This document shows positions 1-64,000 of a stretch of DNA of 64,000 nucleotides, one piece after another. This stretch comes from Candidatus Obscuribacteraceae bacterium (lineage in GTDB: Bacteria > Cyanobacteriota > Vampirovibrionia > Obscuribacterales > Obscuribacteraceae): the NCBI GenBank assembly GCA_044229845.1, contig JBGASG010000002.1, positions 320,001 to 384,000 on the forward strand, in the 5' to 3' direction. The stretch's first letter is position 1, and each line of letters starts with the position of its first letter. The notes beneath the pieces are model-generated. The model saw only the letters and a program-made list of their open reading frames with translations. It ran no database searches and was not told where the DNA came from. The translations under genes and the position numbers were made by a program.

Positions 1-786
1 ATCCGTGATGCGCAATCCAAGGCATTGCAGCGGCTACGAGGCGCGAGGCACCATCGTTTTCAGTTGACCATGTCGGAAGCGACCAGCGGCTCATTTCTTG
101 GTCACTATCTGGCACTGGTGCTGTCGCTCGGCATGATTGTGTTTTTCGTGGCGCCACCAGGTCCGGTGAAACAAATCACGGACATTGAACTGGTGCCGCC
201 GGCTCCTGAGCCTCCGCCACCCAAGCCAAAGACTCCCGATCCGCCCAAGCCTAAAGAGCAGCCGGTGAAGGTCGAGCAGCCAAAACCTCAACCGAAGAAA
301 CCAGAACCGCCGAAGCCGACTCCGGTCGCAATTGCGGTAAAGACCGACACACCTACGCCTGACCCGGTTGTTCAGTCAGACACGCCGGCACCATCTCCCC
401 AACCAGACCCAACTCCGTCCACCCCAGGTCCTGCCGGCGGCGGTGGCGGCGGCACTTCGGATGGAGGCGGCGGCGGTGACGGCATCGATTTCGGACCCTA
501 CCTGTCTGAGATGCAGCGCCGCATCAAGCGGGCATGGTTCCCCCCCAAAGGTAATGAGTCGAAGAAGATCGTGATGAAGTTCACGATCCACAAAGACGGG
601 TCGGTGACCGACATTCGCTTGTCGCGCTCATCCGGACTGCAAATTGCAGATGAAGCTGCGATGACTGCGATTCAGAACGCAGGATTGCCACCACTGCCAC
701 CCGGCACAGATGATCAGGTGCAGGTGAAGTTTACCTTCGACTATAACGTGTTCAACGGAACCGGCGGCGGCGCTTCAGTTCGCTAA
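1..786 (+). CDS. TonB/TolA C-terminal domain protein (5'-truncated)
   Basis: Frame is open from base 1. TM helix (HYLALVLSLGMIVFFV), Pro/Lys-rich linker, Gly linker, then TonB_C motifs (YLSEMQRRIKRAW, FTIHKDGSV, SSG..ADEAA, VKFTFDY). Confidence 0.85.
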   Translation: MRDAQSKALQRLRGARHHRFQLTMSEATSGSFLGHYLALVLSLGMIVFFVAPPGPVKQITDIELVPPAPEPPPPKPKTPDPPKPKEQPVKVEQPKPQPKKPEPPKPTPVAIAVKTDTPTPDPVVQSDTPAPSPQPDPTPSTPGPAGGGGGGTSDGGGGGDGIDFGPYLSEMQRRIKRAWFPPKGNESKKIVMKFTIHKDGSVTDIRLSRSSGLQIADEAAMTAIQNAGLPPLPPGTDDQVQVKFTFDYNVFNGTGGGASVR

Positions 787-800
787 GCGTCAGGAAGCTC

Positions 801-822
801 ACGCTGCACGGCAGCGTTTCTT
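801..822. terminator. Possible intrinsic terminator between convergent genes
   Basis: ACGCTGC-ACG-GCAGCGT hairpin followed by TTCTT. Confidence 0.4.
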
Positions 823-839
823 CGCTGAGCTGGCAGGAT

Positions 840-1370
840 CTAGCTTGAAGGATCTCTGCTGGCAAGAGTGCGTTGTGCGCGCTCAGCAGCGGACTTCACG
901 AGCGCCAGGCGTTGTTTGACTTTAGCTTTCGTGAATTGGTTGACGAACATCTGCGGCAGACCGGTGTCTACGAAATTGGTCAACTGCAGCTCGGTGGTGT
1001 TGTTGTCGACCGGCTTCAAGACCCAGCTTCCAGACATGTCTTTGAACTTATCAGACTTCACCATGTGATAGTCGATGCGTTGATGGGGCACTTCATTTGA
1101 CTGAAACAAAACTGTTGCAGTACCGATGACAGGCAGTTTGCTGAACTTTTGTTCAAGCATCGAAGTGTTACCACTGCGAGACAGAACTTTACTGTAGATG
1201 AGATCTGGATCAGTGCTCCGTTGATCGGCTACAGCCTGCCATACCACTTTAGGTGGGGCCTCGATGATGATCGAACTGGAAACACCTTTGGATTTTGCAT
1301 GTGATTCCAGAGTCATGGCCGGCATGAAGCTCACAGCCATACCGATGGAAAGCGCAAGGAGACTCCGCAT
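840..1370 (-). CDS. SRPBCC/START (polyketide cyclase/lipid-binding) family protein with signal peptide
   Basis: Signal peptide, then IEAPPKVVWQAVAD...RIDYHMVKSDKFKDMSGSWVL...TELQL; GAGG RBS upstream. Confidence 0.75.
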   Translation of the reverse strand: MRSLLALSIGMAVSFMPAMTLESHAKSKGVSSSIIIEAPPKVVWQAVADQRSTDPDLIYSKVLSRSGNTSMLEQKFSKLPVIGTATVLFQSNEVPHQRIDYHMVKSDKFKDMSGSWVLKPVDNNTTELQLTNFVDTGLPQMFVNQFTKAKVKQRLALVKSAAERAQRTLASRDPSS

Positions 1371-1501
1371 TGATACCTACCTCTGGCATTTCGCCGCCAG
1401 ACACACAACCGCTTACGTAGGTCTTTTGACGTAGTGGTCGTTTTCGTGTTCCAAACGGTGCAAAAGGATATACAAAGGGCGCCAAATTCACCTGACTCAT
1501 C

Positions 1502-1507
1502 TATAAT
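1502..1507 (+). promoter_or_regulatory. Putative -10 box (TATAAT)
   Basis: Exact TATAAT about 30 bp upstream of the AAGGA-preceded GTG at 1536. Confidence 0.35.
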
Positions 1508-1535
1508 TACAACTGGGCTGTTAAGGAATTTAATC

Positions 1536-2228
1536 GTGCGATTCGCCATAGGCCTTGTGGTCGCAGGTTTACTGTTGATGTGTTCGATTGCCGTTGCACC
1601 GGCGGTGCAGGCGGCAAACCCTGAAATTGCCACCAGTGTGCCGCATGTCACTGCCAGCGCCTCATCACTTCTCGAAGAGATGGAGACACATGCCTCCACA
1701 TTGAATGAATACAAATACGAGTGTGAAATCACCAGCCAGAAAGGCAGCAAGACCATCAAAGAGCAGGGGACTTTCTACTTTAAGAAACCCAATTCGATTC
1801 GCGTCGACGTCACCGCTGGACCAAAGAATGGCTCAGTCGCCGTACTGCGACCAGATGGTAAAGTGCGTGGACATATGGGTGGTTTGCTGAAGTATTTCAC
1901 GGGCACTGTTTCCGCTGATTCTTCTTTGCTGACCAGCACCACCGGTTTCTCACTGGTGCGCTCCGACTATAGAACACTGGCCACCGAACTGCGCAAGTAT
2001 GTGCGCCAGGGCTGGACCGCCGACGTGGAACGCACCGCCAGTGGTGGCAACTACGTCTTACAAATGAAGTCGCCGGAAGGCAAATTGGGCAAACGGATCA
2101 CGGTCGACGAAAAAACATACTTGCCTCTCGAGTGGGAAAACACATCGGGCGGTAAGTCCATCTCAGTATGCAAGTTCCGCAACGTCGTCGTCAATCCTGG
2201 TTTCTCCTCGACGCTTTTCAAAATTTAG
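1536..2228 (+). CDS. LolA-like outer-membrane lipoprotein/lipid carrier protein
   Basis: Signal peptide, GTFYFKKPNSIRVDV, ITVDEKTYLP, FRNVVVNPGFSSTLF. Start moved from 1434 to GTG 1536 (AAGGA RBS). Confidence 0.7.
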   Translation: MRFAIGLVVAGLLLMCSIAVAPAVQAANPEIATSVPHVTASASSLLEEMETHASTLNEYKYECEITSQKGSKTIKEQGTFYFKKPNSIRVDVTAGPKNGSVAVLRPDGKVRGHMGGLLKYFTGTVSADSSLLTSTTGFSLVRSDYRTLATELRKYVRQGWTADVERTASGGNYVLQMKSPEGKLGKRITVDEKTYLPLEWENTSGGKSISVCKFRNVVVNPGFSSTLFKI

Positions 2229-2243
2229 TTCCCAGTCCCAGAC

Positions 2244-4955
2244 CTAGGGTCTGCTCAGCTGCGCCTCGTCCGGATTGAGCATGACGCATAATGCCGTGGC
2301 ATAACGTTCGTTGACGCGCGTCGCCACCGGGCAGCGATATGGCTGTGCACCATACTGCGTGTTGATCGTCGTTGCAACTATTGCTTCACCGCCGGCCGCA
2401 TCAAATTTTTCAACCACAAATCCATTGCGGAAGGCGCCCTGAAAACCGGTTCCCAACGCCTTCGCCAGGGCTTCCTTGGCACACCATAGTTGTGCCACCA
2501 GTCGATCGCGGTCGACGCCGGTGACTGCGGAAAACAAATTTTGCTCCCCTTCGGAAAAGGCAAATTCAATAAATTCTTGATCGCGCGGCGCAATCGTCTG
2601 TAAATCGACACCGATCGGATATTCCGAATTGATGGCTACCGCGACGGCGACATCATCAGAGTGGGCAATCGAAATCCAGGGCGCCCAGCCCAGCACCTGA
2701 GCCAGCAAGGGTGAAATCACCGGACGCCCGCTTTCGTCATAGACGATCTCGACATCTTGATCCAGAAGACGCACCCCGCTGTGCCGCATCACCAGTTTGC
2801 GCACAGCTTCCTTGGCGGCGATGCGTCCGAGCAGCCACTGCGCTTTGCGCTGTTCCTCGCGCGCATGGGCACGCCAGAGGGCGCGTTCCGGCTCGGTAAG
2901 CAGATAATCGGCACACCAATCGACAACCACGGGGTCGGCTGAAAGAACGCTCTGCTCGCAGATTGCCGCCTCGCCATAGGAAGGGAGCGACATGTGCGAC
3001 AGCAATTCCGGAGCCGGTTGCGAAAACGACTGACTGGACGGGTCGTGTACAAAGTTGAGCCAGTTCTCGTCCAGAGCTATGCGCCGGCTGCTGATGTTGT
3101 TGAGGCGCAAGAGTAAGTTGCCGTCGTCGTTTGCGACCTCGACCGAAGCTTGAGTACCGCGCTCGGTTATGGCATGCAACTGCGCGCGTCCAAAAACTAG
3201 GTCCTGCAAATTGGGATACGCGAAGAACTCGATCGACTCTATATGAAAGGGCAAGAGCGCGATCACGGGCACCGGCTGTTCGAACAAATGGAATAACACC
3301 AGCTGACTGGCATTGTCCAGCAGCAATGGATTGAGAAGGAAGAGCGGTGACTGCAGCGAGCCAAACCACCCTTGCGGTTGGCGATCTGTGACCTCGCCGG
3401 TGATGGCGCGCGGAGCAACCGCAGTCAGGCGGCTAACCGCCTGCATACGCGGCCCGTGAAACATTGTGTACGGCGTATAAAGATCCGCGCCGGACAGGTG
3501 CGCGGCTCGCGCCTCCGGCAGCGCAGTAGTGGTGGCGTGCGGCAAGGGCGGATAGCCGTCTGCAAAGACTACATCGCAACTCATCATGGCATCTGCGGTC
3601 TCATCGTTTCCACGCCAGAGTTGCACCTGCACACGGTTTTGGGCGGCGAGAGTAGCAATGGCGCGCACGGCAAATCCCTCGGCGCCCACACGAATTCGTT
3701 CGCTGGCCCGCACGTTCTCCACTTTTACCACCGCTTTGTTGGTGCAGAGCATGGAGGCTGCCTCAGCCATAATCTCCAGTGCCACCATCAAAGGCAGCAG
3801 GTGCACTCGCTCACCGAATCCGAACAACTGCCTGACCGTGCCGCCGATGGCGTGGTCAAGCAAATACTGGTCCTCATTTAGTGTAAGCAGGTAGAGGACA
3901 TCGATCTGTCCCTCCGCCAACTGGCGAATGGTGCCCCGCAAAAACGGCAACCCCGACGACTCGACCTGTCCGCCGGTCTGTCCCATGTAAGCGTGGAAAA
4001 CCTGTCCTTGCACAGACATCAGTTGCTGATGAAAGCCCGCCATTGTCTGCAAATACTGCGCAACGGCCTCCGACCCACCGGCACTGACCGGCAACGACTC
4101 GGCGGCATATCCGGCCGGCGCGGCAGCGGCGTATCCGGTCTGGGGCTCGGCGTACGCCACCGTTGACGGTGCCGGCTGCGAGTAGACATGCGCTGCCAGT
4201 TTGGCGGCCATCCCCTGAGTAAACTGCGGATCTAGTTTCAGTTCGGGATACTTCAAGTCCAGCTTCTGCGGGCGCGAAGGCGGCGCCGCCACAGCTGAGA
4301 GGTCCAGCGAGTGCGGTGCCCGCTTACTGTAAAGGTTGAGCAGATTCATGTGCACGCCCTGCACGAACAGCTGTGCGAGCAGATGATGTATCTGCGTCAC
4401 GGCCGGGCGTCCGGCAAGATTGGAGGCGACCGCCACGTGTACTTTGTCGGCAAGAATGTCGCCGACCAGAGTAGTCAATCCCCCTTTCGGTCCGACTTCC
4501 ACGAAGACGCGTACACCCTCGGCGTACATACGCTCAATCGTTTCTCTCAGTTTGATCGGCTTCGAGAATAGCTCCGTGGTGATGCGGCGAATCGCCTCCG
4601 GATCGCGCGGCATCTCGCCGCCAGTGGAGCACAGCCAGGCGGTCTTGCTGGGCGCAGTGAAAGCCAGTTCACGAAACTCTTTCTGGCTGGTATCAATAGA
4701 ATCTTTAACCAGCTCGGTATGGTACGGAATGGCAATCGGCAAGAAGTGGAAGTCCACTGAATTCTGCTTCAGCACTTCGGCGCATCGTTTCATCGCCTCT
4801 TCCGAACCGGTCAAAATCACGTGCTGCGGTGCCAGATATGAAGACAGAAAGACGGGATTGGGAATCTGCATGAGCAGCGGCTCAACCGCTTCGTAGTCGG
4901 CAAACACACGCATGCTGCGCAGTTCTTCCAGTCGCTCTTCGGGCACCGCCTGAGC
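2244..4955 (-). CDS. Type I PKS/FAS subunit 2, 3' fragment: AT C-half, DH, C-terminal 4'-phosphopantetheinyl transferase
   Basis: PYHT and FVEVGP (AT); YLLDHAIGG and DNASQL (DH); WLLGRIAAKEA, IAHS, GVDLQ, WCAKEALAKALG (Sfp-type PPTase). Continues the upstream ORF in the -1 frame. Confidence 0.85.
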   Translation of the reverse strand, partial: AQAVPEERLEELRSMRVFADYEAVEPLLMQIPNPVFLSSYLAPQHVILTGSEEAMKRCAEVLKQNSVDFHFLPIAIPYHTELVKDSIDTSQKEFRELAFTAPSKTAWLCSTGGEMPRDPEAIRRITTELFSKPIKLRETIERMYAEGVRVFVEVGPKGGLTTLVGDILADKVHVAVASNLAGRPAVTQIHHLLAQLFVQGVHMNLLNLYSKRAPHSLDLSAVAAPPSRPQKLDLKYPELKLDPQFTQGMAAKLAAHVYSQPAPSTVAYAEPQTGYAAAAPAGYAAESLPVSAGGSEAVAQYLQTMAGFHQQLMSVQGQVFHAYMGQTGGQVESSGLPFLRGTIRQLAEGQIDVLYLLTLNEDQYLLDHAIGGTVRQLFGFGERVHLLPLMVALEIMAEAASMLCTNKAVVKVENVRASERIRVGAEGFAVRAIATLAAQNRVQVQLWRGNDETADAMMSCDVVFADGYPPLPHATTTALPEARAAHLSGADLYTPYTMFHGPRMQAVSRLTAVAPRAITGEVTDRQPQGWFGSLQSPLFLLNPLLLDNASQLVLFHLFEQPVPVIALLPFHIESIEFFAYPNLQDLVFGRAQLHAITERGTQASVEVANDDGNLLLRLNNISSRRIALDENWLNFVHDPSSQSFSQPAPELLSHMSLPSYGEAAICEQSVLSADPVVVDWCADYLLTEPERALWRAHAREEQRKAQWLLGRIAAKEAVRKLVMRHSGVRLLDQDVEIVYDESGRPVISPLLAQVLGWAPWISIAHSDDVAVAVAINSEYPIGVDLQTIAPRDQEFIEFAFSEGEQNLFSAVTGVDRDRLVAQLWCAKEALAKALGTGFQGAFRNGFVVEKFDAAGGEAIVATTINTQYGAQPYRCPVATRVNERYATALCVMLNPDEAQLSRP

Positions 4956-7078
4956 ACGTCGATGCTGCCCGACATAGTAATCGCCGCGAACTCGCCGGTG
5001 CTGCAACCGAGCAAGATATCCGGCTCGATTTCGAGGCTGCGCAGAAGCTCCGACAGAGCAAATTCGACCATCAAAACAGTGACGACGGCGGCATCCATTT
5101 TGGCCAGAGCCCCGGGGTCATCGCCGGAGGCCGTGCGCGGGAAGATTTTGGTGCTGGGCAGTTCGAGCTCGCCATTTTGCACAGCCAGGAAGTCGACATA
5201 ATCGAATACTTCGCGCACGTCAGGAAACTGCGCACACAGGTCGGCCAGCATGTTGGTGTAGGCGGAACCAAGACCGGGCAGGAGAAACGCCATCTTGCCC
5301 CGCGTGGCACTCTCAGGATTACGATAGTAAATGCCTGTCAGGTTGCCGTCCAAGCGCGGGCTGCGCTTGCTCAGCTCTTCAGCGAGCGCTGAGAGTTTCT
5401 GCAGAATGTCCTCGCGCGACCTGACGATCAATGCAGCACGATGCTGCATCTTTTCGTTGGGCTCGACAAAGTTCCACGAAAACGCCAGGTCCTTCAGGTC
5501 GACATTCTCGTGTGCCTCTACATAGCACCAGAGGTCGTGCGCCTTGCGACTGAGCGCTTCCGGAGAGTCTGCATTGAGAACAATCAATTCCGAATCCCAG
5601 GCATGCAGTTTCGACTGAAACTGATAGCTGGCTCGCTTGTCGTCTGGAGCTTCTTCGAGCACCACGTGGGCATTGATACCGCCAAATCCAAAAGCGCTGA
5701 CGGCCGCACGCCGCGGCTGGGCTTTCGTGTCCCAGGCAGCCGGATGGATCCAGGGACGCGTGCGGCTGTTGATATAACAAGGATGGCGATCCCAGCCGAC
5801 CTTGGCCAGCGGTTTCTCAACATGCAACGTCGGCGGCAACACTTTTTCATGGAGAGCCAGCGCCGTCTTGATCAAGCCCGCCGCCCCACTGGCTGCCTGG
5901 CAGTGACCGATCATCGACTTCACAGAACCCAGGGCACACCAGGAGCCTTTCGCTTCACCGCGCCACGCCTGCGCGATCGCTTGCAGTTCAGCCAGGTCAC
6001 CAGCAGTGGTGCCGGTGCCGTGCGCCTCCAGAAGAGCGATGCTGGATGGCGAAACTTGCGCCATCTCCAATGCCCGCTCGATTGCCAGCGCCTCGCCGTC
6101 CACAGAGGGAGCCAGCACGCTGGTGCCGGCGCCGTCGCTCGATGACCCGACCCCGATGATCGTGGCATATATGCGATCGCCGTCGGCAATGGCATCCTGC
6201 AACCGTTTCATCACCAGAATTCCGGCTCCTTCGCCGAGCAAGGTGCCATCGGCACGCTCATCGAAGGGGCGCAGCACGCCGGCGCGCGAAACGGCTCCCA
6301 GCCCACAGAACATCTGAAAGAAATATGCGCACGAGTTGATGTGAATGCCGCCGGCGACGACAAGATCCGCCTGCAATGAAAGCAAGTCGCGCACACCCAT
6401 TTCGACGGCTATCAAAGATGACGCGCATGCGGCATCCAGGACCAGGTTTCGTCCCTGAAAACCGAGCTTGCTGGCGATACGCCCGGCAATGACGTTCGGC
6501 ATGACACCGGGAATGGTGTCGGCATTGCACTGCTTGAGGCTGGCTCGCAGAGCCAATTCGATCTGGTGCAGATCATCACGGCTGTACTGGGGGCAGAGGG
6601 CATGCAAGGCATCCAGCACTTGCGCCACGGTCTGACCGTTCTGAATCAGGTTCATGGCGCCGACAGATGGTGCCATCGTCCGCCCCAGTATCACCTGAGC
6701 CTTTTCACGCTCGAATTCGCGCGTGGCATAACCGGCATCGGCCATGGCATCCAGAGCCAGTCGCAAAGCCAGCAGCTGATCAGGATCGGTGCCCGGAATG
6801 CTGTTCGGCATGACGCCGTACTTCAATGGATCGAAATCAGCGTACTCGGTGATGAAACCGGCCCGCGTCATATAGGAATGCTGAAACGCTCTCTCCGGAG
6901 GCGGCGGAGCGGACAATCCGGCGGAGTTCTGACCGTAGCGCGACGCGTCCCACTCATTGGGCGACACATCGCGAATAGAATCGACCCCGTTGACCAGGTT
7001 AGCCCAGTAACGCGTCAGGTCGGCCGCGCCTGGAAACAGTGCGGACATCCCGATGATCGCAACCGCCGGTCTAGTCAC
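4817..7078 (-). CDS. Type I PKS/FAS subunit 2, 5' fragment: KS and AT N-half (frameshifted near 4955)
   Basis: KS triad DAACASS / EAHGTGT / IGHCQAA; AT motifs FLLPGLGS and GCSTGEF. Goes out of frame after SIDVL. Confidence 0.85.
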   Translation of the reverse strand: MTRPAVAIIGMSALFPGAADLTRYWANLVNGVDSIRDVSPNEWDASRYGQNSAGLSAPPPPERAFQHSYMTRAGFITEYADFDPLKYGVMPNSIPGTDPDQLLALRLALDAMADAGYATREFEREKAQVILGRTMAPSVGAMNLIQNGQTVAQVLDALHALCPQYSRDDLHQIELALRASLKQCNADTIPGVMPNVIAGRIASKLGFQGRNLVLDAACASSLIAVEMGVRDLLSLQADLVVAGGIHINSCAYFFQMFCGLGAVSRAGVLRPFDERADGTLLGEGAGILVMKRLQDAIADGDRIYATIIGVGSSSDGAGTSVLAPSVDGEALAIERALEMAQVSPSSIALLEAHGTGTTAGDLAELQAIAQAWRGEAKGSWCALGSVKSMIGHCQAASGAAGLIKTALALHEKVLPPTLHVEKPLAKVGWDRHPCYINSRTRPWIHPAAWDTKAQPRRAAVSAFGFGGINAHVVLEEAPDDKRASYQFQSKLHAWDSELIVLNADSPEALSRKAHDLWCYVEAHENVDLKDLAFSWNFVEPNEKMQHRAALIVRSREDILQKLSALAEELSKRSPRLDGNLTGIYYRNPESATRGKMAFLLPGLGSAYTNMLADLCAQFPDVREVFDYVDFLAVQNGELELPSTKIFPRTASGDDPGALAKMDAAVVTVLMVEFALSELLRSLEIEPDILLGCSTGEFAAITMSGSIDVLRRCPKSDWKNCAACVCLPTTKRLSRCSCRFPIPSFCLHIWHRST

Positions 7079-7108
7079 AGGAGGTCTCCCGCAACTCGGC
7101 CGGGCTTA

Positions 7109-10100
7109 TCATTGGCTTGACCCCGACCTTAGAGCTTTGGGTTGGGAAGCGAAACGATTCAACGACTTGTTGCCGATGCCGCCCAGTCCTTCCACTACCA
7201 TCACCAGCTGATTCTGCTCGTTGTAGATAGCCAGATCGCAGAGCAGTTCGGTCTTGCCGGTATCCGGCGGAATAAAGACGCGACCAGTGAACGTGGTGCC
7301 CAGCGGTGCCTTGAAGTAGTGCAGCGCTTTGAAGCCGGTCGGTAACACTGTGATGTCGAGGTAGTGGCGAGCCCACACGCCGGCTAACTGCATAGCGCTG
7401 TCGAAGAGGATCGGATCGATCACCCACTCGGTCGCGCCAGGAGTCTGCAAGCATTCAGCAGGAGCGGATGGCGCCAGCGAGCCGACGATGCCGTCGATGC
7501 CGAGCGCGGACAATCCGGTGATGCCCTGGAATGCCGGTCCGTGGAACATGTAGTTGGTGTAGATGTGCTTCACCGTGGGCGGAGTCGCCTCCGCCTGTTC
7601 CAGAGTCGGTGCGTGAAAGGCGACCGGTACGGAAGTGGTGGCACCGGTAACTGTCGTGCCGCTGGTTTGCGACGGCGACGCACCCAACTCAATCAATGAC
7701 TTGAAGTGCACTTTGCCGGAGGCATTGCTGACGGAAACCCGCGCCAGCACCACCTGATTGGCGTGGCTCTCGGCAGTCACTTTGACGACCATCTTTTTGC
7801 TGGCAGTGTCAAAGACCAGCCCGGACGGAATATCCATTTCGGTGATGCGACGCAGCGTCATCCCGGGGAAGGTGGCGATGGCGGCTTCAGACATCAATTC
7901 CAGCGCAAATGCCATAGGCAGCACCGGCACTCCGTCGAACTTGTGGTCGTCGAGATAGCGGTCTTCGCCTGTGGACAGCGTCACTTCAAACTCAGCTTCA
8001 CCGGGTTGCGCACGGCGCACCTGGGCTTGACCGAGGCGCGCTCCCGCAGCCTTGACGGATGAGGCATCCAGCAGTTCACCACCACTGCCACCGCCGGTGT
8101 CGGACAGCTTGCCGACCAGCATTACTTCCGCATCGGATTTCTTGCCGTGCTGCAATTCTTCTATAAAGGAACGGCGGCCGTCGCCAACTTCGATCATCGC
8201 CCAGCCGTAGCGGGCAAATATTTCTTCCAGCTCCGGTTGCGCCATGCCGGCTTTCCACGGTCCCCACAGAAGTGAGGCGACGCGAGCATCGGTGGTCTGG
8301 TTCAGTTGTTGAGCCAGCTTGTTGAGGACTTCGTTGGCGGAGACGTAGTCGGATTGACCGGCGTTGCCTGTGCGTCCGACGATGGAGGAGAAGAAAGTGA
8401 GAAACTTCAGAGTGTCGAAGCGCAAGGCGGATGCCAGTGAGAACGCGCTGTTGACCTTGGTGAAGAAGACCCGATCAAACGACTCGACGGTCTTATCTTT
8501 GATATACGCATCTTCGATGATGCCGGCACCGTGTACGACACCATCGATGTTGCCGAACGATTCGTAGAGATTGCCAATGAATTCAGTAAACGCTTTCCGG
8601 TCGCGCACATCCACCGAGTTGTACATGACGGAGGCGCCCGCCTTGCGGATGCGAGCCAGGTTGTTGCGCACTTCGCGCTCGCGCATCAACTGCTGGTAGA
8701 TCGTCTCGACGCCGGCTACCGATACCGGTTTGCCCTGCGCCTTCAGTTTCTCCATGATGGCGGCTTTCACTTCGCGTGCCGTCTGGAAAGCAGCAGTAGA
8801 AGCATCTTCTTCGTCGACAGGCTTAGGCAGTCTGCCCACCAGAATGATCTGCGGCTGGTACTTTTCTGCCAGTTCAACCGCGATTTCCGCGGTGATACCG
8901 CGAGCACCACCGGTGATCAGAATTACGGACGACTTGTCCAGTTTCATGCCGCTGGTCAACTTTGTATCGACAGGAACCGCGACGATGTCCAATCCAAGAC
9001 GCTGCTCGCCTTGATAAGCAATTTCCACGACATCGCAATCGTGAGTCAATTCTTTCAGAATCAACTCAGCTCGCTGAGCCGGCTTCACCGCCGATTGAAA
9101 GTCCACGCATCGCACTTGCAGGTGCGCCCACTCTTTCTTGAATGTCTTGGTCAATCCCACGACGGCCGCCGAGACCGGCAGCGTGCTCGGTGACTCTTTG
9201 ACGCCGTCGAATCCAAAGGCGCCGCCCAGATCCACGGCTGAGACAACCGCGACACGCTGCTTGCTGCCGCTGAAATGCGGATGCAATGCTTTGCCCAGCA
9301 GGAAGAGCGAACGCACCGCCTGAGCCGACTTCTCGACGTCGTCACCGTCCACGTCCAACGCGGACAGATGAACAATCGCATCAATGGGAGCTTTCACCCC
9401 TGTCAGTTTCTTCTGCAGCGTTTCGGCACTGGCAAAGTCTTCGGACTTCAGCAAAGTGACGCTGGCGCCTTCGGTCTTCAGTTTCGAAGAAACTTTCTCA
9501 GCCAGCCCTTTGCCATCACCGATCACGATCGCCGAGGTGATCTTCGCGGGCTTTCCCTCGAGAGACACCGCTATCAGTTGCACTTGTCCGCGGCTCACTT
9601 CTTTGGCGAGCGTCGGTCCGGCTTCTGTCGATGCAACATTTGATGAGTTGATAGGGGAGGAAACGGTTCCGGCTGCGGCAGTTGCGTCGGTTGCAGCCGT
9701 GGCTTGGGCGGCTGGACCACCGCCACCGATATTTTCGCTCTTAATCCAATCGATGATGCCTTGCAGGGTTTTGGTGCCGGCGAGTTGCTCCAGGCTGCCC
9801 TCTAAGTGATCTTGCGTCGATTGAGGCAACAGCTTGCGGAAGCTGTTGAGAATTTCGACTCGCTTAATAGAATCGATGCCCAGATCGGCCTCCAGATCCA
9901 GTGCGGGATCGAGCATTTCCGGTGGGTAGCCGGTGCGTTGACTGACAATTTCCAGAAGTCCGGCAATCAGCTGCTCGGCGTTCATAGATTGGTCAGCAGC
10001 TTCATTGGACGGATCGCCACCATTGTTGCCGTGGTTGTGCGCATGGGGATCGCTGCCGTTACCGGAAGCGGCATAGCCGCTCGGGTCATGTCCGTTGGAG

Positions 10101-13100
10101 TCGGCAGAACTCGGAGCCACAGCCGACTGGGGCAGGGGCTGCGCGAATTGCTGCGGCTGCGCGTGTTGTGGGAACTGCGGTTGGGCGTATTGCTGCGGTT
10201 GGGCAAACTGCTGCATCGGCAACGGTTGCACCGGGATTTGCATTTGCGGTTGCTGGAATTGTTGGAACTGCGGTGCCTGGAACTGCGGTTGCGGGAACTG
10301 CGGCATCTGCGGAGCATAGCCTTGCGGCTGGGCCCCCAGGTAAGCCAGCATGACACGCTGTTGAGTTTCGAGGAAGCTCTGCGTCATCTGCAGCATGGTT
10401 TGCTGGAATTGCATCATCACGGCTGCCGAAGCCGGGTCGATGCCGGCTCTGCCGGCTGCCGGGAGCACCGGCATGGGCACCGCCGTGGGCAGAGCGTAGG
10501 CGGTGGGAGCGGGCACGCCTTGCGGTGCGCCTTGCTGGGCAGGCACCGCCTGTGATGCGGGCAGCGGGCGACCGATTGCCGCCGCTTGTGGTTGCATTGC
10601 AGACACTGGGGGCGGCGGTTTGGGCAACGCATTCGCTGTTGCTTGCACCAGCGGCTGAGCGGGCAGCGGAGCGTGCTGTCCGTGTCCATTGCCGTTCCCA
10701 TTGCCATGACCGTTGCCGTGGCCGTTGCCATTGCCGTTACCGTTGCCACCGAAGGGCTCAGATATCGTTCCGGAGATCGGTTGCATATTGACGTGACCCG
10801 ACGTTTTGCCGTTTCCGCCGTTGTTTCCGTTTGCGCCATTGTCCATGGGGCCAGTCGTCGCTCCCTGTATCTTCTTGAACGTCGCCGACACAGCTTGCTG
10901 TGTCGAAGGCGTTCCTATCCGCTTGATCTGCGCGCTGTTGACGCGATAAATCAATTTGCCGCGAGCCGCTTTGGGCTGCCGCTCAAAATCTGCTTCCAGC
11001 GCCCGGGTCGCTATTCCCGGACGACTAAACAATCTGGAAAGGTCAGCCCGCACGCCATGAACCAGCAATTGAGCCAGCACATGCTGCAACTGTGTGATGC
11101 CATGCTTGCCGTTGCGATCGCTCGCCACAGCCACATGCTCACGGTCTTCCAGAATTGCGGAGACGAGTCCGGTCAGCACTTGCCCGGGACCCACTTCGAT
11201 AAATATGCGTGCTCCGTCGTCATGCATGCGCTGCACTTCGCCGACGAAGTTGACCGGCTCTACCAGGTGCTGAGCCAGGGACGACGCAAACTTGCCTTCG
11301 TGCGGGACAGTGGTCGTGTTGGAGTAGACCGGCAGCTCAGGTTCACGGAACTCGATCTTCTTAAGGGCGGTTTCCAGTTCGGTGCGGGCAGCCTGCATGA
11401 GTGGGCTGTGGAAAGCAGCCGAAACTGCGATTGGCTTGTTCGCCACACCCTCGCGGGTGAGCGCTTCGCACGCATCTTTGATATCAGCATGCGCACCGGA
11501 AATGATTGTCTGGTTGGGAGCGTTGATGTTGGCGATCACCACGCCGGGATGCGACTTCAGCGCTGTCTTCACTTTATCGGCTGGCGCGGCGACGGCAGCC
11601 ATGGTGCCGGTCTCGCCACCCACAGGACGAGCCAGGAGGCGTCCGCGCAACTCCGAGATATCAAACAGATCTTGTTGCGAGACGGAACCGGCCGCGTAGA
11701 GGGCGACGTACTCGCCGTAGCTGTGTCCCGCCACCATATTCGGTGTGACGCCGAGTGCAGCAAGCAAGTGGAACATAGCCAGGTCGGCCGCACCAACAGC
11801 CGGTTGGGCCACGTGTGTATCGGTGAGCGCGGTCTGCTGCTGCTTGCGTTCTTCGTCGCTGAAAGCCGGTGCCGGATAGACGTAATTGCTCAGCGGTGCC
11901 GCATAGCATTTAGCCAGTTGCTTGTCGGCAGCGGTGAACGTGTCGCGGATCTCCGGGAAGTAGAGGGAGAGTTGCCGCAGCATGTCGACGCGCTGCGAAC
12001 CCTGTCCCGGGAAAAGGAAAGCAATCTTGCCGGCTGGCGCCAGTGGTTTCTCCACAAAGAAAATGCCGCGCGGGTCATTTATAAATGCAACGCCTTCATC
12101 TAATTTGACAGCCGCGAAAGCGGCTTTGGTTTCCAGGTCAGCGGCGCTTTGCGCCACGATAGCCACGGTCAAGGCGGCATCGGAGCGCTCAGCGGCGCGC
12201 GTGTAGAGGTTGTAGGACAGGTCTGCCAGGGCGCGCGCATCATCGCTGGTGCACTGCGAACGAGCGCTGTCGGACTGCTGTGCCACCAATTTTTTGGCAG
12301 TTTCCTGAGCCGCATGCAGAGCTTTGCTCAGGTCGGCTTTGGTGTTAGCACGCCAGACAAACAGTTCAGTCGGCAGCGTCTCTGAGACTGTCTCAGGGTC
12401 GCTGCTCGGATGTCCGGTGTACTCTTCCAGAACGGTGTGGAAATTGGTGCCGCCAAATCCGAAAGCGCTGACGCCGGCACGGCGCGGCTGCTCTGCGGTG
12501 TGCACCCAGGGACGCGCTTCCGAGTTGATGTAGAACGGGCTTTCTTCAAAGCGGCAGCTCGGGTTGGGCTGCTGGACGCCGATTGTCGGCGGCAAAACTT
12601 TATGGTGTAGCGACTTGGCGATTTTTATCAGCGAGGCCAGTCCGGCGGCGCACTTGCTGTGCCCGATGTTGGTCTTCACCGAACCTATGGCGCAAGCGCG
12701 GTCAGCCGCATCGTGGGCACGGAAGACGCGAGTCAATGCTTCGACTTCGGCTCTGTCACCAGCTACGGTGCCGGTGCCATGAGCTTCGACCAGTTCGACG
12801 GTGGAAGGCGAGAGTCCGGCGTCTTCGTAGGCGCGATTGAGTGCCACCATCTGCCCGGCCGGACGCGGCGCAGTCAAGCTCAGGTCGCGGCCGTCGCTGC
12901 TGCCGCCGATGCCTTTGATCACGGCGTAAATCTTGTCGCCGTCGCGCTCCGCGTCGGAGAGACGCTTGAGGACAAGCATGGCAATGCCTTCGGAGATGAC
13001 GATGCCGTCGGCGGTGGCATCGAAGGTGCGGCAACGTCCACCAGGCGACAGTGCATGCGTGTTGCTGAAACTCAGGTAGTCGCCGGGCTGGTTGTGAGTG

Positions 13101-15928
13101 TCGGTGGCGCCCAGCAAGACGACATCGCTGGTGCCGGCGCGCAACTCGTTGATGCCTACGTATAAGGCAGCCAGTGATGAGGCGCAGGCTGCATCGACGG
13201 CGAAGTTGATACCGCCGAGGTCAAAGCGGTTGGCGACTCTGCCGGCGGTGACGTTGCCCAGATAACCAGGGAAGGAGTCTTCGCTCCACTCGGGCAATTG
13301 CGACTCGATGTATTTCTTGGTGGTCTCGTCCATGTCGTGCAGCTTCCAGCCGAGCATGGAGCGCAGCGAATAAAGAGCGGTGATCGGTCCGTGTCCGGCG
13401 TTGGCCAGCAGCACAGAAGTCTTCTGACGGGCAAAGCCGCGCTTGCTGTAGCCGGCGTCGGCAAGCGCCGCCTGCGTGATTTCCAGCAAGAGCACTTGCA
13501 TGGGATCTATAGATGCCAAACTGCTCGGCGGAATTCCGTACTTAGATGGATCGAAGACGACGTCTTCCAAAAACCCGCCCCACTTCGAGATGACGCGATC
13601 TTTGTCGAGCGGATCGGTGGTGTAGTAGTTGCGCCAGTCCCATTGATATTCCGGCACTTCTTCAATGGCATCGACCTTATTGAGGATGTTCTGCCAGTAG
13701 GTTTCAACGTCATTGGCTTTCGGGAACATGCAGGACATGCCGATGATGGCAATCGGCTCGGACGGCTTGCGCGACTTTTGAGCATCGTTGACCGAGACGG
13801 TGATGCTGCGCACTTGCTTGTCCAGTATCTGCTTGCCGCCCGCAGCAATCTCTTCATGCAGTTCGGCGATGGTGATCACGCGGTCATGCATGGCGGCCAC
13901 CTGGCCGATCATATACATGCCGCTCGCCCACTGCTCGTCATCGTTGATCGAGATCAGTCCATCGGCAGTGGTTTTGCCCTGCGCGCGGCTCAGTCCCTTG
14001 CTGGCAATACGCAGGCGACCGAGATTCATCATCTCCAGTTCCTGGCGAATTTCTTCGCGTCCCTTGCTTTGCGACTCGAGGTTGCGACGCTGTTCGTCGA
14101 ATATCGATTTATATGGCGAGTCGATGCATCTGATCGAATGTCCGGGACCGGTCTCCAGCAAGACCGTTTCATCACACTGAATAGCGGCTTCCTGAAAGCG
14201 TTTGACAATGGCGCCGGCATCGACGGCTTCTTGAGTGAACAGGTAAGCAGTGCCGACCAGCACGCCGACCTTGACGCCCCGCGCCGCCAGTGGGGCGGAG
14301 AGGGTGGCCACCATGGCCGCGGACAATCCGTCATGGATGCCGCCGGCAAAAAGCACGTGGTAGGCACCGGCATCTTCGCGCGGTGCGATGCTGGAAAGCA
14401 GCACATCGACCATCGATTCCCAGAGCACGAAGCTGCTGCGCGGTCCGACGTGCCCGCCGCATTCTTTGCCTTCAAAGATGAACCGGCGCGAACCCATCTC
14501 GACAAACGACTTGAGCAGAAGCGGCGACGGCACATGCAGATAGGTGGTGATGCCGCCATCTTCCATGGCTTTCGCCTGGTCCGGACGTCCGCCGGCGATC
14601 AGAGCAAATGGCGGTTTGTACCGCTCGATCACTTCCATCTGTTCCTGGCGCAACTGCTGCGGGACAAACCCGAGCATGCCGACGCCCCACGGCAAGTCGC
14701 CGAGAGCCTCTTTGGTTTCTTTAATCAGTTTTTCGATCTCGCGAGCGCGCATCAGCGCCAGTGCGAGAAACGGCAACGCGCCGCCTTCTGCAACTTTGAG
14801 CGCGAACTCGGCCGTGTCGCTGACCCGGGTCATGGCGCCTTGTACGATCGGATACTTGGTCTTGTGCGAGCGAGCCAGAGGTGAGTCCGCCCCAACGATC
14901 TCGACCTGGGTGGATTGAGTGAGGTGTTCCTTCACAGCATCGCGCAGACCGTCGATGACACCGGCAGTAGTGCCGAAGCGATCAGCGAACGAAGAGGCAA
15001 AAGCGACATCTTGTCCGGCGGCGAGGATAAAATCCTTGCCGTTGACGTCGTCGTCGGCCGTCAGTTCTTGCTTGATCGCCGCCAGCCAACCCAACGACTT
15101 CGTTTCTTCCGAAAGCGGCTTCGAGCCTGGCACGTCCATTTTTTTGGTCAGGTCCTGCAATGCATCATGGGCGGTGCTGCCGGCGCGCGCGTAGATGCGC
15201 CATGTCTGGCGCTGGGGTCCGGTGAAAATCTGCGATTCGGTGCCGTCCATGCGCGACAGTTTTACTTTCAGCGGCAGCGGCAAAATCGACTCGCGCACCA
15301 GAGCCAGCTGCCAGTCGAGCACCACGCCCTGAGCGCCGGCGGTGCGGCAGGCAGCCGCGGTGTGGACGCCGACGCCGCCATGTGCCCAGAACGGCACTTT
15401 CACTTCTTGCGCCAGGCGCTGCAAGAGAACAAAAGTTGTTTCTTCCCCGACTCGTCCGCCCGCTTCGTGTCCCTTGGCGATCAAAGCGTCGCAGCCGGCG
15501 GTCTCAGCCAGGCGAGCTTCCTTGAGCGAAGTCACTTCCACAAAAGACAGCCAGCCGCAAGCTCTCACCAGTTTGACGGCGGCTTCCAAATCAACGCGTT
15601 CAATCTGCGGCGCGCCGGCGGTCACAATGATGAGCGTGCTCTCGGGCAGTGCCAGCGTATCAAGCTGGTCGGAGAGGCGGCGAAACTGTTCGGCACCGCA
15701 TTTGATACCAAGCCCGGAATTGACGGAAGCGGCGGCCGCGGCGGCGGTCAAAGACTGCACGGCGGCAAAAGCGGCGGCGTCGTCGAGCAATTCGACATCG
15801 ACCACACCAAAGGCGCCGGCGCGTGCAGCGGCGATCGCGATGGCGGGATTCGCAAAGGACTCCTGGCGGTGCGCAGGCTGGACAGCGATGATACCGAAAC
15901 TCGACATTTGAAATCCCATCAGCGGCAA
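7109..15928 (-). CDS. Iterative Pfa/Hgl-like type I PKS: two FabK/nitronate-monooxygenase-like (PfaD-type ER) barrels-KS-AT-ACP-KR-DH
   Basis: KGHEAGG and EGKECGGHVG barrels; KS DAACASS/EAHGTGT/NIGHSK; AT GHSYG and AFHS; one ACP LGIDSIKRVEI; KR ITGGARGI, HGAG, YVSANE; DH YLDDHKFDGVPVLP and DSAMQ. True start may be a nearby ATG. Confidence 0.92.
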   Translation of the reverse strand: MPLMGFQMSSFGIIAVQPAHRQESFANPAIAIAAARAGAFGVVDVELLDDAAAFAAVQSLTAAAAAASVNSGLGIKCGAEQFRRLSDQLDTLALPESTLIIVTAGAPQIERVDLEAAVKLVRACGWLSFVEVTSLKEARLAETAGCDALIAKGHEAGGRVGEETTFVLLQRLAQEVKVPFWAHGGVGVHTAAACRTAGAQGVVLDWQLALVRESILPLPLKVKLSRMDGTESQIFTGPQRQTWRIYARAGSTAHDALQDLTKKMDVPGSKPLSEETKSLGWLAAIKQELTADDDVNGKDFILAAGQDVAFASSFADRFGTTAGVIDGLRDAVKEHLTQSTQVEIVGADSPLARSHKTKYPIVQGAMTRVSDTAEFALKVAEGGALPFLALALMRAREIEKLIKETKEALGDLPWGVGMLGFVPQQLRQEQMEVIERYKPPFALIAGGRPDQAKAMEDGGITTYLHVPSPLLLKSFVEMGSRRFIFEGKECGGHVGPRSSFVLWESMVDVLLSSIAPREDAGAYHVLFAGGIHDGLSAAMVATLSAPLAARGVKVGVLVGTAYLFTQEAVDAGAIVKRFQEAAIQCDETVLLETGPGHSIRCIDSPYKSIFDEQRRNLESQSKGREEIRQELEMMNLGRLRIASKGLSRAQGKTTADGLISINDDEQWASGMYMIGQVAAMHDRVITIAELHEEIAAGGKQILDKQVRSITVSVNDAQKSRKPSEPIAIIGMSCMFPKANDVETYWQNILNKVDAIEEVPEYQWDWRNYYTTDPLDKDRVISKWGGFLEDVVFDPSKYGIPPSSLASIDPMQVLLLEITQAALADAGYSKRGFARQKTSVLLANAGHGPITALYSLRSMLGWKLHDMDETTKKYIESQLPEWSEDSFPGYLGNVTAGRVANRFDLGGINFAVDAACASSLAALYVGINELRAGTSDVVLLGATDTHNQPGDYLSFSNTHALSPGGRCRTFDATADGIVISEGIAMLVLKRLSDAERDGDKIYAVIKGIGGSSDGRDLSLTAPRPAGQMVALNRAYEDAGLSPSTVELVEAHGTGTVAGDRAEVEALTRVFRAHDAADRACAIGSVKTNIGHSKCAAGLASLIKIAKSLHHKVLPPTIGVQQPNPSCRFEESPFYINSEARPWVHTAEQPRRAGVSAFGFGGTNFHTVLEEYTGHPSSDPETVSETLPTELFVWRANTKADLSKALHAAQETAKKLVAQQSDSARSQCTSDDARALADLSYNLYTRAAERSDAALTVAIVAQSAADLETKAAFAAVKLDEGVAFINDPRGIFFVEKPLAPAGKIAFLFPGQGSQRVDMLRQLSLYFPEIRDTFTAADKQLAKCYAAPLSNYVYPAPAFSDEERKQQQTALTDTHVAQPAVGAADLAMFHLLAALGVTPNMVAGHSYGEYVALYAAGSVSQQDLFDISELRGRLLARPVGGETGTMAAVAAPADKVKTALKSHPGVVIANINAPNQTIISGAHADIKDACEALTREGVANKPIAVSAAFHSPLMQAARTELETALKKIEFREPELPVYSNTTTVPHEGKFASSLAQHLVEPVNFVGEVQRMHDDGARIFIEVGPGQVLTGLVSAILEDREHVAVASDRNGKHGITQLQHVLAQLLVHGVRADLSRLFSRPGIATRALEADFERQPKAARGKLIYRVNSAQIKRIGTPSTQQAVSATFKKIQGATTGPMDNGANGNNGGNGKTSGHVNMQPISGTISEPFGGNGNGNGNGHGNGHGNGNGNGHGQHAPLPAQPLVQATANALPKPPPPVSAMQPQAAAIGRPLPASQAVPAQQGAPQGVPAPTAYALPTAVPMPVLPAAGRAGIDPASAAVMMQFQQTMLQMTQSFLETQQRVMLAYLGAQPQGYAPQMPQFPQPQFQAPQFQQFQQPQMQIPVQPLPMQQFAQPQQYAQPQFPQHAQPQQFAQPLPQSAVAPSSADSNGHDPSGYAASGNGSDPHAHNHGNNGGDPSNEAADQSMNAEQLIAGLLEIVSQRTGYPPEMLDPALDLEADLGIDSIKRVEILNSFRKLLPQSTQDHLEGSLEQLAGTKTLQGIIDWIKSENIGGGGPAAQATAATDATAAAGTVSSPINSSNVASTEAGPTLAKEVSRGQVQLIAVSLEGKPAKITSAIVIGDGKGLAEKVSSKLKTEGASVTLLKSEDFASAETLQKKLTGVKAPIDAIVHLSALDVDGDDVEKSAQAVRSLFLLGKALHPHFSGSKQRVAVVSAVDLGGAFGFDGVKESPSTLPVSAAVVGLTKTFKKEWAHLQVRCVDFQSAVKPAQRAELILKELTHDCDVVEIAYQGEQRLGLDIVAVPVDTKLTSGMKLDKSSVILITGGARGITAEIAVELAEKYQPQIILVGRLPKPVDEEDASTAAFQTAREVKAAIMEKLKAQGKPVSVAGVETIYQQLMREREVRNNLARIRKAGASVMYNSVDVRDRKAFTEFIGNLYESFGNIDGVVHGAGIIEDAYIKDKTVESFDRVFFTKVNSAFSLASALRFDTLKFLTFFSSIVGRTGNAGQSDYVSANEVLNKLAQQLNQTTDARVASLLWGPWKAGMAQPELEEIFARYGWAMIEVGDGRRSFIEELQHGKKSDAEVMLVGKLSDTGGGSGGELLDASSVKAAGARLGQAQVRRAQPGEAEFEVTLSTGEDRYLDDHKFDGVPVLPMAFALELMSEAAIATFPGMTLRRITEMDIPSGLVFDTASKKMVVKVTAESHANQVVLARVSVSNASGKVHFKSLIELGASPSQTSGTTVTGATTSVPVAFHAPTLEQAEATPPTVKHIYTNYMFHGPAFQGITGLSALGIDGIVGSLAPSAPAECLQTPGATEWVIDPILFDSAMQLAGVWARHYLDITVLPTGFKALHYFKAPLGTTFTGRVFIPPDTGKTELLCDLAIYNEQNQLVMVVEGLGGIGNKSLNRFASQPKALRSGSSQ

Positions 15929-16167
15929 TGCAATCCTTTGCCGTTAAAAACTGCGTGCGCCATGAATTCGCAAAACCCGCAACACCGAACCTCTTCGGGC
16001 GTCATAGAGTATATAAATTCAAATAGGCGCAACCATTGAAGAGGTTTTAAGAAGCAAAGCAAAAAGCCTATGAGCGCCGTGTGAGAACTTGCCAACAGTT
16101 AAAGATTATGTTTTGTTACTCCGCCCAAAACGGCGCCGGTGCTCGATCAATATGCGCTGTCCATGCT

Positions 16168-17358
16168 TCAGGAAATGACAAGAGTTTCAGTTGGGCTTCG
16201 TAACTCATAGGTGATACCGCGCCACTGAATTCGGTTCGTGATTACGGAATACAAAGTTAACCAGGGCAAAACAAAATGGGCCAGGGGGATGGCCATACAG
16301 GAAGCAGCCAGCGACTCCTGCAGGTAGCTTTGGCGATCAGAGAGAACCCGTTGCCAGAGCCCACGGGCATGCAGCAAGAACCAGATTTCCACCGGGAAAA
16401 TGCAGGCGCCGGCCATGGTCGCAAGCCCGAAAGCCATATCGCCTGTAGCCAACCAACCGATGACGGCAAAAGACATGGCAAACAGCCAGACCGCCATCAG
16501 AGTTGCGCGCACGATGGCTCTCCGCCAGAGTTTCGGGTAATAGACCTTAGTGAGAATCAGCTGGCGGTTGGTCCACTCGAAAATTTCAGCAACGGTCTGG
16601 TCGCCGTCGCTTGCCACCAGGCATTGCGGTACGAAGTGAACGCGCAGTCCCAACTCTTTAACGGCGGTGGTGAGAGACAAATCATCATCACAGGCGCGGT
16701 CCCAATGGTCGGCCACACGCGCCTCTTCGAAGATCGAGCGGCGAATAGCCATGGCGCCGCCCCATGCGAATGCATCCGGACCAGCCATTTCCCAAGCCGA
16801 CATGCGATTCCAGAGAGAGCGAAGAACCGATGGCCAGTTGGTTACAGAGGCGATGTAAAACCGGTAACCGGTGCAGACGCCGATCTGCGGATTTTGCAAC
16901 GGAGCCACCAGATGACGAAGGAAGTCCTGACGGGCAATCACGTCGGCATCAACGAATACGATTACTTCCGTGTCGGATGAGACATCTTTAAGCGCTCGCA
17001 GCTGATTGTTGACCTTCTGTGCCCTCTGCGGATTGACGCCGGCGATCACGATCGCGGTGCGAACTTGATTTTGCTCGGCACAAATTTCCTTTAAAGCTGG
17101 ATATGCAGGATCGGCTTCGGAAGCTAAACAAAAGATCACCTGAAAGTCCGGGTAGTCTTGAGAGAGCAACTTGCGAATATTGTCGTGAAAACCGACGTCC
17201 AAACCCTTGCACGGGAGAATGACTGTGGTCCTGGGCACGTATGGCGCTAAGGGTCGATTTAGCTCCGCTTGTACATAGTTGAACAATCGCTTGAAGGCGA
17301 TCGATTGCACTACCGCTACGATGATGGTCATCGCCAGAAGCAAAAGAACAATCGTCAT
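16168..17358 (-). CDS. GT2/GT21 ceramide-glucosyltransferase-like (HpnI-like) glycosyltransferase
   Basis: N-terminal TM, VILPCKG, QKVNNQ, FVDAD, AWGGAMA, DDLSL, WTNRQ, C-terminal TMs and IQWRGITY. Start set at ATG 17358. Confidence 0.85.
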   Translation of the reverse strand: MTIVLLLLAMTIIVAVVQSIAFKRLFNYVQAELNRPLAPYVPRTTVILPCKGLDVGFHDNIRKLLSQDYPDFQVIFCLASEADPAYPALKEICAEQNQVRTAIVIAGVNPQRAQKVNNQLRALKDVSSDTEVIVFVDADVIARQDFLRHLVAPLQNPQIGVCTGYRFYIASVTNWPSVLRSLWNRMSAWEMAGPDAFAWGGAMAIRRSIFEEARVADHWDRACDDDLSLTTAVKELGLRVHFVPQCLVASDGDQTVAEIFEWTNRQLILTKVYYPKLWRRAIVRATLMAVWLFAMSFAVIGWLATGDMAFGLATMAGACIFPVEIWFLLHARGLWQRVLSDRQSYLQESLAASCMAIPLAHFVLPWLTLYSVITNRIQWRGITYELRSPTETLVIS

Positions 17359-17403
17359 AGAAAACCCTATAGGTGAGCTCCGGCTTCCGTCCGGAACTGG
17401 CAG

Positions 17404-17409
17404 TATAAT
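17404..17409 (+). promoter_or_regulatory. Putative -10 box in the divergent GT2/GH3 intergenic region
   Basis: TATAAT 45 bp upstream of the GGAG-preceded GTG at 17454. Confidence 0.4.
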
Positions 17410-17453
17410 GCCAAAATTCGATTTTTGTTGTCCTCGAAGACCGGAGACGATGC

Positions 17454-19133
17454 GTGTTTCGCAAGGTTCTATATTCAGCATTCAGCCTGCTCGGTGAGCG
17501 CCAGGTAAAACGCTTTATGCAGGCCAGCACTGAGCCGCGCGCCGCACAGCAGGCTCAATTGATGAGCATAATTTCAAGCAATAAAACGTCGCAGTTCGGG
17601 CGTCAACATGATTTCTCTTCAATCAAAGACATTCGTGACTTTCAGTCGGCAGTCCCGATCACTGATTACGAGGAGATGCGTCCCTGGGTCGAACGGGCGA
17701 CCGGTGGACAGTCGGCAGTTTTGACCAGCGACGACCCCGTCATGTTTGCCACTACCAGTGGTACCACAGCCCAGCCCAAATACATTCCGATAACCAAAGG
17801 ATATATCGAAGAGTTTCGCCGGGCATCAGTCGTATCGGGGTACTTCCTGCTAAAGAATTTCCCGCAGCTGGTCAACGGCACGACGCTTTCAGTCGTCTCC
17901 CCCGCCGAAGAGGGGCGCACGCCGGGGGGCACGCCCTACGGCGCTATTTCCGGGCAGCTGTTTCGCCAGGAGCCATTCCTTATAAAGAAGTACATCTCCC
18001 CTATTCCTTATGATGTGTTTTTGATCAAGGATTACGAGACCAAGTACTACACGCTTCTAAGATTGGCGCTGTCCCTGCCGGTTTCGGTCTTCTACACACT
18101 CAACCCGAGCACGATCGCCTTGCTCTGCCGGCGCCTGCAGAAATATGCACCGGATCTGGTGCGAGACATAAGAGACGGCACCATCACACCTCCCACTCCG
18201 CTTTCCCAAACAACGCTGGCGGCAGTGAAGCATTTTCTCTCGCCCGATCCGGCGCGGGCCGCGCAGCTGGCGCTGCTCGCCGAACAGGGTCAGTTCGTGC
18301 CCCACAAACTCTGGCCGACCTTGCAGGTCGTCTCCTGCTGGACCAAAGCAGCAGCCAGTTTTTATCTCGCCGACTTTCCGGAGTTTTTCGGGAAGGTGCC
18401 GGTCTGCGATATTACTTACGGCGCCAGCGAAGGACGCGGCACTGTATTCATCGGTCCCAATCAACAAATGCTGGCACTACTCTGTCACTTCTTCGAATTC
18501 ATAGCCGAAGACGAGATCGACAGCCCTCAGCCGCAGGTGCTGCTCGCCGATCAGTTAGAGCTGGGGCGCAATTACTTCATTTTGTTCACGACCTCGGGCG
18601 GACTCTATCGCTACAACATAAATGATGTCGTGAAGGTGGTCGGTTTTCACAACGCCACCCCACTTCTGGAATTCCAGTACAAAGGCGGCAACATCTGTTC
18701 CTTTACAGGAGAGAAAATCACCGAGTTGCAAGTCACGCGGGCGATGTCGGAAGCGATGGCGCAAACCGGCGTACAGACTCGTTTCTTCACGGTGCTGCCC
18801 GAGTTCAGACCCAACCCTCACTACGAAGTGTGGATCGAGCCGCTCGACCAGCTGCCACCACAGACAGTATCGATATTGACCAGCGCTTTTGACGAAATTC
18901 TCGGCAAGTTAAACGTCGAATACAAGACGAAACGTGACTCGTTACGACTGGACGATGTGTCGGCCAGACTGATCGCACCTGGCACCTATGAGAGTTTTCG
19001 CAAACACCTGGTGAGCGCCGGTGTCGCAGACGCACAAATCAAAGTCAGCCATCTCAATCCCAAGCAAGAGACGCGCGACTATTTCCAGCAGGCATTGATC
19101 AGTGAGGGCAGCACCGCATGGGCGACCGCATAA
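17454..19133 (+). CDS. GH3 family acyl-adenylate/amido synthetase
   Basis: TSGTT.QPKYIP, YGASEG, HFFEFI, TTSGGLYRYNINDVV, GEKITE are the GH3 motifs. Confidence 0.9.
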   Translation: MFRKVLYSAFSLLGERQVKRFMQASTEPRAAQQAQLMSIISSNKTSQFGRQHDFSSIKDIRDFQSAVPITDYEEMRPWVERATGGQSAVLTSDDPVMFATTSGTTAQPKYIPITKGYIEEFRRASVVSGYFLLKNFPQLVNGTTLSVVSPAEEGRTPGGTPYGAISGQLFRQEPFLIKKYISPIPYDVFLIKDYETKYYTLLRLALSLPVSVFYTLNPSTIALLCRRLQKYAPDLVRDIRDGTITPPTPLSQTTLAAVKHFLSPDPARAAQLALLAEQGQFVPHKLWPTLQVVSCWTKAAASFYLADFPEFFGKVPVCDITYGASEGRGTVFIGPNQQMLALLCHFFEFIAEDEIDSPQPQVLLADQLELGRNYFILFTTSGGLYRYNINDVVKVVGFHNATPLLEFQYKGGNICSFTGEKITELQVTRAMSEAMAQTGVQTRFFTVLPEFRPNPHYEVWIEPLDQLPPQTVSILTSAFDEILGKLNVEYKTKRDSLRLDDVSARLIAPGTYESFRKHLVSAGVADAQIKVSHLNPKQETRDYFQQALISEGSTAWATA

Positions 19134-20314
19134 AGGTAGCTCTGCTCAGCTGCGGTCTCGGGCACGTCACACGTGGTTTCGAGGTCTCTACGCTGCGCTG
19201 GTATGAAGCCCTCAAGCGCCAGGGCGACCTGGATGTGAAACTTTTTGCCGGGGGCAAGTATCCCGACACGCACTGGGTGTGGAATCTGAACCGCGACGGC
19301 GCCCTTAATGTGCCGTTTCGTCATTTTCCGTTTCTAGACGAGAAGCAGCAGTGGGAATTCAGTTATGGGGCTGAACAGGTCAGCTTCGGCTGCTCGTTCA
19401 TAGTCGAGCAGTTTCGCTTTTTTCGCCCGGACATCGTCTGGACAAAAGAAGCACCGCTCGCCCACGTCATCGATTTCTGGCGACAGTTGTTAGGTCTTGA
19501 TTTCAAAATCATCTTCGCCAACGGCGGCGCGTTCAATCCGCGCACTTATCGCCAGTTCGACTTCATCCAGCACCTGCAGCCCGATTCGATGGCGCAGGCA
19601 TTGGCGTTCGGACTGCCGGAAGCGCAGATGAACATCATTCCCAACGTTGTGCAGCCTCTGCCACCGTCGGCGGCGCGCACCAAACTGCGCGCTCAGTACG
19701 GCTTGCAACCGGACGACTTCGCCATCGTCAGCGTGGCCGCCTGGAATCAGTATCATAAACGCATCGGCTACATAATCGAAGAAGTAAGCCGGCTCAGCGA
19801 CCCGCGCATCAAACTGATATTGTGCGGACAGAGCGAAACAGAAACACCGCCCCTGCAGGAGAAGGCGGCGCGACTCTTGCCTGGTCGCGTCTTCTGGCTT
19901 TCGGTGCCGCCCCGAGAAGTATTCGACGTGCTTTACGCCAGCGATCTTTTCGCCCTCGCCAGCCTCAACGAGGGGCTGGGCATGGCAGTGATCGAAGCAG
20001 CCATGGCCGGTCTGCCGGTAATCTGCCACCCGCACGGCGGCAGCCGCTATATAGTCGACAACGAGCAATACTGGTTGCGCGACTTGAGTCAAGAAGGCTC
20101 GCTGTCGCGTCGCATCACCGAAATTCGCCGGCAGGGCATCGACCCGGCACGCCTGGCGGCGCTCAAACGCCAGGTGCGCGAACGATTTGGTGAGCAAGCG
20201 CTGGTCAGCGAATTCACCACCATGGTCGAGCGCCTGGTCGGGCGCAGCACCAGATTTGATACCACCGTCGCGAGCGATGAGCACCTGGCGTCCCTGCCGG
20301 GCAGAGACTCGTGA
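19118..20314 (+). CDS. GT4 family glycosyltransferase
   Basis: HKRI...SDLFALASLNEGLGMAVIEAAMAGLPV; overlaps the GH3 stop. Confidence 0.9.
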   Translation: MGDRIKVALLSCGLGHVTRGFEVSTLRWYEALKRQGDLDVKLFAGGKYPDTHWVWNLNRDGALNVPFRHFPFLDEKQQWEFSYGAEQVSFGCSFIVEQFRFFRPDIVWTKEAPLAHVIDFWRQLLGLDFKIIFANGGAFNPRTYRQFDFIQHLQPDSMAQALAFGLPEAQMNIIPNVVQPLPPSAARTKLRAQYGLQPDDFAIVSVAAWNQYHKRIGYIIEEVSRLSDPRIKLILCGQSETETPPLQEKAARLLPGRVFWLSVPPREVFDVLYASDLFALASLNEGLGMAVIEAAMAGLPVICHPHGGSRYIVDNEQYWLRDLSQEGSLSRRITEIRRQGIDPARLAALKRQVRERFGEQALVSEFTTMVERLVGRSTRFDTTVASDEHLASLPGRDS

Positions 20315-21906
20315 GCGAAACCTACGTCAAGCTCACCCGTTCACAGCTAATTGCCACCATTATCGGTTTGCAGCTGTCGCTACTGGTTGCCGCCGTCGAT
20401 CAAACGATCGTCGCGGCGGCCATGCCGATCATGGTAGCCAATCTGGGCGGCTTCGACAGATATGCCTGGGTGACCACAGCCTATCTGCTCACATCGACGA
20501 CGGCGGTGCCGATTTTCGGTAAGCTCTCAGACCTGTACGGGCGCAAGTGGCTCTTGCTCTTCGGAGTAGTTTTGTTCGTGGTTTCATCGATGTTCTGCGG
20601 ACTGGCAGGACAATATGATTTGCCCGGCATGGACGGCATGACCCAATTGATTGCAGCGCGGGCGCTGCAAGGACTGGGCGGAGGCATCATCATGTCACTG
20701 ACGTTTGCCTCGGTGGGCGACATTTTTTCGCCGGCGGAACGGGGCAAGTATCAAGGCATATTCGCCTCCGTCTTCGCACTTTCCGGTCTGGCCGGTCCCG
20801 CACTCGGCGGTTTCATCTCCGAAAAATTCTCCTGGCGCTGGGTGTTTTACATCAACCTGCCGATCGGCATCATTGCTTGCCTGGCGCTGATTCTGGCGTT
20901 TCCCAATTTGCAAACCGGCAGGCGCCGTCCCGAGATCGATTACCTGGGTATAGGTCTTTTGATCGGTTTTGTGGTGCCGTTGCTCCTGGCACTGAATATG
21001 GTGACCAACCCGCGCGAATTCTACAGCGCCGGCGCGCTGTTTTTGCTGTCGGCAATCATGCTGGTATTGCTTTTGATGACCGAAGCGCAGGCGGTCGAGC
21101 CGATTATTCCGCTGCAAATTCTCAGGCAGCCGATCGCAGCCGTATCTTTGATCACCGTCTTCATTACGGGAATCGGCATGTTCGGCTCGACCATGTTGCT
21201 GCCGATCTTTTTCCAGTCGGTGATGGGCCTTTCACCAACCATGTCGGGCTCGTTGCTTACTCCTTTGATGGTGACCGTAGCTGTAGGCAGCACCTTATCT
21301 GGTGCGATGCTTTCGAAGTTCGGCAAATACAAGACTCTCGCCCTCACAGGCTGCACCGGCATGGCCCTGGGCACGGCTCTGCTCGGTTTCCTGACAGGCA
21401 GCCGATCGCTGCCGCCAATCCTGGGCTCGATGGTTGTCAGTGGAATCGGACTGGGGCTTTTGCTGCCGATGTACACAATTGTCATCCAGAACTCGTTGCC
21501 CCAATCGCAGCTGGGTCTGGCTACCGGACTGACGCAATTTTTCCGGACGCTGGGCGGGGCCCTGGGTAGCGCCGTTTTCGGGCTTACGATTCTTTATCTA
21601 TATAATGGCAAGCTGGGAGAGAGTTTACCCAATAATCTGCCGGAAAGCGTCCGCCAGGCTGTCAGTGATCCCCTGAATCCCGGTAAACTTAGGGCTGTCA
21701 TCGAGGGTCATCTTGGCAACACCGCGCAAGCAAGCGATCTATTGCATTCAGTTCAGATAGCACTGATGCATGCCATCGGAACCGTGTTCGTCATTTATGG
21801 AACCCTCCTGTTCTCAGTCGTCATACTCAATTTGTTTCTGAAGGAAATTCCGCTGCGGAAGAAGCCGGCGAATGAACCGAATGAACTCCAAGTTTCTACT
21901 GAATAG
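20311..21906 (+). CDS. DHA2 (EmrB/QacA-like) 14-TM MFS exporter
   Basis: DQTIV, GKLSDLYGRK, WRWVFYINLPIG; GTGA overlap with the GT4 gene. Confidence 0.92.
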   Translation: MSETYVKLTRSQLIATIIGLQLSLLVAAVDQTIVAAAMPIMVANLGGFDRYAWVTTAYLLTSTTAVPIFGKLSDLYGRKWLLLFGVVLFVVSSMFCGLAGQYDLPGMDGMTQLIAARALQGLGGGIIMSLTFASVGDIFSPAERGKYQGIFASVFALSGLAGPALGGFISEKFSWRWVFYINLPIGIIACLALILAFPNLQTGRRRPEIDYLGIGLLIGFVVPLLLALNMVTNPREFYSAGALFLLSAIMLVLLLMTEAQAVEPIIPLQILRQPIAAVSLITVFITGIGMFGSTMLLPIFFQSVMGLSPTMSGSLLTPLMVTVAVGSTLSGAMLSKFGKYKTLALTGCTGMALGTALLGFLTGSRSLPPILGSMVVSGIGLGLLLPMYTIVIQNSLPQSQLGLATGLTQFFRTLGGALGSAVFGLTILYLYNGKLGESLPNNLPESVRQAVSDPLNPGKLRAVIEGHLGNTAQASDLLHSVQIALMHAIGTVFVIYGTLLFSVVILNLFLKEIPLRKKPANEPNELQVSTE

Positions 21907-22981
21907 TTTGTTGTCGACAATAATGCTCGGCACGATGGCGTTGCCGACAATGGCTGCCGATAGCAATGGCACCGACGCTGATGGACAGTTTCTGGCTATC
22001 AAAAAACCAAAGTCAGGATTGACCGGCGGCGTGCAAGAGAACATCACACCAACCTCGGTGGTGCGCGAGAACGTCAACGAGTTTTCGCAGTCGCTGAAAA
22101 TTCCCATTATCAAATGGTCACAGCACGACAGTCAGGCACCACAAGCTGTGCTGGTCGCCCTGCACGGCTCGACGCTGCACAGCGGCGTCTTCGAAGAGTT
22201 TTCTCGGCAAATGGTCGGCCGCGGCTACATGGTAGTAGCACCGGACATGCGCGGATTTGGACGGTGGCGCACCGACCCGAAAAATTTTGAGAACGGCACC
22301 AAAATCGAGTTCTACAAAGACCGCGCCGATCTCGTCAATCTCTTGCAGATGCTGCGCAATCAATATCCCAAGACACCGCTCTATTGCATCGGCGAAAGTT
22401 TGGGCGGCAACCTGTCACTGTGGGTGGCCAGCGTCCATCCCGATCTCGTAGACGGCATCATTCTCTCCAGTCCGTGCATCAAGCGGCACTGGTGCATCAA
22501 CCGCACACTGGCAGTCGACTTCTTCAAAGCGGCGCGCTTCCCTCACCGCCAGGTGCCGACGGCACCATACGCCAAGCGCTATCTCTCCGAGAGCAAAGAA
22601 GTGACGGCGGCGTATCTGGCCGATCCCGGCATCAGAAAAGCGATGACTGCATACGAGTCATTCCAGAGTTTTCACGTCAATCGTTCGTGCTTGCTGTATG
22701 CGGAGAACGTTCCCCCGGACATGCCGATTCTCGTGATTGAAGGAACGAACGATCGCATGTACGTGGCCAAAGCGGTAGGACCGCTGATGAAACGCGTCCC
22801 GTCCAGCGATGAAACAGTCCATTATCTGAAGAATCGCGGACACATTCATTTGGAGACCCCGCACATCAAAGACGATGTGGTGGAGACGGTAGATGATTGG
22901 CTGCGTATCCATATTCAGACTGAGTCGGCGCGCAAGCGCAGCACTCCGGCTTCAATTTCCGCCAATCCAGAGCAGCTCTAG
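21872..22981 (+). CDS. Secreted alpha/beta hydrolase (Hydrolase_4/lysophospholipase-like)
   Basis: Signal peptide, LHG, DMRGFG, GESLGG nucleophile elbow, GTND, GHIH. Confidence 0.88.
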   Translation: MNRMNSKFLLNSLLSTIMLGTMALPTMAADSNGTDADGQFLAIKKPKSGLTGGVQENITPTSVVRENVNEFSQSLKIPIIKWSQHDSQAPQAVLVALHGSTLHSGVFEEFSRQMVGRGYMVVAPDMRGFGRWRTDPKNFENGTKIEFYKDRADLVNLLQMLRNQYPKTPLYCIGESLGGNLSLWVASVHPDLVDGIILSSPCIKRHWCINRTLAVDFFKAARFPHRQVPTAPYAKRYLSESKEVTAAYLADPGIRKAMTAYESFQSFHVNRSCLLYAENVPPDMPILVIEGTNDRMYVAKAVGPLMKRVPSSDETVHYLKNRGHIHLETPHIKDDVVETVDDWLRIHIQTESARKRSTPASISANPEQL

Positions 22982-23241
22982 AATTGTCCCTGTTCGACCG
23001 CGGGCTTTTGTGGCGTCGTGCCGGCTTGTGGCGCGGTAGATTGACCAGTGCCGCGTTCTTCCGGAGGAATCCAGGCCGGTTGCTCGAACTTAAGTGAGTC
23101 GGTAGGAGCAGTGATCATCGTGCCCCCGTTCAAGCTCAGGGCGTACACACCGCCAAAGATGGCGAATGCCGCCAGGCTGACGATAGTAATAATCAAGGTC
23201 AAGCTGGCCGATTTTTGGGCGGGCGGTTGGTAGTTTCTCAT
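22978..23241 (-). CDS. Small single-TM hypothetical protein (87 aa)
   Basis: ATG 23241 with GGAG RBS; hydrophobic LTLIITIVSLAAFAIFGGVYAL segment. Confidence 0.65.
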   Translation of the reverse strand: MRNYQPPAQKSASLTLIITIVSLAAFAIFGGVYALSLNGGTMITAPTDSLKFEQPAWIPPEERGTGQSTAPQAGTTPQKPAVEQGQF

Positions 23242-23486
23242 TCTCAGAAGGTCTCCCGGAGGACGCGCAAATTGGGGCTGGGCAATACTGACTGGATCGA
23301 TAGACGTCGACGTAGGTGCATGTTCCCGATTGTGGCACTTTGCAAATGATTGCGCCAATCGGTCGGCGGGCGCGCCTAAACGGAACCGGCTCAACGTTAT
23401 GGAGAAACTACAAGCCAGGGCGGGGTTACCCCGCTCAGGCATTTGGGCGATAAAATGATGTATCGCGACAACGGAGTACAGTACCA

Positions 23487-25124
23487 ATGAAGCGTCTTCT
23501 GGCGAACGTTCTCGGATTCACATTGTGCACCGCCCTTCTGGCACCGTGCTTCACAGCCGCCGGTCTGCCTGGGGTGGCGGAAGCAAAGTCCAGCTCTAAG
23601 TCCAGCTCTAAAGCTGAGTCCTCCGACGACAACGCCGCGGACGACGACAAGAAGTTGCCGAAGGGCGTAATCGAGAACCCCACCGACATTCCGACATTGA
23701 AGTGGACAAACATCGTCGGACCTCCGCGCGCTGCAGTCTTATGTATTCACGGACTGGGACTGCACAAAGAAACCTATGAAGCCTTCGCGCATGAACTGAA
23801 CAAAAAGGGGATCATCGTCTGGGCCATTGACGTGCGCGGATTTGGTGAGTGGATCAAGCGCGACCCCAATAACCGCGTCAACTATCCCCAGTGCTTTCAA
23901 GACATCAAAGTGACGCTGCAAGCGATGCACCGCGAGCATCAAAACATGCCCATATACATTGCGGGCGAATCGATGGGCGGAGCGATTGCGCTGCGTGCCA
24001 CCGCCGAGTTTCAAGATTTGCTGGACGGCATGTTTTCTTCGGTGCCGGCAGGAGACCGAGTACACGAAGGGCGCATGACCTTGAAAGTGGCAATGCACGC
24101 TCTCACCTCGGGTTTCAACAGCCTGATGCCGATCGGGACAGACGTGATCGCCTACGGCACCGACCGCACCGGCACCACTCCGGATGATGCTCTGCGCAAA
24201 ACCTGGCTGGCCGATCCGGACGGCAGAAACACGATGACGCCCAAGGAATTGATGCAATTCGACGGTTTGTGCGACGGCAATTTCAAAGCCGCTAAACGCG
24301 TCACCAGGGTTCCCGTATTGTTCGTGCAGGGTGGCTATGACGGACTGATCGTGCCAGCATCTACTACTCAACTCGCCGATGCCTTCCCACCCGAAAACAC
24401 CGATCGGCACATTGCCTACAGTCAAAACTCCGAGCACCTGATCTTCGAATACGGCAACTTCAAACCGGAGGACCTCACTTACGTCACCGACTGGCTCGAT
24501 AGGCACATCGCGTCCTGGAACAAGCAAGTCGGCACCGTTGCCGATGCCACCGTCAAAATCGATGCACCCGGACAGGGTGCCAAGCTCTCATACTGGATCG
24601 AGTTATTGCGCGACGGCAAGTTCTATCGCTGCAACAACAAGATGGTCTTCAAGACGGGCGACGAAATACGTTTTCACATGACGCCCAGCAATAACGGCTA
24701 CGTGATCGTCATGATGAAGGGCAGCAGCGGCAAGACTGCGATTCTGTTCCCGGGCGACCAGACCGGGTTGAACAACGAACTTTTGGCCGGCAAAGACTGT
24801 GTGGTGCCCAATCAATCCTATCTGAAGTTCGACTCCACACCGGGCACCGAAAAACTGGCGGTACTTTTCTCGAGAGAGAAGATCAATCCCAACATGCAGC
24901 TCTATCAACCCTCGACCGTCACTGCTTACATATCGCCGAGCGCGGATGGTTCGAAAGACATCATGCCCACTCGCATGCAGTTAAAGTGGGATGACACCGA
25001 CGTTGTCGCCATGGCACCGGATGCAGTGGCTTCATCGGTAACCAAGAACGCCGGCGTCGTAAATGTTGTATACAGCGGGTCACACCCGGTCATGGCAGTA
25101 GACATCGCGCTGGAGCACCAATGA
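23487..25124 (+). CDS. Secreted alpha/beta hydrolase fused to a DUF4384-like domain
   Basis: Signal peptide, IHGLG, GESMGG, EHL; C-terminal FKTGDEIRF..NNGYV..LFP..PGTEKLAVLFSR. Confidence 0.85.
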   Translation: MKRLLANVLGFTLCTALLAPCFTAAGLPGVAEAKSSSKSSSKAESSDDNAADDDKKLPKGVIENPTDIPTLKWTNIVGPPRAAVLCIHGLGLHKETYEAFAHELNKKGIIVWAIDVRGFGEWIKRDPNNRVNYPQCFQDIKVTLQAMHREHQNMPIYIAGESMGGAIALRATAEFQDLLDGMFSSVPAGDRVHEGRMTLKVAMHALTSGFNSLMPIGTDVIAYGTDRTGTTPDDALRKTWLADPDGRNTMTPKELMQFDGLCDGNFKAAKRVTRVPVLFVQGGYDGLIVPASTTQLADAFPPENTDRHIAYSQNSEHLIFEYGNFKPEDLTYVTDWLDRHIASWNKQVGTVADATVKIDAPGQGAKLSYWIELLRDGKFYRCNNKMVFKTGDEIRFHMTPSNNGYVIVMMKGSSGKTAILFPGDQTGLNNELLAGKDCVVPNQSYLKFDSTPGTEKLAVLFSREKINPNMQLYQPSTVTAYISPSADGSKDIMPTRMQLKWDDTDVVAMAPDAVASSVTKNAGVVNVVYSGSHPVMAVDIALEHQ

Positions 25125-26812
25125 AGAAACGGCAATTCGGACTACTTCTCGCTGCTGCACTGGCCTCATCAGGCTTGCTCAGCTCGACGGCAATCGCAGC
25201 CGCCGACACCGGCAGTTATACCACCCAGCAGGATCTGAACCCAAACAAGTCTTCAACGAACCGCCCGATCAAAAACAAGTGGGCGCTGGTGATTGGCGCT
25301 TCCAAATTCAGCACCACGAGACTGAATACTAACCAAGACTTCGATGCCGCGGCCCGCAATTTTCAGGCATACCTGATCGACCCGCACGGGGGACGGTTCG
25401 AAAAGTCGCATGTGAAAGCGCTGATCAATTCGGCAGCCGTCTACCACAATCTGGAATCGGCATTGAAAGACGGCTTTCTCGGCAAGGTCGCGGAAGAAGA
25501 CGATCTGGTCGTCATATTCGTGGCCACCCGCGGTTTCCCAACTACAGACGGCAAGGTTTATCTTTGCGCGCACGACGTAGCGCTCAACAACATTGGCGGC
25601 ACGTGCATGAAAGTCGAAGACTTGATCAAAATGATAAAAACCAACGTCAAGTCAAAACGCATCGTCCTTGTAATTGAAGCCTCCGGAAGCGGACCTGAGG
25701 ACCCCACGGTCGGTAAGGCACTCAAAGTCGCACAGAATGTCGACGTCGATAAACTCAACACCGGCGAAGGTTTCATCATTCTCTCTTCCAGCGGACCGGA
25801 TCAAGTTACGTGGGGAACTCAGTTTTCGACGAACTTGATCAAATGCTTGCGAGAGAACGATGGAATGGTGTCGTTACGCACCGCGTTCCAGTCTGCGCGG
25901 ACGGCTACCGAGGCTGCCACCGCCGCTGATGTCAAACGCCAGAACAAGCAAACACCGGTGATGAGCTGGAACTGGAGCGGTCAGGACATGGTGTTGGGCG
26001 CGCCGAGTGGAACCGAATCCGCTGCGCTGCAGAAGGTGTTGGGCGCCGAATCACATTATTTCAGAGCGCTACAGGCGCAGGGCAGCAATGACCTTGTCAC
26101 CGCTCAAACCGAGTTTGAAGCGGCCATAAAAGAGGATCCCTATTACGGCGATGCGCTCAACGACTATGGCGGCATGCTGGCCGGGAAGGGTGATTGGACC
26201 GGCGCTTCGCAAAAATTCGAGCAGGCAGTGGAGGTGCGTCCCGACGATGCGCTCTTCCATTATAACTACGCACGCGCTCTGGCTAAACTCAAGAAACCTG
26301 ATGAATCTCTGGCGGAACTTCAGAAGTCCTACAGTCTGAACAACAGAGATCGCAACACGCTTATTGCGCTTGCCGATTTGATGAACAAAAAAGATGAACC
26401 GGACAAAGCCCTGCAATACCTGCAGGAAGCACTCCTGACGGCACCGGACGACGCAGATCTCTTGACGCGCATCAGCGTTTCGCAATGCAAAAAAGGACAG
26501 GTCGACACTGCGATCGAAACCGCGCGACAAGCAATCGCGAAGGATCCCAGTTACCTGACTGCCTATCTCAACCTGGGCAGCTATTATCTCGGCAATAAGA
26601 ACGCCGACATGGCTGCTGAAACATACCGTCATGCCACCATTATCAATCCCAACAGTGCGGATGCTCATCTATATTTAGGAAAAGCTTTGCAACAGCTCAA
26701 CCAGGAAACGGAAGCGGTGGCGGAGTATCGCAAGTTTCTTGATCTCTGCGGCAGCAACGACCCGCGCGCGGAAGATACACGCAAAGTCATCAGCGAACTC
26801 GGCAAAATCTAA
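25121..26812 (+). CDS. Secreted caspase-like (C14) domain + TPR protein, catalytic dyad degenerate
   Basis: KWALVIG, DDLVVIFVATRG (His to Arg), VIEASGSG (Cys to Ser), KQTP, then TPRs; ATGA overlap with the upstream gene. Confidence 0.82.
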   Translation: MKKRQFGLLLAAALASSGLLSSTAIAAADTGSYTTQQDLNPNKSSTNRPIKNKWALVIGASKFSTTRLNTNQDFDAAARNFQAYLIDPHGGRFEKSHVKALINSAAVYHNLESALKDGFLGKVAEEDDLVVIFVATRGFPTTDGKVYLCAHDVALNNIGGTCMKVEDLIKMIKTNVKSKRIVLVIEASGSGPEDPTVGKALKVAQNVDVDKLNTGEGFIILSSSGPDQVTWGTQFSTNLIKCLRENDGMVSLRTAFQSARTATEAATAADVKRQNKQTPVMSWNWSGQDMVLGAPSGTESAALQKVLGAESHYFRALQAQGSNDLVTAQTEFEAAIKEDPYYGDALNDYGGMLAGKGDWTGASQKFEQAVEVRPDDALFHYNYARALAKLKKPDESLAELQKSYSLNNRDRNTLIALADLMNKKDEPDKALQYLQEALLTAPDDADLLTRISVSQCKKGQVDTAIETARQAIAKDPSYLTAYLNLGSYYLGNKNADMAAETYRHATIINPNSADAHLYLGKALQQLNQETEAVAEYRKFLDLCGSNDPRAEDTRKVISELGKI

Positions 26813-26998
26813 TCAAAGCTCGTCTGCTGCGAAAACAGTAGAGTTTCACGGTTGAGCTTGCGGGCCGTCACGAAAATCTGGGAACTGGCGGCTGCCAAAT
26901 AGCATCGTTCTGGGCAGAGTTAGTGCGCTGCAGTGGATTGGCAGCGTAATTTATTGGTCCCAAACGGGCGCCTGGGCGGCGTTCCCGGAGGTATTGCT

Positions 26999-27280
26999 AT
27001 GTCCCCCGAAGAGAGAAGCTTTGATCGACTGCAGCGCCTTTTAGGCGATGCGATCTCCGAGTTGCGCAGAACCAGAGGATTATCGGTGGCGGAACTAGCA
27101 GACGCAGCCGGCATCAGCGAGCCAGCTATGACGGCCATCGAGACGGGCTTCGATCCACCAACCATCGTGTGTTTCGTGAGAATTTGCGGCGCTCTAGAAT
27201 GTGAGGCGTCCGAGATGCTGGCTGCCGCCGAGCAAAGATTTCGCACATCTAACTTTTTCGGCGAACACGACAGCTACTGA
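26999..27280 (+). CDS. XRE family HTH regulator
   Basis: GGAGG RBS then ATG 26999; LRRTRGLSVAELADAAGISEPAMTAIETG. Confidence 0.85.
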   Translation: MSPEERSFDRLQRLLGDAISELRRTRGLSVAELADAAGISEPAMTAIETGFDPPTIVCFVRICGALECEASEMLAAAEQRFRTSNFFGEHDSY

Positions 27281-27282
27281 CC

Positions 27283-28107
27283 ATGCAACTTTGCGAGCCA
27301 TCGAACGTCGCTCGGTACATGCTCAACAATAAAATTGGCTCTGCCACCATGTTAATAGCCGCGACTCTAATCTGTGGTGCTGCTCACGCAGGCACAGTCC
27401 ATCAAGCACCGGATGTGGTGCTGACTCCAGAGCAACTGCGCAACCTGCCACCAGCAGAAGTGGCAAGACTGGCGGTGCCGGTGAAAGTGAACGCATGGCG
27501 AGCCAAAGCCGCTGAGTACGAAGTGCAGGGCGACTATGCCGGCGCGCGTGCCCTCTACGAGCGCGAGTACGCGATCTGGCGGGCCCGTTATGGCGACACC
27601 GACATGCATCTGGTGGCGCCGCTGCACAGTCTGGGAGCGCTCGCCGAACTGGATGGCGACTATGACCAGGCTTGGAAGTACTTTGCCGAGGAATTGGCGC
27701 TGCATGAAAGGACATTCGGTCCGACGCATCCGCTCAATATTCCTTCGCTTCGGCAGCTGGCCAATATCGCGGAGCAAAAACACGACTATTCGGCAGCACT
27801 CAGACTTTATCAGCAGGAGCTGGCGGCGATTCAGGGCAGCATGCCCAGAACCACAGCCCTGCCGGCAAATACACACGCTCGTCTGGGTCATGTGTACGAG
27901 AAAACTGGAGATTTCGCACATGCCGAGACTGAGTTAAAAGCCGCAATCGCTCTCCTGCAACCGATTAGCGACCCTGGCGATCCCTATATCCCGGACTTGC
28001 TGAAGGATCTGGCTCGGATCTATGAAAAACAGGGACGGCCCGCGGAGGCAAAAGCCTCACTGGCTCGGGCGGACGCGATTATTAAATCGCCCAAGAGCGT
28101 CTTGTAA
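27283..28107 (+). CDS. TPR protein (kinesin-light-chain-like repeats), probably exported
   Basis: Hydrophobic N-terminal segment; repeats such as FGPTHPLNIPSLRQLA and LARIYEKQGRPAEA. Confidence 0.8.
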   Translation: MQLCEPSNVARYMLNNKIGSATMLIAATLICGAAHAGTVHQAPDVVLTPEQLRNLPPAEVARLAVPVKVNAWRAKAAEYEVQGDYAGARALYEREYAIWRARYGDTDMHLVAPLHSLGALAELDGDYDQAWKYFAEELALHERTFGPTHPLNIPSLRQLANIAEQKHDYSAALRLYQQELAAIQGSMPRTTALPANTHARLGHVYEKTGDFAHAETELKAAIALLQPISDPGDPYIPDLLKDLARIYEKQGRPAEAKASLARADAIIKSPKSVL

Positions 28108-28203
28108 TCTTTAAACATCAGATCTATTTCTCTATTTAGACGGATACCTCTTATGCGGCGGGTATAAGACTAAGCAGATTGACCCTTTTGGTAAGGTGTC
28201 TCG

Positions 28204-31200
28204 ATGGAGCGGAAACCCAACCGATCCATGTGGGATCCGCTGTCGGAACCTCTTTTCAGAGCTTTGTGGATAGCGGCCCTGGCTTCGAACATCGGCAGTT
28301 GGATGCACGATGTGGCAGCCGCATGGCTGATGACCTCGCTTTCCAACTCTCCGGTCATGATTTCGCTTATGCAGACGGCAAGCTACTTGCCGTTTTTCTT
28401 GTTGGCATTACCGGCGGGTGCCTTCGCCGACATTTTCAACCGGCGAACGGTCTTGCTGGTCGGTCAAGCCTGGATGCTGGTCGCTGCTGCGGCCATTGGA
28501 GTGTGCAGCCTCTGCGGGTGGATGAACCCCTGGCTTTTGCTCACGCTTACTTTGATGCTGGGGGTCGGCGGGGCAATCACGAGCCCAGCCTGGAATGCCG
28601 TTCTGCCGGAGTTGGTCACCAAGAAAAACCTCGAAGGCGCGGTCGCCCTGGGCGGCATGGGTTGGAACATAGCTCGCGGCGTCGGCTCGGCGATCGGTGG
28701 TTTCATCGTCGCTATGTCGGGTCCCGGAGCCGTCTTCCTGCTCAACGCCGCTTCGTTTCTCGCAGTGCTCTGGGTGTTCTGGTCCTGGAAACGTCCGGCG
28801 TCAGCCGAGAGCACCAATAACGAGCGGGTGGTCGGAGCGATTCGCGCCGGCGTCCGTTTCGTGCGCCATTCGCCAGTGCTGCTGGCGGTGCTCTGGCGCA
28901 CCATAGTATTCGTTTCTTGCTCTACATGTTTCTGGGCGCTCTTGCCCTTGTTCTGCCGCGTGCACTTGAAACTGGAAGCGCACCAGTACGGATTGGTGCT
29001 GACTCTCTTCGGTGCCGGCGCCATCGTCGGAGCCGGACTTTTACCCAAGATGCGCAAAACCATGTCCCTCGATGCTTGCGCGGCGGTAGGCACCTTGCTC
29101 TTCGCCAGCGGCATGTTGGGACTGGCTTTCAGTCCCAGTTTCGGATTTGCAATCATCAGCAGCACCATCGCTGGTATCGCCTGGATATCGGTCACCTCCA
29201 GCCTCAATATGGGAGCGCAACTGGCTTGCCCAGCCTGGGTGCGCTCGCGGGCGCTGGCCGTCTACATCCTCGTCTGGCACGGCACCATGGCGGTCGCCAG
29301 CCTTGCCTGGGGAACCTTCGCCAACTTCTTTAATATGGAGAATGCACTGCTGGTGGCGGCGTGCGGCCTGATGATCAGCATGTTGCTGTCACCGCGCCGG
29401 CACAAGCTCGGCGACCTGGAGCACGTCGACCTTACCGCCTCAGGGCATTGGCCGGAGCCGGTGCTTGCCGTCACACCGCACCCTGAACATGGTCCGGTGC
29501 AGGTCAGTATCGAGTATTTGATTGAGCCGGAGAAAGCCAAAGAATTCGCCGATGCGATGTCTCAACTGGCTGTCCAACGCCGTCGAGATGGTGCTTTTCA
29601 GTGGCACTTGATGTGCGATCTGGAAGACCCAAGCAAGTATCTGGAGACATATTTTGTTGAGACGTGGGCGGAACACGAGCGACAGCACCAGCGCGTCACA
29701 ATAGCAGATAAGGCTGCCGAGGAAAAAGTTGATTCTTTCCATATCGGACCGCAGCGACCGCAAGTGCGCCACCTTATTTCAGGTATCGGGCTGGACGGCG
29801 AATTGATAGCGCCCGAGCGCACCGAAGTGCTGCCCGGCACTGAGCCCGGACAGCCGCCATGCGGCGTTTGTGGAGACAGCGATGCTGCGGATGTTGCGAA
29901 TGCTGCGGATGTTGCGAATGCTGCGGATGTTGCAGGCGCCGGCGGTGCCAGCACGGCAGAAACACCAGTGGAACCTCTGGCACAAGTTGCAAAGCCAGGA
30001 GTTGCGGCCTCACCGCCGACGACTGAACCTCTTACAGTCGACACCTCGGACCACGAAGTCTACGCGGAGACTGGCGAGCAAACGGCGTTCTCTCCAGAAG
30101 ACGACTTGAATACTCCAGCTGTACCATTACCGGTCGTGAAGCCTGCCGGCAGCCCAGGGGCCGATGCAGGCGCCGGAACCAGCACCTCCGGACCCGCCAC
30201 CATAGGCAATACCACCCTCATGTCAGCCACCAGAGAAGGTGATTCGCTGGCGGATTTCCTCAGCGACTTGAGTACGCACCAGGTGCCCCCAAAGGAGGTG
30301 CCAACCGCCGACGGACAAAAGAGCGCCATGATGAAAAACGGCTCGCCGGGCGACGGTGACTCGCTGGCCGACTTCCTCAGCGACCTCGGTTCACAGGGAT
30401 CGCCGGCAGTGCCGCTCGATGACAGGATCGAAAAAATCGATTCGTCGGTAGATATCGAAGCGCTGTTCAAACAAGATCCCGGTGATACGCTGACAAAAAT
30501 TCGTCCCTTGCGCAGTCCGGAATGGGTCGACACGTTCGACGGCATCGAACGCCCCAATTTGCGGGACGGAAACGTGGTTGATATAGATTCGCTTTTCAGC
30601 AAGCAAGATCGGCTGCATGTCGTCGATGACGACGAATCCATCAACACAGCCGGCAATGGAGAGTCTGCCTCTGTGGACGGACCGGCGGCGCAGAGCTTGT
30701 TTGATTTGTTCGATAGTTTCGAGGCGTCGGCAGGCGGGCGCTGCAAAGACGCATCAAAGGCCCCCCCCACCGACACACCGATGCCTGGGCTGCTGGCTAA
30801 ATCAGCCTTGGAAGCCGAAGAACAGATCGACACACTGCAGGACATCGAAGCGCTAAAGGACCAGCCTCAAGAGGCGAAGCTGACCGATGCTGCTGGCAAA
30901 AACAAAGGCGGCAATGAAACACCAGACCCAGCGGCTGACAAGAACGTACCATCCGATACGCTCGTCGATATGGATGCCTATTTCGGTCAGGACCCCGGCG
31001 ATACGCTCGTCGACATAGAGGCACTTTCCAGGCGCAATCCCGAAGACCGGCTACTTCTGGAAACAGATAAAATAGACACGCTCGTTGATATCGAAGCTCT
31101 GGAGGTGTATTGCAGCCAGAATCCGGAAGACAAACTGACACGCCCCAAATCGGACAACAGCTCACTTTTCCGCACACCGATGTTCACCGGTGTCGATGAT

Positions 31201-32283
31201 GTCGACGGCGATGACCCGCGCGACACCATAACCGGAATCGAGTCATATTCGACTCGAGCCAATACTCCCAACGGTGACAATCAATCTGTATTGTCGGTGG
31301 AGACAGGTGATGATTACCCAACTATTAACACGGGTGAAATGGAAGCGCTGCACATCGACACCGATGATGAGTTAGCTCCCATCACTGGACCAATCACCGG
31401 CGAGGTGACAGCGGTCGACATAGAGGATGCGGTGCCTGTGTCCGAAGTAGATGCGCCTGAGGCAGATGCGGTGCCCGTTGTAGCAGCTGCGCCTGAGGCG
31501 ACGGCACCTCCCAAGGATGCCGTCAGCAAAGCCAAGGATGCCTTGATAGCACTTCGCGACTCCGCCAATGCTGCGAAAGCCGCTAAGTCCGCCCATGATT
31601 ACCCCACCGAGCCGGCCATCAAGTCCGCGGCTAATTCGCTTTCGAAGCCGATGCCTCGACCGTCCTTAGCGGACGCGAAATCAATTCTACATAGCAGCGC
31701 AAAGAAATCAGATCCTCCATCTGATTCAAATAATCAATCTGATGCAGGAAGAGACGACGCTGTAAGGGACGACCCGGGAGGCAACGTCTCAGCCAAGTCC
31801 TTGCCCAGCAAGAAAGCCGACGGAGCATCCAGTGGACGCAAATTGCTACCGCTCGACCCGCGTTCTGATTCTCACTCGAAAGATTCCAAATCCGGTGGTT
31901 CCAAGCCGCGCGGTCTGCCGTCTCGCAGCAAGCTGGATACGAAATCGGAGACGGAAACACAAAGTGGAGCCGACTCGCAGCCGCCCGAGAGCAAACGCAC
32001 CACATCCGACACCAAAATTCCGCTCACGGCGAAGCCAAACACCGAAAATGACAATGACGTGAACGGACTTCAACTGTCAAAGAACGGACACCAGGAGAGC
32101 AATGGAGACCAGGAGAGCAATGGAGACCAGGAAAGCAATGGTCGTGGTGACGCTCCTGAGTCGCCTGGCACCTCGCCCGAAGATTTGAGCGCGGCCACCG
32201 GCGAAACAGCCGCATTCGATCCGCTTACCGATGAAGAGTTATTGAGAGGCGGATTGATTACCGATAGCGGTTCGGACGACTGA
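28204..32283 (+). CDS. MFS transporter (MFS_3/DUF894 type) with ~800-aa acidic low-complexity C-terminal extension
   Basis: FRALWIAALASNIGSWM...12 TMs, HWPEP...GPVQVSIEY...RRRDGA..W..H.RQH.R, then a long acidic repeat tail in the same frame. Confidence 0.85.
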   Translation: MERKPNRSMWDPLSEPLFRALWIAALASNIGSWMHDVAAAWLMTSLSNSPVMISLMQTASYLPFFLLALPAGAFADIFNRRTVLLVGQAWMLVAAAAIGVCSLCGWMNPWLLLTLTLMLGVGGAITSPAWNAVLPELVTKKNLEGAVALGGMGWNIARGVGSAIGGFIVAMSGPGAVFLLNAASFLAVLWVFWSWKRPASAESTNNERVVGAIRAGVRFVRHSPVLLAVLWRTIVFVSCSTCFWALLPLFCRVHLKLEAHQYGLVLTLFGAGAIVGAGLLPKMRKTMSLDACAAVGTLLFASGMLGLAFSPSFGFAIISSTIAGIAWISVTSSLNMGAQLACPAWVRSRALAVYILVWHGTMAVASLAWGTFANFFNMENALLVAACGLMISMLLSPRRHKLGDLEHVDLTASGHWPEPVLAVTPHPEHGPVQVSIEYLIEPEKAKEFADAMSQLAVQRRRDGAFQWHLMCDLEDPSKYLETYFVETWAEHERQHQRVTIADKAAEEKVDSFHIGPQRPQVRHLISGIGLDGELIAPERTEVLPGTEPGQPPCGVCGDSDAADVANAADVANAADVAGAGGASTAETPVEPLAQVAKPGVAASPPTTEPLTVDTSDHEVYAETGEQTAFSPEDDLNTPAVPLPVVKPAGSPGADAGAGTSTSGPATIGNTTLMSATREGDSLADFLSDLSTHQVPPKEVPTADGQKSAMMKNGSPGDGDSLADFLSDLGSQGSPAVPLDDRIEKIDSSVDIEALFKQDPGDTLTKIRPLRSPEWVDTFDGIERPNLRDGNVVDIDSLFSKQDRLHVVDDDESINTAGNGESASVDGPAAQSLFDLFDSFEASAGGRCKDASKAPPTDTPMPGLLAKSALEAEEQIDTLQDIEALKDQPQEAKLTDAAGKNKGGNETPDPAADKNVPSDTLVDMDAYFGQDPGDTLVDIEALSRRNPEDRLLLETDKIDTLVDIEALEVYCSQNPEDKLTRPKSDNSSLFRTPMFTGVDDVDGDDPRDTITGIESYSTRANTPNGDNQSVLSVETGDDYPTINTGEMEALHIDTDDELAPITGPITGEVTAVDIEDAVPVSEVDAPEADAVPVVAAAPEATAPPKDAVSKAKDALIALRDSANAAKAAKSAHDYPTEPAIKSAANSLSKPMPRPSLADAKSILHSSAKKSDPPSDSNNQSDAGRDDAVRDDPGGNVSAKSLPSKKADGASSGRKLLPLDPRSDSHSKDSKSGGSKPRGLPSRSKLDTKSETETQSGADSQPPESKRTTSDTKIPLTAKPNTENDNDVNGLQLSKNGHQESNGDQESNGDQESNGRGDAPESPGTSPEDLSAATGETAAFDPLTDEELLRGGLITDSGSDD
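29882..29933 (+). repeat. 18-bp tandem repeat x3 (encodes NAADVA)
   Basis: ATGCTGCGGATGTTGCGA repeated. Confidence 0.85.
32092..32141 (+). repeat. 18-bp tandem repeat x3 (encodes QESNGD)
   Basis: CAGGAGAGCAATGGAGAC repeated. Confidence 0.85.
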
Positions 32284-32299
32284 GGCAGCGGTTCGGTGC

Positions 32300-34891
32300 T
32301 TACTGGGCGAAGCGCTCGAAGGCAGCTTTGATCTCAGGATTCTTGGGGTTCTGCTCGTAGGCTGTGCGCAATTCTTTCTCGCCAGGCTTGCGTTGATTGA
32401 ATTTCTCGATCAGCAACATGCCGAGTCGGTAATGCGCTTCTGAATCGCCGATGTCCAGGTCAATAGCCTTGCGGTATTCTGCTTCTGCTTCCTTGAACTT
32501 CTTGTAAAACTCGGCTTGCATATAGCCCAGTCGAGTGTGATAGATCGCCGTGTTGGGTGAGAGATTCGCGGCAGCCTGGAACTGTTCCATCACCGCATCT
32601 GGTGCTCGTTTCTTCACGTCTTCAAGCATGAGCATGCCTAGGTGATAGTGAGGCTCGGCGGCCTTCGGATCGGACTTGATTGCGGCCTCGAATGCTTTCC
32701 GGGCCTCGTCATGGCGACCGAGATTGACGTCCAGCACGGTTCCCATCAGGTCTTGCGCTTTGCAGAATGACGGTTTGAGGGCCAGTGCTTTACCGATTTC
32801 AACGAGTGCACTGTTGTAGTTTTTGTACAGCTGAACTTGGATTTGCGCCAGCCCGAGATACGCATCGGCGTTCTTGGGGTTTTTGGCGAGCGCTTTTCGA
32901 TATTGATCGTCAGCCTCGTCGAACACACGTTTTTTGACGAGCAAGTCACCGAACAATACCCGCGCCTCATCCAGGTCCGGTTCAAGCTTAATAGCGGTGC
33001 GGTATTCTTTTTCCGCTTCTTCAGTTTGTCCGCGCGAGTCAGCCAGGAACCGAGCATACACAAAATGTGGATACCCGAGGGTGGTCGAGTCTTGCTGCTG
33101 CAGAGCCTTTTGATATTCGCTGTCGGCTTCGGGCAGGCGATTTTTGTCACCCGATTGGCTGATGATGTTGGCCAACTCGCTGTTCAGCAATGGATTGTGT
33201 GGATAGATCGCGATCGCTTTGCGAATTTCCTGTTCGGCTCCTTTGTAATCCTTTTTCTGCGCAGCCATCCATTTGGCCAGTTCCCAGCGGGCTTCCCAGT
33301 TGTCATCATTGGCTGCAATAGCCTTCCGATAGTACTGATCGATGGTGTCTAATTCCCGATTTTGATCCTTCAAGAGCCTCGCCAGAGTCACCAACGCGGT
33401 GTCGTTGAGTGAATCTAGTTCGAGAGCTTGTCGATATTCTTGCTCGGCGAGGTCGACTTTGCCATTGGCAATCTGGTTGATGTAACCGTTCCAGTAATGA
33501 GCCTGAGAATTCTCAGGATCCAGCGAGATTGCGGTCTTGGCTTCGCCGAGCGCATACTCCATTTGGTTCTGGCGGAAGTAAGCACGGGCCAATCGAACGT
33601 GAGTTTTAGCTTCCTCTCCGCCATTCTTGACGGCGTTACGTGCTGATGCGAGCGCGGAACCATAATCATGGCTGGCGTCGTAGACGTCGGCTTGTGCTAT
33701 GTAACCCTCAATGTTTAGCGGGTTCATGGCGACGGCTTCGCGCAATTCTTTAATGGCGCGATCGAGTTTATGGTCGAGAATCAACTGGTTCGCGGTGCGC
33801 ATCTTATCGCCATATCCCGCCAGGTCTGCCGGTCGTTTGTTACCGGCGGTGATGGTCGGCTCGGCATACGGCGATTCGCGGTTTTCGGTAGATGGAATCG
33901 AAAGGCTGAGGTGCTCGGCCGTTCCACCTTGCATTTGCGGTGTCTGCATCTCGCCTTTGTCGTGTAGGACATTGCTCTGCACTCGCGACTTCATTTGATT
34001 GAAGGCGTCGGAGACATTTGGCTTCGTGGGCGAACTCAGAGTATCAATGAAGTAGCGCGTAAAATAGCTGTTGTGCAGCTGATCCGACTCCCACGATCGT
34101 TCATTTGCCGAACTGGAAGTGATCAAAACACTGCCGCCCGCGCTCTTGGACAATGCCGCGGCATTGATGCCTGTGCGTTGCAAACCCTTATGGGCTTCGG
34201 CACCGGCACCGCTGTAGCATGTATCTAAAACGATTACCTTCTGTCCATGGACACGCCCCTTCACCGAAGACATCAAAAGCTTCAGGTTGACGCCGGTGGA
34301 GTTGGGTTTCTTCAAGTTGGTATCGTAGGCGATAACGTAGTTGATGCCCTGAACGTCGGCACCGGCAGGCGAACCGTGCGTGGACAAGAAGAACACGACC
34401 AGATCATTGTCCATCGCAGCGTGAGGCAAAAATGTGTCCCCGACGCTGTCCTCGATATTGAGTTTGGTGGCATCTTCGTTGATCAGCAGTTTGACGTGGT
34501 CAGGTTTAAACCCACCCTTTGCTGGATCAATCAGATAGTCGTAGAAATCTTTGGCGTCCTTGGCTGCATATTTGAGCGGAGGAATCGATCCGTCGGCGAA
34601 CTGGCTGACGCCGATGACCACCGCCCATTTGTCGCCAACTGTAGTAAGTCCAAATTGTTTGGAGCCTGGCTTCACTCCCGCCCGCGGCAGATTTACCTGC
34701 TTGGCGCCCGTAGGTGCTGCTTTTGCCGCCGCAGTCCGAGCTGGAGCTGGAGCCGCCGGTGCGGCGGTTGCGGGCAACATAGCAGGACAAGCGGTCGACA
34801 TGGCAATCACCGCCGACATTGAACCGGCAACCCTGGAGCGCCAACGGCGATCCAGACAAACCCGGACAATCCACCCAACCATAGCCGTCAT
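32300..34891 (-). CDS. Caspase (C14, orthocaspase/metacaspase-like) domain + long TPR array, catalytic dyad intact
   Basis: KWAVVIG, FFLSTHG, VLDTCYSG, MQTPQ, then many TPRs; ATG 34891 with AGGAGG RBS. Confidence 0.88.
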   Translation of the reverse strand: MTAMVGWIVRVCLDRRWRSRVAGSMSAVIAMSTACPAMLPATAAPAAPAPARTAAAKAAPTGAKQVNLPRAGVKPGSKQFGLTTVGDKWAVVIGVSQFADGSIPPLKYAAKDAKDFYDYLIDPAKGGFKPDHVKLLINEDATKLNIEDSVGDTFLPHAAMDNDLVVFFLSTHGSPAGADVQGINYVIAYDTNLKKPNSTGVNLKLLMSSVKGRVHGQKVIVLDTCYSGAGAEAHKGLQRTGINAAALSKSAGGSVLITSSSANERSWESDQLHNSYFTRYFIDTLSSPTKPNVSDAFNQMKSRVQSNVLHDKGEMQTPQMQGGTAEHLSLSIPSTENRESPYAEPTITAGNKRPADLAGYGDKMRTANQLILDHKLDRAIKELREAVAMNPLNIEGYIAQADVYDASHDYGSALASARNAVKNGGEEAKTHVRLARAYFRQNQMEYALGEAKTAISLDPENSQAHYWNGYINQIANGKVDLAEQEYRQALELDSLNDTALVTLARLLKDQNRELDTIDQYYRKAIAANDDNWEARWELAKWMAAQKKDYKGAEQEIRKAIAIYPHNPLLNSELANIISQSGDKNRLPEADSEYQKALQQQDSTTLGYPHFVYARFLADSRGQTEEAEKEYRTAIKLEPDLDEARVLFGDLLVKKRVFDEADDQYRKALAKNPKNADAYLGLAQIQVQLYKNYNSALVEIGKALALKPSFCKAQDLMGTVLDVNLGRHDEARKAFEAAIKSDPKAAEPHYHLGMLMLEDVKKRAPDAVMEQFQAAANLSPNTAIYHTRLGYMQAEFYKKFKEAEAEYRKAIDLDIGDSEAHYRLGMLLIEKFNQRKPGEKELRTAYEQNPKNPEIKAAFERFAQ

Positions 34892-35211
34892 GGCAACGAA
34901 CCTCCTACATCGGTCCCTTCTAGCTTCCAGTGATCCTGTGAAAAGTACGGACTCGTAAGTGAAATTAGGAAGACCATCTTCTAGATGCGAACTTACCCAT
35001 TCTTGGTAAGTGCTAAAACCAGACGCAGCTAGAGTTTGTGGACCTGAGCCGTCGCTTTGATACCACATGCGGTATTAAAACACCCCGGCTTGCTCGCGGA
35101 AGCGGCTCTGGCTGACGATGCTACCTATTGTGAATCAATCGAAAACGCAAAATGCAAAATTTGCACTTTTCTATCCCAAGCCCGAAAACGTACAGTCCAT
35201 GGGAAATACCC

Positions 35212-35225
35212 AAGTGATATCACTT
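35212..35225. repeat. Perfect palindrome AAGTGATATCACTT (family locus 1)
   Basis: Exact 14-bp palindrome in a divergent intergenic region. Confidence 0.85.
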
Positions 35226-35382
35226 ACACTTTTTCCTTTGGGCAGGGTGCTTTATTAGGATTAAATTGAATTGTCAAGAATTAGCCAAAAACAGATGGTA
35301 TTCTTTTCGGACGTTGGCAGATCGGCCCGCGTTCTTTAGAACGGCACGCAGGCGCGCGCCTTGGAGCAAGGTCGCTAGATTA

Positions 35383-36540
35383 ATGGACACACATCAACTC
35401 GGTTTCCAAGCGGGACAAGCCCTGGATGGCTATTTGAGTCGACTGCTCGACTCAAATGTTATCGGAATGATTTGCAGTGATATCTATGGACGCGTCTACG
35501 ATGCCAACGACGCGTTCCTAAATCTGGTTGGATACAGCCGCCAGGACATGCAGAACGGATTGTTACGGTGGGACAGAATCACTGCTCCGGAGTTTCTTGA
35601 AGCAAATGCAGCCGCGGTTGAGCAGCTCAAGCTGACCGGGCACATGCAACCGTTTCAGAAAGAGTACTTTCATAAGGACGGACATCGAGTGCCGGTGACC
35701 GTTGGTGCGATGACTCTGGATGGAGCCGGTCATTGCCTGGCTTATATCGTCGATCACAGCGATCATAAAGAAGTACTGCGCCTTTTGAACGAGAGCCAGG
35801 AGAAGTTTCGCATGTTGACGGAAGCGATTCCTACCATGGTCTGGACCGCCGGCAATGGTGGACAGGTCGACTACGCAAACAAGCGGTTTCTTGAATACAG
35901 CGGGATTAGGGCAACGGACGACAACGGGTTTTCCTGGCAACAGGTTGTGCACCCGGAGGATCTTCCGCTGCTCCTGCGGCGCGGCGAAGAAGCAGCTCTC
36001 GCCGGCAGCAAATTCGAAGTGGAAGCTCGCTACCGCAGCCGCAGCGGAGAGTACCGCTGGCAGTTGATTCGTGCGCAGCCAATGACGATGTCGGATGGCG
36101 TGGTTAAGTGGTTCGGCACCAGTACCGACATAGATGATCAAAAGCGTGTCGAAGCTGAATTGCGGCAGGCGGAGGCACGCTTGCGAGGGCTGGCGGAAGC
36201 GATTCCGCAGATTGTGTGGACTGCTCAGGCTGACGGTTCAATCACGTTTTTCAATCATCGCTGGTTTGAATACACCGGACTCTCGCTTGAGCAGAGCCTT
36301 TCCGGCGGATGGAATTTGTTGATCCACCCTGAGGATGCAAAAGGTTATCTCGATGAATGGGCTCGGGCTGTAGCTACAGGCGATTCGTTCGAATACAAAT
36401 TTCGCCTCAAGCGGGCGGTTGGTGTGAAAGCTCAAAACGGATATCGCAGTCATCTCTGTCGCGCCGTAGCGGTTCACGACGCAAACGACGCCGTCATCGA
36501 GTGGTTCGGCACCTGGACCGACATTCAAGGCGACAGTTAG
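35383..36540 (+). CDS. PAS-PAS-PAS protein 1 (no output domain)
   Basis: DANDAFL..GYS, PFQKEY; AIP.MVW, HPED, YRWQ, WFGTSTDIDDQK; third PAS ends WFGTWTDIQ. Start ATG 35383. Confidence 0.88.
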   Translation: MDTHQLGFQAGQALDGYLSRLLDSNVIGMICSDIYGRVYDANDAFLNLVGYSRQDMQNGLLRWDRITAPEFLEANAAAVEQLKLTGHMQPFQKEYFHKDGHRVPVTVGAMTLDGAGHCLAYIVDHSDHKEVLRLLNESQEKFRMLTEAIPTMVWTAGNGGQVDYANKRFLEYSGIRATDDNGFSWQQVVHPEDLPLLLRRGEEAALAGSKFEVEARYRSRSGEYRWQLIRAQPMTMSDGVVKWFGTSTDIDDQKRVEAELRQAEARLRGLAEAIPQIVWTAQADGSITFFNHRWFEYTGLSLEQSLSGGWNLLIHPEDAKGYLDEWARAVATGDSFEYKFRLKRAVGVKAQNGYRSHLCRAVAVHDANDAVIEWFGTWTDIQGDS

Positions 36541-36783
36541 TCTGGCACTGCGACAATCTGTACTGCAACAATCCTCATTCGCCGCTAGTCGAAAGACAGA
36601 CCGCTGAGAATGAGATGTACGCAGGATCCGAGAGACATAGTGGTTAAAACGATTGTCAAGTTGCGGCGAGCAGTCCGTGCTATTCTTCTGCGGCGTGACG
36701 GTGAACACGCGCGAAATCCCCAGGAAGTTCGCGCTTCTCGCGCGCTTGCGTTTTGCGGAACTCAGGTGCGGTATTGGTATTTC

Positions 36784-37947
36784 ATGGACAGGCAACAAAT
36801 TGATGCCAAAACCGAATACAACCTCGACGAATACTTGAATCGTCTGTTGCACTCTAACGTGCTCGGCATCCTTCGTTGCGATGTCTACGGCAACATCTTC
36901 GATGCCAACGATGCGTTTCTGGAAATCATCGGGTACTCGCGCGATGAGATGAACAGAGGCGAGGTGAAGTGGACCGAGATCACTCCGCCCGAGCACCGAG
37001 CCGTCGATGAGCAGGCCATTCAACAGTTGAGAGAAACCGGTCATGCGCTGCCGTTTCAGAAAGAGTATTTGAACAAACGCGGGCAACGCGTGCCGGTTAC
37101 GATCGGAGTGACGGCGCTCGATGGCGAGGGCGCACACTGCCTTGCATACGTGATCGACCACTCCGAACATCGTGCGGTCCAGACACGACTGGCCGACAGC
37201 GAACAGCAATTCAAGCTGCTGGCGGAAACCATTCCGCAACTGGTGTTTGCAGCCGCTCCGGGCGGCAAGACGTTTTACGCCTATCACAGATACATTGAAT
37301 TCACCGGCGTCGACCCGATGGGCAATGACGGCTATGCGTGGAGAGAATTTGTCCATCCGGATGACTTGCCACACATCATGGCAGAAGGTGAACTGGCACT
37401 ATCTAGAGATCAGCCAATGGAAATGGAAGCGCGCTTCCGCACCAGAGAAGGACAGTATCGCTGGCAGTTGATCCGCGGTATCAAGATGGTAATGGCTGAC
37501 GGTTCCATCAGATGGTTTGGCACCTGCACCGACATCGACGATCAAAAGCGCACCGAGAACGAGCTGCGCGAAGCGGTATCACGTTTTCGCACTCTGGCGG
37601 AAGCGATACCACAAATTGTTTGGGCAGCAAAGCCAAATGGCGACATCAACTTTTTCAATCATCGCTGGTTCGAGTACACGGGATTGTCGCTTGAGCAGAG
37701 CCTGGACGGTGGTTGGCAATTGCTGATTCATCCTGAAGATGTAGATCAGTACATGTCAGACTGGCATAAAGCACTGGAAACAGGCGATACTTTCGAGTGC
37801 AAATTTCGTCTGAAGCGGGCCGTCGGTGTGCGCGCGAAAGGCGGCGGTTATCGCGAACAGCTCTGCCGGGCAGTCGCGGTGCAGAGCTCCAGCGGCAAGA
37901 TTATCGAATGGTGCGGAACCTGGACCGACATCCAGGACCAGGAATAG
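36784..37947 (+). CDS. PAS-PAS-PAS protein 2 (no output domain)
   Basis: Collinear paralogue of 35383..36540; start ATG 36784. Confidence 0.88.
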   Translation: MDRQQIDAKTEYNLDEYLNRLLHSNVLGILRCDVYGNIFDANDAFLEIIGYSRDEMNRGEVKWTEITPPEHRAVDEQAIQQLRETGHALPFQKEYLNKRGQRVPVTIGVTALDGEGAHCLAYVIDHSEHRAVQTRLADSEQQFKLLAETIPQLVFAAAPGGKTFYAYHRYIEFTGVDPMGNDGYAWREFVHPDDLPHIMAEGELALSRDQPMEMEARFRTREGQYRWQLIRGIKMVMADGSIRWFGTCTDIDDQKRTENELREAVSRFRTLAEAIPQIVWAAKPNGDINFFNHRWFEYTGLSLEQSLDGGWQLLIHPEDVDQYMSDWHKALETGDTFECKFRLKRAVGVRAKGGGYREQLCRAVAVQSSSGKIIEWCGTWTDIQDQE

Positions 37948-37977
37948 ACCGATAGACCGGAAACAGGTGGACTGGCG

Positions 37978-39138
37978 ATGCAAAGACGCGATTCAAAATC
38001 GCAGCCTCAATATAGTCTCGACGAATATTTAAGTCGACTACTGCACTCAAACGTAATCGGCATCGTCAGTAGTGACATCTTCGGACATGTGTACGATGCG
38101 AATGAAGCGTACTTGAAGATCATCGGCTACACGCGACAGGAGTTGCAGGACGGCGCGATTCGCTGGGACGCTCTGACGCCGCCGGAGTTTCATGAATGCA
38201 GTCAGATGGCAGTTGAGCAGTTGAAACACAAAGGATTCGCACTGCCTTTTCAAAAGGAATACATCCATAAACTGGGACACCGGGTGCCGGTGACGGTGGG
38301 CATGACCGCGCTAGATCCGGCCGGGCATCACTGTCTCGGATATGTCATCGATCACTCCGAACACCGCCAGGTGCAAAATCGTTTGCGCGATTCGGAGCAG
38401 AAGTTTCAGATGCTGACCGAAGCGATTCCACAACTGGTATGGACGGCCGGCGACTTCGGCAAGTGTGAGTACGGAAACAAGCGTTACCTCGAGTACACAG
38501 GCATCGATCCGACAGCCGACGAAGGACTGGCGTGGAAGAGATTTGTGCATCCGGATGATCTGCCTTATCTGGAAGAACGCGCGGATGCTTCACCGAACGA
38601 GAACACCTTTGAGGGCGAAATGCGCTTCCGAACCACCGATGGTGCCTACCGGTGGCAACTGGTGCGCGGCGAGAAATTTCGCATGACCGACGGCAGTCTC
38701 AAATGGATAGGCACTTGCACCGACATCGAAGATCAAAAACGCATCGAAGGCAGTTTGCTGGAGGCGATGGCGCGTTTCAGCACGCTCGCTGAAGCGATTC
38801 CGCAGATTGTCTGGACCGCCGGCAGCGACGGCCGAATTTCGTTCTTCAATCAACGCTTCTATGAGTACAGCGGTCTATCCGCGGAACAGAGCCTGGCGGG
38901 CGGCTGGCGCCTTTTGATTCACAAGGACGATTTAAAAGATTACTTCGCCGGCTGGGAGAAAGCTCTGGAAAGCGGCGATACTTTCGAGTGCCGGTTTCGG
39001 TTGAAGCGGGCGGTTGGCGTCCGGGCCGCCGGTGATGGTTATCGCTGGCATCTCTGCCGCGCGGTGGCATCACAGCATCCGCTCGGCACCATCAATGAAT
39101 GGTTCGGCACCTGGACAGATATTCAGGATCAGGATTAG
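37978..39138 (+). CDS. PAS-PAS-PAS protein 3 (no output domain)
   Basis: Collinear paralogue ending WFGTWTDIQDQD. Confidence 0.88.
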   Translation: MQRRDSKSQPQYSLDEYLSRLLHSNVIGIVSSDIFGHVYDANEAYLKIIGYTRQELQDGAIRWDALTPPEFHECSQMAVEQLKHKGFALPFQKEYIHKLGHRVPVTVGMTALDPAGHHCLGYVIDHSEHRQVQNRLRDSEQKFQMLTEAIPQLVWTAGDFGKCEYGNKRYLEYTGIDPTADEGLAWKRFVHPDDLPYLEERADASPNENTFEGEMRFRTTDGAYRWQLVRGEKFRMTDGSLKWIGTCTDIEDQKRIEGSLLEAMARFSTLAEAIPQIVWTAGSDGRISFFNQRFYEYSGLSAEQSLAGGWRLLIHKDDLKDYFAGWEKALESGDTFECRFRLKRAVGVRAAGDGYRWHLCRAVASQHPLGTINEWFGTWTDIQDQD

Positions 39139-40964
39139 TCAGCTGACGGATCGCGAAACTGTTTCTTATAGAGAGCCGCATAAGCGGCACCGCGTTGCAG
39201 AAGCTCGGCGTGAGTTCCCTGCTCCACGACCTTTCCTTTATCGACCACGAAAATCACGTCCGCCGAGAGCACGGTCGACAGCCGGTGCGCAATCACCAGC
39301 GAAGTGCGTCCCACCATGAGCGGAACCAGAGCCTCCTGAATCAGCATTTCGTTATGCGAGTCGAGCGAACTGGTTGCTTCATCGAGGATGAGAATCTTGG
39401 GATTCTTGAGAAGCACGCGCGCGATGGCAATGCGCTGCCGTTCGCCGCCGCTCAGTTTGTGCCCGCGCTCGCCGACCACGGTATCATAGCCTTCCGGCAG
39501 CGAGGTAATGAACTCGTGGATGTTGGCCGCGCGCGCCGCCCACTCGACTTCCTCGTTGGTGGCGTCGATTCTCCCGTATCGCAGATTGTTGGCAATCGTG
39601 TCATGAAACAGATAAGTTTCTTGCATGACAATCCCGATATGGTCTCGCAATGACGTGAGCCTAACGTCACGCACATCGAAGTCGTCGACAGTCACGCGAC
39701 CTTCCTGAGGATCGTAAAACCGGGGCACCAGATTTGTAATTGTAGTTTTGCCGGCACCGGACTCGCCGACGAACGCGGCTACTTGCCCCGGCTTGATTGT
39801 GAACGAGACACCATCGAGCGCGACGCGTCCGTTAGGGTAGGCGAACTGCACCTCATCAAACCGCACTTCACCGGATATGGTGCCGAGTTCGACCGCCTCA
39901 GGTGAATCGGGAGCTTCTTCCTTCATGTCGAGATACTCGAAGATGCGCTCGAAGACGGCCAGCGCCCCGACCACCTGAATCTGCACTCCAGCCAGAGCTG
40001 ACACCGGCGTGTAGAGTCGGCTGATCAGGGCGACAAAAGAAACAACCGTGCCGATCGTAATCTGTTCGTGCACAGCCAACCAGCCCCCGTACAACCAGAT
40101 GGTGGCGGGTCCGATGGTTACCATGGCTGTGATAAACATAAGAAACCAGCGCCCGACCATGCCCAGGCGAATCTCCAGTTCCATAAGTTCGTTACTGGCT
40201 TTTTGAAACCGTTCCCGTTCGTACTTCTCTCGCACGAATGATTTGACCAGCGTGATGCCGGAAATCGAAAGCGTCTCCTGCATGAGACTGTGCACCTCAT
40301 CGGACTTCTCGCGCACGCCTTTTCTCAACGTGTACATGCGTCGCCCGATCGGCCAGAAAGGCAGCACCATAAGCGGTATCACAATCAAAGCCACCAGAGA
40401 CAACCGCCAATCGAGAAAAAAGATTGTCGCCAGCGTAGTGATAATGGTGACGATGTTGCTCAAGATCGATATCAGAGTGCCCGTGACCAAACCGTCGATG
40501 GAATCGACATCACTGGAGATGCGATTCAAAATCTCGCCGGTCTTGGTGCTGGTGAAGAAATCCAGGGGCATGCGATGGACACGCGCGATCAGCTCGGCCC
40601 TGATGTCGCGAATGATGCTCTCGCCGACGAACGCGTTCAAATAGCCCTGATAGACGCCCACCAGAGACGCCAGCAACGCCGATGCCACCATGCCACCAAC
40701 GCACAGACAGACCCCCGCGAAGTCCTTACCCGGAATCGCTTTGTCGATCAGCCACATCGTGCACAAGGGTGGCAACAGTCCCAGCGTCGACATAAGCAAT
40801 ACAGCCAGCGCAACCAGCGCTTCCTGCTTCCAATAGGGTGCAAACAGTCTGCCCAACCTGGCCCAATCGGTCGGACGTTTCACTTGGGGCCGATTGGGGT
40901 CGAACACATTCGACCACATCAAATGATATGGAGGTATTCCACTGCCGCTAAACATGGCGGTCAC
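39135..40964 (-). CDS. ABC exporter, fused permease/ATPase (MsbA/MdlB-like)
   Basis: 6-TM domain, GESGAGKT, LSGGERQR, LILDEATS, IAHRLST. Confidence 0.95.
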   Translation of the reverse strand: MTAMFSGSGIPPYHLMWSNVFDPNRPQVKRPTDWARLGRLFAPYWKQEALVALAVLLMSTLGLLPPLCTMWLIDKAIPGKDFAGVCLCVGGMVASALLASLVGVYQGYLNAFVGESIIRDIRAELIARVHRMPLDFFTSTKTGEILNRISSDVDSIDGLVTGTLISILSNIVTIITTLATIFFLDWRLSLVALIVIPLMVLPFWPIGRRMYTLRKGVREKSDEVHSLMQETLSISGITLVKSFVREKYERERFQKASNELMELEIRLGMVGRWFLMFITAMVTIGPATIWLYGGWLAVHEQITIGTVVSFVALISRLYTPVSALAGVQIQVVGALAVFERIFEYLDMKEEAPDSPEAVELGTISGEVRFDEVQFAYPNGRVALDGVSFTIKPGQVAAFVGESGAGKTTITNLVPRFYDPQEGRVTVDDFDVRDVRLTSLRDHIGIVMQETYLFHDTIANNLRYGRIDATNEEVEWAARAANIHEFITSLPEGYDTVVGERGHKLSGGERQRIAIARVLLKNPKILILDEATSSLDSHNEMLIQEALVPLMVGRTSLVIAHRLSTVLSADVIFVVDKGKVVEQGTHAELLQRGAAYAALYKKQFRDPSAD

Positions 40965-41025
40965 CGGAACAGGTTGTTTCGTTCATAGCCTTGGTTTCAT
41001 GTACAGCTGTTTCATCCATGCAGCA

Positions 41026-41120
41026 AGATTGTAGCGAGATTGTAGCGGTCGGCACTCTTGCGTTACCGCTATTCCCGCTCTATTTCAGGCTATTTCCGCG
41101 CTATTTCCGCGCTATTTAGG
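41026..41120. repeat. Phased 10-11-bp direct repeats
   Basis: AGATTGTAGCG x2 (41026-41047) and CTATTTCCGCG-like x5 (41069-41120). Confidence 0.7.
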
Positions 41121-41155
41121 CTCGGGACGCTATCAATTCAATTGCAAGGCGTTCA

Positions 41156-42259
41156 CTAACGTCCGAGCAAGCTGTTCAGTCCGTTCAAAAGAGTTTGCGG
41201 ATTTCCAGTCGACATGCCAGGCAACATCGGCAGTCCGCCCATGCCTGGCATTCCCATACCTGGCATGCCCATCCCCGGCATCATGCCCGGATAGCCGCCC
41301 ATGCCCATGCCCGGATAGCCGCCCATGCCCATGCCTGGATAGCCGCCCATGCCCATGCCTGGATAGCCACCCATGCCCATGCCTGGATAGCCCATGCCCA
41401 TGCCCGGATAGCCCATGCCACCCATGCCGCTCATCTGGCTCTGCTGCATCATCGCCGCCATTGGATTTTTCTGATAGGCTCGCTGAGCCGATTTCTGAGC
41501 GATTGTCTGCATAGCCACACCCGCAGCAATCGGCAACGCCACTCCTACCAGTGCTTTGCCGGCTTTCCCAAGAATTCCGCTACCGCCGCCGCCTCCACCA
41601 TCTTGCTCCACTGGAACCGGCTGCAGCGAGCTTCCACTACCACTACTGCCACCTTGCTGCTGGTCAATCTGGTCGAAGTAACTGTTGGCGCTGGCTGCTA
41701 GATTGTTTGGATTCGAATTCGCTGGTGGCTGAGCCGGCGCCGCTCCGAAAGCTCCCTGCTGCGGAGCACCATACTGTTGTGGAGGCGCACCATAAGAGGG
41801 AGGAGCAGCCCCATATGACGGAGGCGCACCATATGCCGGTGGTCCGCCCGCACCATACTGCGGAAGCCCAGACTCGGTCGCATACCCAAACAAGGTGCCG
41901 TCATTAGCTGGCGGCGCGCTTTGCTGAAACGCGCTCGGCTGACCCTGAGCTGGCGCCTGTGTGTAGCCAGGGGGCGCCTGTCCATAAGCCGGCGGTGCCT
42001 GTCCATAAGCCGGCGGTGCCTGTCCATATGCTGGCGGCGCCTGTCCATATGCTGGCGGCGCCTGTCCATATGCTGGCGGCGCCTGTCCATATGCTGGCGG
42101 CGCTTGTCCATATGCTGGCGGCGCTTGTCCATAGCCAGCTGACGCCTGTTCGTAGCCAGGCTGAGCAGGAAACTGCGCATCCTGCGCCCAAACTGCCGTC
42201 GACGGGATGAAAAACCCCGCCACGATAAGAATCGCTGCGCGCCGGACCCAATTGAACAT
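41156..42259 (-). CDS. Secreted low-complexity Gly/Pro/Gln/Tyr/Met repeat protein
   Basis: Signal peptide (AVWA-QD), YGQAPPA x8, GGYPGMGM repeats; start ATG 42259. Confidence 0.8.
   Translation of the reverse strand: MFNWVRRAAILIVAGFFIPSTAVWAQDAQFPAQPGYEQASAGYGQAPPAYGQAPPAYGQAPPAYGQAPPAYGQAPPAYGQAPPAYGQAPPAYGQAPPGYTQAPAQGQPSAFQQSAPPANDGTLFGYATESGLPQYGAGGPPAYGAPPSYGAAPPSYGAPPQQYGAPQQGAFGAAPAQPPANSNPNNLAASANSYFDQIDQQQGGSSGSGSSLQPVPVEQDGGGGGGSGILGKAGKALVGVALPIAAGVAMQTIAQKSAQRAYQKNPMAAMMQQSQMSGMGGMGYPGMGMGYPGMGMGGYPGMGMGGYPGMGMGGYPGMGMGGYPGMMPGMGMPGMGMPGMGGLPMLPGMSTGNPQTLLNGLNSLLGR
41966..42133 (-). repeat. 21-bp coding tandem repeat x8 (YGQAPPA)
   Basis: TCCATA recurs every 21 bp from 41981 to 42128. 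Confidence 0.95.
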
Positions 42260-42290
42260 GTAGTAAGGGCTCAAAAAACCGTACAGTTTA

Positions 42291-42318
42291 ACTATATATT
42301 GACGGCGAGGGATGTCAA
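42291..42318 (-). promoter_or_regulatory. Sigma70-like promoter for the repeat protein
   Basis: TTGACA-16 bp-TATAGT on the minus strand, about 30 bp upstream of ATG 42259. Confidence 0.5.
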
Positions 42319-42392
42319 TAGAGTATTCAATCCAGAACACCCGTTTGTTAATTCCCAATTCTAGCCCTCATGCACCCCCCAAAAAAAATCTG

Positions 42393-42468
42393 AAGTGATA
42401 TCGCTTTGAGTCGAAACTGAAGCGATATCGCTTCAGCTCTGGCGGAAATCGGGAAGTGATATCACTTC
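42393..42468. repeat. Cluster of 3 AAGYGATATCRCTT palindromes (family locus 2)
   Basis: AAGTGATATCGCTT 42393; CTGAAGCGATATCGCTTCAG 42417-42436 (perfect 20-mer); GAAGTGATATCACTTC 42453-42468. Confidence 0.9.
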
Positions 42469-42672
42469 AGTTCTGACGGTAGTCATGCGCTGAGGTGTCC
42501 GCAAACACGCTGCGTGCAATTTTCATCCTAAATTCGAGTATGGCGAAGTGGTCAGCATAGTGCATCGAATTCGCAAGGTATAGCTCGAAACAGCCGGCTG
42601 ATGTGATGCAGGGCGCGTGACACCGCATATGGTATCGATATCCACGCCAGCAACCTGGTGGCATTGCACACT

Positions 42673-43614
42673 TCAGGCGGCTCGCTGATCACGGTCGCCA
42701 TCGCGCTCGACCAGGGAGGCGTTGGCGTGAGCAAAGTGGTTCACCAGCCTCAGTTCACAAAATGGCGCCGGCAAATTTGATGGATCTCGCTTGCAGAGTT
42801 TCGTGACGATAATCTGCATCCAACCCATCAAGACACTGAGCCCCCGGTGATCTTGGCGGCGACTTTGCAGCATCAGATGTTCTGCGTTGCCGATATAGAC
42901 GAGCTCCTTTTCAGGCGTAGCCAGCCGTTCGAATAAACTCAGCGTGTCCCGGGGAACGAAGAGGCGATCGCCATATCCTTGCAACACCAGGATTGGTGTT
43001 CTGAGAAGCATGCGCGCACTACGTTCGTTGTCGTTGAGCAGGTTACGCACAGCAATCAGATCTCGCACGTACACCTCCTTGCATGCCAGATGATCATCCA
43101 ACCACAGCTGGCGTAGTTCTTCGTCGGGTTCCGCTCGTTCTATAAGTGCCTTGATCAAGCTGACGCGACGATCAGGCGCCAGATAGTGTTTTAACCAGAG
43201 TTCCCAGTGATTGAAGAAGTGACGGTTGGAATCGATCGCGGGGCTGCTCATGATCAGCCCATCTACCAGATGGGCGTTCTGCGATGCGCATTTGAGCGCT
43301 ATGGCGCCACCCAGAGATTCACCCGCCAGAAACAGAGGCAAGGAAGGATAGAGATTGCGTATTTCGGTCAGCGCTGCTTTCAAGTCAGCCAGGCAACCGC
43401 TGATATCCAGCGAGTGGTTTCCCCAGCTACGCCAGCAACCCAGACCACGAATGTCGATCGCCAGCACTGCAAAACCGTTGTACGAGAGAGTTGTTCCGAG
43501 ATGGTGATAGCAGCCGCCATGTAAGCCTAAGCCATGCACACAAATCACCACCGCCTTGGGATCGCCTTTCGGCAGCCAGATATGGTGAATGTCGGCGCTG
43601 ATCAGTTGCTGCAT
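42673..43614 (-). CDS. Alpha/beta hydrolase (Hydrolase_4/lysophospholipase-like)
   Basis: VHGLGLH, DIRGLG, GESLGG, GYGD, AEHL; probable start ATG 43614 (AAGGA RBS). Confidence 0.85.
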   Translation of the reverse strand: MQQLISADIHHIWLPKGDPKAVVICVHGLGLHGGCYHHLGTTLSYNGFAVLAIDIRGLGCWRSWGNHSLDISGCLADLKAALTEIRNLYPSLPLFLAGESLGGAIALKCASQNAHLVDGLIMSSPAIDSNRHFFNHWELWLKHYLAPDRRVSLIKALIERAEPDEELRQLWLDDHLACKEVYVRDLIAVRNLLNDNERSARMLLRTPILVLQGYGDRLFVPRDTLSLFERLATPEKELVYIGNAEHLMLQSRRQDHRGLSVLMGWMQIIVTKLCKRDPSNLPAPFCELRLVNHFAHANASLVERDGDRDQRAA

Positions 43615-43846
43615 ATGCTGCCGTTTCCTTTGAAAGGCTGATGGTGCCAATTGTGCCGAGAGTCGGAGATTATCAGTGACGACCGTTAATTTGAGCAGGT
43701 TCCTTGTGGCTTTCAACAAATTTGCCACAAATGAACCCTACTATCAATTCGGGCAACGCTATCTCCCCCTCTAGTTTTGCCTGCCAAAACCGCCACCTTT
43801 GCACCATCTTTTCTAAACCTGCCGATTGCAGGGGAGTTTCAATCGC

Positions 43847-46800
43847 ATGTCCGATCCCCCCGGAACAGATCCTTTTGAAGTTGTAGAAACTGAATCAGCA
43901 TGTGTTGAAGGTCAGACTCGCAGCACCGAAGGACAACGCGCCGCTGCTGAAGCAGAGGACAATTCAGCTGTTCAATGGAATTCCGGCGCTCAAAGAGCAC
44001 TGGCTCGCGTTCGCAGTGAGAGCGGAGCACACGCCGCCGTCATGGAAACGTTCGACGCAGGCAATGGTTTCTCACTCGAAGGTCTGCAGCAAGCGGGCAC
44101 ATTTTTGAAGAATCTCTGGGGCCGTGTGCGCGCTGCTGAGTCCGCACCGCTTCCGAGCGCAGATTCGCAGCATCCGACAGCCAGCGAGTCCGGAGACCCG
44201 AGTCCCCTCGGTCAGCCCGGGCAACCTGGTAGTGGCTCGCCAACTGCGCTGGCTCCGTTGGTTCCGCCTCCCGGCGGAAAAAACAAATCGGTGGGAGCGG
44301 TGAACGAAGGTGGTGCCAGCGACTCTCCAGAAGACGGATTGCTGGGCGGCGTCAAGAATTTGTTTGGTGGGGCATTCAACTCGGGTTACTCGGGTTGGTT
44401 CGTTCCGAGAGGGCTCCAGCCCAGCGGTTACAGCGGCCACGACAACCACGTAAATGACAATCATGGGAACGGCAATCAGGGGAACGGCAACCAATTTAGC
44501 GATATCGGCGATGGCACCCCAGTCATGCCTCCAGTGCCTGGCGGGAAGAAACACTCCTCGAATTCCGGCACATCCGGTGCCACCACCGATGATACTCAGC
44601 TGCCCTCCGCCGCAGCGACCGCGCTTCCGCTAGACGGATTGTTTACAGAGTTTATCCAGAGGACATTTCGAGGCGGCGCAGTGCACCCTCAGAATGGCGC
44701 ACATGACACTGGTTCGAACGGTGAAGTTGATAACGGACTGAAGGTTTCGAAGCCGGCGAAATCGCCGCTGCCGACCGCCGGTGATTTCGTCGAGGTCGCG
44801 ACGGCCGGCACGGTTGGAGCTGCGGGCACGACAGGCACCATGGCACCCGGCGATGACAAGAATCGCACCACATACACTACCAGCTGGCAGAATATTTTAA
44901 AGACGTTCGGATTCGATTTCACGGAGCCCCAGCCAGAGTCAGGCGGACTCTCTGCGCAACCGATCAAGAAACCCAACAGCCCAACGCCCCTCAACAATGA
45001 CGGCGCACCGGGAACGGTCGGCGGAGTTCCCGGTGTTCCGGGCGGCGCTCCCGGTGATCAGGGTACCACTAATGTCGTGCTGCCTCTGTCCGGAAAACAC
45101 GGCGAACAGAACAAAGAGAACGGCGAGGAAGAAACGACCAAAGCATTGAAGTCGGCGTTCGCATTCGGCCAATCTACTTTGATGACGCTGCTCGGTGATT
45201 ACACTCCACCGTCCAAGCGTCAGGTAGATCCGCCCCCGTCCGGCGGCAGCATCAATAACACCGACGAAATCCAAAATGCCCAGACTCGACGCCACGAGAC
45301 CAACAGCAATTTGACACCAGGGGTCGCTTCGCCAGGAAAAACGGAAGTGGCTGCGGTAACAGCGCAACAATACGAAGACATAAAGCGCCAACTCGGCTTC
45401 TTCGGAACTTTTTTCCCGACCGCCGAAGAACTGAAGTTACCGGGCGGTGGTACCACGGTCACTAACGGCACGATTTCCCTCCCGGAACTCAAACGCATCG
45501 TCACGATGGGATCGGAGACACTACAGAGCGGCTTTCATGCCTCAGCCGACGCAGTGACGGCCGGAACGTCGGGATCAACAAGTGAGCAGCAGACGTTAGC
45601 GCTCAAGAAAATACCTAGCATTTTCAATGTGTTCACCAACGAGTTCGTCGTCGAGAATGGCGGTGGCACAGCAATCAGCGAACCGGTGAAAAAGGCGGGC
45701 GCGTTCATTTTGACCACCGCGAACGAACCATTCTTTAAGGATGACCCCAACCTCAGCAACCTCGGGCAGCGCCCGGCATTAGTCAAGCAAGAGAATGTCA
45801 ACGAACCAGCCGAGTTGCACCGCCTGCCGCTTGCTGCCGCGCTGGCGTCGGCTGTCACCGACACCGCCGCGGATCTGACGCTGAACGCCAGACCGCTGAA
45901 GATGGTCGAAACTGCGCTTCTGGACGCCGGCAGATTTCAATCGGCGTTGCTGCGCAACAGTGCGGCAGAAACCGAAGCAATCGCCGCGCTTAAGGTAAGC
46001 ACTGTCGAGCGATTGCAGTCGAGCTGTGCTGATGTTTCGTCCGATGTACGCGTGGCCGCGCCTGATGTCCGCGTGGCTGCCTCTGCAAACGAGAAATTGG
46101 ATAACCCAGCGCCCGATGCACCACGCGTGCTCATGGCTGGATTCACCTCGAAACCCATTGGTACAGAGGATCAAACCGCTTCCGGAGCGTTGAGAATTCC
46201 GCCTCTCGGATCGATGTTGTCGATAGCCGGTCTTGCCCGCGAATCGATGGACGCCAACGCATCGTTATTGCTTGGCAAACTCAGCGACCAGGGGTCATTG
46301 AACGGCAAACTACCACTGGGCGAAATGATCGGGGTGGGCAAAGTTTCCACAAATATCGGTGCCACCGACGGCATCGGAAAACTGCCGCCAGGCATAGCAG
46401 CTGCCGACGGCAAACTCGCTCAATCTGGGGAGTTCGGCAAAACTATGCTGGCCGAGATCACCCGATTGGCGCAACTGATTGAAGCCGGCAAGAACGGCAG
46501 CCTGATCTCTGCCGGGGGACGATTCCCAGGCATGATCGACATCGGCAAACCGGGTGAGAACATCGTCATACCAGGCCTGGAAGGACGCATCGGTCGCGGC
46601 GCAGTAAATGTCAGTGTCGGGGTCGGAGCCGAGGTTCTGGGAGACCGCGGTGCTCGTTTTGTGGCTACGGATATAGCGAACAAGGGCATCGGAATTGTCA
46701 TCGCCAGCGGCATCGAAACCACGCTCGCAGGAGATCGAATTGGTCTGATCATCGGCAAAGGCGAACGAATCCCCTTCACCGAAGTGATCAGTATTCGTCC

Positions 46801-48499
46801 GGCGGGAGATCAATCAGGATTCACTTTGACCATTTCCACTGCAACCGGCGAGAAGGTTATCCGCGGCGGCGGCAAGAAGAAGGATCCAGACGAAGAAGAT
46901 GCGGTGACCGACGATCAGAGCAACGGTGGACTGGGATACTTCACCACCGGACAGGATCCACAAAATCAAGATCCAAATAATCCTGGAGGGTCATCTGGCA
47001 CCGATCCGCAATCACTCGCGGCGGTCAGTCAAATCGACCCGAACTCAATATTGCCCGGGATCACAATTGTAATGACCGGACCAACCGATCCAAATGCTAA
47101 TGCCAGCGCAGCCGCAAATCCAACTTCCGTCGCGCAGATTGTCCAACCACCAAATGCCCAGATGGAGTCTACCGGTACGCAGTTCATCACACCAGCAACC
47201 GTCGCGCTGGTAAATACCGGACCCGAATCTCCAGTTGCTTATTCAACCAATCCTCAGCCCGCATCTCTGGCTCAGACAGAATACGTGCAGGCAACAAGCA
47301 CGTATCAAGAGGACACTCCCACGCCAGCGCAGCAGAGCACTCCTTCAACAGCGCAGCAGATTGCTGCCACTGCGCAAACGCAGGACTCTCCCTCCACGCA
47401 ACCCGACACTTCTTCAATCCAGAAACCGGACACTCCTTCCTCCACACAGACGGTCCAAGATCCTGTAACGGCACAGCATGTTCCAGCCTCTATATTCAGC
47501 GTTGAACCAATGAACTCGGTACAGCCGTCCGTTACTACAACGCAGGATCAGATTGCCACAGTTCAGCCATTGCCGACCGCTGATTTCACTCCGATTGGCG
47601 GCCAACCACCACAAGCGTTCCTACAGCAAATGTTGGATGCTGTGTCGCCTGACGAACGCGCTCCAGAAGAGCAGGGAACACAACCGAATCAGGCTACTCA
47701 CTGGATTGATCCAACTCAATTTTCGACCCATCCCGATCCGTATGTAGCAACATCAGCAACATCGACATATGAGACAAGTCAAATTCCTGACTGCATGGAG
47801 ATGCGAGCTGATTTGAGTCAGGAAAAAGTTCCAGAGCGGCGGATCGATAAGGACGACGACGATAGAAATAGCGAACTAGAGACACTTCGTTCCTGGAAGG
47901 AAAAGGAAGCTCGGCGCATGATGGACACACTCCTGGCCGATCAAGCAACCCGCAAGGATCAGCGCCTCTTCGTAGAAGAAGAAGTTCGCACGCGCTACAT
48001 TGTTCGCCCCGGCGACACACTCGAATCGATCGCCGCCAGCGTGCTGGGCGACAGCCGACTGGCGTTGCTAATTTTCAGAATCAATCGCCCGGTGATCCGC
48101 GTTACCTATCGCGACAACAAACAAATCATTGTTTTGAAACCGAATACCATTTTGCAGATGCCTACGCGAACTGAGATCGAGATGTTCCGCGCTACGATGA
48201 GCAGCAAGAAACCCAAGAAATCACGACAATATGTCAGCGACGGCGGACCAACAACGCGCATCAATTACACCGTCAGGCTTGGCGATACCCTGCGCACAAT
48301 CGCAACCCGCCATGCGTCCCTCCAAGACGGATCACTGTGGACATTGATCGCCGAGATCAATGGACTGAGTTCAGCTGCTGACACGAGTGGGACGCCAACT
48401 GCTCGCATTCAACGCGGTACGACCTTGATACTGCCTTCGAGTGAAGAGATTAGCGAATTCCGAGCACGTCAAACATCCGCAGTTCAGAATGCAGTATAA
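43847..48499 (+). CDS. Giant low-complexity protein with two C-terminal LysM-like domains
   Basis: YIVRPGDTLESIA..LIFRIN and YTVRLGDTLRTIA..LIAEING..GTTLILP; the rest is largely disordered. Confidence 0.8.
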   Translation: MSDPPGTDPFEVVETESACVEGQTRSTEGQRAAAEAEDNSAVQWNSGAQRALARVRSESGAHAAVMETFDAGNGFSLEGLQQAGTFLKNLWGRVRAAESAPLPSADSQHPTASESGDPSPLGQPGQPGSGSPTALAPLVPPPGGKNKSVGAVNEGGASDSPEDGLLGGVKNLFGGAFNSGYSGWFVPRGLQPSGYSGHDNHVNDNHGNGNQGNGNQFSDIGDGTPVMPPVPGGKKHSSNSGTSGATTDDTQLPSAAATALPLDGLFTEFIQRTFRGGAVHPQNGAHDTGSNGEVDNGLKVSKPAKSPLPTAGDFVEVATAGTVGAAGTTGTMAPGDDKNRTTYTTSWQNILKTFGFDFTEPQPESGGLSAQPIKKPNSPTPLNNDGAPGTVGGVPGVPGGAPGDQGTTNVVLPLSGKHGEQNKENGEEETTKALKSAFAFGQSTLMTLLGDYTPPSKRQVDPPPSGGSINNTDEIQNAQTRRHETNSNLTPGVASPGKTEVAAVTAQQYEDIKRQLGFFGTFFPTAEELKLPGGGTTVTNGTISLPELKRIVTMGSETLQSGFHASADAVTAGTSGSTSEQQTLALKKIPSIFNVFTNEFVVENGGGTAISEPVKKAGAFILTTANEPFFKDDPNLSNLGQRPALVKQENVNEPAELHRLPLAAALASAVTDTAADLTLNARPLKMVETALLDAGRFQSALLRNSAAETEAIAALKVSTVERLQSSCADVSSDVRVAAPDVRVAASANEKLDNPAPDAPRVLMAGFTSKPIGTEDQTASGALRIPPLGSMLSIAGLARESMDANASLLLGKLSDQGSLNGKLPLGEMIGVGKVSTNIGATDGIGKLPPGIAAADGKLAQSGEFGKTMLAEITRLAQLIEAGKNGSLISAGGRFPGMIDIGKPGENIVIPGLEGRIGRGAVNVSVGVGAEVLGDRGARFVATDIANKGIGIVIASGIETTLAGDRIGLIIGKGERIPFTEVISIRPAGDQSGFTLTISTATGEKVIRGGGKKKDPDEEDAVTDDQSNGGLGYFTTGQDPQNQDPNNPGGSSGTDPQSLAAVSQIDPNSILPGITIVMTGPTDPNANASAAANPTSVAQIVQPPNAQMESTGTQFITPATVALVNTGPESPVAYSTNPQPASLAQTEYVQATSTYQEDTPTPAQQSTPSTAQQIAATAQTQDSPSTQPDTSSIQKPDTPSSTQTVQDPVTAQHVPASIFSVEPMNSVQPSVTTTQDQIATVQPLPTADFTPIGGQPPQAFLQQMLDAVSPDERAPEEQGTQPNQATHWIDPTQFSTHPDPYVATSATSTYETSQIPDCMEMRADLSQEKVPERRIDKDDDDRNSELETLRSWKEKEARRMMDTLLADQATRKDQRLFVEEEVRTRYIVRPGDTLESIAASVLGDSRLALLIFRINRPVIRVTYRDNKQIIVLKPNTILQMPTRTEIEMFRATMSSKKPKKSRQYVSDGGPTTRINYTVRLGDTLRTIATRHASLQDGSLWTLIAEINGLSSAADTSGTPTARIQRGTTLILPSSEEISEFRARQTSAVQNAV

Positions 48500-48692
48500 G
48501 TAGAATTTTCTGATTTTCTATAACAATGTCTTGGATCAAGATCGCATTTTTCGCCGTCATCGCATATATTAATAGGCGACGGACGCGGAGCACCGGACAT
48601 GGTGAAGAAACGAACCAGATGCGAAAACAGCTTTTGCTACTGCAATGCTGAAAATAGCGACAGCGGATATTGCAGCGAAGACTGTGAAGACG

Positions 48693-50013
48693 GAGACTGT
48701 AAAATAATCTGTGTCAAAGGTCAGAGCCCAGGCGCTCACTAGAAAGGAGCCTGACCATGACTAAAAGTACCGACATGCTGGACGAACTCATTAAGGAGCA
48801 TCTGGCACAGGGCAAGCATCCAAAGGAGCTGCTAGCGGAGGGCGGTCTTCTCAAACAACTCACCAAGGCTATCGTTGAACGGTGCCTGGAAGGTGAGATG
48901 GAGGATCACCTCGGCTACGAGAAAGGCGAGCGCGCCGGCAAAGGCGGCGAGAATCGCCGCAACGGGTACAGCAAGAAGACGCTGACCACCGAGCAGGGCG
49001 ACATTACTCTTGGTGTTCCGCGCGATCGTAATGCCGACTTCGAACCGCAGGTGGTGTCAAAGCGGCAGACACGGCTGGAGGGATTCGACGACAAGATCCT
49101 AGCGATGTATGCACGCGGAATGACAGTCCGAGATATTCAGGCGCAACTCAAGGAAATATACGGCGCCGATGTTTCGCCGACCCTCATTTCGAACGTCACC
49201 GACGGCGTTCTCGAAGAGGTGAGAGCATGGCAAAGCCGTCCTCTGGATAATCTCTACCCGATCGTGTTTTTCGACGCGCTCGTGGTCAAGGTTCGCGAGA
49301 ACCAGCGTGTGATCAATAAGGCCGTTTATCTGGCACTAGCTGTGGACACCAACGGACAGAAAGAGCTACTCGGGATCTGGATCTCGCAGAATGAGGGAGC
49401 CAAGTTCTGGCTCGGCATTCTGACGGAACTGAAGAACCGCGGCGTCCAAGACATCCTAATCGCCTGCGTAGACGGGCTCACCGGCTTGGATGACGCAATT
49501 CAAACGGCGTTCCCGAAAACCTGGGTGCAGTTGTGCATCGTCCACATGGTGCGCAATTCGCTGAAGTACGTGTCTTGGAAGGATCGCAAGGCAATGGCTG
49601 CAGACCTCAAATCGATCTACCGCGCAGCCACGGAAACGGAGGCTGCCACGAACCTCGATGCAGTCGCGGCAAAATGGGACCACAAGTATCCGACCGTCAG
49701 CAAGTCCTGGCGCGAACACTGGGCAAAGATAATTCCGATGTTTGCTTTTCCGCACGACATCCGCAAGGTCATCTACACTACCAACGCCGTAGAGTCAGTG
49801 AACATGACGCTACGCAAGGCGAGCCGCAACCACCGAATTTTCCCGACGGACGAAGCCGTGTTCAAAGTCATGTACCTGGCCGCACAGAACATCGCGAAGA
49901 AATGGACCATGCCGCTGCGGGACTGGGGCGCAGCAATGAATCAATTTTCAATAGAGTTCGCAGGAAGGATCGCGCCGTGACTCAACCTTTGACACAAATC
50001 GATTGACAGATCC
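48693..50013 (+). mobile_element. Complete IS256-family insertion sequence (1321 bp)
   Basis: 28-bp imperfect IRs (48693-48720, 49986-50013; 20/28 match) and 8-bp target-site duplication TGAAGACG (48685-48692, 50014-50021). Confidence 0.95.
48757..49980 (+). CDS. IS256 family (Mutator-like) DDE transposase
   Basis: RRNGY, PRDR, FFDAL, CVDGLTG, QLCIVHMVRN, YTTNAVES. Confidence 0.97.
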   Translation: MTKSTDMLDELIKEHLAQGKHPKELLAEGGLLKQLTKAIVERCLEGEMEDHLGYEKGERAGKGGENRRNGYSKKTLTTEQGDITLGVPRDRNADFEPQVVSKRQTRLEGFDDKILAMYARGMTVRDIQAQLKEIYGADVSPTLISNVTDGVLEEVRAWQSRPLDNLYPIVFFDALVVKVRENQRVINKAVYLALAVDTNGQKELLGIWISQNEGAKFWLGILTELKNRGVQDILIACVDGLTGLDDAIQTAFPKTWVQLCIVHMVRNSLKYVSWKDRKAMAADLKSIYRAATETEAATNLDAVAAKWDHKYPTVSKSWREHWAKIIPMFAFPHDIRKVIYTTNAVESVNMTLRKASRNHRIFPTDEAVFKVMYLAAQNIAKKWTMPLRDWGAAMNQFSIEFAGRIAP

Positions 50014-50143
50014 TGAAGACGCTTCAGATGGTTCGCACTCTTGCACTTGCGATCACAACGATTGCGAAGCGCGCAGGCATCAAAGCGGGCTTAAATCCAA
50101 TCGAACGCTAGCGGTTCCACGTTGAACAGGGTCCGAGCAGTCA

Positions 50144-51289
50144 CTAAATAGTCACTAGCGGCGGCGATACATAAGACCTGACTTGCAGATCGCTAATTGG
50201 GTCTGCTCGGCGACATGCTGCGAGCAAGGAACCTTGCGGCCAGCGCTCTGGATTGACGAAGAAACAGTACACAGCCAGATAATGCTGTAAACGCTTTCTG
50301 CTCACCCCCTGATATGTCGCTCGAACAAAGTCAATTGCATTCGACACCCGAGTAGCTAGTGATGCCCCGAGCGTTGCAGAACGCGCTTCACTCTGCTCTT
50401 CAGTAAGTTCATCCGTCCCGCCTCTAACTTCCCTTAAGCGAGCAAATCTCTCTCCCGGAAATCGAATAATTACTCCACTGAATTCAAGCAAAGTCAGTGT
50501 TGAAGCCAGTTCAGCTGGTTCCATTTCCAGTCGATCACGCAAGACATCAAACCAAACCGGCTCCTCAGTTAGCGATTCAAAGACTAACCTCTGAGCCTCG
50601 GTCACTGCTTCTCCAAGTTGTAGGTCTTCCAGATGTATTTCGTGATGCTGCGCGCTGTGGCGTCGATCTTCGTCGCTGCTGATTTCGTCGCTCCCGATTT
50701 CATCAAGTTGCGGCTCATCAAGTTGCGGCTCATCGCCAAACATCCCGTCGATCACCAGTTGTTCAGCCAGAGGATGACTTCCTGCTGGAGTTTCGATGCT
50801 TCGCCGAAAAATGATCTTCGCAAAAGCGCGCGAGGAAACCAATTCAACCCCGTCGACATCAGGCTGTCTTATCAAATCGTCGAGCACCATTCCCATCTTC
50901 TGAAACATCTTCCAAATTGCGCCATAGCTTGCTCCAAGGAAGTTTGCAAACCGATTTGCATTGATCTGAACTCGTCGCTCGAATAGCCAAATCGCAAATA
51001 GCCAGTGCATTGGATCCCTTATCCCTTCAAAAAACGTTCCGGCCGTCAGCCAAGTCTTGGTATGACAATTAGGGCAAAGCATCGTTCGCGCGTCGATGCG
51101 CTCCAGTCCATGCGCTCCGCATCGTTTGCACACATATTCGCGATCGGGATCATCCACTCTGCACAATTCATCAACCTGAGCCTGCGCAGTTGGATAGACC
51201 CTAGAGAACAACTCCATTTCCACCGCAAGCGGATCCACAGTTAGTTCTTGGGCCTTCGATTTTTTCGATTTTCGTGATTCGTTTTGCAT
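50144..51289 (-). CDS. IS1595-transposase-derived protein (Zn ribbon + HTH, no DDE core) with inserted DprA-type winged helix
   Basis: CKRC..CPNC..TAGTFF; W..AIWL..; GAIWKMFQK; WH EEPVWFDVL..LTLLEFSGVI.RFPG; C-terminal TYQGVSRKRLQHYLA. Confidence 0.7.
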   Translation of the reverse strand: MQNESRKSKKSKAQELTVDPLAVEMELFSRVYPTAQAQVDELCRVDDPDREYVCKRCGAHGLERIDARTMLCPNCHTKTWLTAGTFFEGIRDPMHWLFAIWLFERRVQINANRFANFLGASYGAIWKMFQKMGMVLDDLIRQPDVDGVELVSSRAFAKIIFRRSIETPAGSHPLAEQLVIDGMFGDEPQLDEPQLDEIGSDEISSDEDRRHSAQHHEIHLEDLQLGEAVTEAQRLVFESLTEEPVWFDVLRDRLEMEPAELASTLTLLEFSGVIIRFPGERFARLREVRGGTDELTEEQSEARSATLGASLATRVSNAIDFVRATYQGVSRKRLQHYLAVYCFFVNPERWPQGSLLAACRRADPISDLQVRSYVSPPLVTI

Positions 51290-51381
51290 GAGTAAGTCCT
51301 CCTACTCATGTAACGATGTCACGCGCAAAAAAGTTCAATCATCCGAGATTAAATGAATGGGTGACCAAGAGGGTCAAAGCA

Positions 51382-51422
51382 AATAGATATCAGTTCGATG
51401 TAAACCCGAACCGATATCACTT
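51382..51422. repeat. Two degenerate GATATC-core palindromes (family locus 3)
   Basis: AATAGATATCAGTT 51382 and AACCGATATCACTT 51409, 27 bp apart. Confidence 0.75.
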
Positions 51423-51452
51423 GGGCATTATCTACCAGATGGTGACTTTGAC

Positions 51453-52016
51453 TTACGCGTAGACGAGCGGTGGCATCACCATTGTGGGTTCAACCACAGG
51501 CAATCTCACTTTTTTGGCGACTGTGTCTAGCACCAGTTCGAGACGTGCCAACGGAGATGCTGCTGGAATTCTCTTCACTGGGACATTGCGACTGGAATAG
51601 CAATGTTCGAATATAGGGGTGATCTTACGAGTGAACTCCTGATTCTCCCAACGGACTCCGTTGTTGTCGAAGCTAGAGAGTTCCTCTACAAGGAATGCCA
51701 TTTCATAACGCGATGGAATGAGATGATCGAAGTCGGCTGGAGGGACCATTCCGTCGTTGATGTAATAGGCTTCGCCGTCGTATAGCGCGCGGTCAAGGAA
51801 GACTATGTCGGCCGAATCGACATACGGTGCCTCCACTTCAAGCTGACGACGCAGGACTTCGCGTTGGAAGCGGTCACGGTCAACCCAGGGAAGAAATTCG
51901 CCTTCTTGGATGATTTGGGTAGCCTGTTCCGGAACGACGCGGAATCCTCGCTGTTCCAGGAGCGAGATAATCGTCGTTTTGCCTACGGATGGACCACCGG
52001 TTACGACAAACAGCAT
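51453..52016 (-). CDS. P-loop ATPase/kinase (AAA_28, NadR/Ttd14-like)
   Basis: VVTGGPSVGKTT, VPE.A, FLDR; ATG 52016 with AGGAG RBS. Confidence 0.85.
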   Translation of the reverse strand: MLFVVTGGPSVGKTTIISLLEQRGFRVVPEQATQIIQEGEFLPWVDRDRFQREVLRRQLEVEAPYVDSADIVFLDRALYDGEAYYINDGMVPPADFDHLIPSRYEMAFLVEELSSFDNNGVRWENQEFTRKITPIFEHCYSSRNVPVKRIPAASPLARLELVLDTVAKKVRLPVVEPTMVMPPLVYA

Positions 52017-52152
52017 CGTCGTTCTCCTGTGAGCAAGTTCTGCCTGCCCACTTCGGAGGGCGAAACAGATATATTGACAACAACGAGTATCGTCCCCATG
52101 GCGAGGTTTTTCCAATGAAAAAAAGTACACTTTCTGTTGTACACTGATTCCG

Positions 52153-52668
52153 ATGCGGATATTCGGCGTAGATCCTGGCACTGCCACCACCGGCTACGGT
52201 GTTCTCGATGTCTCCGGTCGCAGCACCTTTAGATATATAACTAGCGGCATTATCAGTACACCCAAGGATATGCCAATGCACGAGCGCCTGCGCACGATTC
52301 GGTCAGACGCGCTCAGCCTCTTGGCGGAGTACGCTCCGGATATCCTTGTCATCGAACAGCTCTTCTTTTTTCGTAATGCCACCACTGTAATCCCGGTTGC
52401 ACAGGCCCGGGGTGTTTTGTTGGAAGCAGCAGCTACATACAACATCGACGTAGCCGAATACACGCCGATGCAAGTGAAGCTGAATCTGACCGGCTACGGG
52501 CGCGCCGACAAGAAAATGGTGCAGACACTGGTAGCGAAGCTTCTAGACCATCCATCCATTATCAAACCCGATGACGCAGCCGATGCGGTCGCGTTATGCA
52601 TTTGTCACGCGCGGGCCGGATTGAGTTTCGCACCACAAGCGGTGCCCTCGATCCAGCCCCACCCCTGA
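52153..52668 (+). CDS. ruvC: Holliday junction resolvase RuvC
   Basis: GVDPG, IEQLFF, QARG, EYTP.QVK, GYGRADK, PDDAADA. Confidence 0.96.
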   Translation: MRIFGVDPGTATTGYGVLDVSGRSTFRYITSGIISTPKDMPMHERLRTIRSDALSLLAEYAPDILVIEQLFFFRNATTVIPVAQARGVLLEAAATYNIDVAEYTPMQVKLNLTGYGRADKKMVQTLVAKLLDHPSIIKPDDAADAVALCICHARAGLSFAPQAVPSIQPHP

Positions 52669-53585
52669 TGCCCGAAGCTAAACGACTCCGGATGAATTAG
52701 TTCGGCAAGAATCTCAAGCGACTCGACGACCCGAGGACCTGGTCGGTTGAAGTATTGATTGCCGTCAGCGACATAGACACGCCCTGCCTGCACGGCTTTC
52801 AAAGACTCCCAGCCGGGTTGCTGTGAGAGGAAATGCATATCCTGGCAGGTGCGAGCAATGTCGAAACCGCACGGCATGACGATAATCAAATCCGGGTCTG
52901 CCGCACGGAGATCGGCAAATTTCATTGCCGGAGAATGAGCGCCAGCTAAGCCGAAGAGGTTTGTCCCGCCGGCGATGTCCACAAGTTCCGGAACCCAGTT
53001 CCCGGCGGCCATCAAAGGATCAATCCATTCGATACACGCAACGCTTGGTCTGCCGCCGTCCGGGGATAGTTCCTTCACATGGCCAACCCGTTGCCGGATG
53101 TTGTCGATGCGACCATCCATGTCAGCCAGGAGCTGTGCTCCGCGCTCGGGCACGCGGAGAGCTTCACCAACTCGCTTGACGTCCGTCCAGATATCGGCCA
53201 GCGAATCCGGTTGCAGGGACACAATCCGGGGCTGGGAGCTGATCAGGCTGCATGCCGCCGCCTCCACATCCCGCAGGCTAACAGCACAGACTTCGCACTG
53301 AGATTGTGTAATTATGTGCGTGGGCTGGAGTTCAGCCAGTATTTGACTATCGACACGATAAACACTCAGAGCTTCCTGAAGAACCGCCCGCACTCGCTGG
53401 TCAATCTCATAGCTGGTACCATCAACATTGAATTTGGGCGAGGTGCAGACGGGTAGATCTTTAACAGAGGCGGGATAATCGCATTCATGGGAACGTCCCA
53501 CCACCCGATCCCCTAAGCCAAGCGCGAAAACAATCTCGGTTGCCGAGGCGATCAGCGAAACAATTCTCAGTCCGGTTGTATTCAT
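52605..53585 (-). CDS. Cobalamin/Fe-siderophore-type (BtuF-like) substrate-binding protein
   Basis: RIVSL..SATEI, VGRSHECDYP, EWIDP, GNWVPELV..AGG, YFNRPGPR. Confidence 0.88.
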   Translation of the reverse strand: MNTTGLRIVSLIASATEIVFALGLGDRVVGRSHECDYPASVKDLPVCTSPKFNVDGTSYEIDQRVRAVLQEALSVYRVDSQILAELQPTHIITQSQCEVCAVSLRDVEAAACSLISSQPRIVSLQPDSLADIWTDVKRVGEALRVPERGAQLLADMDGRIDNIRQRVGHVKELSPDGGRPSVACIEWIDPLMAAGNWVPELVDIAGGTNLFGLAGAHSPAMKFADLRAADPDLIIVMPCGFDIARTCQDMHFLSQQPGWESLKAVQAGRVYVADGNQYFNRPGPRVVESLEILAELIHPESFSFGHQGWGWIEGTACGAKLNPARA

Positions 53586-53615
53586 CGTCTATTCAGCTAT
53601 TCATCTGTTCTATAA

Positions 53616-55847
53616 GTGAGCATCGAGTTTAAAGAGAATAAGGCTCTGTACGAAGCGGTAAGCGAAGGCAAACCGTGGCCTCTGGGCGCGACTTGGGATG
53701 GGCAGGGCGTTAATTTTGCCATTTTCTCAGAACATGCTACCAAAGTAGAACTATGCCTGTTCGACTCAGTGGAGGCTCTCAAAGAAGTTCAGCGCGTCGA
53801 ACTCACGGAGCGCGACGCCTTCGTCTGGCACATCTATCTGAAGGGCATGAAACCCGGGCAGATGTACGGTTATCGAGTCTACGGTCCGTACGAGCCGGAG
53901 AAGGAGGGGCATCGATTCAACCCCAACAAACTGCTTACGGATCCCTATGCTAAAGCCATCGTTCGAGACGTGAAGTGGGACGACCGATTATTCGGCTATG
54001 TGGTTGTTCACGAGCCGCGCCAGACCGAGAAGGTAAAAAAAGAAGATGATACGGATGCCGATGAGGAAGAGAAAATAGACCTGACCTTCGACACCAGGGA
54101 CAGCGCGGCATACGCACCTTTATGCGCAGTGGTCGACGAGTCGTTTGACTGGGTAGACGATAAGCGCCCCGACATTCCCTGGAACCGGACAATCATCTAC
54201 GAATGTCACGTTAAAGGGCTTACGAAGCTCCATCCGGACATTCCCGAAGAGCTGCGCGGAACCTACTCGGGTGTGTCCAGTCCACCGATTATTGCCCACC
54301 TGAAGAAGCTGGGAGTCACTGCCATTGAACTTATGCCTGTGCATCACCATCTCGACAGCCGCTTCCTCGTAGAGAAAGGACTCGTCGATTACTGGGGCTA
54401 CAACACACTGGGATTCTTTGCTCCGGACAGGCGGTTCTCATCGCGTCCGGGATTAACCGATCACGTTCGCGAATTCAAAGAGATGGTGCGCGAGCTGCAT
54501 AGACACGACATTGAAGTCATTCTAGATGTCGTCTACAACCACACAGTCGAAGGTAACCAGTTAGGTCCAACTATCAGTTTCCGCGGCATCGACAACGTTT
54601 CCTACTACCGAACGGTTGCGGATGACCCGCGCTTCTACATGGACTATACGGGCTGCGGCAACACGCTGAACATGATGCACCCGAACGTCATCCAGTTGAT
54701 GATGGATAGCCTTCGTTACTGGGTCAATGAAATGCATGTGGACGGGTTTCGCTTCGACCTAGCCAGTGCTCTGGCTCGCGAATTGTACGATGTCGATCAC
54801 CTGGGCGCCTTCTTCGACGTAATTCAACAAGATCCTGTTGTTGGTCGGGTCAAACTGATCGCCGAACCCTGGGATGTTGGACCAGGCGGCTATCAAGTTG
54901 GCAATTTCCCGGCATTGTGGACCGAATGGAACGGCAAATACCGCGACACAGTCCGCCGCTTTGTCAAAGGTGACGAAGGCGTTGTGGGAGAAACAGCAAC
55001 CCGCCTCACCGGTAGCAGTGATCTCTATGAGAAATCTGGACGGCGCCCTCATGCCAGCATCAATTTCGTGACATGCCACGACGGCTTCACGTTACAAGAT
55101 CTGGTTTCGTACAACCAAAAACACAACGAGTCTAATAAAGAAGGAAACCGCGACGGCGAAAACAACAACAACAGCTGGAACTGTGGAGTCGAATCACAAA
55201 CCAAAGACAAGGCCATCAAGGCACTCCGCTATCAGCAAAAACGCAACTTCATGACCCTCCTCCTCTTCTCGATCGGCGTCCCCATGCTCAGCGGCGGCGA
55301 CGAACTTGGGCACACTCAAAGCGGAAACAACAACGCGTACTGCCAGGACAATCCAGTCAGCTGGTATCCGTGGGAATTAACCGATCGCGAAGACGAGCGT
55401 TTCTTCGAATTCGTACAGAGGCTCATTGAACTCAGAAAGTCTCAGCTCTCAATCCATCGCAAATCATTTTTCCGCGGCGATCTGGTTGAAGGTCGCTACC
55501 AGAACGACATTTACTGGTTGCACCCAGAGGGTCGCGAGATGAAGGAGTCAGACTGGACCGACAGACAACTGCGCACGCTGGGAATTCTCATCGAAGGCAG
55601 TGGCATTTGCGAAGTCGATGAGGTTCTGGGACCGGTCTGCGGGCACACCTTGCTGATCCTCGCCAATTCCTCCCACCTGGATTCGCCGTTTGAGATACCC
55701 AAGCACCCCCTGGGACCAACATGGAGCTTGCTGGTAGAAACATCCGAGCGAGTCTCCCGCACGACCTGGGATGCCGAGAGCTATTTCCCACTAAAAGCCC
55801 GCAGCGTTGCTGTTTTTCAGCTCGACGAGCCCATGGAACAGCGCTAA
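53616..55847 (+). CDS. glgX: Glycogen debranching enzyme
   Basis: PLGATWDG.GVNFA, YWGYNT, DVVYNHT, DGFRFDLA, AEPWD, CHDGFTL, NNNAYCQD. Confidence 0.96.
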   Translation: MSIEFKENKALYEAVSEGKPWPLGATWDGQGVNFAIFSEHATKVELCLFDSVEALKEVQRVELTERDAFVWHIYLKGMKPGQMYGYRVYGPYEPEKEGHRFNPNKLLTDPYAKAIVRDVKWDDRLFGYVVVHEPRQTEKVKKEDDTDADEEEKIDLTFDTRDSAAYAPLCAVVDESFDWVDDKRPDIPWNRTIIYECHVKGLTKLHPDIPEELRGTYSGVSSPPIIAHLKKLGVTAIELMPVHHHLDSRFLVEKGLVDYWGYNTLGFFAPDRRFSSRPGLTDHVREFKEMVRELHRHDIEVILDVVYNHTVEGNQLGPTISFRGIDNVSYYRTVADDPRFYMDYTGCGNTLNMMHPNVIQLMMDSLRYWVNEMHVDGFRFDLASALARELYDVDHLGAFFDVIQQDPVVGRVKLIAEPWDVGPGGYQVGNFPALWTEWNGKYRDTVRRFVKGDEGVVGETATRLTGSSDLYEKSGRRPHASINFVTCHDGFTLQDLVSYNQKHNESNKEGNRDGENNNNSWNCGVESQTKDKAIKALRYQQKRNFMTLLLFSIGVPMLSGGDELGHTQSGNNNAYCQDNPVSWYPWELTDREDERFFEFVQRLIELRKSQLSIHRKSFFRGDLVEGRYQNDIYWLHPEGREMKESDWTDRQLRTLGILIEGSGICEVDEVLGPVCGHTLLILANSSHLDSPFEIPKHPLGPTWSLLVETSERVSRTTWDAESYFPLKARSVAVFQLDEPMEQR

Positions 55848-55857
55848 GCCAAAACTC

Positions 55858-55986
55858 AATAGATATCACTTCCGGATATCAAGGATGCCGAATCGCAAGT
55901 GATATCGCTTGCGATTTTCGTGACGACGCAGAACGATATCACTTCATGATTCCACGAGCGCCATCACTCAAGTGATATCTCTTGAG
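55858..55986. repeat. Cluster of 4 palindromes plus one extra GATATC (family locus 4)
   Basis: Cores at 55858, 55897 (26-bp AATCGCAAGTGATATCGCTTGCGATT), 55931 and 55970 (CTCAAGTGATATCTCTTGAG). Confidence 0.9.
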
Positions 55987-56399
55987 CATTTACGGGTGGA
56001 GTGTGCTCGTTTTCGTTGGGGCTGTCAGGCTGACGTAAGGTTTGCCGTAAGCCTCGTGTCAGGTTCGAGCGGTACATACATAGTTGACGACACAGAGCCC
56101 ATAAAATTTCTGCGGCTCACGTGAATCGTCGCGGCTTGACACTGCTATTGGTGCTCCGAAAAGTGCTTCTGCGGCTGCCTGAGCCCATCTTCACGCATGC
56201 TTCACGCGCATCACCGGTGGGTTGATTCGCAGAAACAAGTGAAGTAGGATCAAAAAAAGCCGGCATGCAATGAACGTTTGCCGAACACAAATCGATCACA
56301 AACGCGGCTACTCAAGAGCGTTTCAATTAGGCACCATATTTGGTGCCACGCATCAGAGGCAGTAACAGACGGTGCACAGTGACACCGTTGGAGGATCAA

Positions 56400-56675
56400 A
56401 TGACCAATCAAAAACGTAATCGCGGATTTGCAGCGATGAGTGAAGAAGAGCAACGCGCAATCGCTCGCAAAGGCGGAAAGGCCGCTCACGCAAAAGGTAC
56501 AGCAAACGAATTTGACTCCCAGAGCGCCGCGGAGGCAGGGCGCAAAGGCGGCAAGGCCGTGAGCCAGAATCGGCAGCACATGAGCGAGATCGGCAAGAAG
56601 GGCGGACTGGCCCGAGCAAAGAGCAAACTCAAGTCCGAGCAAGGCACTCAAGAACTAGAACTTTCTGCTAGTTAA
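56400..56675 (+). CDS. KGG-repeat general stress protein (YciG/GsiB-like)
   Basis: RGFAAM..IARKGG, EAGRKGG, HMSEIGKKGG; GGAGG RBS. Confidence 0.9.
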   Translation: MTNQKRNRGFAAMSEEEQRAIARKGGKAAHAKGTANEFDSQSAAEAGRKGGKAVSQNRQHMSEIGKKGGLARAKSKLKSEQGTQELELSAS

Positions 56676-56743
56676 GTCTTGAACTAAGACTTCGGCTAAG
56701 TTTTTGGCTAAGTTTTTGGCTGAGTCTTCGGCTAGGTCTTAGG
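56672..56743. repeat. 12-bp degenerate tandem repeat x6 spanning two convergent stop codons
   Basis: TTAAGTCTTGAA / CTAAGACTTCGG / CTAAGTTTTTGG x2 / CTGAGTCTTCGG / CTAGGTCTTAGG. Confidence 0.8.
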
Positions 56744-58654
56744 CACCAGGCAGAGCATTCCCAATGGCGGCAGCGTCAGGGTTAATGACTGCTGACGCCC
56801 GTGAATGGGCATCGGATTGGTGTGGACTACGCCCATATTGCCGACGCCGCTGCCACCATAGTCTATGGCATCGGAGTTCAACACTTCCTGCCACTCGCCG
56901 TGACGCGGAACACCAATCATATAATTGAACCTGGGCAATGGTGTGAAGTTTGCCACCACTACCATCGGATTACCGTGGGCGTCCATGCGCAGATAGGTGA
57001 GGACTGACTGCTCCCAATCATTGCAGTCGACCCATTCGAAGCCCGCTCCACGACAGTCCTGCTCATGCAAGCAACCGTGGTCTCGATATAGCTTGTTCAG
57101 GTCGGCTACGAATTTTTTCACGCCTTCGTGGTTGTAGTAGTTGAGCAAATGCCAATCAAGCGAAGTTTCGAAATACCATTCGTTGAATTGCGCAAACTCG
57201 CCGCCCATGAACATCAGTTTCTTCCCTGGAACAGTCCACATATAGCCATAGAGCAGGCGCAGGTTGGCGAACTTTTGCCAGTAGTCACCGGGCATCTTGT
57301 TGAGCAACGACTTCTTGCCATATACGACTTCGTCGTGGGAAAGGGGCAGCACAAAATTCTCTGACGACCAATAGAGGCTGCGGAAAGTCAGGTTATTGTG
57401 GTGGTACTTGCGATGCACCGGATCGCGCTCAAAGAACTTCAGCGTGTCGTGCATCCAGCCCATGTCCCACTTGAAGCCGAAACCCAATCCGCCGACGTAA
57501 GTAGGTCTGGAGACCTGCGGCCAGGCGGTGGATTCTTCCGCGATCATGAGCGTGGCAGGAAACTCGGAGTGGACGGTTTCGTTCAGTTTCTTCATGAACG
57601 AGATCGCTTCCAGGTTCTCATTGCCGCCGTAATCGTTGGCGATCCACTCACCGCTCTTGCGCCCGTAGTCGCGATAGAGCATCGAAGCCACGGCATCGAC
57701 GCGCAAGCCGTCGATGTGAAACTTGTCCAGCCAGAAAAGCGCGTTGCTGAGCAGGAAGTTGGACACTTCGTAGCGTCCATAGTTGAACACATACGTGCCC
57801 CACTCCTTGTGTTCGCCGATCCGCCAGTCCTCGTGCTCGTACAAATGTGTGCCGTCGAAGAGCCCGAGTCCGTGCCCGTCTTTGGGGAAATGCGACGGCA
57901 CCCAATCAAGGATGACACCGATGTTGCCTTGATGCAGTTTGTCGATCAGATACATGAAGTCTTCCGGCGTGCCGAAACGGCTGGACGCCGCATAGAAACC
58001 CACCGGCTGATAGCCCCAGCTGGAATCTAATGGATGTTCCGAGACCGGCAAAAACTCGACATGCGTGAAGCCCATCTCGCTCACGTACTTGGTCAGTTTG
58101 TCAGCCAACTCTTTGTACGTGAGCCAGCGATTTTCTTCCTCGGGAACCCGCATCCATGAACCCAGATGCACTTCGTAAATCGAAATCGGTGACTCCAGAG
58201 GCGGCGTTGCACCGCGCGTCTTCAGCCACTTCTCATCGTTCCACTTATATTGATCGAGATCGAAAACAATCGAAGCTGTCTTCGGGCGCACCTCGGCATA
58301 GAATCCAACCGGGTCGGATTTTTGTTCCGCGCCGCCACCTGACTGCTCGACGTTGTATTTGTACGCCGCACCACTTTTGACACCGGGGACGAAACCAGCC
58401 CAGACGCCCGACTGAGCGATGGTTTGCAAGGGTGTTGCGTTCGCATCCCACTTGTTGAAATCACCGACCACCGTCACACGCTTGGCGTTCGGCGCCCAGA
58501 CCGCGAAGTGCGTTCCTTCCTTGCCGTCCGCACCATCTTTGATTACGTGAGCACCAAGCTTGTCGTAAACCTTCTGGTGCGTTCCCTCGTTAAACAGATG
58601 CAGGTCGTAGTCAGTGATGAAGGGCACCGCTGACTGTTGAGCCTTCGACGTCAT
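56732..58654 (-). CDS. glgB: 1,4-alpha-glucan branching enzyme
   Basis: FAVWAPNA, YEVHLGSW, WGYQ, DWVPSHF, DGLRVDAVASM, AEEST, LSHDEVV. Confidence 0.97.
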   Translation of the reverse strand: MTSKAQQSAVPFITDYDLHLFNEGTHQKVYDKLGAHVIKDGADGKEGTHFAVWAPNAKRVTVVGDFNKWDANATPLQTIAQSGVWAGFVPGVKSGAAYKYNVEQSGGGAEQKSDPVGFYAEVRPKTASIVFDLDQYKWNDEKWLKTRGATPPLESPISIYEVHLGSWMRVPEEENRWLTYKELADKLTKYVSEMGFTHVEFLPVSEHPLDSSWGYQPVGFYAASSRFGTPEDFMYLIDKLHQGNIGVILDWVPSHFPKDGHGLGLFDGTHLYEHEDWRIGEHKEWGTYVFNYGRYEVSNFLLSNALFWLDKFHIDGLRVDAVASMLYRDYGRKSGEWIANDYGGNENLEAISFMKKLNETVHSEFPATLMIAEESTAWPQVSRPTYVGGLGFGFKWDMGWMHDTLKFFERDPVHRKYHHNNLTFRSLYWSSENFVLPLSHDEVVYGKKSLLNKMPGDYWQKFANLRLLYGYMWTVPGKKLMFMGGEFAQFNEWYFETSLDWHLLNYYNHEGVKKFVADLNKLYRDHGCLHEQDCRGAGFEWVDCNDWEQSVLTYLRMDAHGNPMVVVANFTPLPRFNYMIGVPRHGEWQEVLNSDAIDYGGSGVGNMGVVHTNPMPIHGRQQSLTLTLPPLGMLCLVPKT

Positions 58655-58657
58655 TTT

Positions 58658-62158
<3,501 letters not shown>

Positions 62159-62170
62159 GCTGCTTGCGCT

Positions 62171-64000
62171 CTACATGAAGTAATCGAAATTGTGTTCCGT
62201 TCGCAAGCGCTGCCGTACTCTAAAGATAAAAGCCGGGCTGACGTGCGGATTGAGCTCGATGTAGTTACGCGGACCGTTCCACTGAAACTTTCGCTCAGTT
62301 AGGAGATCGTGGACTTGATACCGATGTTCCAATCCAAATTGCTCAAGCGGAATATACAGATATCCAGCTTGGGTGTAGTTGGGATCGCAGTTGACCACAA
62401 TGATTAAGAGCTCGTCGTTATAAGGCGACTGGCGGGCATAGGCGATGATGTTCTCATTGTCGGTTTCGAGAAACTGCAAGTTGTGGTTAAACTGCAACGC
62501 GCTGGAATCGCGACGAATGCGATTGACGCGCGTGATGAAATGACTGATGGAGCCCTCGGCTTCCAGATTCCAGCGGCGCACCTCATACTTCTCGCTGTTT
62601 CGATACTCTTCGGTGCCCGGCATGGCATTGGCTACACAAAGTTCAAACGGCGGTCCGTAAACTCCATACGAGGCCGAGAGCGTAGCAGCCAGCACGAGCC
62701 GATTCATAAACGCCGGCTTGCCACCAACCTGCAAATATTCCGACAGAATGTCGGGCGTGTTGACAAAGAAATTTGGACGCAGGTATTCGGATACTTCGGT
62801 GCGGGTCAGCTCCAGCAGATAGTCTTCGATCTCGCGCTTGGAATTGCGCCACGTGAAGTAGGTGTATGACTGGGAGAAACCTACTTTCGCCAGATAGCGC
62901 ATCACCTTCGGGCGAGCGAAGGCTTCGGCCAGGAAGATGACACCAGGGTCGGTGCGCTTCACTTCGCGAATCAGATATTCCCAGAAACGATACGGCTTGG
63001 TGTGCGGGTTGTCGACACGGAAAATTTTGACGCCGTGTTCGACCCAGAAGAGCACCACATCTTTGAGTTCTTGCCAGAGAGCGCGCCAGTCGGCGCAATC
63101 GAAGGCGATCGGATAGATGTCTTCGTACTTCTTAGGTGGGTTTTCCGCGTACTTAATCGAGTTATCGGCGCGGCGGTAGAACCAATCGGGATGCTCCTTC
63201 ACCCACGGGTGATCAGGTGAGCATTGGAACGCCAGGTCGAGGGCGATCAAAATTTCGCGCTTGCGGGCTTCTTCGACCAGCTTATCGAAATCAGCCATGG
63301 TCCCCAGCTCGGGATGCACAGTCATGTGCCCGCCGGCTTCGCTGCCGATCGCCCAGGGGCTGCCGGGATCGTTATCCGATGCCAGAAGCGTATTGTTTGG
63401 CCCCTTGCGATTGGTGATACCGATCGGGTGAATGGGCGGCATGTAGAGCACGTCGAAACCCATGCCCCGAATGTACGGGAGCACGTGAATCACATCTTTG
63501 AGCGTGCCGTGCTTGTTCTCTTTGCCGGTGAAAAGCGAACGAGGAAACAACTCGTACCAGGTGCTGAACAGGGCGTAATGCGGTTCCACAGAAACAGAAA
63601 GATTCTTGCCGTAGTCGCAAACTTCACCACGCGGTGCGTAAGTGAACATCAAATGCTCGATACGTGCATCGGTCAAAAGCGGCGCCATTACTCCGCTTTT
63701 CAGCATGCTGATGAAACGGCCGATTTCTTCCTTTTCTTCGCCCTTTGCCTTGCCGTGCGCTGCCTCTAAGAGCAAAACGCCCTCGGCGATTTCTAGCTCG
63801 ATTTCCTGTCCTGCCTGCAGTTTGCGGGACGTATCGCGCCGCCAGTTGGCGAATTTGTCAATCCAGCCTCTAAATGTGTATTCATAGTGACCGAGTTCCA
63901 GAACATCAAACTGCCCGGCAAAACGATCGGGCTCGACCGTGGGCAAAAGACGCCTCTCCGCCCACTGCGCAGTGCCGTGCTTGCGAAACAGGACCGCGCT
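62171..64000 (-). CDS. glgE: Alpha-1,4-glucan:maltose-1-phosphate maltosyltransferase (5'-truncated)
   Basis: WYELFPRS, PPIHPIG, ENPPKKYEDI, FRVDNPHTKP, LAEAF, SQSYTYFTWRN, NTPDIL; frame is open to the window end. Confidence 0.95.
   Translation of the reverse strand, partial: SAVLFRKHGTAQWAERRLLPTVEPDRFAGQFDVLELGHYEYTFRGWIDKFANWRRDTSRKLQAGQEIELEIAEGVLLLEAAHGKAKGEEKEEIGRFISMLKSGVMAPLLTDARIEHLMFTYAPRGEVCDYGKNLSVSVEPHYALFSTWYELFPRSLFTGKENKHGTLKDVIHVLPYIRGMGFDVLYMPPIHPIGITNRKGPNNTLLASDNDPGSPWAIGSEAGGHMTVHPELGTMADFDKLVEEARKREILIALDLAFQCSPDHPWVKEHPDWFYRRADNSIKYAENPPKKYEDIYPIAFDCADWRALWQELKDVVLFWVEHGVKIFRVDNPHTKPYRFWEYLIREVKRTDPGVIFLAEAFARPKVMRYLAKVGFSQSYTYFTWRNSKREIEDYLLELTRTEVSEYLRPNFFVNTPDILSEYLQVGGKPAFMNRLVLAATLSASYGVYGPPFELCVANAMPGTEEYRNSEKYEVRRWNLEAEGSISHFITRVNRIRRDSSALQFNHNLQFLETDNENIIAYARQSPYNDELLIIVVNCDPNYTQAGYLYIPLEQFGLEHRYQVHDLLTERKFQWNGPRNYIELNPHVSPAFIFRVRQRLRTEHNFDYFM

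Follow-up and report, generated by a model that had tools for sequence, protein, structure and literature searches.

A catalytically empty IS1595-derived protein with a DprA-type winged helix, and the palindromes around its gene, in Obscuribacteraceae

The gene and its protein

The window analysed here is a stretch of 64,000 nucleotides from the genome of a Candidatus Obscuribacteraceae bacterium (here G000), which was compared with a relative of about 95% identity (G001). The gene under study is located on the minus strand at 50144–51289 and encodes a protein of 381 residues. Its reading frame is intact, as an earlier note on this DNA had said, and contigs from four DNA runs that span the gene show no difference inside it; some of these runs may be the source of the window itself. 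The orthologue in G001 has frameshifting indels, as do 153 of the 515 genes compared, and these are probably assembly errors. In four metatranscriptome runs from three studies, there are contigs on the upstream gene and on a neighbouring IS256 element and none on the gene, although contigs cannot show absence. The IS256 element (48685–50013, with a 407-residue transposase and an 8-bp target duplication) sits in a small Cys-rich open reading frame just downstream of the gene, and is missing from G001 and from three DNA runs. Beyond it, at 43826–48499, there is a 1557-residue low-complexity protein with two C-terminal LysM domains.

The AlphaFold model of the protein (pLDDT 84.8, pTM 0.78) contains a zinc-ribbon hairpin, a helix-turn-helix (HTH), a winged helix and further helices, all encoded on the minus strand. 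The C4 zinc ribbon is at residues 54–75 (51065–51130); its cysteines C54, C57, C72 and C75 are invariant in 86 of 86 aligned family sequences, and it is followed by TAGTFF at residues 82–87. The HTH is at residues 111–140 (50870–50959), modelled as helices 111–118 and 122–140. Next come the sequence VELVSSRAF (residues 148–156, 50822–50848) and a family-specific motif, R-S-x-x-T-P...H-P-x-x-E (residues 162–176, 50762–50806), in which R163 is conserved in 85, S164 in 86, T167 in 83, P173 in 84 and E176 in 84 of the 86 sequences. An acidic linker at residues 183–227 (50609–50743), which varies in length across the family and is modelled with low confidence (pLDDT below 50 at 194–219), leads to the winged helix at residues 228–284 (50438–50608). 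The C-terminal helices are at residues 316–381 (50147–50344) and include TYQGVSRKRLQHYL. The earlier note had recognised the zinc ribbon with TAGTFF, the HTH region, the acidic linker, a winged helix at about 50445–50595 and the C-terminal motif of IS1595 transposases. All of these are recovered here, the HTH and the C-terminal part from the model helices and from alignment to intact transposases, and Pfam places the winged helix at about 50453–50608.

The protein was also proposed to be a transposase of the IS1595 family that has lost its catalytic core, and both parts of this proposal are supported. The NCBIfam profile NF033547 (IS1595) matches with an E-value of 5.2e-6 and 26.5 bits, below its cut-off of 75, and includes the stretch 316–346; the Pfam domains Zn_Tnp_IS1595 and DDE_Tnp_IS1595 have no match at E ≤ 1. 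HHalign, comparing 52 family sequences with nine intact IS1595 transposases, gives a probability of 99.8% (E 3.3e-29) over 287 columns, and the aligned parts common to IS1595 are the N-terminal helix, the C4 zinc ribbon, the HTH and the C-terminal helices. As the note had expected, the first catalytic Asp motif of IS1595 faces VELVSSRAF, where the Asp is lost. The segment carrying the second Asp has no counterpart in the protein, and changes affect both the third catalytic position and the EF..R.N motif. The IS1595 relatives found here are ISXO2-like and have His at the third position; we take them to be the ISSod11 group.

The RNase H sheet is absent from the model, which has only three short two-stranded pairs and no five-stranded sheet. 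The loss of the Asp motifs, the alignment and the model together rule out an intact but divergent transposase. Foldseek found no match in the PDB to the model at E ≤ 0.001, and a profile search of PDB sequences gave nothing better than E 0.002. In a VIA-align search of 48,161 chains, all 50 of the matches listed are winged-helix matches to residues ~217–292, and the rest of the model was barely tested by it. Around the gene no terminal inverted repeat pair or target duplication was found, in agreement with the note, and the inverted repeat pair beside the gene is that of the neighbouring IS256. An intact RNase H-like DDE triad and a lack of IS1595 homology, either of which the note had set against its own reading, were looked for and neither was found.

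The winged helix matches DprA_WH (PF17782) at residues 228–279 with an E-value of 1e-7, above the cut-off of that domain, and matches DprA structure 3maj with Z 8.9 and an rmsd of 1.8 over 56 aligned residues. The DprA of the host can be aligned to the protein only over the winged helix, and the Rossmann-fold ssDNA-binding core of DprA is absent. The protein can be described as the shell of an IS1595 transposase, with its catalytic core gone and a DprA-type domain added. Longer fused forms (747–2130 residues) were not found among 7990 candidates, which is weak evidence. An intact IS1595 transposase that might serve as a helper (PF12762) was found in 10 of 41 genomes, and not in G000, G001, G013 or G024.

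Copies of the gene and their palindromes

Of 103 genomes of one Obscuribacterales-type family, 88 contain the protein family by a profile search, with 1–19 matches each. The protein family was not found in the other 15, in 16 other relatives, or in 400 genomes elsewhere in the phylum. The Atlas clusters of the family are mostly Ca. Melainabacteria and one related record is Ca. Obscuribacterales; two more are titled as other orders, one of them apparently a contig of G010, which is placed in the same family.

G000 has five full copies, with pairwise identities of 27–37%. Counts of paralogues, palindrome adjacency and dN/dS were among the checks suggested by the note, and these three were made. 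Each of the five copies has a 26-bp palindrome upstream, within a cloud of its own, as described below. All five are syntenic in G001 (93–95% DNA identity), and dN/dS is 0.17–0.33 in the five orthologue pairs. The gene is therefore under purifying selection, yet its ratio is well above the median of 0.06 for 515 genes. A quick tree places all ten sampled copies of G013 in one clade, and 10 of the 11 copies of G024 in another. The young G024 copies have neither fixed ends nor inverted repeats nor a target duplication in common, and their homology ends raggedly, at −265/+74, −157/+8, −55/+7, −11/+7 and −50/+346. Within lineages, the number of copies has grown through duplications whose ends are ragged. 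The description of the gene as non-mobile and domesticated thus holds over short times, as the synteny with G001 indicates, and fails over longer ones, given the ten-copy clades in two genomes. The gene can be classed neither with insertion sequences nor with stable single-copy genes of the host.

The window contains 28 GATATC sequences, where 9.9 ± 3.0 are expected, and 0 of 100 shuffles reached this number. Two of these are just upstream of the gene, at 51386 and 51413. GATATC forms the middle of a 26-bp palindrome: of its 1419 occurrences, 97 are flanked by 7 or more matching pairs out of 10, while for the 63 remaining palindromic hexamers the median share is 0.65%. The palindrome centred on 51413 (51403–51428) has a PWM score of 17.6, and that centred on 51386 (51376–51401) is degenerate, with 5 of 10 flanking pairs and a score below the cut-off. 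The window also holds two cloud loci. That at 42387–42473 consists of three scored palindromes (centres 42397, 42424 and 42458) and is kept in G001; that at 55852–55989, with three scored palindromes (55862, 55901 and 55974) and two further GATATC, is kept there with a changed copy number. Across the family, a palindrome is found 40–110 nt before the promoter of nearly every gene.

There are 149 sites in G000, forming 84 loci, and their density depends on the distance to a copy of the gene. It is 19.6 loci per 100 kb at 0–10 kb, 0.56 at 200–300 kb, and 0 beyond; 126 of the sites and 66 of the loci are within 100 kb of a copy, which is 14.6% of the DNA. The fitted half-distance of site density is about 33 kb (2dlnL of 82.6 relative to a flat model), and a contig of 1.07 Mb has no loci. 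Each cloud has its own subtype, such that 66 of 74 loci are assigned to their own cloud by leave-one-out. The palindromes had been described as a feature just upstream of the gene. They are instead a territory of 100–200 kb centred on it, and thus more than an upstream operator. The suggestion that the protein recognises them gains from the tight link of gene and palindrome in adjacency, clouds and subtypes; the binding itself we infer. For the gene in the window, the dense part of the cloud is 71–128 kb to one side (contig C8 of G000, 242–300 kb), beyond a 63-kb site-free stretch that covers most of the window.

Similar patterns are seen in other genomes. All 20 exact matches in G006 are within 85 kb of three copies, and 41 of the 50 sites listed for G007 are centred on genes in the same way, a count that says nothing on the G007 copy without a winged helix, the palindrome of which is missed by the search pattern. 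The single-contig genome G098 has two clouds of different subtype, each matching the palindrome of its own gene; with the broad pattern, background matches swamp the signal in G098 and G206. G098 also has scattered sites, and at C1 2.04–2.16 Mb it has six clustered palindromes where no family gene was detected, perhaps left behind by a copy since lost. A full cloud also surrounds its copy at 3.966 Mb, although that copy is broken into two reading frames. G010 and G013 have sparse clouds. G024 has one old copy with a cloud (9 sites), and 9 of the 10 copies in its young clade have the adjacent site only: clouds are mostly missing around young copies.

Eleven copies have no winged helix, ten of them in genus g21 and one in G007. 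They keep the promoter (see below) and the invariant residues. By a strict count, 8 of the 11 have 6–20 tandem palindromes directly upstream, with a period of about 35–37 bp, compared to 0–4 for 85 domain-bearing copies, and two of the three with low counts also show arrays. Examples are in G206 (C1 near 853.2, 1367.1, 4280.3 and 4379.5 kb) and G186 (L362, L365, L368, L371, L373). The arrays look like CRISPR arrays, but unique spacers are missing from them. In G206, 400 kb around three of the five domain-less copies contain 2 dispersed loci, none scoring at least 20, and 400 kb around three of the four domain-bearing copies contain 18, ten of them scoring at least 20. The domain-less copies of G206 form one nested clade, mixed with G152 copies in a larger tree, and because they are related this amounts to about one independent contrast, in a single genome. 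The winged helix is not essential for the gene, since copies without it persist with promoter and palindromes.

An exponential decay and a subtype match are what one would expect of a protein that acts in cis to copy the palindrome nearby, in the manner of RAYT and REP. This would need a new active site, for which R163, S164, T167 and E176 together with S330, K332, Q335 and Y337 are candidates, being kept at 91–100% over 86 sequences of 25–35% identity. The fact that young copies largely have no clouds would fit as well. However, the protein has no DDE or HUH fold, and there are no target duplications or empty sites. RAYTs have the active site of IS200-type (HUH) tyrosine transposases, to which the 381-residue protein has no Pfam or NCBIfam match. 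Moreover, the copies without a winged helix keep the candidate residues and yet have no cloud. We regard a copying activity as unlikely.

By a crude gene call, 75 of the 84 loci are intergenic, at a median of about 26 nt past the stop codon where one adjoins. This would suit an ordinary transcription factor with the palindromes as its operators or terminators, the upstream one being autoregulatory, as would (weakly) the RNA contigs of the upstream gene, which end near palindromes. The spacers that hold sites are tandem, divergent and convergent in the ratio 45/19/11, against a background of 481/233/121, so that spacer types match the background and convergent spacers are not enriched, which rules out terminators as a class. 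Only 8 of the 149 sites are near a promoter motif, all of them gene-adjacent, and the sites of a regulon would not thin out as one moves away from the regulator gene. A mere regulator is therefore hard to credit.

The sites are stable between the two related genomes, with 61 of the 62 anchorable loci common to G000 and G001, 18 of which differ only in copy number (slippage). The substitution rate is 4.3% in sites and 6.3% in their flanks. Empty sites in G001 that would mark fresh insertions were sought and none was informative, and no gain of a new site was caught. Synonymous divergence between G000 and G001 has no trend with distance from the genes. Persistence of intergenic sites in place, their lower substitution rate and the purifying selection on the gene are consistent with a host-domesticated organiser of the chromosome, which would compact or anchor domains of 100–200 kb during competence or stress; ParB/parS, MatP/matS and RacA/ram are systems for comparison. 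Such a role is, though, difficult to square with copy numbers of 1–19, with 15 of 103 genomes in which the family was not found, with lineage-specific expansions, with domains that are centred on the gene and cover only about 15% of the genome, and with a dN/dS well above the genome median. We consider it quite improbable.

Within a cloud, the two halves of a dispersed site resemble each other no more than halves taken from different sites do, and compensatory changes number 1 among 77 changed pairs. Selection for hairpins at dispersed sites is unsupported (outer-arm excess of 95/220 against 84.6, reached in 625 of 5000 permutations). Because the halves vary independently and compensatory changes are few, the dispersed sites would be bound as duplex by a dimer rather than as a hairpin. 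The gene-adjacent palindromes of other genomes are self-complementary out to 20 bp (0.42–0.56, compared to 0.25), which points to perfection by template switching.

The site may have its source in the transposon itself. In intact IS1595 elements, found in genomes of the same family and in metagenomes, the inner 13 nt of the terminal repeats resemble the half-site (18 elements, 34 ends, two ends being dropped as out of register). For the half-sites of G000 this likeness was beaten by 4 of 10,000 column permutations. It is weaker for gene-adjacent half-sites family-wide (475 of 10,000), and the half-sites of the C6 cloud have no match to the inner repeat. When two inner ends of a single element are joined head to head, 23 of the 26 positions agree with the best site. 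The IS1595 subgroup was picked after the likeness had been seen, and is at most a candidate sister group of the family. The palindrome probably derives from a transposon end. An IS1595 element has been reported to form circles (PMC12561309), and a trimmed end-to-end junction would lie upstream of the gene with nothing downstream, which is the arrangement seen. As for the reader of the site, residues 119–128, the recognition helix, track similarity of the upstream half-site better than any other of 53 windows over 42 dereplicated gene-palindrome pairs; P is 0.0075 for the two HTH windows, but 0.21 once corrected over all 53, which is not significant, and the result is suggestive only. On the basis of homology and this covariation, the HTH is the likely reader of the palindrome, on double-stranded DNA.

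Promoter, winged helix and ComM

The promoter of the gene, TGAACTTT ... CGT, is at 51310–51339 on the minus strand (31.1 bits), and the same motif precedes comEC, comM, yraN and other DNA-handling genes. It is presumably of the ECF sigma type. The motif is found before 39 of 43 copies of the gene, and before 91 of 95 in a larger set (81 of 85 copies with a winged helix, and 10 of 10 without). G000 has 35 matches of at least 22 bits, compared to 3 in a control. The 19 downstream proteins scanned include ComEC, ComM, YraN, PriA, DnaB, DnaE and SbcC, as well as an ECF sigma factor, TnpB, DUF6088 and HTH proteins; two are without family. A protein that we label a ComF-like phosphoribosyltransferase is also in the regulon, and RadC is at a weaker site. 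The gene for the ECF sigma factor itself carries the motif, a candidate for the sigma factor of the regulon is encoded at C4:10453–11076 of G000, and further members are PLD-like/HTH proteins, DUF1800 and several secreted small proteins (example sites in G000 are C4:11148, C14:120017, C18:476381 and C14:86348). The DnaB at C18:312423–314978 has an intein that carries a LAGLIDADG domain. Of 20 comM loci, 16 have the motif upstream; of 30 dprA loci, 2 do, and the dprA of G000 is without it. From its promoter, the gene is likely to be induced in competence; given the replication and repair genes, the regulon may be a stress regulon.

The consensus of the winged helix tracks that of the DprA of the host lineage nearly position by position. 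A T-x-x-E-L pattern is kept (75/93/80% of 60 family sequences, 93/100/93% in 30 DprAs), and its spacing is that of the V. cholerae ComM contacts L350/E353/L354, which are matched here by spacing only. The winged helix of DprA is reported to recruit ComM in V. cholerae and H. pylori, promoting branch migration, and that of H. pylori is reported not to bind dsDNA (10.1101/2024.10.21.619469). On the basis of that report and of the conservation pattern, the winged helix of the 381-residue protein more probably serves to dock the protein ComM than to bind DNA. The earlier proposal of a multi-domain DNA-binding protein would have to be corrected on this point.

ComM is found in 40 of 41 relatives, and that of G000 is encoded at C6:216146–217708. 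It is reported to be required for the transformation-mediated deletion of inserts, and mobile elements to benefit by disabling it (PMC11441513; PMC13663708). Such deletion is described as proceeding via D-loops on both flanks of the insert, which are extended by ComM and YraN (PMC13663708), and a review likewise describes elements as gaining from a blunted ComM (PMC12378983). A family copy is 17–85 kb from comM in three genomes, or from dprA in one (G000:C6:216 kb, G013:C13:536 kb, G024:C10:135 kb, G006:C2:1143 kb), a proximity that may be due to chance.

A possible function and its relation to known systems

The loss of the core, the gain of the domain, the upstream palindrome, the gene-centred and subtype-matched clouds and the common promoter motif are observed. 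From these we tentatively propose that a DNA-binding protein, induced in competence and acting locally, docks ComM and shields its region from replacement by transformation; this is quite possible, if short of probable. The transposase shell would bind, as a dimer, a palindrome that is mostly near its own gene, and the protein would be made during competence. Its action would be local, mostly in cis, because of the gene-centred decay and because the IS1 transposase is reported to prefer acting in cis (PMC12903888). The prediction for the winged helix is that it captures ComM, the helicase of transformation, which, trapped at resident sites, would leave strand exchange nearby stalled or reversed, and the gene would thereby be protected from deletion by incoming DNA. 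A site that resists replacement would spread in the population, and alleles without one would be overwritten, so that sites would accumulate only where the protein acts. New sites are assumed to arise by local copying, followed by slippage.

The same binding and docking could have the opposite sign: ComM would be loaded productively near the gene, long heterologous DNA such as the gene and its sites would be helped to integrate, sites would pile up by a drive like that of uptake sequences, and ComM-assisted illegitimate recombination would make both sites and gene copies. This is what the reported recruitment of ComM by DprA to promote branch migration would suggest (10.1101/2024.10.21.619469). 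It would also suit the dependence of the cloud on the winged helix in G206 and the ragged ends of new copies, which are those expected of illegitimate recombination. Against this, recipients without the gene have no protein, and since dispersed sites show no selection for hairpins, incoming single strands would be poor substrates. A resident-strand site that makes its own replacement more frequent should be lost over time, as recombination hotspots are. We thus find productive loading somewhat unlikely, and the protective direction is the one we infer, since sites promoting their own replacement would be lost. There are also points against any role in transformation, namely that divergence gives no signal near the genes, that the regulon includes repair genes, and that no birth of a site was caught. 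Median recombination tracts reported in other bacteria are 5–6 kb (PMC13663708), much shorter than the cloud, and this too counts against it. Under the protective reading, the gene would be selfish and would have a private territory, in which a disarmed transposase with a DprA-derived domain biases transformation within about 100 kb, such that gene and sites are both hard to lose and the sites build up: a position-limited bacterial gene drive, which we put forward as plausible but not yet as probable.

It is worth comparing the gene with systems already known. With the IS1595 DDE transposases it has a homologous zinc ribbon, HTH and C-terminal motif, and its half-site resembles the inner repeat of one subgroup. 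Those elements have an intact core, a terminal inverted repeat pair and, as reported, an 8-bp target duplication (PMC12561309), whereas the gene has none of these three, and has a competence-type promoter and a foreign winged helix. The closest layout is that of RAYT/TnpA-REP, which is described as a non-jumping derivative flanked by its own extragenic palindromes (10.1101/2021.07.10.451892; PMC8266576), with several protein-repeat groups per genome and vertical persistence (10.1101/2021.07.10.451892). However, RAYT is an IS200-type tyrosine transposase that is thought to be active, while the present gene is of IS1595 origin and has lost its core; and RAYT/REP(IN) repeats are genome-wide, while those described here are confined to a gene-centred territory. 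The docking domain is most like that of DprA, in having PF17782 and the same conserved helix residues by spacing, and comM is under the same promoter motif. DprA has a core that binds ssDNA and loads RecA, and the gene instead ties the domain to a predicted sequence-specific dsDNA binder. The gene thus belongs neither with IS1595 elements, nor with RAYTs, nor with DprA.

In its proposed pay-off, less deletion through lost ComM action, the system resembles the AbaR islands reported in comM (PMC11441513). AbaR disables ComM genome-wide by insertion (PMC11441513), while the present system leaves ComM intact and would act locally, by means of a protein. The uptake sequences of Pasteurellaceae and Neisseria are also short motifs, possibly accumulated by biased transformation (PMC2817400); they are spread over the whole genome, frequently within genes, and are recognised during uptake, while the palindromes are extragenic, local and specific to a gene copy. 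In the literature covered, which included few subscription papers, no system was found that couples an empty transposase, a gene-centred repeat territory and a transformation helicase. We know of none that couples a catalytically empty transposase with a repeat territory and the transformation helicase. The novelty lies in the anatomy, which is observed; the mechanism is read from it.

If the proposal is true, it would be a new move in the conflict of transformation and mobile genes, in which a region is shielded locally instead of competence being knocked out. It would also be a second route, beside RAYT/REP, from a transposase to a system of protein plus palindrome. It would offer a natural experiment on the build-up of repeats, with cloud size, age and domain loss readable across some 90 genomes, and a programmable way to tune the recombination of a chromosomal region up or down.

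It is worth adding that G007 (L354:1186–1998, on contig C7) encodes a form of 270 residues that has neither catalytic core nor winged helix, and an N-terminus that is more transposase-like. It carries the promoter and degenerate palindromes, has one relative at 45% identity, and is a possible early intermediate. Atlas clusters of 268–271 residues are also found at low score, one of them mostly from Thermodesulfobacteriota.
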